A stretch of DNA of 63,382 bases, filler included, from Octopus bimaculoides (lineage: Eukaryota): the NCBI RefSeq assembly GCF_001194135.2. It is 6 parts of 6 records of this genome, joined end to end, with 100 filler letters (N's around TTAATTAATTAA, not from the genome) between each part and the next. Parts side by side here need not be neighbours in the genome. Positions count along the whole stretch, not along the records: positions 45,934 to 55,361 come from NC_068988.1; 5 more parts are not named here. One strand, written 5' to 3'. Every line of letters begins with the position of its first letter. The stretch's first letter is position 1. Shown piece by piece: positions 1 to 63,382 of the stretch. The position numbers and the translations under genes are program-made. The notes under the pieces were generated by a model that ran no database searches, had not been told where the DNA came from, and saw only the letters and a program-made list of their open reading frames with translations.

Positions 1-320
1 AATTAACTAACCGTATACATACATACAAACATATATATATATATATATATATACGTACATATATATATGTATATATATATATATTTCTGAGGGTACACGA
101 ATCCTTTGAACAAATTCATACGACAAACGAGAGGGATAAACACTCAATATTATAACGAAAAAGAAATTGGTTTATATATATATATATATATAAATATTAT
201 ATCTCACGTTGGATATCGAAATATTTATTTTGTGTCTGTCTGTTAAATGATATAACAACCACAGCACATACACACACATACATATACACCACTATTCTAC
301 TACAGTCTATACTGTAATTA

Positions 321-370
<50 letters not shown>

Positions 371-1038
371 TATGGTCATACGTACGAAGCTACATTCACG
401 CACTTGCAAATATGTTTAATTGTATATATATATACGTGTGTGTTTGTGTATGTTTATGTATGTGTTAAGATTATAAATATATATATATATATATATATAT
501 ACATTAGTTAACGTGATTGCTGTGTGTATGAGTGTTAGTGTGTATATGTGTAAGTTATAATACATTTATTTATATATATATATATATATATGCACACACA
601 CACACGCTTTTATTTTTCTCTAAGTACACACACACATATATACGTACATGTATATATGTATTAATTATGTATAAGTATTTAAATAGGGGTGTCTATACGT
701 ATATACACATGTATATATAATATGGTTTTATATACGTATTATACATGAGTAACTGTGAGTGGAAAGTGCGTGTGTGTAATAGTATATTATATACACAACA
801 CGTTTTGACCCTCGCTAAGTACACGTACAAACGCTTACATATATCCGTATACACCCACCAACCCATCCACACATATACACGTCTTTGTACATTTATATAT
901 TTATACATACACGCACGAGCACCAAACACGTATATTTAAATGTATACAATATATAATGATATTTATATAAACATACATATATGTCTACGCAAATTCATCG
1001 CTGTTAGTTATACAAACAACAGGAAAGAGAAGAATTAA

Positions 1039-1491
<453 letters not shown>

Positions 1492-1985
1492 TAACAAAAC
1501 CACAACTTTTACAATTTCTGTTGTTGTTGCCACAAATTTAGTCTTTCGGGCTGTCTCCTTCACTTTATCGGTTTTCATTCTTTCATATTTTCTTTCATTC
1601 TTCTTCCTTTTATCTTTCTTCCTTTTCTCCTGCGTTACTTCTTTCTTATTATTCTTGTTTCTCTTCGCACTTTTCTTCTCTCTTCTCTTGCTTTTCTTTT
1701 CATTTCGACTTTTTCTTTCACTTCCTTTTCGTCGTCGTCGTTCTTTCTTCTTCGTCGAACTTTCCTCTTCTTCTTATTATTATTTTTCGAAGTGCCTCCC
1801 CCTTTGGGAGTTCTATTTATTTATTTATTTATCTATTTATTTATTATATCTTTCTCCGTTTTCTTCCTCTGTTTACACGAACGTTTTTCTACCTTTTCGG
1901 ACAAAACCTTCCGTAACCTTCGTCCTGTCTTTGTCCTTACATGTTTTTAATTGATATTAGCCCTTGTGGCCAATAAAACGAATTG

Positions 1986-2020
<35 letters not shown>

Positions 2021-3031
2021 CTTCACTTCTGTCTTCTCTTTCTTCCGTCTTTCTTCGTATTCTTCTTTCACTTCCTCTTCTTCGTCTCATTCTTCTTCTT
2101 CTTCTCCTCTTCCTCCTCCTTTCCTCTTCTCTCCATCTCTGACTTTATCTTCTACGACTTCTTCCATCACTTCTTTACAATTGTCCAAATATATCACCAA
2201 CGCAGCATCTTTCCATCGCCCTCTCCGACCACCCCCTCCTTAACCCTTGACCCATAACGCCACACCTAACTCACGCCACAAACAACCCCTTTTCTCCTCT
2301 GCTTCTACCCCACAACAACTTTTCCCATATCCCACCCGCGACCACTTCTCCGAAAAACCACAAACGATTCTTTGTTTATTATTCTTGGATAAGAGAACCA
2401 GAAATAGTCGTACCTGGGTGACAGGTCAAAAGAATAGCCATTGGCTTTTATCAGACGGGATGGGGGGTGGGTGAAGGAGTCGGGGGATTAAGTAGAAGTG
2501 GTGGTGGTCGTGGAGGAGACGGCGGTGGCGNNNNNNNNNNNNNNNNNNNNNNNNNNNNNNNNNNNNNNNNNNNNNNNNNNNNNNNNNNNNNNNNNNNNNN
2601 NNNNNNNNNNNNNNNNNNNNNNNNNNNNNNNNNNNNNNNNNNNNNNNNNNNNNNNNNNNNNNNNNNNNNNNNNNNNNNNNNNNNNNNNNNNNNNNNNNNN
2701 NNNNNNNNNNNNNNNNNNNNNNNNNNNNNNNNNNNNNNNNNNNNNNNNNNNNNNNNNNNNNNNNNNNNNNNNNNNNNNNNNNNNNNNNNNNNNNNNNNNN
2801 NNNNNNNNNNNNNNNNNNNNNNNNNNNNNNNNNNNNNNNNNNNNNNNNNNNNNNNNNNNNNNNNNNNNNNNNNNNNNNNNNNNNNNNNNNNNNNNNNNNN
2901 NNNNNNNNNNNNNNNNNNNNNNNNNNNNNNNNNNNNNNNNNNNNNNNNNNNNNNNNNNNNNNNNNNNNNNNNNNNNNNNNNNNNNNNNNNNNNNNNNNNN
3001 NNNNNNNNNNNNNNNNNNNNNNNNNNNNNNN

Positions 3032-3074
<43 letters not shown>

Positions 3075-3624
3075 GTATGTATATGTATATATGCATTTAT
3101 ACATATATATTATATCTATCTATCTATCTCCCCAGTTTCTCTGTATAAATAGACATATTGTCGTATTTCGGGATGGTCATTTTCCTTCTCAAATAAACAC
3201 ACGCACTATATGTGTGTGTGTATATATATATATATATATGTATACATATATATAAACATAAATATATATATAAACATAAATATATACATGTATACATATA
3301 TATAAACATAAATNNNNNNNNNNNNNNNNNNNNNNNNNNNNNNNNNNNNNNNNNNNNNNNNNNNNNNNNNNNNNNNNNNNNNNNNNNNNNNNNNNNNNNN
3401 NNNNNNNNNNNNNTCCGTCCCTTTCCGTATGTTGAACTTTCAGCTGGCGAAGGGAGAAAAAGGTTGACAGGGTGAGGGAAGGTTAAGTGAAATGCGTAAT
3501 AAATTTGATTACGCGCGCCCGCGCGCACACTCTAACGTCCACGCGCGCACTTACACACATACATGCATACGCCCGCGCTCACACGCGCGCACATGTTAGT
3601 TTTATAGTATAATAGATGATTACA

Positions 3625-3676
<52 letters not shown>

Positions 3677-3770
3677 CTTTATCTATGTGTGTGTATGTTC
3701 ATTGAACTTCGCATTAACATTAGATATGGATGAATGGCTGAAGAGAGAGAGAGAGAGGTGAGCCTAATTG

Positions 3771-3802
<32 letters not shown>

Positions 3803-4024
3803 GGGTGGGGGTGCTGGCGATTTCTTTTTTTGTTTTTTAAACACGCGCGCACGCATATACGACATTGCATGCGCGTGCAGACAAAGATGTTCACACGNNN
3901 NNNNNNNACATTGCATGCGCGTGCAGACAAAGATGTTCACACGCCATGAGCGAACTGGACTTACATATGACAAACATTCTCTCAATTTATATGTATGTAT
4001 GTATGCATTATATATATATGTGTA

Positions 4025-4073
<49 letters not shown>

Positions 4074-5024
4074 TGGGGGTGGCTGTAATATCTGTAATAT
4101 GTCTGACAATATCTCTCTCTCAATCTCCATGTGTGTGTGTGTGTGTGTAAAAATATATATGTATGTATGTATATTTATGAGAATATCATTTTGGCACTCT
4201 CATCCGATATGGAAGCTAGTACCGAAGTTCCCTGTCAGACGGTGCTCCAGCATGGCCACAGTCAAATAACTGAAACAAGTAAAAGAGTAAAGAGATTCCT
4301 TTTTTTCTCATGAAACCATTGGTAGCCTTGTTAACCCGCAAATAATGAATATTAATCCACCATTGCGTTCGATACTACCGCGTGTGTGTCTGTGTGTGTG
4401 TCTGTGTTTGTGTCTGTGTGTGTGGTTATCGGTTCGGCCAAAGAAACGAACTGATAGATTGTTTACCAGGTTTAAAATACGAAAACGAATAAGTTATGGA
4501 GTCAAATTGTTCGACTAAAATTCTTCAATGCGGTGCCCCAGCTTGGCCGCATATCAATGCCTGAAATAAAAAAAATATATATATATAAAAGATATGTATT
4601 AAAAACAAAGAAAAGAAACTATTAAGCAATTATTTTATCTGATATATTACATGAATACCCCTCCCAACAAAACAACTAAAAGAAGGGCAGCCTTCTTCAC
4701 CAAAATCGATTCCCGAGACAGGAGACAGTGAAATAAACGCCAGAGGTGCTTTGTCCAACGTAGAAACTTGCAGAGGCTTACCATTAAGATGCTATAAGCT
4801 CTTCTGTTGGTGACTACATCTATCGCAATGTCGAAAAACTATTTTTGTATCTTTAGCAGGTGTCTCAGAATCGCAAATGTTTCCACCCTTAGACTTTGGG
4901 CTTCATCTGATGGACACAACGAGGACAGAATTTTCGGTCTCTTGTCAACCGTATCTACCTTGAGCTGGTCTCAGCTTCTCTGCTTATCTCTTTGCAGGTT
5001 TTCTTCATCTATCTGGGATCCAAG

Positions 5025-5197
5025 CAGTGGCGTAGCTAGACTATGTACTGCCCGGGACACCCCTTGAGTTTATTCCTTCATCTCGGACCCCCCAAGCCTT
5101 GACAGGCATACACAGTAGACCCAAAAGTGCCGGCCCTATGAAAACTTGGTCGTCTGGGGCGAATGGCACCTTCGACTCCCGCCTATCTACGTGACTG
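5025..5197. mobile_element. Short non-autonomous hAT-like element (MITE)
   Basis: Terminal inverted repeats CAGTGGCGTAGCTA / TATCTACGTGACTG, with a degenerate 8-bp flanking duplication GATCCAAG / GTTCCAAT. Confidence 0.55.
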
Positions 5198-5319
5198 GTT
5201 CCAATCTTCTACTGCATCAATGGCTTTTATTTTATGGTTCACTCATTATACTAGTTTGAAATTTTGGCACAGGGGACAAGTCGATTACATCGACCCCAGT
5301 CCTCAACTGGTATTTATTT

Positions 5320-5492
5320 TATTTATACGACGGGCTTCTTCCAGTTTCTGTCTACCAAATCCATTTACAACGCCTTGGTCGACCCGAGGCTATAGTAGAA
5401 GACACTTGCCCAAAGTGTCACGCAGCGGGACTGAGAACCCGTGTCTATGTGATTGGGCAGCAAGCTTCTTACCACACAGCCACGCCTGCGCC
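5320..5492 (-). mobile_element. SINE family 1, tRNA-like head and core
   Basis: Reverse-complement match to the repeat at 44393-44555, 47086-47182 and 53910-54070 (GGCAAGTGTCTTCTACTATAGCCTCGGG core). Confidence 0.8.
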
Positions 5493-5493
5493 T

Positions 5494-5536
<43 letters not shown>

Positions 5537-6442
5537 TATGTTTATATACGTATACATACATATACACAAACACGCACGCGCAAGCGTAGATTACACCCGG
5601 TTGGGAACTGTGAAACGCCGTACCTAGTTCAAACGAGTGTCCCCCCCGTACACGTGTTGGACAGAATGAGATATCTTTATTTCTTAACAATATATGTTTA
5701 TATATATATAAGAGTGTACACTATCTGTGCATATACATACGCAGTTTTGTATGTATGTAGTGTGTGTGTGTCTATTGTTTTTGAGCGGAGTGTCAACGAC
5801 CAAGTCGACGTCGTTAGCGTTCAGAAAAAGGCTTTTTGTAACCCACACGCATCGCTCTTATATGCAGCTCGGCTACACATATGCATACATGTGCACACAA
5901 CAACTCCGAGCAATGACACTCAGACACCCCCCCCCCACNNNNNNNNNNNNNNNNNNNNNNNNNNNNNNNNNNNNNNNNNNNNNNNNNNNNNNNNNNNNNN
6001 NNNNNNNNNNNNNNNNNNNNNNNNNNNNNNNNNNNNNNNNNNNNNNNNNNNNNNNNNNNNNNNNNNNNNNNNNNNNNNNNNNNNNNNNNNNNNNNNNNNN
6101 NNNNNNNNNNNNNNNNNNNNNNNNNNNNNNNNNNNNNNNNNNNNNNNNNNNNNNNNNNNNNNNNNNNNNNNNNNNNNNNNNNNNNNNNNNNNNNNNNNNN
6201 NNNNNNNNNNNNNNNNNNNNNNNNNNNNNNNNNNNNNNNNNNNNNNNNNNNNNNNNNNNNNNNNNNNNNNNNNNNNNNNNNNNNNNNNNNNNNNNNNNNN
6301 NNNNNNNNNNNNNNNNNNNNNNNNNNNNNNNNNNNNNNNNNNNNNNNNNNNNNNNNNNNNNNNNNNNNNNNNNNNNNNNNNNNNNNNNNNNNNNNNNNNN
6401 NNNNNNNNNNNNNNNNNNNNNNNNNNNNNNNNNNNNNNNNNN

Positions 6443-7820
6443 GGCTAGCGTTGTGGTAATGTCTGAAATGGGTGGTTGTGGTGCTAGTGACGGTGGTGGT
6501 GGTATGGGGTTGTTGGCGGTAATGTTTGTGGTCGATGTGGTGGCAGCGGCGGCGGCGGCGGTGGATGTGGTTGTGGTTGTGGTTGTAGTGGTGATGGCGG
6601 CAGTGGTAAATAATGTCGCTGGTCGTCCTGTGGTAATTTATCGGCGGTTGTGATGTGGTGACGTTGATGCCGTGACACGCAGCGAGGTGGCGTCTTTGAT
6701 AGTGTCAATGCCAAAATCACCCCGACCTTCACCTCCACCACCCCCACACACACCTGATTTAGCTGCAAGACATATAAAAAGACGCTCCAAACATGACAAT
6801 CCAGCCTAATTTATTTTTCAAAACGTAGGATATCTAGTAATACATTCGCCCAGTGTGATCTACCCTTTCGTCAAAACAAGATCTTAATTTACGGTAGTTT
6901 TTGGCTGTTATTTCTAGCAAACTGACATTCCTAATAGAGACATCTTCATTTGCTTTTCTTGTTGTTGTTATTGTTTAATACTTGGTCACTCACGGTCAAG
7001 CAGACGTGTAGCAAAATAGAACCTCTTAGCTTTGACCATAGTTTATCTTGGACTATAGTATTCAATGTGTCCTTCCTGCTTAAGACAAACGAAAGATTTG
7101 GCTTCTATTTCTAGCAAGATACCGCTCCACGTAAGATCGTTGCTGTTGTTGTTTTTTGTTTAACCCTAAGTAAAATATAAAAAGAAAACAGCCTAGCTGT
7201 GACCATGGTTTACCTAAGACTACACCATACAATGTGTTCTTCCTGTTTAAGACACAAAAGGTCGTTATTGAAAGAAGACATAGTTGCTATTACTAGCATA
7301 TCGTGTGACCTCATTGTCGTAAAGCGGTCTGGCGCGGTGTCGCAGTGGCGGTGGTGGTGGGTGTCAAGGAGTATAGGGGGTGGGAGGCACGGAAGGAGAC
7401 TTGTAAAGATGTCATCGCCAGCTGCCATTGTGTGCCATCCCTTAATGACGTCGACCCTTCAGCTTCCTCCACCAACTCTTCCTCACATCCCTCACCCCCA
7501 CCTGACTCCACACCATTTCTTCCTCTCCTTAGACAATCGAGGGGCGAGGTGGGAGGAGAACTACAGAGGTCACGCTGCTAGTGGCGGTGGCGGTGGTGGT
7601 GGTGGTGGTGATTATGGTATTGGCGCTTGTGGTTCACAGTAGCGGTGTAGCTAAGGCGGTGGTAGTGGTGGTAGCGGCGGTGCTGGTGATTATGGTATTG
7701 GCGCTTGTGGTTCACAGTAGTGGTGTAGCTAAGGCGGTAGTGGTGGAGGTAGCGGTGATGGTTGTGGTGGCGGCGGTGGTAGTTGTACTTGTGGTCTTGA
7801 TGGTGGTATTGCTTGTTGTA

Positions 7821-7883
<63 letters not shown>

Positions 7884-8100
7884 ATAATGACTGTAGTAGT
7901 TTTCGTGATGATGGTGGTGGTGGTGACAAGGTTTATAATGATGTAGTATTGGTTGTTGTAATGATGGTGGTGCTGGTGCTGGTAGTAATGGTAACGGCTG
8001 ATGTGAAGGATGTGGTAACCACCACCACCACCACCCATTCCTTGCGGTAGTTGCGGTGCTGGTGGTGGTGGTGCTAGTGGTGGCGGTGGGGCGGGTTGTT
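6443..8100. repeat. GC-rich trinucleotide low-complexity tract (GGT/GGC/GTA) with a ~78-bp tandem duplication at ~7608-7760
   Basis: Visible codon-like repeats. GGTGATTATGGTATTGGCGCTTGTGGTTCACAGTAG...GCTAAGGCGGT occurs twice. Confidence 0.85.
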
Positions 8101-9304
8101 TACCGATCTGTGCGGTTTCCGTGATGAACATAACACTAATGGTTGGAAATTGTTGTTGTTATGTTTTTATGGCTCATGTTTGTTTCTCTTTTATTTTTTC
8201 TTTGCTCGCGACATTCCCTACGCCAACTCTGAGATANNNNNNNNNNNNNNNNNNNNNNNNNNNNNNNNNNNNNNNNNNNNNNNNNNNNNNNNNNNNNNNN
8301 NNNNNNNNNNNNNNNNNNNNNNNNNNNNNNNNNNNNNNNNNNNNNNNNNNNNNNNNNNNNNNNNNNNNNNNNNNNNNNNNNNNNNNNNNNNNNNNNNNNN
8401 NNNNNNNNNNNNNNNNNNNNNNNNNNNNNNNNNNNNNNNNNNNNNNNNNNNNNNNNNNNNNNNNNNNNNNNNNNNNNNNNNNNNNNNNNNNNNNNNNNNN
8501 NNNNNNNNNNNNNNNNNNNNNNNNNNNNNNNNNNNNNNNNNNNNNNNNNNNNNNNNNNNNNNNNNNNNNNNNNNNNNNNNNNNNNNNNNNNNNNNNNNNN
8601 NNNNNNNNNNNNNNNNNNNNNNNNNNNNNNNNNNNNNNNNNNNNNNNNNNNNNNNNNNNNNNNNNNNNNNNNNNNNNNNNNNNNNNNNNNNNNNNNNNNN
8701 NNNNNNNNNNNNNNNNNNNNNNNNNNNNNNNNNNNNNNNNNNNNNNNNNNNNNNNNNNNNNNNNNNNNNNNNNNNNNNNNNNNNNNNNNNNNNNNNNNNN
8801 NNNNNNNNNNNNNNNNNNNNNNNNNNNNNNNNNNNNNNNNNNNNNNNNNNNNNNNNNNNNNNNNNNNNNNNNNNNNNNNNNNNNNNNNNNNNNNNNNNNN
8901 NNNNNNNNNNNNNNNNNNNNNNNNNNNNNNNNNNATATATATATATATATATACATATATATAAATATATATAAAATACAAAAATGGGACAAGAACGCAA
9001 AACATCCAGACAGACAATACAAAGTAAACAAGGACGGGTCATTCGGAGTTTTCTTTCCCCAGTCGAGTTTCAGATTATCTTTGCAATTTCGGCTGGTTAT
9101 ACTCGAGATTGCTCCAATCTGGCCAACCCCAAGGAAAAACTAAGCTATAAGAGCACTAGATTCCTTGGAAGAAAGCAGCGAATGTATACGAAAACAAGGC
9201 CGGAAAAAAACCCCCAGAGAAATGTTACGCAAATACAAATGCAATAAACAGGACATAGCTATATATATATATATATATATACATACATACATACACACAC
9301 ATAT

Positions 9305-10070
9305 AACTTAGATATGTTTCGACCAAAGATTGGTCCAGGTTATGTCTAACTTAATAGCACCACCTGATAGGATTATCTAAATCCTTTAAGTCAAGTTTTG
9401 TAGTATCATGGTCCATTCGAGTAGGGAGTTCTTGTTGTGCGAGTTGTATCAAGATATGGGTGGCTTATCTGGTATTCCTTGAAGAAATTTGTCCAGGTTC
9501 CGCTTAAAGCTGATGGGATCCTTTTCCTCTTTGATCAGTTTTGAGACAGGGCCTGTTGAAGAAAAGAAATTGTGTTGCAGTGTATTTATGTGTTGTGATC
9601 CTGAATTGGGTAGGGGGCGTAAGGCCCGTGGTCCTAGCCTTGGATGAATTTTGAAGCTAATGCTGAGGTCGTTTGGGCAACGCTGTCGGTATATTCTCCA
9701 CATCGTACAAATGAGGTACTGCTCGCGGCGGCACTGGAGAGAGTAGAGTTTCAAGGCTTTAAGGCGGTCCCAGTAATCGAGATCAGTCATGCCCTTAATT
9801 CTTTTAGTGAATGCCCTCTGAGGTGATTCAATTTTCGAGATGTTTTGTTTTGTATGGGAAGACCACAGGGGGCAGCAGTATTCGAGGTGTGGCCGTACAA
9901 AGGAGAAAAGTGGAATGATGACACCTTGTTCTCTGGACCGGAAGGTTCTTAGGTTCCAGGAGCTCATCCTACGAGCAATATCGACTTTATTGTTGATGTG
10001 GGCACTCCAACTGAGATTGTTATCAACAATTACTCATAGGTCTCTGATATTATTAGATACTATGAGAGGT
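9305..10070 (-). mobile_element. CR1-clade LINE, 5'-truncated 3' fragment (ORF2 C-terminus and 3' UTR)
   Basis: The minus-strand ORF at 9449-9967 encodes FVRPHLEYCCPLWSSHTKQNISKIESPQRAFTKRIKGMTDLDYWDRLKALKLYSLQCRRE, typical of the CR1 ORF2 C-terminus. The 3' end has a GACCA-ATCTT-TGGTC stem-loop followed by GAAAC. Confidence 0.9.
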
Positions 10071-10115
10071 TTCCCTACTTACATACATCTATATATACAT
10101 ACATACATACATTCT

Positions 10116-10175
<60 letters not shown>

Positions 10176-10621
10176 ATTTGGTTTGTATGTGTATATACTG
10201 TAAGTCTGTTTTGTGTATATGTTACATTTAAGAAGACATTCGTTGTGTAACACGTAAAGGCGTCACGACATATACACTCACTCACACACACAGACATACA
10301 TACACTCACACCACACACGCATGTATATGTGCGAGTGTGTGTTAACATATGTAGAACAGTTGACACGACAAAGTCCTCGAAATGGCTTCGGCAACAATGG
10401 AATATAGCATTATACCAGCCACTGTTATTTTAATATTTTATTCACATATTTTCTATCAGAGAAAAACTTGTATAAATCGTCTGTTCGGGTTACTATGGTT
10501 TCCCTCTAATTTAACTTGACCTACACCGGAAGCTGCCTGCCATCTTGCCATTGTTCACTTCCGCTTTCTTCTCAGCCGCAGCTTTTAATATGTCTACGTT
10601 TGTATATATGCATTTCATATA

Positions 10622-10665
<44 letters not shown>

Positions 10666-12254
10666 TTACCTAAACATATACACATACATATATGTATGTG
10701 TGTGGATATTTTATTGTGTAATTTCATATACGTTTTTACGTTTTTTCTCTCTCTATATTCAGGGTGTTTTTCTTTTATTTCATATATTATAATCATTTGC
10801 CGCCATCATCCCCTCTGGTACTAACAATCTCTCGATTGTATGTGCGTGTGTGTGTGTGTGTGTGCGTGTGTGTGTGTGTGGTTATCGTCTTAAATTCAGG
10901 TTATCATCTTAAAGCTTGTTTTAAGAACGTGGGGGTGACTTAGTCTCGAGAGTAGAGTCAGATTCATTACAAGCTCCGTGTCGAAACTTCAAGTTTCCAC
11001 TCGAGGCCATGAATATTTTCAGCCACCATGTAATTGACCTGCGGATTAGTCTATCGGTTCCCATATCAGCACCCTTCTATATGAGGGTATACACATGCAT
11101 TCAGATTTATTCATATATGTTTGTATATGTATATTTTATATCTGTGTTAATAATGACGTAGCATCTACTGTATAACTGAGGAGGTTATGAAACAGCTGTA
11201 AGCATATGGAATAAACCTCTACTCTCTCACCTCACTTCTTTTATCTGTTCCAAATACATGCGTGTGTGTGTGTGAGACCCTCAAACGCGTGCATGCTCGC
11301 ACAAATAGTGAGATAGTAAGAGAGAAGGAGGAAGAGAACAGTAAGATGACTGGAGGATTATTTGGCTAAGATTTCTAGCAGGTTCGGCTACTTCATAGTA
11401 GTCGTCTTTGTTTCCTCATACAAAAGTAGACATATGCATGAAACATTAGTTCTAGGGAGATACGAGTGCTATTTCTACGAGGTCTACCCACCACAAATTG
11501 GCCTTCTACATTGACATATACATATAGTAGTTTATAGTGTGCGATTTATGTGATTTAGTTATAGTTTTAGCACTTCAAGATATCGAAATACTTTACTTCT
11601 TTTTAAAAGGCTGACATAAGAGAGAGTGACAATTTTTTTCTTTAATCTTACGCCATTGCACACTCTTCCTTTTCTTTCTCTGTCTATTTTCTCCATGAAT
11701 GTCTCTCACTCTTTTAACAGTCCCTTCATCTCTCTCTCTCTATCTCTCTTTCTCTTTCTCTCAACCTATCTATCTATATTTAATTCTCTCTCTATTCCAG
11801 AGAGAGGCAGAGAGAAAGACAAAGAAAGATTAAAGAGAGAGACAGGAAGGAAGAGAAGAAAAGAGTTTGACGTAACACAAACGTATTTTCGAATCTTTCT
11901 TTGATTCGACACTAACACTCTATTCCAACATTAAAACGTATATTTTACCAGTATATTTTACCAGTAGAACCGTCTGACTTTCTCCGTACTTTCTTCCTAA
12001 ACAGTACGGAATAATAGATTTGGGCAAATATAATTGTTGCTTTTCAAAATATATTTTGTACGAGCGTTTCGATTTGTACATTCTGAATATAAGGGAGATA
12101 TACACAATAGAGACAGATCGATGTTTAAAATCTTACCTGCTTAAAATTTTATCTAATGAAAGTGAATAGAATATTATGATGTGATCTTTTACGACTACAT
12201 TAAATTATCTNNNNNNNNNNNNNNNNNNNNNNNNNNNNNNNNNNNNNNNNNNNN

Positions 12255-12266
12255 TTAATTAATTAA
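12255..12266. other. Synthetic scaffold-join linker TTAATTAATTAA inside N-runs (also 19234-19245, 45878-45889, 55406-55417, 61455-61466)
   Basis: The same 12-mer, with stops in all six frames, sits inside N-runs five times. The first block is 44 N + 12 + 44 N = 100 nt. Confidence 0.9.
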
Positions 12267-12310
12267 NNNNNNNNNNNNNNNNNNNNNNNNNNNNNNNNNN
12301 NNNNNNNNNN

Positions 12311-12375
<65 letters not shown>

Positions 12376-12750
12376 ATATATATCAGTATATACATGAATT
12401 TTGTGCGTATACATACGTAGACTGTGTTGTAAATGAAATCTCGTATAAATGACACTAATCTGCACCAAGACATAATTCTTATCTACCAGACTTCTTTTGC
12501 ATCCAAGATCCAAGGAGCATTCTGTCTCATTTGACGGGTCGTCTACCCATCTTTCTTCCTCTCTCTCACTCACTCACTCTTTCGCTCTCTATCTATGTAT
12601 CTGTCTATCTATCTATCCATTCATCCAACCATCTAGGTATGTATACATCTATCTGTTTTCCTCTTGCTCTCTCCGTATATGTGTAGACACACACACACAC
12701 ACACACACATACATATGATTGTATACACATGATAGTATATATTTATATTG

Positions 12751-12781
<31 letters not shown>

Positions 12782-13734
12782 TGTATGTACTATATGTGTG
12801 TACGTGCTGTCAGTCATCTACATGCATCTGCCCGAGGTTAACTGTCCTTTGAACAGAATATATATATATGACAAAAGAATATATATATGTATATATATAT
12901 GTATATGTATGTATGTATGTATTTCATTATATATACATGTATATATATAAATACATTCTTCTATATGTTTCAGCCTTGACATATATATACATGCATACAT
13001 ATATATACGTTATACATATATATATTTATAATTGGGTATACGCATATATTCATAATTAGATATATGTCAATATATATATATATATTGTGTCATATTTCTA
13101 TCTATCTGTCCGTCTGTCTATNNNNNNNNNNNNNNNNNNNNNNNNNNNNNNNNNNNNNNNNNNNNNNNNNNNNNNNNNNNNNNNNNNNNNNNNNNNNNNN
13201 NNNNNNNNNNNNNNNNNNNNNNNNNNNNNNNNNNNNNNNNNNNNNNNNNNNNNNNNNNNNNNNNNNNNNNNNNNNNNNNNNNNNNNNNNNNNNNNNNNNN
13301 NNNNNNNNNNNNNNNNNNNNNNNNNNNNNNNNNNNNNNNNNNNNNNNNNNNNNNNNNNNNNNNNNNNNNNNNNNNNNNNNNNNNNNNNNNNNNNNNNNNN
13401 NNNNNNNNNNNNNNNNNNNNNNNNNNNNNNNNNNNNNNNNNNNNNNNNNNNNNNNNNNNNNNNNNNNNNNNNNNNNNNNNNNNNNNNNNNNNNNNNNNNN
13501 NNNNNNNNNNNNNNNNNNNATTTCGAGATAATCTCTTGTCTCAATATCGAGAATGTTCGGTGATATAATGCGACTCGTGTCGGTTGTCAATAAATAGAAC
13601 AGGGGGCGCTGGAGCTTGTTGTTGTTGTTATTGGTGGTGGTGGTGGTGATGGTGATTGTGATGGTGTCATGGCTAAGTTTAAATTTGGAAGCAGAGTTTT
13701 ACTGCGGGCGGAACGGAGCCAAAATTTAGGAACT

Positions 13735-13802
<68 letters not shown>

Positions 13803-13917
13803 CTATTTTAGTAGTTATGTGATCATGACTATATTATGTAAGCTTGCATATGTATGTATGTATGTATATGTGTGTGTATGTGTGTGTGTGAATACCTGGG
13901 TTTCTATGTCATTGTGA

Positions 13918-13958
<41 letters not shown>

Positions 13959-14120
13959 ATTATGAAGTTTTGTGTATAAGTATACGTATATATATTTCGA
14001 TTATATTTGTCATATAAGCCTCTGACTTTATAAAATAATATATACACGAGCACAGATTTAGTTGTCTCTCTGTCTCTCTCTCTCACTCTCTCTGTGTCTC
14101 TCTCACTTTTGTATCTCCGA

Positions 14121-14159
<39 letters not shown>

Positions 14160-14422
14160 GACATGAATACATTTTTACATATATATGGAATTGTAAATAC
14201 CATAAAGATATATATACATATATATATATGTATACATATACACTTACATATATAAGTATATATGTATGCACACACACATATATGTATATATATATATATA
14301 TATTAGTATAAGTGTATATATATATTTATGTCGGTGTCAATGTGTCTCTGTATGTTTGTGTATATATACATATATACACAAACATACATATATATACACA
14401 TCTATATATATAAAAGTAAGCA

Positions 14423-14476
<54 letters not shown>

Positions 14477-15434
14477 NNNNNNNNNNNNNNNNNNNNNNNN
14501 NNNNNNNNNNNNNNNNNNNNNNNNNNNNNNNNNNNNNNNNNNNNNNNNNNNNNNNNNNNNNNNNNNNNNNNNNNNNNNNNNNNNNNNNNNNNNNNNNNNN
14601 NNNNNNNNNNNNNNNNNNNNNNNNNNNNNNNNNNNNNNNNNNNNNNNNNNNNNNNNNNNNNNNNNNNNNNNNNNNNNNNNNNNNNNNNNNNNNNNNNNNN
14701 NNNNNNNNNNNNNNNNNNNNNNNNNNNNNNNNNNNNNNNNNNNNNNNNNNNNNNNNNNNNNNNNNNNNNNNNNNNNNNNNNNNNNNNNNNNNNNNNNNNN
14801 NNNNNNNNNNNNNNNNNNNNNNNNNNNNNNNNNNNNNNNNNNNNNNNNNNNNNNNNNNNNNNNNNNNNNNNNNNNNNNNNNNNNNNNNATATATATATAT
14901 ATATATATATGTATGTATATATATATATATAAATATCTATATATGCATATATATCGTGTGTGTGTGTGTGTATATATGAATATTACTGTTAAGTACTTCC
15001 ATTTACGTAAACAAAAACTTTTGTCAGTTTCCGAGGTCCCGTCATTGCTTTTTCTGGAATTCTTGTTATCGTTGTTGTTGTTGTTGTTGTTGTTGATCAT
15101 ATTCTGTTCTGATTGATTGACGGGACACACTTGAGTCCTCTCAGTCGCAACATCTTGATTTCTTACTTGTTATTAAACTTGCCGCGATTGTTGTCTCTCG
15201 TCCTTTTCCCTCTTTATAGGATTGTCCTTTTGCCCTCCTCCTTCCCCCACTATTCCTCCTCCTCTTCCTTCTCCTCTTCGACTACACCCTTATCATAAAC
15301 GACACCAGCGCCATCAATAGTATTAGTTGCAGTCTTCTATCATAATTCCATTGACATCTTGGATGTTTTATGGGAATATTAAATCTACCCCAATATAGCA
15401 CTGCTACTTTATTTTATCCGCCCCATACGCAATG

Positions 15435-15750
15435 CGGCGAGCTGGCAGAATCGTTAGCAAGCCGGACGAAATGCTTAGCGGTATTTCGTCTGCCACTGCG
15501 TTCTGAGTTCAAATTCCGCCGAGGTCGACTTTACCTTTCATCCTTTCGGGGTCGATAAATTAAGTACCAGTTACGTACTGGGGTCGATATAATCGACTTA
15601 ATCCCTTTGTCTGTCCTTGTTTGTCCCCTCTGTGTGTAGCCCCTTGTGGGTAGTAAAGAAATAGGTATTTCGTCTGTCTTTACGTTCCGAGTTCAAATTC
15701 CACCGAGGTCGACTTTGCCTTGCCTCCTTTCGGTGCCGATAAATTAAGTA
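15435..15750 (+). mobile_element. SINE family 2 (tRNA-like head, internally duplicated core)
   Basis: GGCGAGCTGGCAGAATCGTTAGC...GAGTTCAAATTCCGCCGAGGTCGACTTT...TCGATAAATTAAGTACCAG, repeated at 42420-43150 and 60577-60992 and in reverse at ~25690-25885 and ~27840-28010. Confidence 0.85.
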
Positions 15751-15768
15751 TGTGTGTGTGTATGTGTT

Positions 15769-15813
<45 letters not shown>

Positions 15814-15887
15814 NNNNNNNNNNNNNNNNNNNNNNNNNNNNNNNNNNNNNNNNNNNNNNNNNNNNNNNNNNNNNNNNNNNNNNNNNN

Positions 15888-15932
<45 letters not shown>

Positions 15933-16626
15933 GATAGATAGATAGATAGACATATACATATATATGCACACCCACACACACACAATATCTACATTTTGTC
16001 TTCTTTTTCTCATACACAGTGTTTCTCTTTATCGCCATCCTCATCATGTTCATCCTCATCCTCACCATCATCATCCTCATCCTCCTCCTCCTCATCATCA
16101 TCATCGTCATTATCATATTCTCAATACCATCTCCTCTTCATATTCGTCATAAACTTTCAACATCATCATCATTATCATCTAGCCCCACCAACCCCACACC
16201 TCACCACCCGGTCAACTTCCCCCCCATCACCCAAAACCCCCACCACTAGTACCAGAGATTGCAACCAGAACAAGATCAAGAGTTCCAACAGNNNNNNNNN
16301 NNNNNNNNNNNNNNNNNNNNNNNNNNNNNNNNNNNNNNNNNNNNNNNNNNNNNNNNNNNNNNNNNNNNNNNNNNNNNNNNNNNNNNNNNNNNNNNNNNNN
16401 NNNNNNNNNNNNNNNNNNNNNNNNNNNNNNNNNNNNNNNNNNNNNNNNNNNNNNNNNNNNNNNNNNNNNNNNNNNNNNNNNNNNNNNNNNNNNNNNNNNN
16501 NNNNNNNNNNNNNNNNNNNNNNNNNNNNNNNNNNNNNNNNNNNNNNNNNNNNNNNNNNNNNNNNNNNNNNNNNNNNNNNNNNNNNNNNNNNNNNNNNNNN
16601 NNNNNNNNNNNNNNNNNNNNNNNNNA

Positions 16627-16737
16627 TAATGGTAATAATAATAATAATGGTAATAATAATAATGATAATAATAATAAAAATAATAATATTAAAAATAATA
16701 ATAATAAAAATAATAATAATAATAATGATAATGATAA

Positions 16738-16768
<31 letters not shown>

Positions 16769-16824
16769 AATAATGATAATAATAATAATAATAATAAAAA
16801 TAATGACAATAATAATAATAATAA

Positions 16825-16855
<31 letters not shown>

Positions 16856-16887
16856 AATGATAATAATAATTATAATAATAATAATGA
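16627..16887. repeat. (AAT)n microsatellite
   Basis: Directly visible. Confidence 0.95.
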
Positions 16888-17299
16888 TTTCCGCTTGAAG
16901 GAAGGAGGTGCGACGATATCCACGATAGACTCGTCCCACACGTGATAGCAGTCGTTCGACATAGGCTCTCAGGTGTTGGTTTGTTTACGTGCACGCAACT
17001 TAGCGGTTCGTCAAAAGCGTTGGAGAGAGTAAGTAGCAGGCTTTAAAAAAATAGAGGTGTTTGTTTTACCTCCTGGTCATTCGTGTGTATTTATAGGATA
17101 TCACCAGACTGGTGCGGTCACGTGTGTCGTCTGTGCTTGTGCCGGTAATTAGTATCTAATAACACCGAAGAGGGCACCACTTGTCTCGCTTCATCTCACT
17201 CATTGACATGCACACACAAAGCACACACACACATATGCACGTACGCATGTATATATATATGTAAATATATATATATGTGTGTGTGTGTATGTATATATC

Positions 17300-17359
<60 letters not shown>

Positions 17360-17553
17360 TGTGTATTTCTTCTATCTTAATGAATAAAAATTCATTCCTT
17401 AAATTCTTATATATATATATATGTATACATACATACATAAATATATACGTAGATACACACATACATGGTAATTTAAATACATATACTTATATACGAATAT
17501 GCACACACAAGCACACACACATATCTATCCATCCATTTATCTATCTATCTATA

Positions 17554-17610
<57 letters not shown>

Positions 17611-17924
17611 GAACAATACACACACAATCACATACACACATACACACACACACGCGCACACACACACATATATATATATACATATATATACGTTTACATG
17701 TATATACACTTACAGATATTTGCATTGACACACAGACACATATATATATACACTCTAAAACAAACCCATTAATATAAATAATTGTAAATTAATATAAATA
17801 ATTGTAAATACAAGTAGAATTACGGACAATATAAACACGCGTATACACACGAATATACATACATGAAAATACAAAAGCAAACACACACCATACACATTCA
17901 TGCACACACACGAATATACACAAG

Positions 17925-17957
<33 letters not shown>

Positions 17958-18161
17958 CTATCTGTCTGTCTGTCTGTCTGTCTATACATACATACATACA
18001 TATATACAAGTGTGTGTGTATGTCAACGTATGTAAAAGTTTGCGTATGCAAAGATACGCGCGTTTCATCATAAGAATGAATGTATATATGAATATACATG
18101 TGTACGTTTCTGTGTATGTGTACACACACACATATACATATATATATGTGTATACATACAT

Positions 18162-18213
<52 letters not shown>

Positions 18214-18387
18214 NNNNNNNNNNNNNNNNNNNNNNNNNNNNNNNNNNNNNNNNNNNNNNNNNNNNNNNNNNNNNNNNNNNNNNNNNNNNNNNNNAAACAC
18301 GCACTTCATGCATATATATATATATATATATATCCACACATAAACACGCACTTCATGCATATATACATACAGTAATACACATCGCAC

Positions 18388-18421
<34 letters not shown>

Positions 18422-18745
18422 CACAGTCGAAGCAGCGAACCCTATTATACGCACACATACACGCAGCATAATATATATTTAATTATACACGTTACGCGCA
18501 GTTTATTTTGTGAGCCCTGAGGGGTGTTTACTTGTATTAAGATGTGTTTACATTGTGATTTGTTCAAATATACACTCTGTTCGTGGCGGGAAAAGTAAGC
18601 ACGCGCATTATCGCACGTAGACACACGCACCCGTGCGTATACACATACACACTCATGTAGTGAGACAAAGTCACATACACACATACATGAACGTACACGT
18701 TCACACATGCACACACATTTATATGTATTTTTTTACTCTTACAGT

Positions 18746-19020
18746 GGTTTCAGTCACTTGACTGTGGTCATGCTGGAGCACCGCCTTTTACTCGAAGAAG
18801 ATCGACCCCCCCACCACCACCACCAGGACTTATTCGTTGTAAGCCTATGTAACTTATGCCGTCGGCCCCCTTTTGCCGAAACGCTAGGTTATGGGGACGT
18901 AAACACTCCAACAGCGGTTGTCAAGCGATGGTTGCAGGACAAACACACACACACGCACACACACACACATACATACGACGGGCTTCTTTCAGTTTCTGTC
19001 TACCAAATCCATTCACAAGC
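18746..19020 (-). mobile_element. SINE family 1 (tail, CA microsatellite and part of core)
   Basis: Reverse complement of the composite at 44393-44925. Confidence 0.8.
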
Positions 19021-19289
19021 ACAAAAAGTACATATAAATTGATACACACATGCACACACGCACAGACAGACACACACACACACACACACAGATATATATA
19101 TGCCCGCAGTCAAGTGACTGAAACAAACAAACAAAACAATAAAAAATTTTACAGAGCAGTCACTGCATTTTACTCTATAACAGCTACCTNNNNNNNNNNN
19201 NNNNNNNNNNNNNNNNNNNNNNNNNNNNNNNNNTTAATTAATTAANNNNNNNNNNNNNNNNNNNNNNNNNNNNNNNNNNNNNNNNNNNN

Positions 19290-19326
<37 letters not shown>

Positions 19327-20974
19327 TTGTGTACGCATGTGTATGTGTATTTATGCCTCTAGCCAAATATGTATAGATATAGACATATATATTTACAGGC
19401 ATGCGTACATACATGGATAGATGCATGAATATATATGCGTGTGTATGTGCGTGTGTAGTGTAGTGTGTGTGTGTAGGTATATATATATATATATNNNNNN
19501 NNNNNNNNNNNNNNNNNNNNNNNNNNNNNNNNNNNNNNNNNNNNNNNNNNNNNNNNNNNNNNNNNNNNNNNNNNNNNNNNNNNNNNNNNNNNNNNNNNNN
19601 NNNNNNNNNNNNNNNNNNNNNNNNNNNNNNNNNNNNNNNNNNNNNNNNNNNNNNNNNNNNNNNNNNNNNNNNNNNNNNNNNNNNNNNNNNNNNNNNNNNN
19701 NNNNNNNNNNNNNNNNNNNNNNNNNNNNNNNNNNNNNNNNNNNNNNNNNNNNNNNNNNNNNNNNNNNNNNNNNNNNNNNNNTATATATATTAATATAAAT
19801 ATATGTGAGGGTGATGGTTACACACAAACACACACTCATATGTGTATGCTTCTGTTTGTGTATATCTTATTATATATCAATGTGTGCTGGTGTGAGGGCG
19901 TGTGTGTGCGTCTGTGTGAGTGTGTGTGTTTATGTGTGAGTGTGTATGTCTGTGTGTGTGTTTGTGTGTGTATGTATCTGTATGCGTTTTATTTACATCC
20001 ATATGATTTACAAAATTTATTACATGTACATAACCGACATGAAATATTATTGCTGATATATGTGATATCTTCTTACCTTTATCCTATATATCCATGATAC
20101 ACGATACTGTCGATAGATAGCTTCACGGTTATCACTGAATACCATTAAAAATATCATATATCCAATTTATCATATTTAATTTTACGCCCTGTAATCAAAT
20201 TTATTTATTTTCTAACCATTCGCAAATATCCATTACCAGCATTATGAACCAGTCAAGAAGCGTGTACGTAGTCACACGACCTGCTAACAATAGCAGCAAA
20301 TTCTGATTAAAAAGCCAACAAACGGATTTATAAAAATTAAAGGATTAATTAATTCCTAGATACTTGTGCGCATGTGTGTATGTGTGTGTGTATGTGTGTG
20401 TATGCTTTGTTTTTTTCTGTCTGTTTTATTGTCTTTGCAATGGCTTATTCTAGGGTGTGGTGAGCAATAGTAAGGCCCATTATTCTTTATAGGGACTCCG
20501 AAGAAAGAGAGGGGTTTAATTTCAAACCGGAGTCTTGGTCAAAATGAAAGGATGGGATAAATTCAAATGCATCGAAGGTTACGCCGACGTTGTCATCGTC
20601 TCCAACATTATCATTATCATCATCATCATCGTCGTCATCATCATCATCATCATCATCATCATTGTCATCAACAGCAGCAGCAGCAGCCGCTACGCATTGT
20701 TGTCTCTAGGCTTAGGACTCATAATACCGATTACCCAATTTCCATGGTCTAGCTCACAACGCTTCCACTGAACCTGCCGTCAGTCTGTTGCAGGGTGACC
20801 CATTTGCAGCTGAGTGGACTGCAGCAACGTGAAATGAAGTATTTTCCTCCAGAACATAACACACGGCGCGATCATGGAAACGAAATCGTGATCTTGCTGT
20901 CGTGAGTGCCGCAGCACAACCTCCAAGCCACGCGCGTATCAAGCTGGAGGTGGGTGTTTACCAGTAACATCAAT

Positions 20975-21015
<41 letters not shown>

Positions 21016-24000
21016 ATACAATAGTCTGCTTATAGCGCCCAATGAAATATATGCGGCCATCACAAACAAATGAACGTATCAATTGCCTCAACCTCGGTAC
21101 ATCGAACCGATGACAGAGATTCCATGTAGTCTCCTTGTGCTACACCACCACAACATGACCCTTCGGCGTCTTTACGTTTATCGTTATGAAGTAAAGATAG
21201 CAAGTTTTCAGAGTCGTTCATTTAGCGGACAAAATTACTGCGTGATTATTCCGAGTTCTAGGGATCTGACTCCACCGACGTCAGGTTTCCGTTTTATTCT
21301 TCTAGTATTGATAAATAAAGGTACTAGCCTAGAGCGGTGTAGTGATCGAAGGTAAGAGATTAAAAAGTCGAGCATTTTGCTTTGTAAAATTTGTTACGGT
21401 TCATTTAATTCTGAGGTCATATATTGTAGTTTACTTGTTTCATAGACAAATCGGAATCTGATCTTGCATCTCCAACTGGGAACTTGAGTGACTTCAGCGG
21501 AATTCACAATGTTACCGGCATTTCCTGTTCATAGATACCTTGTTCCATACGCTCCTCTTATCATTATCGGAAGCCTAGTCAACTTGCAGTGTGTTTCTCC
21601 TGAATAATCTATACATGAATTGTTCTTTTCCTTTCTCATTATAAAATTACGTCTTCCACTCACGGCTATCCTGTACAGAATCAGTGATCTGTCTTTGGAA
21701 CATGGCAGCAACATCAACATAAAGGTGAAAAAGACACATTATCATGTTAAATAATGCATTCCTTACCATCTCGAGAACATGTCGGAATTTCAAAAACCGC
21801 ATGTGCTTTTGGTCATGGGTCAGACTTATTGACAATGTTTATGTCGTGGTTCAACAATAACAAGAGCAGCAGCAACAACAACAGCAACATTATATAACTG
21901 AATCGATAGAAATTCAATGTGTTTTGGATCACTTGAACAGTCCGTTAATTTTTCAGTGGTGTTGTACCACGTGATTAGTCAAGACCCATTCTTATTTGAA
22001 GAACATCGAGTGACTAGATGTCGTTGCAATGAAAACTGAGGCGTTTCGGATGGTACTAAAGAGGCAAAAGATGAGTAATGTCGCAATGGACTGGCGTCCC
22101 GTCCAGCTGAGGTGGGGAGCACATATGCCATAGAAACCGGGAAACTGGGCCCATGAGCCTGGTTAGGCTTTAAAAAGGGCACATAAATAAATAATATATA
22201 TACATATATATTTTTGTCCTTCTTTAGATAGAAACTGAGCAGATACCTTTGGAGAGATAGGAGCCATTTATATCGACCTTCACATTTGTCTGAAACTCTT
22301 ATTAATTGACGCTGGAAGACTTCGGTCGCATACGAACTCATGGCGCCAGTATTGTCCTGAATCAATGGTAAGTGACCATTGACCGAGATGCCACTCAAGT
22401 TTTCTCACCTTTGTTTTCTTTTTTAAAATCATTCTGACATACTTTGTTTATGTGGTTCTGTTACCCAGAAATGCTTCATATATTTCCATTTACGCAAAAT
22501 GTATCCCTTGAACCAAACCTTAATGTCTCAAATAGACAAACAATACCTGAAATATTCTGGTTCTTATATGGTTCCTACATAACCCTGCTGGAAAGTGGAT
22601 GGTCATAACGGGAAACTTTTCTTTGTACGTCGCACTGTTCAACCTTCAGGCGATGACTTAAGTCTAAACATTAAAACAACAACTAGAGTCAAGGCAACGG
22701 CAGTAGCAGCAGCTGCAATGAAAGGCGTTTTTCTCTGCTGAAATTTAGAATGGATAAGAAAAATTCTCAGACTTCCCAACTCTTCCCTTTAACAATAAAC
22801 TATTACATGTCAGGGCGCGCAGTGTGGCCCTCCCCAAGACTTAATAATAGTAAAGTACTCGATGTATGAATCATGCTTTAAGTTGTTCGATTTATTAGCA
22901 ACATGGTTATATGTTTTCACGATGATGCCGGTTCTCTGACACTATGAACTATCACCCCACCACCTTAACAGCAACAACCACAGCAGCGTCTTCCCTCTTG
23001 TCATATCAAATTATATGTGGCTAGATTATGCCAACTACTGAAAGCTATCGTTCTGACCTTTCGTAATCTACACCGCAAATGACAGGAAATGAGCCATCGA
23101 TTACTCGGTTAATTGTCTGACACCCTGTCGATAGAGTCATCTGTTGTTATCTCCAGTCAACTATATGTTTCGCACACATATACATATTGAATCACACACA
23201 CATGCATAAATACAGCCTCTCTCTCTCTTTCTCTCCAACATGCTGCACATTACACATACACTCATTAAACATTTATTCTCATTTGTCTTCCTGCTGTTTT
23301 CTCTCTCAAGAACTTTTATATTTTACTCCCTCCCTACCTCCTACATTTCTTTCTCTATTACTTTATCACTTACCTCTCTTTCTGTCCCCCTATTTTATCA
23401 ATATAGAAATACAAAACGTGAGGGCAATTGTACAACTAATATATACCAGTCATCGTCAATATTGCCACCAAAGACGAAATTTATACCTATAAAATATATT
23501 CCAAAATATATCTTTGGTCCTAGAATTACAAAAAAGAATACTGGTATTTCTTAAACATTTAATCAAATGTTTTATTGTCTCAGTTACTGTTTCATTTTGC
23601 TTTCTATTACATTCGTGGATTCTATCGTCGTTGGTTTATCCGGACAGAATGCTTTACAATATCGATTCCGACGTTCCGCTCCCCGAGCTTAAATCTTTCC
23701 AAGGTCAACTTTGTATTTCATCCATTCGAAGTCAATAAAAATGTACCAGTTTTAGATGATCGATTCGTGGGACTGTTAGAACATAGGACCAGATATCTTA
23801 CACTATATGCTCCGGCTCTTTGGGTCCGGAGTTCAATTCTTACGATGGTAAATTTGTATAGTAATTTTAGCTCATTCCCGTTTAACATCATCAACTCGCT
23901 ATCTTAGGTGAATTTAACTGAGTATTCGGGTTACGTTTCTTGGAGGCCACCGAGTGGGTAGTGAGCATTGCTTTCCCCCTTGACTAGTCGGTACAAAATA

Positions 24001-26021
24001 GTATATCGCAAGATATTTCCTTTAAAAATCGCTGGCTTTCAAGTATTTTGTTTTAAGGCATGCATTCTTTAGTGACATACTCGACGATATCTATCGACAC
24101 TCACATACATACACACACATGGTTGGGGACCTACTCGATTACACGATGCCGGAACGATGAAAACCAAAGTTGACCTCGGTGAAATTGAGGTTGGAAAATA
24201 TAGAGCCAGAAGGAATGTTGCTAAGCATTTTATTCGACACATTAAAGATAGTCGCCAACTTCTGCCAGTTAATAACTCTTTCTAAATTTGACAGAGGATC
24301 AGAAAAAATTAGAGAAAGGGGGTGTTAGTCGATTACATCGACCCCAGTACTTAATAGATATTTTATCGGCCCCGGAGGTATGGATGACAAAGTCAAAATC
24401 GGCAGCATTTGAAATCAAAATGTGTACAGCCGGAAAAAATTTCGCTAGGCATGTATAGATTCTACCATTTAATGCCTTCCACCAATTGATAATAACGATA
24501 ACCCCGCTTGGAATGAGGGGCTCGTGCTCTTTGTGAAAGCATCCCTCTTGGAGAAGGCTATCTCCTGTATGCAACCCTTAACTCTTCTGAACCGGATATC
24601 CTGCACTTTGTTTGCCTCTAGGCTTCTCAACGTTACTAGTGAAAGTCATTGTGCCGTTGTGCAAGTTGTACACAACTTTAAACACTTGCTCAGGCATTGC
24701 TGACACTCCTATCAGCGATAGTTATGCTCGGCTAACGAGTAGACAGCCATCATATATTGTATACAACATATCACGCATTAAGATCAATCTCTGGTTTTCA
24801 TGTTTGCGAAACGAGTTACTTATCCATTCGGCCATGGCAGCATTCATATTTAATGAAAGCCTTTCTCAGGGATTAATTAAGTCATCCATATTAACAGTAA
24901 TATAGATATATCAATTTCAGTCACGGTTGACAATTTCAGTCATGGTTGACATCTAAAATGTTTCTACCATTTTTAAAAATCATTAATAAACAATCTAAGA
25001 AAAAAGAAAGGAAAAGGAGAAAAGAAAATAGCAAATTTGCATAACGATAATAATTGTTATCATAGGCCTGAGGTCAGAAATAAATGTGAGAGGTTGGTTG
25101 ATTAATTAGATCCCAGGACTTGAGTAGTGCTTTATTTTATCGACCCTGGGAGGCTGCAAAAACAAATCTGACCACAGCGTATCACCTAAGCATCATGACA
25201 AATTTCCAATGTTTTAAATATTCAGGTAATCTGCCGTTTTGTCTTACGCAGATATAAGTTCTGTGTAGTAATTAATCACCCGTCTTTATGATAAGAGTCT
25301 GCATTCCCAGGCTGGATTTGAACTCAGAATGTAAACATCCACAACGAAATTTCTGTATGTATTTTGTCCCATACGCTAACAGTATTACAAAATCATCGTC
25401 GCTCATAATGATTAAATTAATTGTTTCCAATTTATGCAAAAGAAAAGATAAAAAACATTGAAAATTTGAGGGAAGATGAATAATCCATTATATTGATTTG
25501 TTACTTAAGTGTGTTATTTAATAGGCCTAGAAAAAAGCAAAATTAATTAACTCGGGGGAGATTTAACCCTCGGTGTATTTGAACTCATAATGTAAACATT
25601 CGTAACGAAATTTCTGTATGTGTTTTGTCCCAAGCGCTAACAATATTCTTTTCTACATTAGGCACATGGTCCGAATTTTTTTTTTTTTTTTGTGGCGGGG
25701 ATCAGTCGATTAGATAGACCCCAGTACGCAAGTGTTACTTAATTTATCGGCCCTGAAAGGATGAACGGCAAAGTCGACCTCGGCGGAATTTGAACTCAGA
25801 TCGTAAAGACAAAAGACGAAATACCGCTAAGTATTTCGCCCGGATTATTAATGTCTCTTCCTGCTCGCTGCCTTCAAGCGCACACGATATTACGAATCCT
25901 CGTTGCTCATAATGACTAAATTGATTTTTGACTAATTGAGGCTAAGGAAATTGANNNNNNNNNNNNNNNNNNNNNNNNNNNNNNNNNNNNNNNNNNNNNN
26001 NNNNNNNNNNNNNNNNNNNTA

Positions 26022-26969
26022 GGATCTTTTCCTTTTGATCAGGAGGTCGATAAATTAATTCTTTTCAACTAAACACTTTCAAACTTCGGATGCTGGTAGA
26101 ATGTGTCACATAGAACATATTTTACTCTTAGCGTTGTTGAGAAAAGTTTGTATTTTCGAAGTTATTTCGTGTTAAAGTTGTCGTATTTGAGTAATTTTAA
26201 CCAATGAATGACGTCTATTGAGCTGAATAAAGTTACTGCTGTTGTTTGTCAACAACAACTTCCGGCGGTGTATATTTCGTTTGTCACAGTTATTTATGAC
26301 ACATTTCATCTCAGTTACGTTCGTATGAATAAACGAGTGTATCTGAAGCACGTTTACTTCTCGACACCACCATAATCGTTCGTGTATTTCTACTGCTTTT
26401 CGTCTTTTTTCCTGTTTTCAGTTACTATTTACGGAAAGACTTCCTCCCTCCTCCACCCATTTTCTCTCGGAATTTTGAAAGTTTTTGGCGTCCTTTCCTC
26501 CAATTTCTTCGTTCTTCACTTTTTTTGTAACCCTAACCCTAAAACCCGAAACTTAACCCTAAAACCCTAACTCTAACCCTAACCCTAAAACCTTAACTCT
26601 AACCCTAAACCCGAACCCTAACCCTAAAACCCTAACCCTAACCCTAAAACACTAAAGCTAGAACCAGTACAAACGCACGAACGATGTTATAAATAACAGT
26701 GACAAACGAAATATACTCCGCCGATAGTTGTTGCTGACAAACAACAGCAGTAATTTTATTCAGCTGAATACACGTCATTGATTGGTTGAAATTACCGAAA
26801 TACGACAACTTTAACAGGAAATAACTTTGTAAACAGAAACTTTTATCAACTACACTAAGAGTAAAAGATGTTCTATATGACACATTCTACCAGTATACGA
26901 AGTTTCAAAGTGTTTAATTTTAAAAAATTAATTTCTCGACCTGCCGATCAAAAGTAAAATATCCGTGCT
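26022..26969. mobile_element. Foldback/MITE-type DNA element with ~280-bp terminal inverted repeats and an internal telomere-like array
   Basis: 26022-26300 aligns by eye to the reverse complement of ~26688-26964 (for example CTGGTAGAATGTGTCA, GTTAAAGTTGTCGTATTT, TATATTTCGTTTGTCAC). The left end abuts a gap. Confidence 0.85.
26528..26655 (+). repeat. Degenerate (CCCTAA)n telomere-like array
   Basis: Mixed CCCTAA, CCCTAAAA, CTCTAA and CCCGAA units. Confidence 0.9.
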
Positions 26970-29673
26970 TTATTTATCAGCTCAGAGAAAAGAAAGATTA
27001 GTTTACTCGAGATGTCAAAGTAAATGACGCAAGATATTTTTGCGACAGCTCTTACGAGCCAGCCAATCAAACCGCCTCTCTTCACTCTACTTAGAAACAG
27101 TCCAGAAATTGTTTGAGAGATATAAGTGTCGTTTATAAGACTTATTTTATCAGCCGCCAGAAGCCCTCGGTTGAATATGAACCTTTGATCCTTGTATTGC
27201 ATTGAGATAATGGTAGGAGACAATTGACCAAAATGCCATTCAGTAGGCCCACACGAGTGGGAGGAGAACTGATTAACCATTCAACTGTGTCTGCGATTAT
27301 AATCAAGTTTTTCTCAAGGACAATTAAGAAAATCAAATGAACTATGAATTAGATCTTTAATTATATCAGACACGATTGGCCAGACGTTGAAGCTACTAGA
27401 GATGTTTCTACTTTTCTAAAGGTCATTTGAGAAGACACTAAACAAAAGTAGTAAAGGGAAGTAATGTCGACTACATCACACACTCCCTCAACCCCGCCAC
27501 CAAAAGCACGCACACTTGACTGGAGTTGTTTATCAAACCGCGGAAAGTAAAGAACCAAAGTTGACCTTGGAAGGATTTGGCTTGCAGTGTGTTGAGCCAC
27601 AGCAACTATCAGAGGATATTTTGTTTGACGCTCTAACGATTCGGCCATTTTACCGCTCCAACAACGAAAATAAAATTTGTTTTTCTTATATTAGAACAAG
27701 GCCACAAAGTTGCTGGAGGCAGAGAACAATACCTACTCCTAGGATTTACTGATAGTTTTGAAGGACGGATGGCAAAGTCGAATTCATTGAGATGCCGCTT
27801 TATACTCATTTCAAATTTTGGCTTCAGGCCAGCAATTTCATGAGTGGACGTAAGTTGGTTCCATCAACCCAAGTGATCAACTGGTATTTATTTTATCAAC
27901 CTTGATAAGATGAAAGGTAAATTCGACCTCGGTGGAATTTGAACTCAGAACGTAAAGAAGGACGAAATGCCGCTATACATTTTGTCCGGCATGCTAACGA
28001 TTCTGCATGGACATCTGCTCTACATTACTGGGAGTTGTCTTTTTCTTAGTATATTAGGTATTGATATGAGAGAAATTTTGCTGCTATTTCTAACGAGTTA
28101 GTGATCATGTAGATTCTTCCTCAGTTGCTGAAACCAGTTTCGAAGATTAATAATCAGTTGTTCGTCAAACTGCACTCACTAGTCGTTAAATTAACTTGGA
28201 AAGACAAAATGCAGTTAGTTCATTGAAGTCTGTAAAAACAATGAAGGGCGGGGTGTGCAACAACCCCCATTGAACAGATACATATTAGGGGATTTATTGG
28301 AATCAGTATTCACTCGACACACATGCGTCTTCGACTAGCCTCAAAAGAAAGAAAATACATCAACTGATGCAGCAAGAACGAGTATTGCAGAAGATAGAAA
28401 TACCCGACCCGGAGACACATGTGACTCAACAAAATCTCTTGCATTTATGCGGAAGTTTTGTCACCTATATTTGCAGGTAGTACCGGGCAGCTTTGATGTC
28501 GCGGTAGAAGAGACTGAAAGTTCCACAGAGCTGCTTCACTGACCAATGAGACGGGGTACAGCAGCACTTTCAGTGCACAAGTGTTTATATACTAAATGTG
28601 CAACATGACGGAGATTTGTATTGCAGATATATTCTAACCAACAGACCGCCACAAAGTTTCTGTCCCGTCGATTATGCTGACAAGGCTTGGGCAGAACTAA
28701 TGATACGTCAAAAGCCATTTTCCTGAGTTTTCACAGAGTATGATCGGATACGAAACCTCATGAATTCGACCATACCGTGACCAATGATTACTTTTACCCC
28801 TCATCAAATATAATTGGTCGGGTGACTATGTAAGGAATCAATGTCAAGAATGACACAGGTTGATTAATTTCATACACGGTCGAATTTGTTCTTGAAGCTA
28901 CCACAGATGATTCTACCTTTGTAAATGTCCATGGAAAATTTTACTGGTAAACTAGATTTCGTAAAAACATCAATAACAACAGCAGCAACAACAAAATCCT
29001 CAATAAAAATAGAAATGGGTTCAAATATTAGCACATGAACAGCAGTTTTAAAGGAGGGGTATTCAATTTTTATGAAGCTTATGATTGTGATGATGCTGGG
29101 CAACATTAACCACAGGGACACAGAAAACAACTGAAATAGTTGTGTTGCATCCTACTATGGCAAGTCATGCGTCGTAGTTTTCTCTCCCGTTTTCCCTATT
29201 CTCACATGTTTTGCAAAAAGATCGTCATGGTCGTTCCTCCTATTTTCTGAACAAAAGAAAAAAGAAACCACACGAAATGTTCTGCATGTTCTCGTTTTAA
29301 ACAAAGAAAAAGGCTTCAGTTGTTTTCTATCATATTTTAATTATCAAAGGAAAACTTTCAGGGAATAAATATTTTTATTGCGATGAATATTTCCAACAAT
29401 TAAATTAAGATTTGTGGAAATTGATATTTATGTTTTGTATTTAAATTCAAAACATTCGGTTGCAAATGGATATGGTGTGCGCAGCCAAAAAATTTAAGTG
29501 AGAAACAAGGTGGTATTTCCATAATGTAGAGAAAATATACACTTCTAAACCGAACAGATGGGCTCGCGCAAGCATTCACACAAACACACAAACCAGCATT
29601 CATTATATTTATTCATACACATACACACATACATAATACATACACACATACATAATACATACACACACATACA

Positions 29674-29723
<50 letters not shown>

Positions 29724-30060
29724 CAGCCTACTTAAGCATGCATTTAACGATGCAAGTATATTCTTATGTATATACACGCATTATATATATATATATGTGT
29801 GTGTGTGTAAATAATGTATTCATATACATGCATATAATGTATTTATATAAATATATATATATATATATATAAATGTGTGTGTGTGTTTGTGTGTAAATAT
29901 AATGCGTTTATATATATAAGACTATACTAGCATCGTTAAACGTATGCTTCAATATATCCTTTTATATAAAACATGAATATATGTGTGTATATATATGTAT
30001 GTATGTATGTATGTATAATGCATGCAGATACGTGAAAATACACTAGCATCCATAAGTGTG

Positions 30061-30109
<49 letters not shown>

Positions 30110-31214
30110 GGATTTAAAAACAGTCTGCGTAGGACCTATGCAACTTAAATTTTTCTAGGTTCATGACAGGAACCTAACTCATCCAGCTCAGATGATTGAT
30201 TCGGCTCATGGGGCCGAATCAAACTGTTTTCAAAAATACGAGCCCTAAATATAAACCCAGAAAAACATCATTCGCTCCCTACCACTTCCTCTAGTAATAT
30301 TACAATTATCATAGGAAAAAATCCTGGCCTTGATAGAAAAGTATTTCCCAGTTAACCATAAATACAGAAAAAAATTTAATCAACTTTCAGCGAAAATTTC
30401 ATACACCCGCTGTCCCAGTACGAAAGACATTATCAATTGCAGGCCACGCCCAAAACCACTCCAACCTGTAGCTTTAGGGGTTCTGAAGTTTGCCCATTGG
30501 ATTAGGCATGAAGCTGAAGGTATTAAGTAACTGTCACAGCAACACAACGTTAAGATATTATTAGCATCTGAGGTTCGAACTGTATCATCATTTTAAATAT
30601 CACTGATTATGCAAGCCATAATATGAAGGGTAATATTAAGTACATATTCTGTTGCTCTAGGTAACATCAGCTAATGTTACATCTAGCAATTTTTATTTTC
30701 TGATCTTCTATTTCTTTCAGTCATTGGAATACGGCCATACTGGGGCACCAATTAAGAAGGTTTTAGTCGAACAACTCGACTCCAGTACCTATTTTAAAAT
30801 CTGCTTGTTATTCCCTAGGCCACTCTTTCCGAACCACTAAGTTACTAGAACGAAACAAACATATATATGACGAGCTTGTACACAGTTTCCGTCTGGGAAG
30901 TTCACTCACAAGATATCGGCCTAACCAAGGCTATTGTAAAAGGCACTCGCCCATGGTTTCGCGCACTGTGACTGAACCCCAAACTGCGTGGTTAAAAAAG
31001 CGAGCTTCCTGCCCACACAGCCATGCCTAACGGAATGCTTATTAGCTGAAGCTAAGTTAACAGGGTTTAGCTCGTTTGCACTTGTATAAATTGTTGATCA
31101 ATTTAAGAACTGGGAAGGAGTGCGACACCATTTTGGAAATTCACAATTTTTTCTTATCAATTATCGTTATTATAAAGCGATTAATTTTTCTGTTTGTATA
31201 GAGTCATCGTGAAG

Positions 31215-31470
31215 GCTTGTGGCTTAGTAGTCAGGGAGTTGGACTCCTGACCTTAAGATTGTGGTTTCAATTTCTGGACCGAGTTCGGCGTTGTGTTCTT
31301 GAGCAAAACACTTTCCACGCAGCTGCAGTCCCCTCAGCTTCCAAAAATCAGTAATCCTGCGATGGACCAGCGTCCTGTCCATGGAAACCAGGAAACCGTC
31401 CCTATGTGTTCATATAGCTTGCGAAGGAACTATAACATCCTGTATATGGATTCAAGGAAGATCCATCCCA
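31215..31470 (+). mobile_element. SINE family 3 (tRNA-like head; other copies at 36420-36720 +, 56440-56650 -, 22090-22190 tail)
   Basis: Shared TAGTGGTTAGGG...GGTTCGATTCC head and GTTCTTGAGCAAAACACTT core, with tail GAAACCGGGCCCATGAGCCTGG. Confidence 0.75.
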
Positions 31471-31492
31471 AACGTTAGCTTCTTTAAAAGAC

Positions 31493-31537
<45 letters not shown>

Positions 31538-32349
31538 GAGAGTGGGTGAGAGAGAGAGAGAAAGAGAGAGAGAAAGAGAGAAAGAAAAGGAAGAGGTAGA
31601 TGAATAGATAATTTCTGAGATTTAGATTTTTTCTCACTAGATATCTAATATTTCAATTATTGCGGTCTGTACTAGAGAAAACATAATACATACTTAAGCG
31701 TTTTTATGACCCGAGGAGCGAGGCATATGTTTGACTCTTCTCACCAATGTGTGTATACTTATGGGCGTAGAATTAAATTCCAGTTCATGTATAAGGCATA
31801 ACAGAACGCCGTTTATGCTTTTGATGTGCCAATTATACCACAGCTCTTTTACCACGGTTCTTTTACCTTGGCGAATGGCCCATTGCCTTTTTACTCTGTG
31901 CTATATACCACTCGTTTTGTGATTATTCAATTCGCTCTTGATCTAGATATATCAGCTTCACAAACCTTGGTACTGGCATCAAATTTCCGGATGACAAATT
32001 CCAGTTCTTGTAAGAGTATTTCCATCCATTGGTCATGCTATCGGTTAATTGAGTAGAAATGAATAAAATATCAGTAGAGCTTCGAAAAATTAGCAGTTTG
32101 TAAAAAGATTCCACAAATAGAATACATACTTACATATCATTATGCATGTGCGTGCGTATGCGTACATGTATGTATATACATATATATACATATATATGTT
32201 TACGTATAATACGTCTGTGTATGCATGTATTATTAGGATGTGTATTGCTATGTGTACATAGAGATGAACATACACACGCAAACCAGCAGACTCAGCCCCA
32301 ACACGCACAACACATACAACACACAGGTACACAGAGACACAGACACAGC

Positions 32350-32408
<59 letters not shown>

Positions 32409-32410
32409 TC

Positions 32411-32441
<31 letters not shown>

Positions 32442-33894
32442 CNNNNNNNNNNNNNNNNNNNNNNNNNNNNNNNNNNNNNNNNNNNNNNNNNNNNNNNNNN
32501 NNNNNNNNNNNNNNNNNNNNNNNNNNNNNNNNNNNNNNNNNNNNNNNNNNNNNNNNNNNNNNNNNNNNNNNNNNNNNNNNNNNNNNNNNNNNNNNNNNNN
32601 NNNNNNNNNNNNNNNNNNNNNNNNNNNNNNNNNNNNNNNNNNNNNNNNNNNNNNNNNNNNNNNNNNNNNNNNNNNNNNNNNNNNNNNNNNNNNGTAAAAT
32701 AAGCTATAGAAAGAGGCATTACCTTTGATGGCTATCATACTTTTCCCTAATTGACAGGGAGGACGGTTATCACTGATCTCCATTTATCTACGAAAAGTTT
32801 CTCAGATGTCGCGTAAACGCCATACTGTGATAAACTGTTTCACTTGCTGGTCAAAACCACGTGAAGATGTGATGTTGGCTCGGCATCACTGGACGTATTA
32901 CATCAATGACTGAGTCATTTATCAGATCGAATAAAAGTTATCAGGCTCAAATTTGACAATCACGCGTTCCTGACCGAGCCGAGTCACACAGCTGGAAAGC
33001 AATCATTTATGATTAAACGTGGTGTAAGACAGGATACCATCAGGGTTTCATGCCCAAGCACAAACTGTATATCGGAGTGCACCGAGTCTGATATAGAGAT
33101 ACTGTTGTGTTTTTTCTTTATCATGTCGTACGTACGATCTCTCACAAGGAAGCATGAGATGAAATTTTGTTCTCTGCATCAGAAAGAGTGTTAAATTTAA
33201 GTAGGTGCCTGTGCCGTGTATTTAAGACAGATACAGCGTGAACGGGTATGGTAAGTTTACTATTGGCAACCTGACAAAGAACATTGATAGCAGAGAATAC
33301 ATCACGATTTCCACAAGGACTACGAAACCGCAATCTAGATGAGAATATTAAGAAATCACGTATGAGGTGGAGAGATACAGCTAATACTATTCTGGCTCTG
33401 TGAAATTAGATAGAATAAAAGAAGACTGGGGAAAAGACGGTGTTGTTTTAATTTTTTTCGAAATTTAGTATTTGTATAATATGGATAAACTACAGTAAGT
33501 ATTGCAAGGTGTATAAGGTTTTCCTTTGTTTATAAAAGTTCAGCTGATATTGCAAGTTATGTTGATACGTTTGGAGAAACTTACATATTTCGTTATACAT
33601 ACGTTTAATCGACTTCGTTGTTTCTTCATGCATAACTATGTTGAATATATCGCGTTTTAAGATTATTTGCTCTCAAACTCGTGTAGTATATTCCGTTTTG
33701 TTTACTGTTCTGCATGTAAGTAGCCTGACAGTTAACATTCTTTGCGTTATGATTTTGTCGATTACAATTACCCATTATTTTTACATTCGTTGAGGATGAA
33801 ATATTAATTATCAGTTCAACCATGCAACATCCAACTTTAGAAGTATAACCCGTTTGCATCTGAAGATGGGAAAGAAACAAATGCTTCTTTGATC

Positions 33895-34060
33895 TTAATT
33901 GATATATTTAATCAAAATAATACAACTCCAACTTATTGATACAATATTCCCATCTATTTGACAAATTGTTGTTCCTTTGGTCATAAAATACTTCAGGCGT
34001 TTTTAACCTCTTCAAAATTAATAAACCATTTGCTTCTAAATAATGTTGCAACGATTTGAA
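33895..34060 (-). mobile_element. Decayed mariner transposase C-terminal relic
   Basis: Minus-strand pieces LQHYLE..FINFEEVKNA..NRWEYCINK..YYFD* resemble the mariner C-terminus. The relic is frameshifted and internally deleted. Confidence 0.4.
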
Positions 34061-35242
34061 CAGTCAGATGAAGAAAAATCAGGAAAGTAAGAAGAATTTC
34101 ATATTTAGTCGCATAATCCTTTCCCACGTGACTTGCACAATACGTGGTCTTGCATTATTGTATGATAGCAACACACCTCTAGAATTGACCAATGATGAGC
34201 ACTTTTCTGCAAAGTTTTTGTGCAGCGCATTAACTGTTTAATTTTAGTTTAACACTTCATAATAGACAGACACCTTTCATATCCTACCAAAAACACAGAC
34301 CATAACTACTCTTGTGAGAAGCGCTAGTTTGAAGATGTTCTCTACTTTTTGTTGACTGTTGCGTTTTGTCGCTTTCGTTGGATATAATTATAAAGGACGC
34401 ACTTTACACTAGTTGGAATGATTCTACGCAGGAAAGATTCAGCACAAGTCTACCCCTCAACGGCGAGCAGAGGGCAACCGCGATTTAGTTGACAGGCAGT
34501 TATATTATGAAAAACTCACAGAAAACGTTTAAATAGGTTTCCTATTCCGTAAAAGTGTGACTTGAATTGAACTGCTCTGCTATTTCTCGTGCAGTTTGCT
34601 TTGCATTTTCTTCAACCACGGTTTTCAGAAGCTCTATATTTACAGAAAACAGCCGCCCAGAATCAATGGAATCTGTAAAAAGAAAAAAAGAATGCCCGAA
34701 TACTTAAAGATTCAGTCCCTTAGACAGAAAAAATATTTCTTGCCGATTCAATTGTTGCAGTCAGATTAGAAATCCTATTGCTTGCAATGTCTGATTTGGG
34801 TCTGAGTCCAAATGCAGTTTCAAAGCTGAAAACAACACGAATTTAAGCACTACGGCATGAAGTCATCTCTAAAGAAAGTAAGAAAAACTTTAGAATGTAA
34901 ATATTTATGCTAAGTATTGAAAGACTAGCCGCAGAATTGATCAAGGGAAAAATGCAACAGAGCTTTCTTTCCAGTGTTATATATGTATATATTCATAATT
35001 ATACACATACACGTATATATATATGTACATAGAGACAAATACACACACATACACACACACATATCTATATACATGTATGTGTCTTCCAATATAGGTACAT
35101 GTAGTTTATATATCCACATTGCTTTCAACACAGTAATTTCGGTAAACATAGACGAGGTAAGTTGCTTTAAAGGACAGTGCTATTCGTCAGATATTTATTG
35201 ATTCGCATATATAGGTATGCGTGTACGTACACATGTGTCTTT

Positions 35243-35292
<50 letters not shown>

Positions 35293-36714
35293 CAGAGACA
35301 GATTGGAAGACAAAGAGAACATGGTACGTTTGTATGCATTTATCTAATATACAAATATTGAATAAAATTCATAAAATTTCATAATGTTACATTGCCTGGT
35401 TATTATATACCATTTTCACTATATTTGCCACTATGTAATTAGGAAATATTCCATGCTCAAGATATATGATATTCTGGAATGATTTTCAACGACATTTAAT
35501 TTTGTATTTTATCCTTCTGTGGACGATAAAATTTGTTACTCGCATAGTGAGAGGTCGATTCAATATATTCATTGTATTACATTACATTACATTTCACAGT
35601 TGTAGACTAATGTCAATATTAAATGTCCCGGTCATGTTTATCATCGTCAACATAAGTTTTCAATGCTGTCAAAATCGTAGTTGTAGACTTCGTCATCGTC
35701 GTCCTTATCGGCTTCGTCGCGTTCGCCGTCGTCGTCATCATCTTCCACCGTCACTGTCATTATCCTCGTCGTTCTCATAATCATCATCTTCAGCGCTACC
35801 ATCATCCGCATCATAGGCGTAAAAGACGTCATCACCTTCAACATTATAATTGTCCTTGACGTTTCGTCGTCGTCAACACCGTCGTCGTCATCATCGCTAT
35901 TACTCTTTCCATCTTCTTCTGCTTCCCCTTCATCCTTCCTCTTTTTTCTCCACTTCCGTCTCCTCTTCTTCATTCTCTTCTTCCCTCTCTGCTTTCTCGT
36001 CTTCTCCCCACCCTTCCACCTCCTATTTTCCCTCTCCCTCCTCTTCCACCGCCTCTTAATATATATANNNNNNNNNNNNNNNNNNNNNNNNNNNNNNNNN
36101 NNNNNNNNNNNNNNNNNNNNNNNNNNNNNNNNNNNNNNNNNNNNNNNNNNNNNNNNNNNNNNNNNNNNNNNNNNNNNNNNNNNNNNNNNNNNNNNNNNNN
36201 NNNNNNNNNNNNNNNNNNNNNNNNNNNNNNNNNNNNNNNNNNNNNNNNNNNNNNNNNNNNNNNNNNNNNNNNNNNNNNNNNNNNNNNNNNGATATATGTA
36301 TAATATATATATATATATGATATATGTATAATATATATATATATATATATATATATTTCTAAGAGATATTAGATAGATAGATACATACATACATACATAC
36401 ATACATACATACATGTGAATGCGCATAGCATAGTGGTTAGGGTGTTGCGCTCACGATCACGAGATCGTGGGTTCGATTCCTAGACAGGACCTTGCGTTTT
36501 GTTCTTGAGCAAAGCACTTCATTTCACGTTGCCCTGAGATCATATCGAAATCTGACATGTGGCACATGGTGCATCTTTACAGGTAATGTCGATTTTATGG
36601 AGGGAGTGATCTCATGTGTGCACAAACATTCGATTATTATAAACAAATCATTTGTATGTTTGTTCGGCAAGAAATTGCCGGTCCCTCATATGTTGTCTAA
36701 CGACGGAAGTGTCC

Positions 36715-36794
<80 letters not shown>

Positions 36795-36803
36795 CAGACA
36801 GAA

Positions 36804-36856
<53 letters not shown>

Positions 36857-37187
36857 TGATTGTATAAGTTACAATTATACTTAAGGACACAAAAGCTATC
36901 ATGCCTATATGCTGAAAGGAGACGCCAAATACGTCCTACCACTTCCAATGTTCAGTCCACATATATTTTACACAGGTTGAAAGTGGGAAAGCAGACTGAC
37001 TAAAAATTCATAAAATAATTAAAATTGTTGGATCGATCAATTTCTGGATTAGTTTGGTCATTATGACACGTTTTCTACAGATGGAGAAAGAAAGTATTAA
37101 TAAATCAAAAATTTATGTTGTTTGGTATTTGATATGCTTGTGCCTGCCCATGTAGTTCAAATACATGCCGCTTCTCACTTGGTGAAC

Positions 37188-37240
<53 letters not shown>

Positions 37241-38260
37241 TACATGTTTTAAATGATTGATAGCTAGAAAATTTATTAGTTCAACAATCGTTTTGGTTTC
37301 ATTCTACACCGCTCTCTAGTGGGCGTAGGATGATGTAATGCTATTAGTTGCAACATTTGGTCCAAATGAGTCGCATCAGGTGACGTAACACGTTTCAAAA
37401 TTTACCAGATGAACATTTAATTTTTCGCTCCAAATGATATGCTTGTGGTTAGATGCTAACAGTTCACACACACAGAGAAACACACTCACACACACATGTA
37501 GATAGACGATGTACGTAATTCTACGAATATATATAATTCTACGATTCTTACTAAGAGCATTTTGGATTTAAACGGAAAACTATGATATGAAGTGATCCAT
37601 TATTAGTACAATACTGGTAATTTTAAAGGCCTTGAGGAAATATAATATATAATTACTTCTAAATTACTATTATTAAACTGTAGAAATAATTTTACATTGA
37701 AATTCTGTGATAAATATAGAAAAGCATTTAAATATTTCAGTAATAAATAACTTGTTAATTATTATTGCTTTTCCTATAATCTAATATGCACACTTTTTCT
37801 TTAATTTTTTTTTTTTTTTGTATATTTAATAGATAGATAACTAATTGTCGTGATGTAGAATTTCTGCTTCTGCTTGTCGTGACTCAGTATTTCCATCTAT
37901 ATTTTTTATTCTTTTGTTATTTACTGACTTCATCAAAAGTTAAATACAAGACTAGCTTTTCTTATAAAATTATATTACTTCTTAACGTTCATCTATTCAA
38001 GATATTTTCTTAGTTCGTTTTGAATTTAGCCCGTTTTGCATTGCTTTGATGACGTTGTAGAAACAGACATTTTTCAGATATATTAATTTGACTGGTATTT
38101 TACAACTTTTTGCAATATCGAAGTATGCTAACACAATAGAAACGATGGCCTGTAATGTGATTTAAATTAAAGATGTGATATTCTTCATTCTTATTCTTGT
38201 TGTCTTACTCCAAATTTAAAAGATATATGTATATATATATACAGTCTGTTAAAGTCTGTC

Positions 38261-38310
38261 ATACCGGCCATGACGAAGGGAAATAGCACTGAAACTCGAG
38301 TCGCCTTTAT
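38261..38310 (+). ncRNA. Degenerate minimal type I hammerhead ribozyme motif (Penelope-like element relic)
   Basis: GGC-CATGACGA-AGGG aaatag CACT-GAAAC-TCGA-GTC-GCC. The order of core boxes is correct and the stem III tetraloop is palindromic, but there is an extra A in the CUGANGA box and a mismatch in stem II. Confidence 0.5.
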
Positions 38311-38620
38311 ATATATATATTTATATTTATATATTTATATATTTGATCCTTTATATTGAACACTCAATATTTCATCTACATTCAATACTTTCTTTCATGG
38401 TGCCATCCATTTTTATTTTATTTTATTTTATATTGTATATTGTATATCATATTATATTATATATTGTATATTCCATATTCTATACCCCACATTAGTTCTG
38501 CAGGAATATAAATAAAACATAAAAAACAGACAGTGTTGGAACTCTTTTAAGCAAAATAATATATTCCTCTATACACAATCATCCCAAAAAACCCACCTTT
38601 TTTGTATTTATTTTTACTCG

Positions 38621-38652
<32 letters not shown>

Positions 38653-38850
38653 CTAGCAGTAATACCCGTCGTTGATCGGGTAATTCCTTTTACTGTTACT
38701 CGGGCCGAGAAGCTAGGAAATAGGTGTATCATATGGAAAAATAGCTTTACGGAATCCAGTTGACTGCAATAGCTTTGAAAAGGCTGCAGCTCAAGTGGAA
38801 CATCACTGCTCATGTAGAAAAATCCTAGCGCGTCATGCATTTGTTTAATG
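38653..38850 (-). mobile_element. Helitron 3' terminus
   Basis: On the minus strand a TACCCG/CGGGTA hairpin (38663-38682) is followed 6 nt later by CTAG and then T of a (TA)n target. Upstream extent is uncertain. Confidence 0.6.
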
Positions 38851-39416
38851 CTCGTTTATTATTTTTACAATCTTTTTTTCGTAGACTACTTTTACTGATA
38901 TTAAAAAATGAAATTTCAGATGCTGTGTCCTGTCAGTGTTAGTGCTGAAATTCCGACGGTATATTAGAGGAACGGAAGGCAAGGCAACAGTATGTAATAG
39001 CCCAATGAAATTACAAATGCTGTGTCTTGTCAGTCAGATTTATCCTTACTCGTCCCGTCCTATATATGTGTGTATTATATTAAAAAAATACATATAATAA
39101 ATGAAATAGAAAAAAATGAATTTCATATACGAATTTCTGTTTGTTCTTCGAGTAGCAATTCAACAACTTTTAGTGTTTGGCCCGTACTTTTATTGAATCT
39201 CATAGCAAAAGAAAGTGGGATAGGAAACTAAGGGCTTAAATTAGATGGTATAACTGGTATGCGAGGAACGAAGACAGTGTCATGTTTACCACAACCATTG
39301 AAAATATTTGCCTCAATGTAGTCTGTTTTAGGTTTGTGCACAATAGGTGTTGCCTCCTTGGAACCATTTATTTTCTCTTTATGGGACAAACACACAAACG
39401 GACAGAATTTCTCTTT

Positions 39417-39447
<31 letters not shown>

Positions 39448-39470
39448 TGTGTGTATACGTACATGCACAG

Positions 39471-39557
<87 letters not shown>

Positions 39558-39902
39558 TACACACACACACGCTCACATATATTTATATTGTGTGTGTGAA
39601 TGGACGTATGTATGTATTTCCGTGTGTATGCATGTTTATGCACGAACGAGCGCGTGAATGTGAGCATGTGTGGGTGGAGAAGAATTTCTCAACTGAAGTA
39701 AGTTGCCTTTTAGCACATATCTTTGCATTAGTATCAGACGGAAATTTAGGGAAAAATTTTGCATAACCGATGACCTGTAGAGTTTGTATATTTATATAAC
39801 GAGAGACTTTAGTACATTTAAATATCGATGAAATAGGTGGAGGCAGAGAAACAGACAGCGAGCTAGCGAGGTGGATAGATACATATATATAGAGAGATAG
39901 AT

Positions 39903-39954
<52 letters not shown>

Positions 39955-40133
39955 TCACAAGCATACAGAAAGATAGAGAATCAGACTGATAGTCAGATAT
40001 AGGTAGATAGATAGATAGATACATACATACATACATACATACATACATACATACATACAGGTAAGTAGGTAGGTAGGTAGGTTGGTAGGCAGGCAGGTAG
40101 GTAGGTAGGTAGGTAGGTAGGTAGGTAGGTTGG

Positions 40134-40201
<68 letters not shown>

Positions 40202-40334
40202 GTGAGAGTTTTGCACGGGGGGATGATAGATATTTTAAAAGAAACCATATAGGTCACTCATAACTTTTCTTTACAGGTTTAAATTCGAAGACAGATCACG
40301 CTTCTCAAAGTTCAGAGAAAGAGAGAGAGAGAGG

Positions 40335-40374
<40 letters not shown>

Positions 40375-41187
40375 AAAAGACTGACAGACAAAGAGAGAGA
40401 GAGAGAGAGAGAGAGTACAATAAAATACTTCCAGACGAAGTCACAGGGAGAAATTAATAAACCTACGATAAATATTCTTGACTGATTGATAGCTTGATAT
40501 ATAGAGGAGTGAAGTGGAGAATGCCTGGAAGCCGGGAAGGTAGGGGAACAAGAAAGAAGGAAGATTGAAGGGCAAATATGTAGAAATCTGCACAACGTTA
40601 TAGCTTTAAGCCAAATATACGTCGATAGTGTATTATGTTTATTATATTACTATTCCAATGGTGCAATGTCCAAGTGATTATAAAAACGTATAGACGTGCA
40701 TTCCTTCCTTCCTTTCTTCTTTTATTCATTCCTTCGTTCATACCCGGGTAAAATATTGCATGTATTCAAGTGTAATCCACTTAGACCTGCTTGTCTAAGG
40801 CTTCTTTCGATAATTACAAAGCCGGTATTTCAGAGTAACAGTTAACAACCATTACACAAGTTATTTGCAGTCGGGCATTACGTGGCATTAGTTATGTATG
40901 ATGTCTACAGCGTAATTACGGTTCAACTTGTGTGTGCTTTCCTTGCAAGCAGAAAAGATAAATGACTGAGACATTTAAGAGAGAATGAGAAACAAATCTA
41001 GAGTAAAGATTTCTGTAACAGGACAAATACCGCCATCACAAATGTCAATTTATCAACGAGAACGATAAAACACACGAACGTAAGATTGTACGTTACACGC
41101 GACAGCATAATTCTAGAAATATTTCATAATTGACTATTATACTTCAATTTACGGAATATCGTTGGTAATAGGTATGCATACAAGTGC

Positions 41188-41220
<33 letters not shown>

Positions 41221-41268
41221 AAGTACACACACAGATAGATAGAGAGGTAGATACGTATTTATGCATGT

Positions 41269-41340
<72 letters not shown>

Positions 41341-42018
41341 AGAGTAATTGTATAAATCATGTAAATAAGTATATGTACGTGCATACACACACACACACTC
41401 ATATATATGTGTATATATATATTCATACATAGATGTATACACATAGTCACACGTATGTGTGTATGTATGTATGTAGGTAGGTAGGTAGATATGGTAGGTA
41501 GATAGGTAGGCATGGTTGCAGGAAATTTTTGTATTAAACATGAATACATGCAATTTTCCTTGACCGTTTTCCATCTATTAAAGTAGTTAACTTTTTGTAG
41601 TTTTCCGTCTGCCTGCCCATTGTTCTTCCTTTAGAATTATACAGAACGGAGTTTCGAACCCAAGTAATGCGTACTTTTTATATTGCAGAAATGGAAATTT
41701 ACCTCTTTTGCCCCACTTTTGTATAAATCTCTAATGTAAAATATAAAGTAACGATTCGGTTCTTTTAACATTCAATATTCTATATACGAGTTTATATTTT
41801 CTTATTCATTTTGCTTGTTTCAGTCACAGTACTGAAGCCAAGCTTGGGTACCATCTTGAAAGGCTTAATGAAACAAATCCACCCCAGTACATACTCTTTA
41901 ACGTCTAGCACTCATTCTAACGGCCTTTGTACCCGAGCGAGCGGATAAGTTTTCAAATTTTGGGAGTGGACAAGCACAGACATAGACACTGTCACACACA
42001 TGTGCGCGCGCATATATA

Positions 42019-42070
<52 letters not shown>

Positions 42071-42419
42071 ATTGTGTGGAAATCCTTTATATATATATAT
42101 ATATATNNNNNNNNNNNNNNNNNNNNNNNNNNNNNNNNNNNNNNNNNNNNAAGTTGTTGACCCAGAGCTATCGTAAAAACATATACCCAAAATACCTTTC
42201 GTTGGAATTGAACCTTTAACCGCATAATTGTAAAGTGAGCTCCTTTTACCACACAGATATGCCGGATATGCTGCGCATATTATCCTTTCCTTTCTTCTTT
42301 TCTTTTTTTTTTCGTTCACATAATCTGTGTACGGACGTTTAGGTATCTTTATGTCCCGTCAGTATAAATGATGTTCAAATTTATAATGAGAGTGGATTTT
42401 AAGGCGATGTTCTGACAGA

Positions 42420-43150
42420 AACGTTAAAACACCGGGCGAAATGCTTAGCAACATTTCGTCTGTCTTTATGTTCTGAGTTCAAATTCCGCAGAGTTCGACT
42501 TTGGCTTTCATCCTTTCGGGGGTCAAGAAATTAAGTACCAGTTGCGTACTGAGTCGATCTAATTGACTGCCCCCTCCCCCCAAATTTCGACCCCAGTGTT
42601 CACCTGAGACTTATCTTCTCGATCCCAAAAGAATGAAAAGCTAAGTCAACCCCGGCAGAGTTTGAATTCAGAACGTGAGGACGGACGAAATGCTGCTAAT
42701 CATTTTTTCCGGTGTCCTAACGATTCTGCCAGCTACCCGCCTTCATTGAATGTTAAATCGATAAAATTGTGTGACTGGGGAAAGTGGTGAGCAGGTAGAA
42801 TCGTTAGACCGCGGGGCAAATTGCTTTTCATTTCTGAATTCAAATTTCACTGAGGTCGACTTTAGCTTTCATCCCTTTCGGATTCGTTAAATTGAGTACT
42901 GGTTGAGCACTTGGGTCGTTCTAATCGACTTACAACCTTCCCCGAATTAGTTAGCCTTGTACCGAAATTTGAAACCAATATTTGTCAGTTTTAACCTGAA
43001 GTTAATTTTTTAGATTTATGTAAAGAACGAAGGTGACGAGCTGGCAGAATTATTTGCCAATTAATTACGGGAGTCGATGTAATTGACTTGCCATCCTTCC
43101 CCAAAGTTTGAAACTCTTTATTCCTGACCACCTTTGCCCAAGGTGACCAA
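42420..43150. mobile_element. Cluster of four SINE family 2 copies in mixed orientation
   Basis: The GAGTTCAAATT...GTCGACTTT...CATCCTTTCGG core recurs at ~42470 (+), ~42600-42740 (-), ~42835 (+) and ~43030 (+). Confidence 0.75.
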
Positions 43151-44392
43151 GAATAACTGAAACTGGATAACGGGTCGAAGAGTAGTACAATCGTCCATCG
43201 AATAGTCTTCGTTCCGTAATATTAGAACGTTTTTCACCGCGGAAATCCATACAATCTAACAAGCTTTTCAGGAATTTAACAAAAAATAGAATCATCCAAC
43301 CAATTAAAATCTCATCAAATTTGAATAAAATTCTCATTTGACTAATTTGCTATATTCATGCATAAACATTCGGGTACACACAAACACATACCCTCATACA
43401 CATGTCCAGACATGCATACAAACACATTATTAAAAACTGCAGGATGTTGAATGATTACACTGAGTTTCATATGATTTATTATTCAAACGATTGATGAAGA
43501 GACGCAGTGCAGAAATACGTAAAAGAAGACGTTTGTAACAATATTGAAAAATGATTAATAATCCAGTATTAATTAGCTGCCACCCACCTAACAAGGAGGT
43601 TAGTGTATGAATTTTATGCATAAATGAAGCTATTCCTTTGGTAGGCGCAAAACATCTGATATATTTATTCTTCACATGCAAAACACGTATTGTATTCATG
43701 TCTTCACTGATGTAATTGTAAAACACACATGAACAAGAAAGGTGGTTTATGCTATGGTAATTTTAGCGAAAAATATAATCGCTTATTTTTAAATAACCAT
43801 TTGGCAGTATAAGGTTATTCTGTTATGTTGCTAATGAACTACTTTTGAGAGATGGTACATGTAAATTCTACAAGAAATATTAATGGAGGTTACTTCAAGA
43901 ATTTATTACCTCTGATTAATTCTCTGATTTTTCCTTTTTTTTATTGTTATAAATTCCAAAACTTTGTAGTAGGATTTAATACTTTTCCGAAAAAAAAAGC
44001 TACATTTTAGGTCCATTAACGTAGACAGACAGATAATTTATAATAAACCAATCGATTTCAAAATTGCTAATATACTGCCAGTCATTTAAACTCCAGATAT
44101 ATTTGGAGAGTGGAGTGGTAAACTGTTTTTTCTTTCATTTCCGTGTGTATATATATATTACTATAAATGCTTCGTATTACATGCATTATATGGGCTACTA
44201 GCAGTTACACATACATAAGTACGTTCATGAGGCGATGATTGAACTATGCAACTAAGGATTTTACGTTTAAATAGAGGGCAGGTGTGAAGTGATACACAAG
44301 GAAACAAGATCCTCTACTTTCTCTAGCAGCATCGAAATATATATATATGTATCAGAGCTGCGAGAAACATTTTTTATTGGAATTTTCTCTAA

Positions 44393-44558
44393 GCGCAAGC
44401 GTGGCTATATAGTAAGAATTTTCCTTCGCAACCACGTGGTTCCGGGTTCAGTCACACTGTGTGGCACTTTGAGCAAGTGTCTTCTATTGTCTCGGGCCGA
44501 CCAAGGCCTGGTGAGGCGATTTGGTAGACGGACACTGAAAGACGCTTGTCGTATTTAT

Positions 44559-44595
<37 letters not shown>

Positions 44596-44658
44596 NNNNN
44601 NNNNNNNNNNNNNNNNNNNNNNNNNNNNNNNNNNNNNNNNNNNNNNNNNNNNNNNNNN

Positions 44659-44694
<36 letters not shown>

Positions 44695-44699
44695 TGTGT

Positions 44700-44735
<36 letters not shown>

Positions 44736-44925
44736 CTGTGTATATTCTCTGCACGGCTTGACAACCGGTGTCGGTGTATTTTAGTCTCTGGAACCTGGTG
44801 GTTCGCCAAAATTAATCGATAGAATATGTACTAAGCTTTAAAAAATTAGTACTGGGGTCGATTCGCTGAACTAAAACTCTTCAAGGTGGTGCACCAGCAT
44901 GACTGAAACAAGTGAAAGATAAAAT
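44393..44925 (+). mobile_element. Near full-length SINE family 1: tRNA-like head, core, (GT)n microsatellite, CR1-like tail
   Basis: Head GCGTGGCTATATAGTAAG...GGTTCAGTC, then (GT)n, then CTTGACAACCGG...GGTGGTGCACCAGCATGACTGAAACAAG. Confidence 0.85.
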
Positions 44926-47182
44926 ATATACCCCACATAATTGTGTTTCATTTTTCTTTACAAGAAGGATCCTCGATCTATAAAATAAGGCTTTAGAAAG
45001 ACTCGCATGACGGAGAACGCATGTTTTTAGTTTGTGACAATATCATAGCTTAAATTACTGAACTTTATACAGGGGCCATTTTTATTACAGATCTTATATA
45101 TATTGATTTCAAAGCTGTGAACAATTCCAGCAATTTTGAGAGAAGGGATAAGCCATATTTCATCGACCTCGGTGTTCAAATGGTACTTATTTTATTGACC
45201 CCCGACAGCATTTGAACACAGAATGTAAAGTTGGAAGAATGCAGTTTAGCATTTTCCCCCTCACGGTTACGATTCTACCAGCTCACCACTTTAGATATAT
45301 ATATTGACACAAGGTAATACTCATTTAAAATGTTTATAGAAATCTACAGAAAATTGGATATATCATTTACACTGTTTACACATTTACACATTTACACTTA
45401 TTTATTTCAGTGTTATTGCGTGTATAATGTATTCTATCTTTAAAGTTAATTCATTTAAAGGATAATTTTAATATTAAGCAACAAGTTTAAAGGATTCCCC
45501 GCTGAAGAATATATTAGATATGAGCTTATGGATGTTATTAACTAAGTCTCTCTAGATTGTCAGTAGTTTGCTATTCATATCAATTTAATACATTTCTTTA
45601 TATACTCTCTTTTCTCATTTACTTGTTTCAGTCATTTGACAGTGGCCATGCTGGAGCACCGCTTTAGTCGAACAAATCGACCCCAGGACTTATTCTTTGT
45701 AAGCCTAGTAGTTATTCTATCGGTCTTTTTTGCCGAACCGCTAAGTTACGGGGACGTGAACACACCAACATCGGTGTTTTCAAGCGATGCTGGAGGGACA
45801 AACACAGACACACACATACATATATATACATATNNNNNNNNNNNNNNNNNNNNNNNNNNNNNNNNNNNNNNNNNNNNTTAATTAATTAANNNNNNNNNNN
45901 NNNNNNNNNNNNNNNNNNNNNNNNNNNNNNNNNGATCTTGTATATATGCATGTGTGTGTGTATATATATGTGTGTATGTGTGTGTGTGTGTGTACATATG
46001 TATGTATATAAATAGCTAAGCAAGCTAAACAAACCATCAGATTTCATCATGTTACACTTCCAAACAGTTACAAATATTTACGCTTACGGAATCAAGCAAC
46101 AAACACATGTCTATAGCATTCAATTAGGCATGGCAAATAAACAGTTGTAATCTCAGCAAGAATCTTCACTTAGCTATTCACATCATTGATTTCACTGAAC
46201 GAAAGAATGCAAAATATTTTTTCATAAAAAGCTTTGCAAAAACAAAAGAAACGTCTGCATGAAAGCAGTGTCAAAATGGCGGATAACAACCACGACACAG
46301 ATATGGATGAAATGGCGTTGATTTCTGCTGCTGACGTAATATTATGACGTCATGGCACTGACGGGTTTATATTTGTTCCAATAATTACCTGCGTTTTTTT
46401 TCTTCTTTGTTGAGTACTGTATGGCTGTTTTCATTGTTATGTGTTTTTGTTTTCGTAGTTCTTGGTTAAGTTGCTCCTATATATTGCTTATGCCATCATT
46501 CTACTCACCTTATCTCACTATATATATGTATTCGTGCGTATGAGCGTCCGCGTCTATGTATGTGTGTGTGTGTGTGCATGCGTGTGTAGAAATATATATA
46601 TATACAGATGTATTGATTGATAAGCAGTTATATATATAGGTGACAGATTTGTATATGCATGAGTAAGTACGTATGTGTATATACGTATATATGCATATAC
46701 GTAATCATATATATATATATGTATGTATTTATATGTATATACATGTATATTTATATATATATACATTTACATATGTATTTATATATATATATATACCTTT
46801 ACATATTTATATATGCATATGTATATGTATATATATATATATATATATGACCATCCCCAAGTACAACAATATATATATATATATATATAACTAAAAATAT
46901 GTGACACTTATTCCTAGGAATAAAGGAAATTCATCTGTTTACATAATATCGAGGTATCTTTCTTTCTTTTGTTGTCCTTCCTATCAATATATATATATAT
47001 ATATCGTACATAATGAGCGAGGGATACAATGAAAACAAAAGAAGGGCCTATACATAAAAACTGTTGCACATTCTCTATTTAAATAGGCTTTGGTCGGCCC
47101 GAGGCTATAGTAGAAGACACTTGCCCAAGATGCCACGCACTAGGAATGAACCCGGAACCATGTGGTTGGTAAGCAAGCTACT

Positions 47183-47808
47183 TTATTTCATTTCAATTTG
47201 CCATAAAGGCAGTACACAGAGAGTAGCTACGGGCTGGACAAAAACATTAATGAGATGAAATGGATGATAAATATGATGGTATAATGAGAGAAGGCAAAAG
47301 CCGCCCGCCGAACTTTGCTTCTCTATAACACTCGTCTTTATAAAATTAAATTTTCACATTGAGCCTATGAACCTCGTGCATAAAAAGTCATAAATTAAGG
47401 CATTTGCCTCTTACGATTTTTCATTACACAATATGAGGCACTCGTCCTCTTAGGTTTTTTCGCCCGATATAGCCTTCGCTTCTCTCAAGCAAAACGATGG
47501 GTCTGGGTCGGGCCACTTTTCAATACTGAATTCGCCGAGGGGGAAGGAATTCATCAACGCACTTATGTGCCTACTCGACACGACCTCCGCAGACACCTGC
47601 AGAGGCTAGTCCGGATCCTTAGTACAGGTGAGGACTCCCTCTCTCTGACGCTTCCTTTTATTCACAAATTTCTGCAGGGCCCCTCCCTTTCGGAATAGGA
47701 TTAGCCGATCCTTTTCCTCACAGGGTGAGCCCACAGCTTCTACTGTCGGCGGCACAATTCCCGCCGACCTGCTTTCCTCCGTTGGTGGCACAATTCCCAC
47801 CAACGGAG
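47183..47808. mobile_element. Unclassified 626-bp insertion splitting a SINE family 1 copy
   Basis: The flanks rejoin to AAGCAAGCTACT|TACCACACAGCCAC, matching the uninterrupted copies near 5460-5490 and 54035-54068. Confidence 0.8.
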
Positions 47809-48221
47809 TACCACACAGCCACTCCTGCGCCTACACATATAAAATACATACATGAATGTATACACACGTGCATACCTCAATACATGCTTTTACAAACTCA
47901 TGAAGCACATATATTAAGGTGATGTTGTTGTAGTTATATTGTTATCTAAGATGAAAAGCCCATTAAAAAAATATATAAATCTATGCTGAACACTTCGGTG
48001 AACGAAATAGATTCTATTGTCTTAAACTCCGTGATTTTCATATCATCTTTTTCGATCTGAGCAGCTTCTGCTTTACAAATCTTCTTGCAGAAATTACGAA
48101 AGATAAATAAAAAAGAAAAAAATGGAAAAGAAAATTCGATGTATAAAAAATGAAAGAGATAAAAAAGAAATGATAAGATTAAATTAAAAATATATATAAG
48201 GGAGAAGAATGAGAATGGAGC

Positions 48222-48279
48222 AGAAGAAGAAGAAGAAGAAGAAGAAGAAGAAGAAGAAGAAGAAGAAGAAGAAGAAAAA

Positions 48280-48330
<51 letters not shown>

Positions 48331-48525
48331 AAAAAAGAAGAAAAAGGAAAAGAATGAGTACGAGAAGAAGAAGAAGAAGAAGAAGAAGAAGAAGAAGAAG
48401 AAGAAGAAGAAGAAAAGAAGAAGAAGAAGAAGAAGAAGAAGAAGAAGAAGAAGAAAAAGAAGAAGAAGAAGAAGAAGAAGAAGAAGAAGAAGAAGAAGAA
48501 GAAGAAGAAGAAGAAGAAGAAGAAA
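48222..48525. repeat. (GAA)n/(GAT)n homopurine-rich microsatellite
   Basis: Directly visible. Confidence 0.95.
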
Positions 48526-49160
48526 TAGTGATGAAGAAATCGTAATCTATTTTCGAAAGATTTCCTAGAATTTCTGGTGCCATTCTTATTGGTTTATTTA
48601 ATCAGAAACCAAATATTTCGGAGCAAAATTACTTCCATGGCCGTTCTTATTTTCGTATCTTGATGCTTTCATTAATTATTACTGATTGTCTTTCTTGATT
48701 GAGCTCTTCAGACATGAATTAGTAAACAAGACAAGGAAGCCAAGTGATATAAATAAATAAATAAATGAATGAATAAAAAAATAAATAAAAATTGAAACTA
48801 AATTATATGAGCGAAATATTGAAAAAAAAAAACGGAACATGCCCACACATACATACCCCCCCACATATATATATATACATACATACATGCATACATACGT
48901 ACATATATACATACGCACATAATACATGAACGCATCCATCCATCCATACATACTTAAATAAAACAAAGTTAGCTTTAGAGAATCAAGATTTTGACTAAGT
49001 TTTTAACTCCATCATTATTTTAATCTTATTCAATCTCTATCACACACGCACACACACACACACACACACATACACACACACATACATAGACACTCATTTA
49101 TTTATGTGAGAATGAGGACACATGTTCGTGTGTATATAATTGCATGTGTGTATACATGTA

Positions 49161-50097
49161 CGAGGGGTGTATGAAAAGTTTTGAGCCTAACCTAGAAACG
49201 GGGCTGCTAGATAGCTGAAGCAATTTTCTCTGGTAAGTACAGTCTTTTCGGAATATTCTTGCTCATTTTCATGATTCTGGAATTGTTTCTTTTCTCTTTG
49301 CAAATTTTTGAATAAAAAAGTGTCGAGGTTCCAAGCAAAATGGAGGAAACTGAGTATCGTGCTGTCATAAAGTAGCTTCATTTGAAAGGCATGACTCCAT
49401 CAGAAATCCATGAAGATATGGTGAGAACCTTAACAGACAATGCTCCTTCATATGCAACAGTCAAATGCTGGGTAAATGAATTCAAGCGTAGCAGGGAGAG
49501 TGTGGAAGATGATCTCAGACCAGGGAGACCTCCAACTGCAACCACCGAGGACAACCTTGACCTTGCTCTTAGTATGATAATGGAAGATCGTCGAATATCA
49601 TGTCGCCAGATAGCCGAGAGACTGGGCATCTGAACTGAAAGAGCAGACAACGTGACAAAAGAACTTGGGTTCTCAAAGATTTCTGCAAGGTGGGTCCATC
49701 GCCTTTTGACTCCTGAACAGAAACGCACCAGGTGCACTTTGTCCACGAGCAATCTGGGACTGTTTGAAGCTGATGAAGGGAAATTTCTTGCTCGTTTCAT
49801 TACTATGGACGAAAGTTGGGTCCATCACTACCAGCCTGAAACCAAAGAACAATCAAAGCAGTGGAAGCACACATCTTCTCCTACCCCAAAGAAGGCCAGG
49901 GTCATTCCTTCAGCTGGCAAAGTCATGGTGTCAGTTTTGGAGGATTCTCAAGGTGTCTTGCTGATCGATTACCTTGAAAAGGGTCACACCATGACAGAGC
50001 TGTATTATTCTCAGCTATTGAAAGGCCTCCAAGAAGCAATCAAAGAAAATGGCCGGGAATGCTCACCAGAGGGAGTCCTTTTTCATCACGACAATGC
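49161..50097 (+). mobile_element. Mariner (Tc1/mariner) transposon with pseudogenised transposase, 3' part lost in a gap
   Basis: TA followed by the terminal repeat CGAGGGGTGTATGAAAAGTT. The reading frame from ATG 49340 gives APSYATVKCWVNEFKR (HTH), WVHRLL, TMDESWVHHYQPETKEQSKQW and FHHDN, with in-frame stops at 49373 and 49631. Confidence 0.92.
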
Positions 50098-51135
50098 NNN
50101 NNNNNNNNNNNNNNNNNNNNNNNNNNNNNNNNNNNNNNNNNNNNNNNNNNNNNNNNNNNNNNNNNNNNNNNNNNNNNNNNNNNNNNNNNNNNNNNNNNNN
50201 NNNNNNNNNNNNNNNNNNNNNNNNNNNNNNNNNNNNNNNNNNNNNNNNNNNNNNNNNNNNNNNNNNNNNNNNNNNNNNNNNNNNNNNNNNNNNNNNNNNN
50301 NNNNNNNNNNNNNNNNNNNNNNNNNNNNNNNNNNNNNNNNNNNNNNNNNNNNNNNNNNNNNNNNNNNNNNNNNNNNNNNNNNNNNNNNNNNNNNNNNNNN
50401 NNNNNNNNNNNNNNNNNNNNNNNNNNNNNNNNNNNNNNNNNNNNNNNNNNNNNNNNNNNNNNNNNNNNNNNNNNNNNNNNNNNNNNNNNNNNNNNNNNNN
50501 NNNNNNNNNNNNNNNNNNNNNNNNNNNNNNNNNNNNNNNNNNNNNNNNNNNNNNNNNNNNNNNNNNNNNNNNNNNNNNNNNNNNNNNNNNNNNNNNNNNN
50601 NNNNNNNNNNNNNNNNNNNNNNNNNNNNNNNNNNNNNNNNNNNNNNNNNNNNNNNNNNNNNNNNNNNNNNNNNNNNNNNNNNNNNNNNNNNNNNNNNNNN
50701 NNNNNNNNNNNNNNNNNNNNNNNNNNNNNNNNNNNNNNNNNNNNNNNNNNNNNNNNNNNNNNNNNNNNNNNNNNNNNNNNNNNNNNNNNNNNNNNNNNNN
50801 NNNNNNNNNNNNAATTAAGCCGGACTGCTGTAAGCATGATTCGATCCTGAAAATAAAATTAAGTTGAACTACCGTGACCAGGATTCCAAACCTATGTTAC
50901 CAAGGGCAGAAAATGGGGTCCTATCCGCTAGAGGGTCACAAGCATTTCTCCAAATATATACCTATGTTTAGCCATATACGCAATATAGGTCCAGAGAGTA
51001 AGGGCAAGCAACTGTCCCCAAAACACCCTAAAAGACAGAAGATCCAAACATTTCACTTTTCCCCTTATTTTTACATTCTTCTAAGCAGCGCCTTCACCCA
51101 TAACTATATTTAGAAGAACGGTAAATCTTAAATGC

Positions 51136-51137
<2 letters not shown>

Positions 51138-51177
<40 letters not shown>

Positions 51178-51317
51178 CAGTAGTTGTAGTAGTAGTTGTT
51201 GTAGTAGTAGTAGTAGCAGTAGTTGTAGTAGTAGTTGGAGGGGCTTGTGTTGGCGGTAGTAGCAGTAGTAGTTGGGGTGGTGGTTGTGATGGCGGTAGTA
51301 GTAGTAGAAGTAGTAGT

Positions 51318-51355
<38 letters not shown>

Positions 51356-51445
51356 TAGTAGTAGTATGAAAATTTGGGAGGTTCATGGATGCTTCTAAAC
51401 TACCAGAGATAAAGAAAAGAAAAAGAGCGCAAATCAGACTCCTCC

Positions 51446-51497
<52 letters not shown>

Positions 51498-51530
51498 TGG
51501 TGTTGGTGGTGGTGGTGGTGGTGATGATGA
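51138..51530. repeat. Compound (TAG)/(CAG)/(CTG)/(GAT)/(GGT) trinucleotide arrays
   Basis: Directly visible. Confidence 0.9.
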
Positions 51531-51728
51531 TGGTTCGTTTCTCCAAATACTTTTTCGGGGTTATAGAGTGTACGATATACATATAAACAAACATACATTT
51601 CAGTATGCACACACGCACACACACACGCACACAAGCGCACACATACACACGCACACGCACATACAATTCCAACACACACACATTCTTTCTCTCACAATCT
51701 ATCTATATCATAAACATATAAAATATAA

Positions 51729-51774
<46 letters not shown>

Positions 51775-52522
51775 CACATGTACACTAGTGATTCTCGAGA
51801 TTAGCAGGTGTTTTCCTTCGCCCAAACTCTCCCACCCACATCTCACCCTTTCTAGGCCTCCACCCGTTTTACTCCTCTCACCCGATGTCAGGCAGAAACT
51901 TTGAACGGGTGTTACCAAATATCTATGAACTTAGCCATCATCAAACTGGCATCAGGCAATACATATATACATACATACATGCTTATATATATACATACAT
52001 GTTTATATACAAACATAAATACTTATATACATACATACATACATACATACATACATACATACATACTTATTTACATTCATACAAAAATACATACATACAT
52101 GCATACTTATATACATATATACATGCTTATATACATTCATAGTTATATACATACATATATACTTCTATACGTACGTACACAATTTCATACATACATACTC
52201 ACATACATACATAATTCCATATATATGCACATATATGTTTATATATACATATATTGGCATACACACACACACAAATTCATCCATATATGCGTATATATTT
52301 CAACGTTATATATTCATATATCTACATGCATCTATGTCTATACACACATATAGTTCCGCATACNNNNNNNNNNNNNNNNNNNNNNNNNNNNNNNNNNNNN
52401 NNNNNNNNNNNNNNNNNNNNNNNNNNNNNNNNNNNNNNNNNNNNNNNNNNNNNNNNNNNNNNNNNNNNNNNNNNNNNNNNNNNNNNNNNNNNNNNNNNNN
52501 NNNNNNNNNNNNNNNNNNNNNN

Positions 52523-52575
<53 letters not shown>

Positions 52576-52909
52576 CATGTGTGTCTATGCTTGTATGTTT
52601 GTATGTAGGCATGTAGACGGTCGAGAAGAATGACTAGCAAGACAAGGATGGCGGCTGAGGCACACAGAAACGCACGTGCGCCTTGTATGTCATGCCTTTA
52701 ATTGTTAATCTTACTCGCATACATAGAGAGACAGCAACTGTGCACTCACACAAAAACACACACAAATACTATCACACACACACATGCACACACACACTCA
52801 CAAACAAACCTGTTTATATGTATACACACACACGTATATATACCTCATACACTTCATTCCTATATACATCTTGTATATGCTTATACCTCTATAGTCATAT
52901 ATATATATA

Positions 52910-53221
52910 CCTCAGCTCTTCAATGCCCTGCCAAAACATTTGAGAGACATGCAAGACATGGATGCGGAGGTCTTCAAGACAAAACTTGACGCTTTCCTCT
53001 CCACGATACCAGACGAACCAATGGCTCGTAATGACACGCAGTTTAGGGCAGCGATGTCAAATTCTCTCATACACCAGATGTGCCATCAAAACTCTTGATT
53101 GGACCATGTCAGGTGGGGGAGAAGAGCCATGCAAGGAACGTGAAGAGAGCACAGCATAAAGACAGAAAATCACGGTGGTGCACCAGCATGACCGCAGCCA
53201 CTTGACTGAAACCCATAAATA
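52910..53221 (+). mobile_element. CR1-clade LINE 3' end (ORF2 C-terminus, 3' UTR and tail)
   Basis: Encodes QLFNALPKHLRDMQDMDAEVFKTKLDAFLSTIPDEP...AAMSNSLIHQ and ends GGTGGTGCACCAGCATGACCGCAGCCACTTGACTGAAAC. Confidence 0.85.
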
Positions 53222-54067
53222 NNNNNNNNNNNNNNNNNNNNNNNNNNNNNNNNNNNNNNNNNNNNNNNNNNNNNNNNNNNNNNNNNNNNNNNNNNNNNNN
53301 NNNNNNNNNNNNNNNNNNNNNNNNNNNNNNNNNNNNNNNNNNNNNNNNNNNNNNNNNNNNNNNNNNNNNNNNNNNNNNNNNNNNNNNNNNNNNNNNNNNN
53401 NNNNNNNNNNNNNNNNNNNNNNNNNNNNNNNNNNNNNNNNNNNNNNNNNNNNNNNNNNNNNNNNNNNNNNNNNNNNNNNNNNNNNNNNNNNNNNNNNNNN
53501 NNNNNNNNNNNNNNNNNNNNNNNNNNNNNNNNNNNNNNNNNNNNNNNNNNNNNNNNNNNNNNNNNNNNNNNNNNNNNNNNNNNNNNNNNNNNNNNNNNNN
53601 NNNNNNNNNNNNNNNNNNNNNNNNNNNNNNNNNNNNNNNNNNNNNNNNNNNNNNNNNNNNNNNNNNNNNNNNNNNNNNNNNNNNNNNNNNNNNNNNNNNN
53701 NNNNNNNNNNNNNNNNNNNNNNNNNNNNNNNNNNNNNNNNNNNNNNNNNNNNNNNNNNNNNNNNNNNNNNNNNNNNNNNNNNNNNNNNNNNNNNNNNNNN
53801 NNNNNNNNNNNNNNNNNNNNNNNNNNNNNNNNNNNNNNNNNNNNNNNNNNNNNNNNNNNNNNNNNNNNNNNNNNNNNNNNNNNNNNNNNNNNNNNNNNNN
53901 NNNNNNNNNNATACGACGGTCTTCTTTCAGTTTCCGTCTACCAAATCTACTCACAAGCTTGGTCGGCCCGAGGCTATAGTAGACACTTGCCCAACGTGCC
54001 ACGCAGTGGGACTGAACCCGGAACCATGTGGTTGGTAAGCAGGCTACTTACCACGCAGCCACTCCTA

Positions 54068-54116
<49 letters not shown>

Positions 54117-55244
54117 ATATATATATATATATATACATGCATGTAAATAAATTTATTTTAAACAATTACAAGTTTTTCAAATTTCGGTGCATTTTCAACA
54201 ACAAATTTGCCTATATTTGTCATCTGACTCCGGCCATGCTGGAGCACCGCATTTAGTCGAAGAAATCGACTCTAGGATTTTTTCTTTGTAAACCTAGTAC
54301 TTATCTTATCGGCTATTTTTTGCCTAACCGCTAGTTTACGGGGACGTAAACACACACACATACAAATATACACACGCATATTCACACACACACATACACA
54401 CATACACACACACATGTTTGTATATAAATCTATATACCACTTACGCACACAGTTTCCCTCTTCCCAATTCACTCACAAGAATATTACTGGACTCGCGCCT
54501 ATAATAGACGACATTTACCCAAGGTATCTTGCAGTGGGACTGAACCCGGATCCATATTGTTGCAAAGCGAGTGTGTTAACCACAGGCAATAAGGTTTTCT
54601 TTCTTTCTTTCTCAATTATTTCATTTAATGTAAAGAAGCAAAGGATCGATAAAATAAGTACCACACTTAACAAAAAATAGCAGTTTTGGGGTCAATTACA
54701 TTCGACTAAAAATCCTGCAAGGTGGTGTTCCAGAATGGCCGCAGTCTAATGACTGAAAGAAGAACAAGACAAAGCACAAAAGATTCCTGGAACTTAAATG
54801 GCAAAAGCTATGAAGGATTACATCGTGTCGAATTATCGAAATTTTTGGCGTATTTTCACGGTTTCCCTTCAAGATCGTATTTGCCAAGTGCGTGTTTTCT
54901 GATCCCTGTTCATGCCTATGCCCACCCCGACCGCAAGCCGTTCCAGATTATCAGTTAGACATTTAGTAATGTCAACAAGTGCAGCAATGACTAAGGCTAG
55001 AAAATGTATATTATTCATCTTGATAATGAAATTCTAGTTTTTCGAAACAGCTGGCCGTAGATATTATCTTTCGCACACACTCCCATGCACACGTATACAC
55101 ATGCACGCAGACGTGTGAGAAGTGTGAGAGTGTGTGTTTGTGTGTTCCTTTTTACATATGTATACACGCATATGTACATACATAGATATGTACATAAACA
55201 TTTGGGCATAAATATATATATATGTGTACACACACACACACACG

Positions 55245-55321
<77 letters not shown>

Positions 55322-55324
55322 ATG

Positions 55325-55361
<37 letters not shown>

Positions 55362-55621
55362 NNNNNNNNNNNNNNNNNNNNNNNNNNNNNNNNNNNNNNN
55401 NNNNNTTAATTAATTAANNNNNNNNNNNNNNNNNNNNNNNNNNNNNNNNNNNNNNNNNNNNATATATATATACATATATATATATATAGAAAGAGAGAGA
55501 GAGAGAGGGTTAGACTGGTATCGATGTACACAGAAACATGTAAATACACATACACACACGCACACACACACATATATACGATATGAATACATACATGCAT
55601 ACATAAACACATACATATATA

Positions 55622-55838
55622 TGAGAGGGTGCTGGAAAGTTCCAGGCTTTAAGGCTATCACGAAAGGCCTGATTGGAGGCTCAACATTCAGAGTTCTTTT
55701 ACAGGGCTTAGAAAAACTGATGGACAATTGCAATAAGTGGGTGAAACTGAGAGGGGAATATGTTGAATAAAATTATAATTAACTGATCCTTCTGTATTTT
55801 CTTTTACCCATAGCCAGGAACTTTTCAGCGTCCCCTCG
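55622..55838 (+). mobile_element. Internally deleted mariner derivative
   Basis: Terminal inverted repeats GAGAGGGTGCTGGAAAGTTCCAGGCT / AGCCAGGAACTTTTCAGCGTCCCCTCG, with the internal mariner C-terminus LEKLMDNCNKWVKLRGEYVE*. Confidence 0.8.
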
Positions 55839-55859
55839 GCTATTCATTAAAAGACAGTT

Positions 55860-56380
55860 TCTAATGTCGACCTGTTCCGCAAGTGTAAGATTGGTGGAAT
55901 CGAGAGCTTCCTTATGCAGTCGCAATTGTACTAGGTTGGCCATGCCATCAGAATGAGTGACGAAAGGATACCCAAAGTCCTCACGTACAGCCAGCTTGAA
56001 CGTAGGGAATGTTGGTTGATCATAGCTCACATAAAAGGACAAGCCGAAGAGTTACCTCTCAGCTGTGAAGATAGCTCAAAACACCTTTGAGCGAACAGCT
56101 TTGGGGCGAACAAAATGGCGATCATTGTGTCAAAATGGTATTAGAAACTTTGTTGCAACCAACGGTAACAAGCTTAGGGTTGCAAGGCAAAGGAGAAAAG
56201 CGGCTGCAAATACAATACCATCTACACTGCCCTGTAATCCTCATGCTTGCAGCATCTGCGAGCTTATTTTGCAAATCGTTGGCGGGACTCAAATGTCACA
56301 TTCGAGATAAGCATTGTGACTGATAAAGAAACAGTGGGTTGTCAGATCCTCATACGACGAAACTGATGGGAGAGACCGTC
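55860..56380 (+). mobile_element. RTE-clade (BovB-like) LINE 3' fragment
   Basis: Encodes VGHAIRMSDERIPKVLTYSQLE, then FERTALGRTKWRSLCQNG, then a CCHH-like ACSIC...GLKCHIRDKH, with stops and frameshifts. Confidence 0.8.
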
Positions 56381-56675
56381 ATATATATTTGTGTATGTGT
56401 GTGTGTGTACGTGTATATATACATACATATATATATAATAAAAAATAGTTGCGCCCTTTTAAAGCCTGGCCAGGCTCATGGGCCCGGTTTCCTGGTTTCA
56501 ATGGCGTATGTGTTCCCAGTCCATCACAGCGTTACTCATTTTTGCCAGCTGAGTGGACTGGAGAATACAACGCGTGGCCTGGTCCAGGAATCGAAACCAC
56601 AATCTTACGATCATGATGCTGACACCCTAACTACTAAGTCACGCGCTTCCACACACACACACATATATATATATA

Positions 56676-56714
<39 letters not shown>

Positions 56715-57298
56715 AGAGTGAGAGAGAGAAGAGAGAGGGAGAGAGAGAGAGAGCGTTGGGGAAATGACAGAGAGATTTAAATATTAGTTTCTGTACAAAC
56801 CCTTCTTAATCGCTTATGCCGCTTCCACCTCCATCGTCTCCCCTTATCTGTCTGTCTCAATCGATTATGAATACCTTCCAACGTCTAAAATGGATTAAAA
56901 TAACGAATATAATCCTCACCACTCTGTTTGTTGGTATTCAACTAGAGCAATATCGAATTAAAGAGCTTACAAACAGCTTGTAAGGAAATATTTTACAGTG
57001 ACCATTAACAAATGTCAAGGCCAATCGATAAATTCACCTCACTAAAACATCTGGCAAGCATTTATTTATCACGTGGTCAATTTTATGCAATGTCATTTTG
57101 AAGTGGATCTATTGTATTGTATAACTAAAAACATGCATTGGGGTACACATATACGAATGGATTCTCTAAACTAACAAATTGAATGACCAGCGGACTTTCT
57201 GAAGAAAATTTACCGTACAAAACGAGCTGAAATTTGATCAGTGAAATACGAGCAGACGACGCATGCATATTGGTGAGTGGGATTTAGTTAGTTTAGTG

Positions 57299-57829
57299 CA
57301 GGTGTCGCCAAACTTCTTTCACGGCGGGCCACATAACTGAGAGAATGACGAGCGTGGGCCGCATTCCTGTTTTGTTCAATACAATACAGTGACTATACAA
57401 AAAATAAAGACAATATATTTACCAAAAAGTTATCAAATATGGCGACGTTAACAATAAGATATATCACACCATTGCGCACACATCAGAATCTCACAAACTA
57501 AGCAGCAAAAAAAAGGTTAGTGAGGCTTATGAAACTGTTGTTTAGCTTTTAAGATATCATCCATCTTTGCTGTGGAATTGCTGCATCCAACCAAGAGAAC
57601 TACTTTCAAACATTCAATAGTCAACCGTGTTCTACGTACTGACTTCCCATACCTCAGTTTTTGAAAATATTTGCTCACAGACATAAGTTGTTACAACACT
57701 GATGCCATACCAGAGGCAAATGAACTCTCATTACAGGTACTTACACAAAAGGTTCAGTGCCGTAGCGGGCCGGATGAGCTGAACTCGCGGGCTGGATCCT
57801 GCCCGCGGGTTGTAGTTTGGTGACCTCTG
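57299..57829 (-). mobile_element. hAT (Charlie-like) deletion derivative
   Basis: Perfect 8-bp target duplication GTTTAGTG (57291-57298, 57830-57837). Terminal repeats CAGGTGTCGCCAAACT / AGTTTGGTGACCTCTG. Minus-strand relic TTYVCEQIFSK..RTRLT...KQQFHKPH* matches the hAT dimerisation domain. Confidence 0.9.
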
Positions 57830-58398
57830 GTTTAGTGGATTGAAATTTGAATGATAAACTACGAATAGATCATGAACGTGTATAAGTACTAGCACTACCT
57901 ATATGAACGGTACACTTAATGGATGATTTGTATAGCGAATAAATTTTCTGGAGTAAGTTTTATTCAGCCAACGAATTGGAATTTGAACAACATACTACGT
58001 AAGTGGCTGGGAGAGCTTGTACAAACGTTTCGTTAACGTCCATATTTGCAATTTCTATATTTTGTAAAGAAAGTAATATTACTCATATCTTTTGCTAAAA
58101 ACACTATTTTAAAATTAGCTTACATTCTTAAATATTATACGTAGTTAATCTATAAAATTATTATGAGTTGTAAGCACTTGAATTTATCATTTTATGAACA
58201 GTGCAAAGATAATTGAAATTGGGTTGAAGCTATACGAAGAAGGAAAACGCACGTACACATACACGCGCACGCGTACACGCATATATATTTATGTATTTAC
58301 TATTGGTAGATGAACAATAAGACCTCATTTCATGCCCTTATGTGGAGTTTAGGTGTGGCATAGAACTGATTACTCCTATTTAGTTATAATTCAATTAC

Positions 58399-58804
58399 TC
58401 ATATAACGAGTAATTTGGTAAATGAGCGGGGCTCGGAACAGATTATGTTCTTGAATAGAGACCCCTCTGTATACTGACTTAAACCTACGCTAGTATATTC
58501 CCTGCAGGGATGGAGCCAAAGAGCGGCTCTCAAAGCTAATATTTCTGACTCCTGAAATAATATTGGGTTTCTGTGCTATTTTCCAACCTGTCGGATTTTA
58601 AATTAACTGCAGAAGAGAAGACTCAATACAAGTCTTCAACGAGCAGAGATTAATCAATGTATTTTGGTATGTAAAACTATGTAGTTGTATCAATTTTCTT
58701 ATTTATAAATATAACTAAGGTGTCTTCCAAAGGATTAACCCTTGATCCATTGAAAAGAAATCCGTATAATTATTATGAGTAAAATACAGTTACTCGTTAT
58801 ATGA
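58399..58804. mobile_element. Possible MITE bounded by 15-bp inverted repeats
   Basis: TCATATAACGAGTAA (58399-58413) and its exact reverse complement (58790-58804). No clear target duplication. Confidence 0.4.
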
Positions 58805-59549
58805 CCACAACTCTGATAGTATACTTTTTCCACTATGAATAATATAAGGAGAAAAGGCGTTCTTCCAATTATTATAATTTATCAAAATTATGTCAAATTA
58901 TCAAATTTATCAAATTTATCAAAGATTTTGGCATTTATACAACATGAGGAAATAAATGCTAATTTTCAAACAAACATTTTTAAAATGTTGCATTAAAATA
59001 TAACTAAATATGATCAATTTCTCATTTGTATGTCTCTTCACATTACTACTAGTATTTACTGCGCCTGTATTGTCGATATAAATGTTAAACTGTTTTCCTT
59101 TTTCCCTCTAAAAAGGAAACTTATAGTTTGAAAAGTTATAATTTTATATCTTTAAATGTCAGAAAGAGAAAACTTATTTTCAAAACTTACGTTTCCTCTA
59201 ACAGGAAACATTGTTTTTGAATGTGCAGGCGTGGCCATGTGGTAAAAATTGTTTCCCAACCACATGGTTTCACGTTCAGTTCCACTGCTTGGTATCCTGG
59301 GCAAGTGTCTTTTACTATAGCCATATTTACATACATACGTGTGCGTGTATGCATGTATACATATATATATATATTTGTATATATACGATGGTTTTTGTTA
59401 AGTAGCGTCGATTTTTACAATTCTGTAACTCACAATAATAGTATTTCATAAGTTTAAAGCTTTTCAGTGATCATCATGCGATGACTAAAGAAAATAATTT
59501 AATAATATGGCATATAAGCCCTCGACGGAAAAAAAAAACTGGGTTCCCC

Positions 59550-59622
59550 CGAACGCATGGGACACGAACCCACGTACATTTCTTTTCGCAACAAGTGCGC
59601 TAGCCATTTACACCAACCTCCA
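59550..59622 (-). pseudogene. tRNA-like sequence with an Arg(GCG)-type anticodon loop (pseudogene or SINE head)
   Basis: Minus strand has A-box TGGTGTAAATGG, loop TT-GCG-AA and T-arm GTGGG-TTCGTGT-CCCAT. Acceptor and anticodon stems pair poorly. Confidence 0.55.
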
Positions 59623-60576
59623 ACGTTGTTTCTTCCTGTCAGATTTTAGGACCATAATTAGTTCGAATTGTTGGTTCTGTAAACAAACTTTCATGTGCTT
59701 TTACTGCGATGGTTTTTGTTAAGCAGCGTCGATTTTTATAATTCTATAAATACTAATAATAGTATTTTATAAACTTAAAGCTTATAAGCGAACACTGTAC
59801 AATGACTAAAGAAAATAGCCCGACACGTACGGGAAAACCTATTTTTTTATCGTCGTGGGCTTATTTGCTCCATTATTAGACTATGTTCTTTAGTCATCGC
59901 ACAGTGATCGTTTATAAGCTTTAAGCTTATAAAATACTATTATCATTATTATTATTATTATTATCCTTATATGTATATATGTATGTATGTATATATGTAT
60001 GTATTTATACACACCACACACACATACATACACACACACATATATATACATGCGTGTGTGTATCTTTCTGTTTGCATTTGTTCCCACCACCGCTTGACAA
60101 CGAGTGTTGGTTTGTTTACATCCCCGCATATTAACAGCTCGGCAAAAAGTAACTGAAAGAATATGAACCGTGCTTTAAAAGAATAAACATTGGGTCTATT
60201 CCTTCGAATTACATTTTTCAAGGCAGTGCCCCAGTATGGCCGTAGTCTGAAAGTATTAAAAGATAAAAGATATGTTTTACTGTGTACAGAAGTTTGTGTT
60301 GTCATTGTTTGAAAGTATGACGACATCCAAGTGAGGAATGATTGCTCAGAATTCTTCAATAAAAAAAAAAGGTAAAATCAGATTCCATTTTGAAAACCTA
60401 GTGTGTGTACATTGTTTGCTTTTGATAGCTGGAAAACGTGTGAGGGCATGCAAGCGCACAGGCTAGAGGAACAACACTGCTCAAAAACATTTCACTCGGT
60501 ATCATCTCGTCTTCACGATGCCTTTTGCTTGCAGAAAGGAAGCTTCTTTGTTACCATTACCAGAAATAGCAATCAA

Positions 60577-60992
60577 TGGCGGCGAACTGGCAGAGACGTT
60601 AGCACGCCGGACGAAATGCTTAGCGGTATTTCGTCTGCCGTTACGTTCTGAGTTGAAATTCCACCGAGGTTGACTTTGCTTTTCATCCTTTCGGGGTCGA
60701 TAAATTAAGTACCAGTTACGTACTGGGGTCGATGTAATCAACTTAATCCGTTCGTCTGTTCTTGTTTGTTCCGTCTATGTTTAGCCCCTTGTGGGCAATA
60801 ACGAAATAGGTATTTCGTCTGCCGTTACGTCCTGAGTTGAAATTCCGCCGAGGTTGACTTTGCTTTTCATCCCTTCGGGGTCGATAAATTAAGTACCAGT
60901 TACGCACTGGGGTCGATATGATCGACTTAATTCGTTTGTCTGTCCTTGCTTGTCCCCTCTATGTTTCGCCCCTTGTAGACAATAAAGAAATA
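60577..60992 (+). mobile_element. Dimeric SINE family 2 copy with a 15-bp target site duplication
   Basis: AGAAATAGCAATCAA at 60562-60576 and 60993-61007. The core and tail are repeated twice internally. Confidence 0.9.
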
Positions 60993-61365
60993 AGAAATAG
61001 CAATCAAATTCTGTGTGTTTTCTAATAATTTGTAGTTATAATCTCAAGAAGCAGCTCTAAAATGAACATAATACGGTACAACACACACACATTTAGACAC
61101 CCATGCACACACGGAATGGAGATATAACATGCTGAACTAGTGGCATTAAAAAATTGCATGGTATTCTGGCAATTAGTTATTATCATTATGGAGGGCTTAA
61201 GTGGCGAACATGTAATGTTGGCCGAAAACCAAAAACCGATGCGTTTCCAATGATGATATTATCTATGTATATGTGTCAATCTGTCTGTCTACACACGTAC
61301 ACACACTTATGCTCACACACATATACAGAGAGTAGGTGTGTGTGTGAGTGTGTATGTGTATGAGT

Positions 61366-61410
<45 letters not shown>

Positions 61411-61510
61411 NNNNNNNNNNNNNNNNNNNNNNNNNNNNNNNNNNNNNNNNNNNNTTAATTAATTAANNNNNNNNNNNNNNNNNNNNNNNNNNNNNNNNNN
61501 NNNNNNNNNN

Positions 61511-61565
<55 letters not shown>

Positions 61566-62442
61566 TGAATCTTGCTATGGTGGATTCGATCCACCATAGC
61601 CAAATTTAAATTAACAGTTCAACAGAAATTTTCTCACGGTTGAACAATGGTTTTTTTTCAGTGACAACAGTTTTACATTTGCCAGATGCATTTAGCTAGG
61701 CCGAAATAATGTCTTCACCACTTGACCCTTATAACCCCTTCTACTTCACCAAAAGCTAGAATAGAGATATCATAGTGCCACCAACGAAGCCCATTGTTCT
61801 CAACGATATGTCTATCCTTCTGGATAGTTATAAAAGCAAGAACCCGCAAGCAAAAGACAGTCATCACTTTGGTGACAACTCAGCGAGAACGGAGTCTGGC
61901 TGACCGGCTAGAACAACTATGGTATCTCACCGACGAAGCAGTTGTTTCGTCCCACACTCTCTCACTCTCACTAGCTCTAATTCTGTTCCCTTACGACATC
62001 ACTCTGTCTCTTTCTGTGGATTACTGCTAAGATAATGTGTATACAAAATATACAAGAAAAATTCTACCACATCTAACTTTCTTTCGCATGCTCTCGGATT
62101 TTATCACCTGCCCGTCGAGGTATACTAATACATCTATTTGTTGTTTACACCACCTGTCTTCGTCTGTTGTTTTTTCGTAAATTCTCATATATGTTTCGTT
62201 TTCTTATCTTGTTTTCCGTCCGCCACTACCCTCCACGAAAATAATTTAATTTGTGTTCGTGGGAAGAACCATTTCAACGATGCGTACTGCCTTAATTCTT
62301 CGAAACGCCGGTGTTTTAATGGTGGCAGCTGGTGAAGGAGATGTTTCTATGTGGCTTGCTTGTTTGTTGTACCTTGTTTATCATTTTGTCCATGATCTTT
62401 CATCAAAATTAAATTGAGCTTTATAGATAAAATATATATAAA

Positions 62443-62734
62443 ATATATAGTTTTAGGGAAAATAACCAAGTTTCAAGAACTCATCGATGAAAATCCACTA
62501 TCACATATAGAAAAATTAACAATTAAAAGCACAATAAATGAGTATAATATAAAGCAAAGTAAATATCATAAGATAAATATAATATAATATTATATTATAT
62601 TTATCTTATGATATTTACTTTGCTTTATATTATACTCATTTATTGTGCTTTTAATTGTTAATTTTTCTATATGTGATAGTGGATTTTCATCGATGAGTTC
62701 TTGAAACTTAGTTATTTTCCCTAAAACTATATAT
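62443..62734. repeat. 292-bp spacerless palindrome (146-bp arms, one mismatch)
   Basis: Centre AGATAAATATAATATAAT|ATTATATTATATTTATCT at 62588/62589. The only mismatch I saw is AATAACCAAG versus CTTAGTTATT. Confidence 0.95.
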
Positions 62735-63230
62735 ATATATATATACTTTATTTAAAAGCAGCAGAAATATAAGAAAAGCTGTTACTCAGTTGTAAAATAT
62801 TTATGTAACACAGCGTGAAAATTTTAATTTTAATGTATTAATTGACTTATATTTCGTATATAATTATTTACAATATGTATTTTGAATCCACTCTTCGATT
62901 TAAGGTTTTCTTCGATTTAAGGTTTTCTTCGATTTTACAATAGGATGAATTTATTCTGAATTCATTTGTTTTGTTCATTGCATGCTTAAGACCGTCAGTT
63001 GAAAGGACCAATGAAACAAATCCATTTTTAAAGGTGTATCGAATGGGAACGTGAAACTGAGTAACAGTAACTCGGATGCTAACATCCCTTTTAAAAGGAA
63101 TCTATATATTCACGATAACATGCATATATATATATATATATCTTACATACATATAAGAAGGATGACCACTAAGTGGACATCCATTATGCTAGAAGTAGAC
63201 CACCTATGGTCTGACCACTAAAAAAAGATT

Positions 63231-63382
63231 GTTCTCAAGAAAATTCAGCAAATGCCAGAACGTAAGCGAGCAAGATAAATGAAAAGATACAAAACATTAC
63301 ATTATATTATATTTTATATTTTGTATCTTTTCATTTGTCTTGCTCGCTTACGTTCTGGCGTTTGCTGAATTTTCTTGAGAAC
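63231..63382. repeat. Inverted repeat with 64-bp arms and a 24-nt spacer, running to the window end
   Basis: 63231-63294 against 63319-63382, two mismatches. Confidence 0.95.

What the first reader, a model, noticed from the sequence alone, without database searches (positions are those of the whole stretch)
47183..47808. Unclassified 626-bp insertion ending in twin co-varying hairpins
Seen: the insert splits a SINE at CTACT^TACC with no duplication (at most one T). Its right end has two hairpins 36 bp apart with the identical loop CACAATTC: GTCGGCGG/CCGCCGAC (47745-47768) and CTCCGTTGGTGG/CCACCAACGGAG (47777-47808). The stems differ at two positions on each arm, all four changes preserve pairing, and the second hairpin ends exactly at the insertion boundary. 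The other end, read on the minus strand, is a TGCC/GGCA stem-loop followed by AATTGAAATGAAATAA. The right part of the insert is visibly richer in GC and CpG than its flanks. Established: T^T insertion without duplication plus a terminal hairpin is typical of Helitron2/Helentron elements, while a stem-loop plus short-repeat tail is typical of LINE/SINE 3' ends. Inference: a mobile element mixing these signatures, with a repeated structure-plus-loop signal that may be a replication or recognition site.
Basis: partly seen in the sequence, partly recalled or inferred. Interest (0 to 1): 0.7.

Follow-up and report, generated by a model that had tools for sequence, protein, structure and literature searches.

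The report
Truncated SINE-targeting octopus retroposon with conserved hairpins
The 626-bp insert is the broken-off tail end of an octopus mobile element that has landed at exactly the same base of the same SINE in two different octopus genomes, and its twin hairpins are a conserved signal inside the element's gene, not a Helitron-type end.

Summary
A 626-bp insert (47183-47808) splits a SINE at GCTACT^TACCAC with no duplication. It ends in two perfect hairpins with the same 8-nt loop.

The Helitron2/Helentron reading does not hold. One related copy was found in Octopus sinensis (locus L127). It sits at the same nucleotide of another copy of the same SINE, in the same orientation. It is 1.9 kb long, has a 15-bp target duplication, and carries the hairpin about 1.07 kb inside it.

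The element's sense strand is the window's minus strand. The GC-rich half holds the last 118 codons of an orphan ORF: 37% amino-acid identity to L127, with third codon positions saturated. The AT-rich half is a 3' UTR whose last ~155 nt are conserved.

A shared exact 3' junction, different 5' extents and duplications of 0 versus 15 bp are the pattern of target-primed reverse transcription by a target-specific retroposon. No reverse transcriptase was seen.

The hairpin is conserved at synonymous sites and shows a third compensated stem combination in L127, so it is probably a functional RNA or cDNA signal.

Only two copies support all this, and no eukaryotic genome or repeat library could be searched.

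The parts
47183..47808 (-). 5'-truncated copy of the element (sense = minus strand): the last 118 codons of its ORF plus its 3' UTR
   Evidence: Collinear with the 3' part of the 1913-bp copy L127:11244-13156. The boundaries are fixed by the empty-site alignment.
47453..47808 (-). C-terminal ORF remnant, frame starting at 47806: PLVGIVPPTEESRSAGIVPPTVEAV...AKAISGEKT, with one internal stop at 47606-47608 and the terminal stop at 47450-47452
   Evidence: BLASTP to the L127 frame gives 37% identity over 112 aa, E 3e-14. Outside the hairpin, codon-position identity is 0.51/0.64/0.32. With the hairpins excluded, the sense-frame Smith-Waterman score is 83, against 55 for the best antisense frame and a shuffle maximum of 48. 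There is no Pfam, PDB or database homologue.
47777..47808 (-). Hairpin B: 12-bp perfect stem, loop GAAUUGUG on the sense strand; encodes PLVGIVPPTE; its 5' base is the truncation point
47745..47768 (-). Hairpin A: 8-bp perfect stem with the same loop; encodes SAGIVPPT; positional homologue of the L127 hairpin at 12302-12334
47183..47452 (-). 3' UTR (AT-rich); the last ~155 nt are conserved between the two copies at 72-75% identity
47287..47324 (-). Conserved 3' UTR stem-loop (AGAGAAG...CTTCTCT plus an inner helix), a candidate recognition site for the reverse transcriptase
   Evidence: The consensus fold of the two copies keeps all 15 pairs, two of them through changes on both sides. Also predicted in the single-sequence fold.
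47183..47208 (-). Fixed 3' terminal sequence CTTTATGGCAAATTGAAATGAAATAA abutting the SINE at AGTAGC
   Evidence: Near-identical terminus and identical junction in L127 (13132-13156 followed by AGTAGTTAC...).
47809..47831 (-). Target SINE, first 23 nt in sense orientation (GGCGCAGGAGTGGCTGTGTGGTA, with an A-box-like TGGCTGTGTGG)
   Evidence: Alignment with the intact SINE at 53911-54072 and with O. sinensis copies.
47087..47182 (-). Target SINE from position 24 onward (AGTAGCTTGCTTACCAACCACATGGTTCCGGGTTCA...)

Best explanation
The insert is a dead, 5'-truncated copy of an octopus retroposon family. Its sense strand is the window's minus strand, and it integrates at one fixed position (GGTA^AGTAGC) in the A-box-bearing head of a particular SINE, in the same orientation as the SINE.

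Shown: two copies from two octopus genomes share the same 3' junction to the base. They differ in 5' extent (626 versus 1913 bp) and in target duplication (0 versus 15 bp). The sequence is laid out like an mRNA: ORF, then 3' UTR, then a fixed 3' end.

Inferred mechanism: target-primed reverse transcription. A site-specific nick of the bottom strand at this SINE position primes cDNA synthesis from the conserved 3' end of the element RNA. Read-through SINE sequence on that RNA may help by homology. Second-strand cleavage and 5' joining are imprecise, as in R2-type and other target-specific non-LTR elements. Since the 1.9-kb copy encodes only a ~265-aa orphan protein and no reverse transcriptase, the family is either non-autonomous or known here only from deleted and truncated copies.

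The twin hairpins are two in-frame 36-nt repeats (12 codons each, encoding xGIVPPT) about 105-117 codons upstream of the stop. Their stems and loop are conserved at the nucleotide level above the protein constraint. I infer, with less confidence, that they are a structured binding site on the element RNA for the element's own protein or for the partner's reverse transcriptase. I also infer that the window copy ends at the 5' base of hairpin B because the newly made cDNA of this perfect 12-bp palindrome folded back on itself and released the template.
For: The second copy was found in an unbiased sample of about 184 kb of O. sinensis DNA, fetched around mariner genes. The sample held one copy, in L127.

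Same junction...AATGAAATAA|AGTAGC in the window and ...AATGAAATAA|AGTAGT in L127.

L127 5' flank: SINE positions 1-38, then the element, then the SINE again from position 24. This gives a 15-bp duplication, AGTAGCTTGCTTACC versus AGTAG-TTACTTACC. The window has a 0-bp duplication.

The copies diverged as active genes, not as dead DNA. Identity by codon position is 0.51/0.64/0.32, the translated score is 83 against a shuffle maximum of 48, and BLASTP gives E 3e-14. The DNA between the hairpins and the 3' UTR does not align.

The SINE flanks are less diverged (84/98) than the adjoining element end (111/153), p = 0.02. That fits two subfamilies entering separate SINE copies.

Hairpin conservation: identical loop in all three hairpins, three pairs changed on both sides, and 83% of cells paired against 25-58% when the partner is slid. 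Third codon positions are identical in 7 of 9 hairpin codons against 29 of 91 outside, p = 0.01.

On the rule used: in target-specific non-LTR elements the bottom-strand cut is exact while the top-strand cut varies, and known targets include transposons (PMC5035012).
Against: There are only two copies, so site specificity rests on n = 2.

No reverse transcriptase or endonuclease was seen. The L127 conceptual protein has no Pfam hit, no PDB hit and no database relative.

The region of L127 upstream of the ORF (11244-11830) is AT-rich and non-coding. L127 is therefore not simply a 5'-truncated LINE ORF2.

There is no poly(A) or microsatellite tail.

The single mismatch in the L127 stem is A.C on the sense strand but G.U on the antisense strand. 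It sits at a decayed CpG and does not decide the strand.

The fold-back explanation of the truncation point rests on one case. Repbase and Dfam could not be consulted.
Confidence: 0.6

Rival explanations
1. One original insertion, not site specificity. The element entered one SINE copy once, and the composite (SINE head + element + SINE body) was later copied by retrotransposition of the whole unit, segmental duplication or ectopic gene conversion between SINE copies. The window copy then lost its 5' part by internal deletion.
For: There are only two copies, and both carry SINE sequence on both sides. A mariner copy lies 0.5-1.3 kb away in both loci.
Against: The 5' junctions differ: SINE 1-23 then hairpin B in the window, SINE 1-38 then the element's 5' end in L127. 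Deriving one from the other needs a deletion whose left edge restores the SINE exactly.

The ORF diverged with the coding pattern (third positions 0.32) and not as a dead insert. The SINE flanks are less diverged than the element.

The relative orientation of the mariner differs, the mariner copies are no closer to each other (88%) than to other copies (88-91%), and no unique flank is shared.
Confidence: 0.15
2. One reading: a Helitron2/Helentron-type rolling-circle element, read on the plus strand, that inserts at T^T without duplication and ends in a terminator hairpin. In the refined form, the window copy stopped at an internal hairpin acting as a cryptic terminator.
For: The window copy sits between two T's with no duplication and ends in a perfect hairpin. 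Both copies share the plus-strand 5' end, TTATTTCATT.... Variable duplications of 7-19 bp have been reported for some Helitron2 elements (PMC3627910).
Against: There is no asymmetric terminal or subterminal inverted repeat upstream of either hairpin (definitions). The hairpin is about 1.07 kb internal in L127. There is no Rep/helicase similarity in any frame. The target is one specific SINE position, not any TT. The mRNA-like layout runs the opposite way.
Confidence: 0.07
3. A DNA element moved by a site-specific recombinase (Crypton-like or integrase-like), with the 15-bp repeat in L127 being the crossover core shared by the element and its SINE target.
For: Same target position in both copies, no terminal inverted repeats, and a direct repeat of target sequence flanking L127.
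Against: The window copy has no such repeat and lacks about 1.3 kb of the element, which recombination would not produce. There is no recombinase similarity.
Confidence: 0.05
4. The hairpins have no nucleic-acid function. They are a by-product of a conserved, tandemly duplicated peptide motif (GIVPPT) plus CpG decay.
For: The 36-bp period is in frame and the peptide is conserved in L127. All stem differences lie at CpG sites, where compensation by chance is about 1 in 4 for two hairpins (my calculation).
Against: The synonymous positions of GGA ATT GTG are identical in all three hairpins. The CCA/CCG proline codons vary only together with the opposite arm, giving three different compensated combinations. 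Nothing in a peptide motif requires a 12-bp perfect palindrome.
Confidence: 0.2

Closest known systems
Target-specific non-LTR retrotransposons (R2/R8/R9, R1, NeSL, Utopia, Tx1L and relatives)
   Same: The 3' junction falls at one nucleotide of a multicopy target in independent copies. The 5' junction is variable, with or without a short target duplication, and copies are 5'-truncated. There are no terminal repeats. The 3' UTR is conserved and structured and has no poly(A). The target is a harmless repeated sequence; targets that are themselves transposons are known (PMC5035012).
   Different: No reverse transcriptase or endonuclease was found in the 1.9-kb copy, whose protein is an orphan. 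The target is the head of a SINE. I did not find this reported in the papers searched, but that was not an exhaustive check. A conserved twin hairpin lies inside the ORF.
LINE-dependent non-autonomous retroposons (SINEs, half-LINEs such as HAL1)
   Same: Short, lacking a reverse transcriptase, with a conserved 3' end that could be borrowed from or recognised by a partner LINE. HAL1-type elements likewise keep one non-RT ORF (from memory).
   Different: There is no pol III head: no tRNA, 5S or 7SL match. At 1.9 kb with a protein-coding ORF it is not a SINE. No partner LINE is known.
Helitron2 / Helentron and their non-autonomous derivatives (HINE, DINE-1)
   Same: The window copy lies between two T's, has no duplication, and has a perfect hairpin at one end.
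   Different: There are no subterminal or asymmetric inverted repeats, the hairpin is internal in the longer copy, that copy has a 15-bp duplication, and there is no Rep/helicase.
Stringent-type L2/CR1-clade LINE 3' ends (such as UnaL2: stem-loop plus short repeats; from memory)
   Same: A conserved 3' UTR stem-loop (47287-47324) and a conserved terminal sequence are the likely recognition signal.
   Different: The terminal TGAAATGAAATAA is not a variable repeat (L127 has TCAATGAAATAA).

Membership tests
Helitron2 / Helentron | Insertion between T and T without target duplication | tested here: inconclusive
   Met in the window copy. The L127 copy at the same site has a 15-bp duplication.
Helitron2 / Helentron | Short (8-18 nt) asymmetric or subterminal inverted repeats: the 5' end pairs with a sequence just upstream of the 3' hairpin (PMC3627910, PMC4067079, PMC11417382) | tested here: not met
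   No inverted match of TTATTTCATTTCAATT near 47700-47776. The only partner of the 5' 11-mer lies 55 nt downstream of it (I6).
Helitron2 / Helentron | The stem-loop marks the 3' terminus of the family | tested here: not met
   In L127 the homologous hairpin (12302-12334) lies about 1.07 kb inside the element.
Helitron2 / Helentron | Autonomous partner encodes Rep/helicase | not testable with these tools
   Six-frame and conceptual-protein searches gave no hits. No octopus genome could be searched.
Non-LTR retroposon integrated by target-primed reverse transcription | Copies share the 3' end and differ by 5' truncation | tested here: met
   626 bp against 1913 bp, collinear from the common 3' end. 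n = 2.
Non-LTR retroposon integrated by target-primed reverse transcription | Target duplications of variable length; no terminal inverted or long terminal repeats | tested here: met
   0 bp against 15 bp. No terminal repeats.
Non-LTR retroposon integrated by target-primed reverse transcription | Reverse transcriptase (and endonuclease) ORF in full-length members | tested here: not met
   Not present in the 1.9-kb copy. Longer members, if any exist, could not be looked for. An autonomous LINE is therefore not shown, and a non-autonomous retroposon remains possible.
Non-LTR retroposon integrated by target-primed reverse transcription | Poly(A) or microsatellite 3' tail (many clades, not R2-type) | tested here: not met
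   Both copies have a fixed terminal sequence.
Target-specific non-LTR retrotransposons | Independent copies have the identical 3' junction in the same target sequence and orientation, with variable 5' junctions | tested here: met
   GGTA^AGTAG of the SINE in both copies, in the same orientation, with different 5' junctions. Independence is argued from coding-type divergence. n = 2.
SINE | Pol III head derived from tRNA, 5S, 7SL or snRNA; non-coding; usually under 700 bp | tested here: not met
   No Rfam or ARAGORN match in the insert or in the L127 element. It carries an ORF.

The most novel reading that the evidence does not exclude
A so far undescribed family of retroposons in octopuses that is specific for one nucleotide position in the A-box-bearing head of an abundant SINE, using the SINE as a safe landing pad. 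It encodes an orphan protein and no reverse transcriptase, and carries a conserved pair of stem-loops with loop GAAUUGUG inside its ORF as its recognition signal. This would be a new target class and possibly a new way for a non-autonomous element to achieve site-specific integration.
Probability: 0.3. Interest if true: 0.7.

Novelty: new variant of a known kind. Interest (0 to 1): 0.55.

Why it matters
Elements that integrate at one defined sequence are rare and useful. They show how a parasite can spread without damaging its host, and R2-type elements are being developed for targeted DNA insertion (PMC13586686, listed).

An element that uses an abundant SINE as its landing site, across at least two diverged subfamilies and two octopus genomes, would add a target class. 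It would also give a marker system for octopus genome evolution, where SINEs and LINEs make up about a quarter of the genome (PMC13282606).

The hairpin is a compact case of a nucleic-acid signal overlapping a coding sequence. It can be tested directly by covariation over many copies and by binding assays.

If the genome-wide census shows scattered insertion sites, the finding is an ordinary truncated retroposon copy nested in a SINE.

Tried and rejected
1. Rfam at E up to 10 over the piece, and at E up to 5 over the insert and the L127 element, gave only microsatellite noise: no ribozyme, tRNA or rRNA. ARAGORN found nothing, not even the SINE head.

2. A six-frame translation of the insert against 5.8 billion proteins gave no hit. 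Exact look-up of 10 ORFs found none. The L127 conceptual protein gave no hit. An HMMER scan of 1.84 billion representatives with the 66-aa stop-free piece gave three weak hits, all to unrelated repeat proteins. These negatives say little about copy number. In the mariner search, every hit at 80% identity or more that carried a species name was an NCBI Octopus sinensis protein, and the best run-assembly ('lgn') hits were only about 60% identical. Unannotated octopus DNA therefore seems barely represented in these protein collections.

3. A scan of the hairpin motif GGYGGCACAATTCCCRCC in metagenome and viral contigs gave at least 120 and 3 matches. All are limited to 20-27 bp and are chance matches.

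4. The supplement of the O. vulgaris repeat paper (one 6.4-kb docx) was not opened, since it is too small to hold a repeat library. The HELIANO paper does not mention octopus.

5. Nine O. sinensis loci and three loci from two other ENA assemblies were fetched through mariner proteins, about 237 kb in all. Only L127 held a copy.

6. A covariance model of the hairpin found no further instance in 272 kb.

7. Comparing fold energies of the two strands (z -6.5 minus, z -3.6 plus; 25 against 15 G.U pairs) only suggests the minus strand and was not used as proof.

8. Orthology of the two loci was rejected: no unique flank is shared and the mariner orientation differs.

9. Ungapped tblastx does not separate sense from antisense near the hairpins. 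A gapped comparison with the hairpins removed was used instead.

Full report
**What is in the window.** The piece 45934-55361 is AT-rich, microsatellite-laden DNA with several SINE copies and a mariner pseudogene. These repeats match Octopus sinensis at 80-96%, so the source is an octopus.

The finding's coordinates are exact. Joining 47080-47182 to 47809-47840 gives a gapless alignment with an intact paralogous SINE at 53950-54075. The empty site is GCTACT^TACCAC. The insert is 626 bp, and no target bases are duplicated or lost apart from a one-base T ambiguity.

The right end carries two perfect hairpins: 47745-47768 (8 bp) and 47777-47808 (12 bp). They share the loop CACAATTC and start 36 bp apart. 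The 74-nt region folds far better than shuffles on either strand (z -6.7 and -7.7). The second stem ends on the last base of the insert.

**Corrections to the observation.**
- GC is raised in the right half, but CpG observed/expected is not.
- The TGCC/GGCA stem at the other end is not significant.
- The four stem differences between the hairpins are all CpG to TpG or CpA changes. From these two hairpins alone the covariation would be weak.

**First searches.** The insert has no ORF above 65 aa, no Rfam family and no tRNA. Protein searches gave nothing. Pattern scans of metagenomes and viral contigs gave only chance matches. No eukaryotic DNA collection is on hand.

To get octopus DNA at all, I used the mariner pseudogene next to the insert (49122-50097) as a protein query. 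It returned eight annotated O. sinensis proteins. I fetched about 20 kb around each of them and around four ENA hits.

**The second copy.** One of these loci, L127 (O. sinensis CM016867.1, 23.72 Mb), holds a divergent copy of the insert.

Read on the L127 plus strand, which corresponds to the window's minus strand, the layout is as follows:
- SINE positions 1-38: GGCGCAGAAGTGGCGGTGTGGTAAGTAGCTTGCTTACC.
- A 1913-bp element, 11244-13156.
- The SINE again from position 24: AGTAGTTACTTACCAACC...

The element therefore sits at the same nucleotide of the SINE (GGTA^AGTAG) and in the same orientation as in the window. Here it is flanked by a 15-bp duplication of SINE positions 24-38, and it extends about 1.3 kb further on the hairpin side.

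The two copies end identically against the SINE...TTTATGGCAAATTGAAATGAAATAA|AGTAGC and ...TTTATGGCAAATTTCAATGAAATAA|AGTAGT. The loci are not orthologous. They share no unique flank, and the mariner has the opposite relative orientation.

**The element is read on the minus strand and is coding.** DNA of the two copies aligns only over the last ~155 nt (72-75%) and over the hairpin. In translation the region between them is homologous.
- The window's minus frame (PLVGIVPPTEESRSAGIVPPTVEAV...GEKT) matches the L127 frame (...AGIVPPTVKLTP.DPEYDELLIFFYRGGEVEKLVKEHYEG...) at 37% identity over 112 aa, E 3e-14.
- With both hairpin units removed, the sense frame pair scores 83. The best antisense pair scores 55, and the best frame pair over 300 shuffles reaches at most 48.
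- Threading codons on the alignment gives identities of 0.51, 0.64 and 0.32 at positions 1, 2 and 3. This is the pattern of a gene diverging under selection.

So the GC-rich right half of the insert is the last 118 codons of an ORF, with one internal stop. The AT-rich left half is its 3' UTR.

In L127 the ORF is about 265 codons, with frameshifts and stops. It is preceded by about 600 bp of AT-rich non-coding sequence. The protein has no relative in Pfam, the PDB or the two large protein collections. No reverse transcriptase is present.

**What this pattern means.** The signature of target-primed reverse transcription consists of:
- an exact common 3' junction;
- different 5' extents collinear with the 3' end;
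- target duplications of 0 and 15 bp;
- an mRNA-like layout;
- a conserved 3' terminal region;
- no terminal repeats.

An exact bottom-strand cut with a variable top-strand cut is the rule for target-specific non-LTR elements, and their known targets include transposons (PMC5035012).

Three observations argue for two independent integrations by two subfamilies, rather than one event copied later. The ORFs diverged as genes. The SINE flanks are less diverged (84/98) than the adjoining element (111/153; p = 0.02). The 5' junctions differ.

This is my best explanation, at about 0.6. The main weaknesses are that n = 2 and that no reverse transcriptase was found. The family may be non-autonomous, or known here only from defective copies.

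**The hairpins.** The 36-bp period is 12 codons, and each unit encodes xGIVPPT. L127 has the positional homologue of hairpin A at 12302-12334: ACC-ATTGGCGG GAATTGTG CCGCCAAC-GGT on the sense strand.
- The loop is identical.
- The stem shows a third combination of the two variable pairs: T-A at one and C-G at the other.
- There is one mismatch, at a decayed CpG.

Across the three hairpins, three pairs change on both sides. 83% of cells pair, against 25-58% when the partner is slid. In the hairpin codons 7 of 9 third positions are identical between the copies, against 29 of 91 elsewhere (p = 0.01). The proline codons vary (CCA or CCG) only together with the opposite arm.

The hairpin is thus constrained as nucleic acid on top of the peptide. 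It is internal to the element, so it is not a Helitron-type terminus.

The inverted repeats that define Helitron2 and Helentron are absent. I rate the rolling-circle reading at 0.07.

I infer that the hairpin is a binding site on the element RNA. The window copy's truncation at the stem's 5' base may reflect fold-back of the palindromic cDNA, but that is a single case.

A second conserved stem-loop lies in the 3' UTR (47287-47324), with two compensated pairs between the copies. It is the more conventional candidate for recognition by a reverse transcriptase.

**Limits.** No octopus genome, Dfam or Repbase could be searched, so copy number, the spread of targets and prior description are unknown. 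One copy in about 184 kb of unbiased O. sinensis sequence would extrapolate to thousands of copies, but with a very wide error. A covariance model of the hairpin found nothing more in 272 kb. The SINE head looks tRNA-derived only by A- and B-box resemblance, which I judged from memory. ARAGORN and Rfam do not call it.

**Verdict.** This is most likely a truncated copy of a SINE-targeting retroposon whose ORF contains a conserved twin hairpin, a new variant of a known kind. Interest is 0.55, pending a genome-wide census.

Noticed in passing
L127:11266, 11461, 11485, 11616, 12313 (+); window 47753-47759 and 47789-47795 (-): The loop heptamer AATTGTG occurs five times on the sense strand of the 1.9-kb L127 element, where about 0.3 are expected (P about 1e-5, or 2e-4 if a 24-bp local duplication is counted once). 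Four lie in the 5' non-coding part. It contains the ATTGT core of HMG/SOX sites (from memory). It could be a repeated binding motif.
   Followed up: partly
L127:12622-12795 and 12795-12979: The 3' UTR of the O. sinensis copy contains a ~175-bp tandem duplication (84% identity) that is absent from the window copy.
   Followed up: partly
L127:11244-11256: The 5' end of the long copy begins with a small palindrome, TCATTGTGCATGA, which also contains ATTGTG. Whether this is the true 5' end of the family is unknown.
   Followed up: no
window 49122-50097 (+), running into the N gap at 50098: A mariner/SETMAR-like transposase pseudogene with stops (Pfam Transposase_1 in its relatives), 88-91% identical in DNA to O. 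sinensis copies annotated as 'protein GVQW3-like'. In both loci a mariner copy lies 0.5-1.3 kb from the occupied SINE, in opposite relative orientation. This is probably coincidence.
   Followed up: partly
window 53911-54072; 54216-54360; 54450-54590; 54640-54773: An intact copy of the target SINE (used as the empty-site reference) and at least two other SINE types, all with many matches in the O. sinensis loci. Among roughly a dozen copies of the target SINE in those loci, one is occupied.
   Followed up: partly
window ~52905-53020 (+): The reading frame ...LFNALPKHLRDMQDMDAEVFKTKLDAFLSTIPDEP... resembles the C-terminal tail of invertebrate LINE ORF2 proteins (from memory, not tested). Its 3' UTR runs into the N gap at 53222 and is unrelated to the insert.
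   Followed up: no
window 48215-48520; 51137-51370; 51450-51530: Long trinucleotide arrays, (AAG)n/(ATG)n and (AGT)n/(GCT)n, which produce spurious long ORFs and Rfam miRNA-like hits.
   Followed up: no
window 47809-47831 and 47087-47182: The insertion lies between the A-box-like and B-box-like parts of the SINE head, so an occupied SINE copy has probably lost its pol III promoter spacing. The window's SINE copy also lacks the usual 3' end beyond ...CCGACCAAAGCC (compare 53911-53950 and L127:13255-13300).
   Followed up: no
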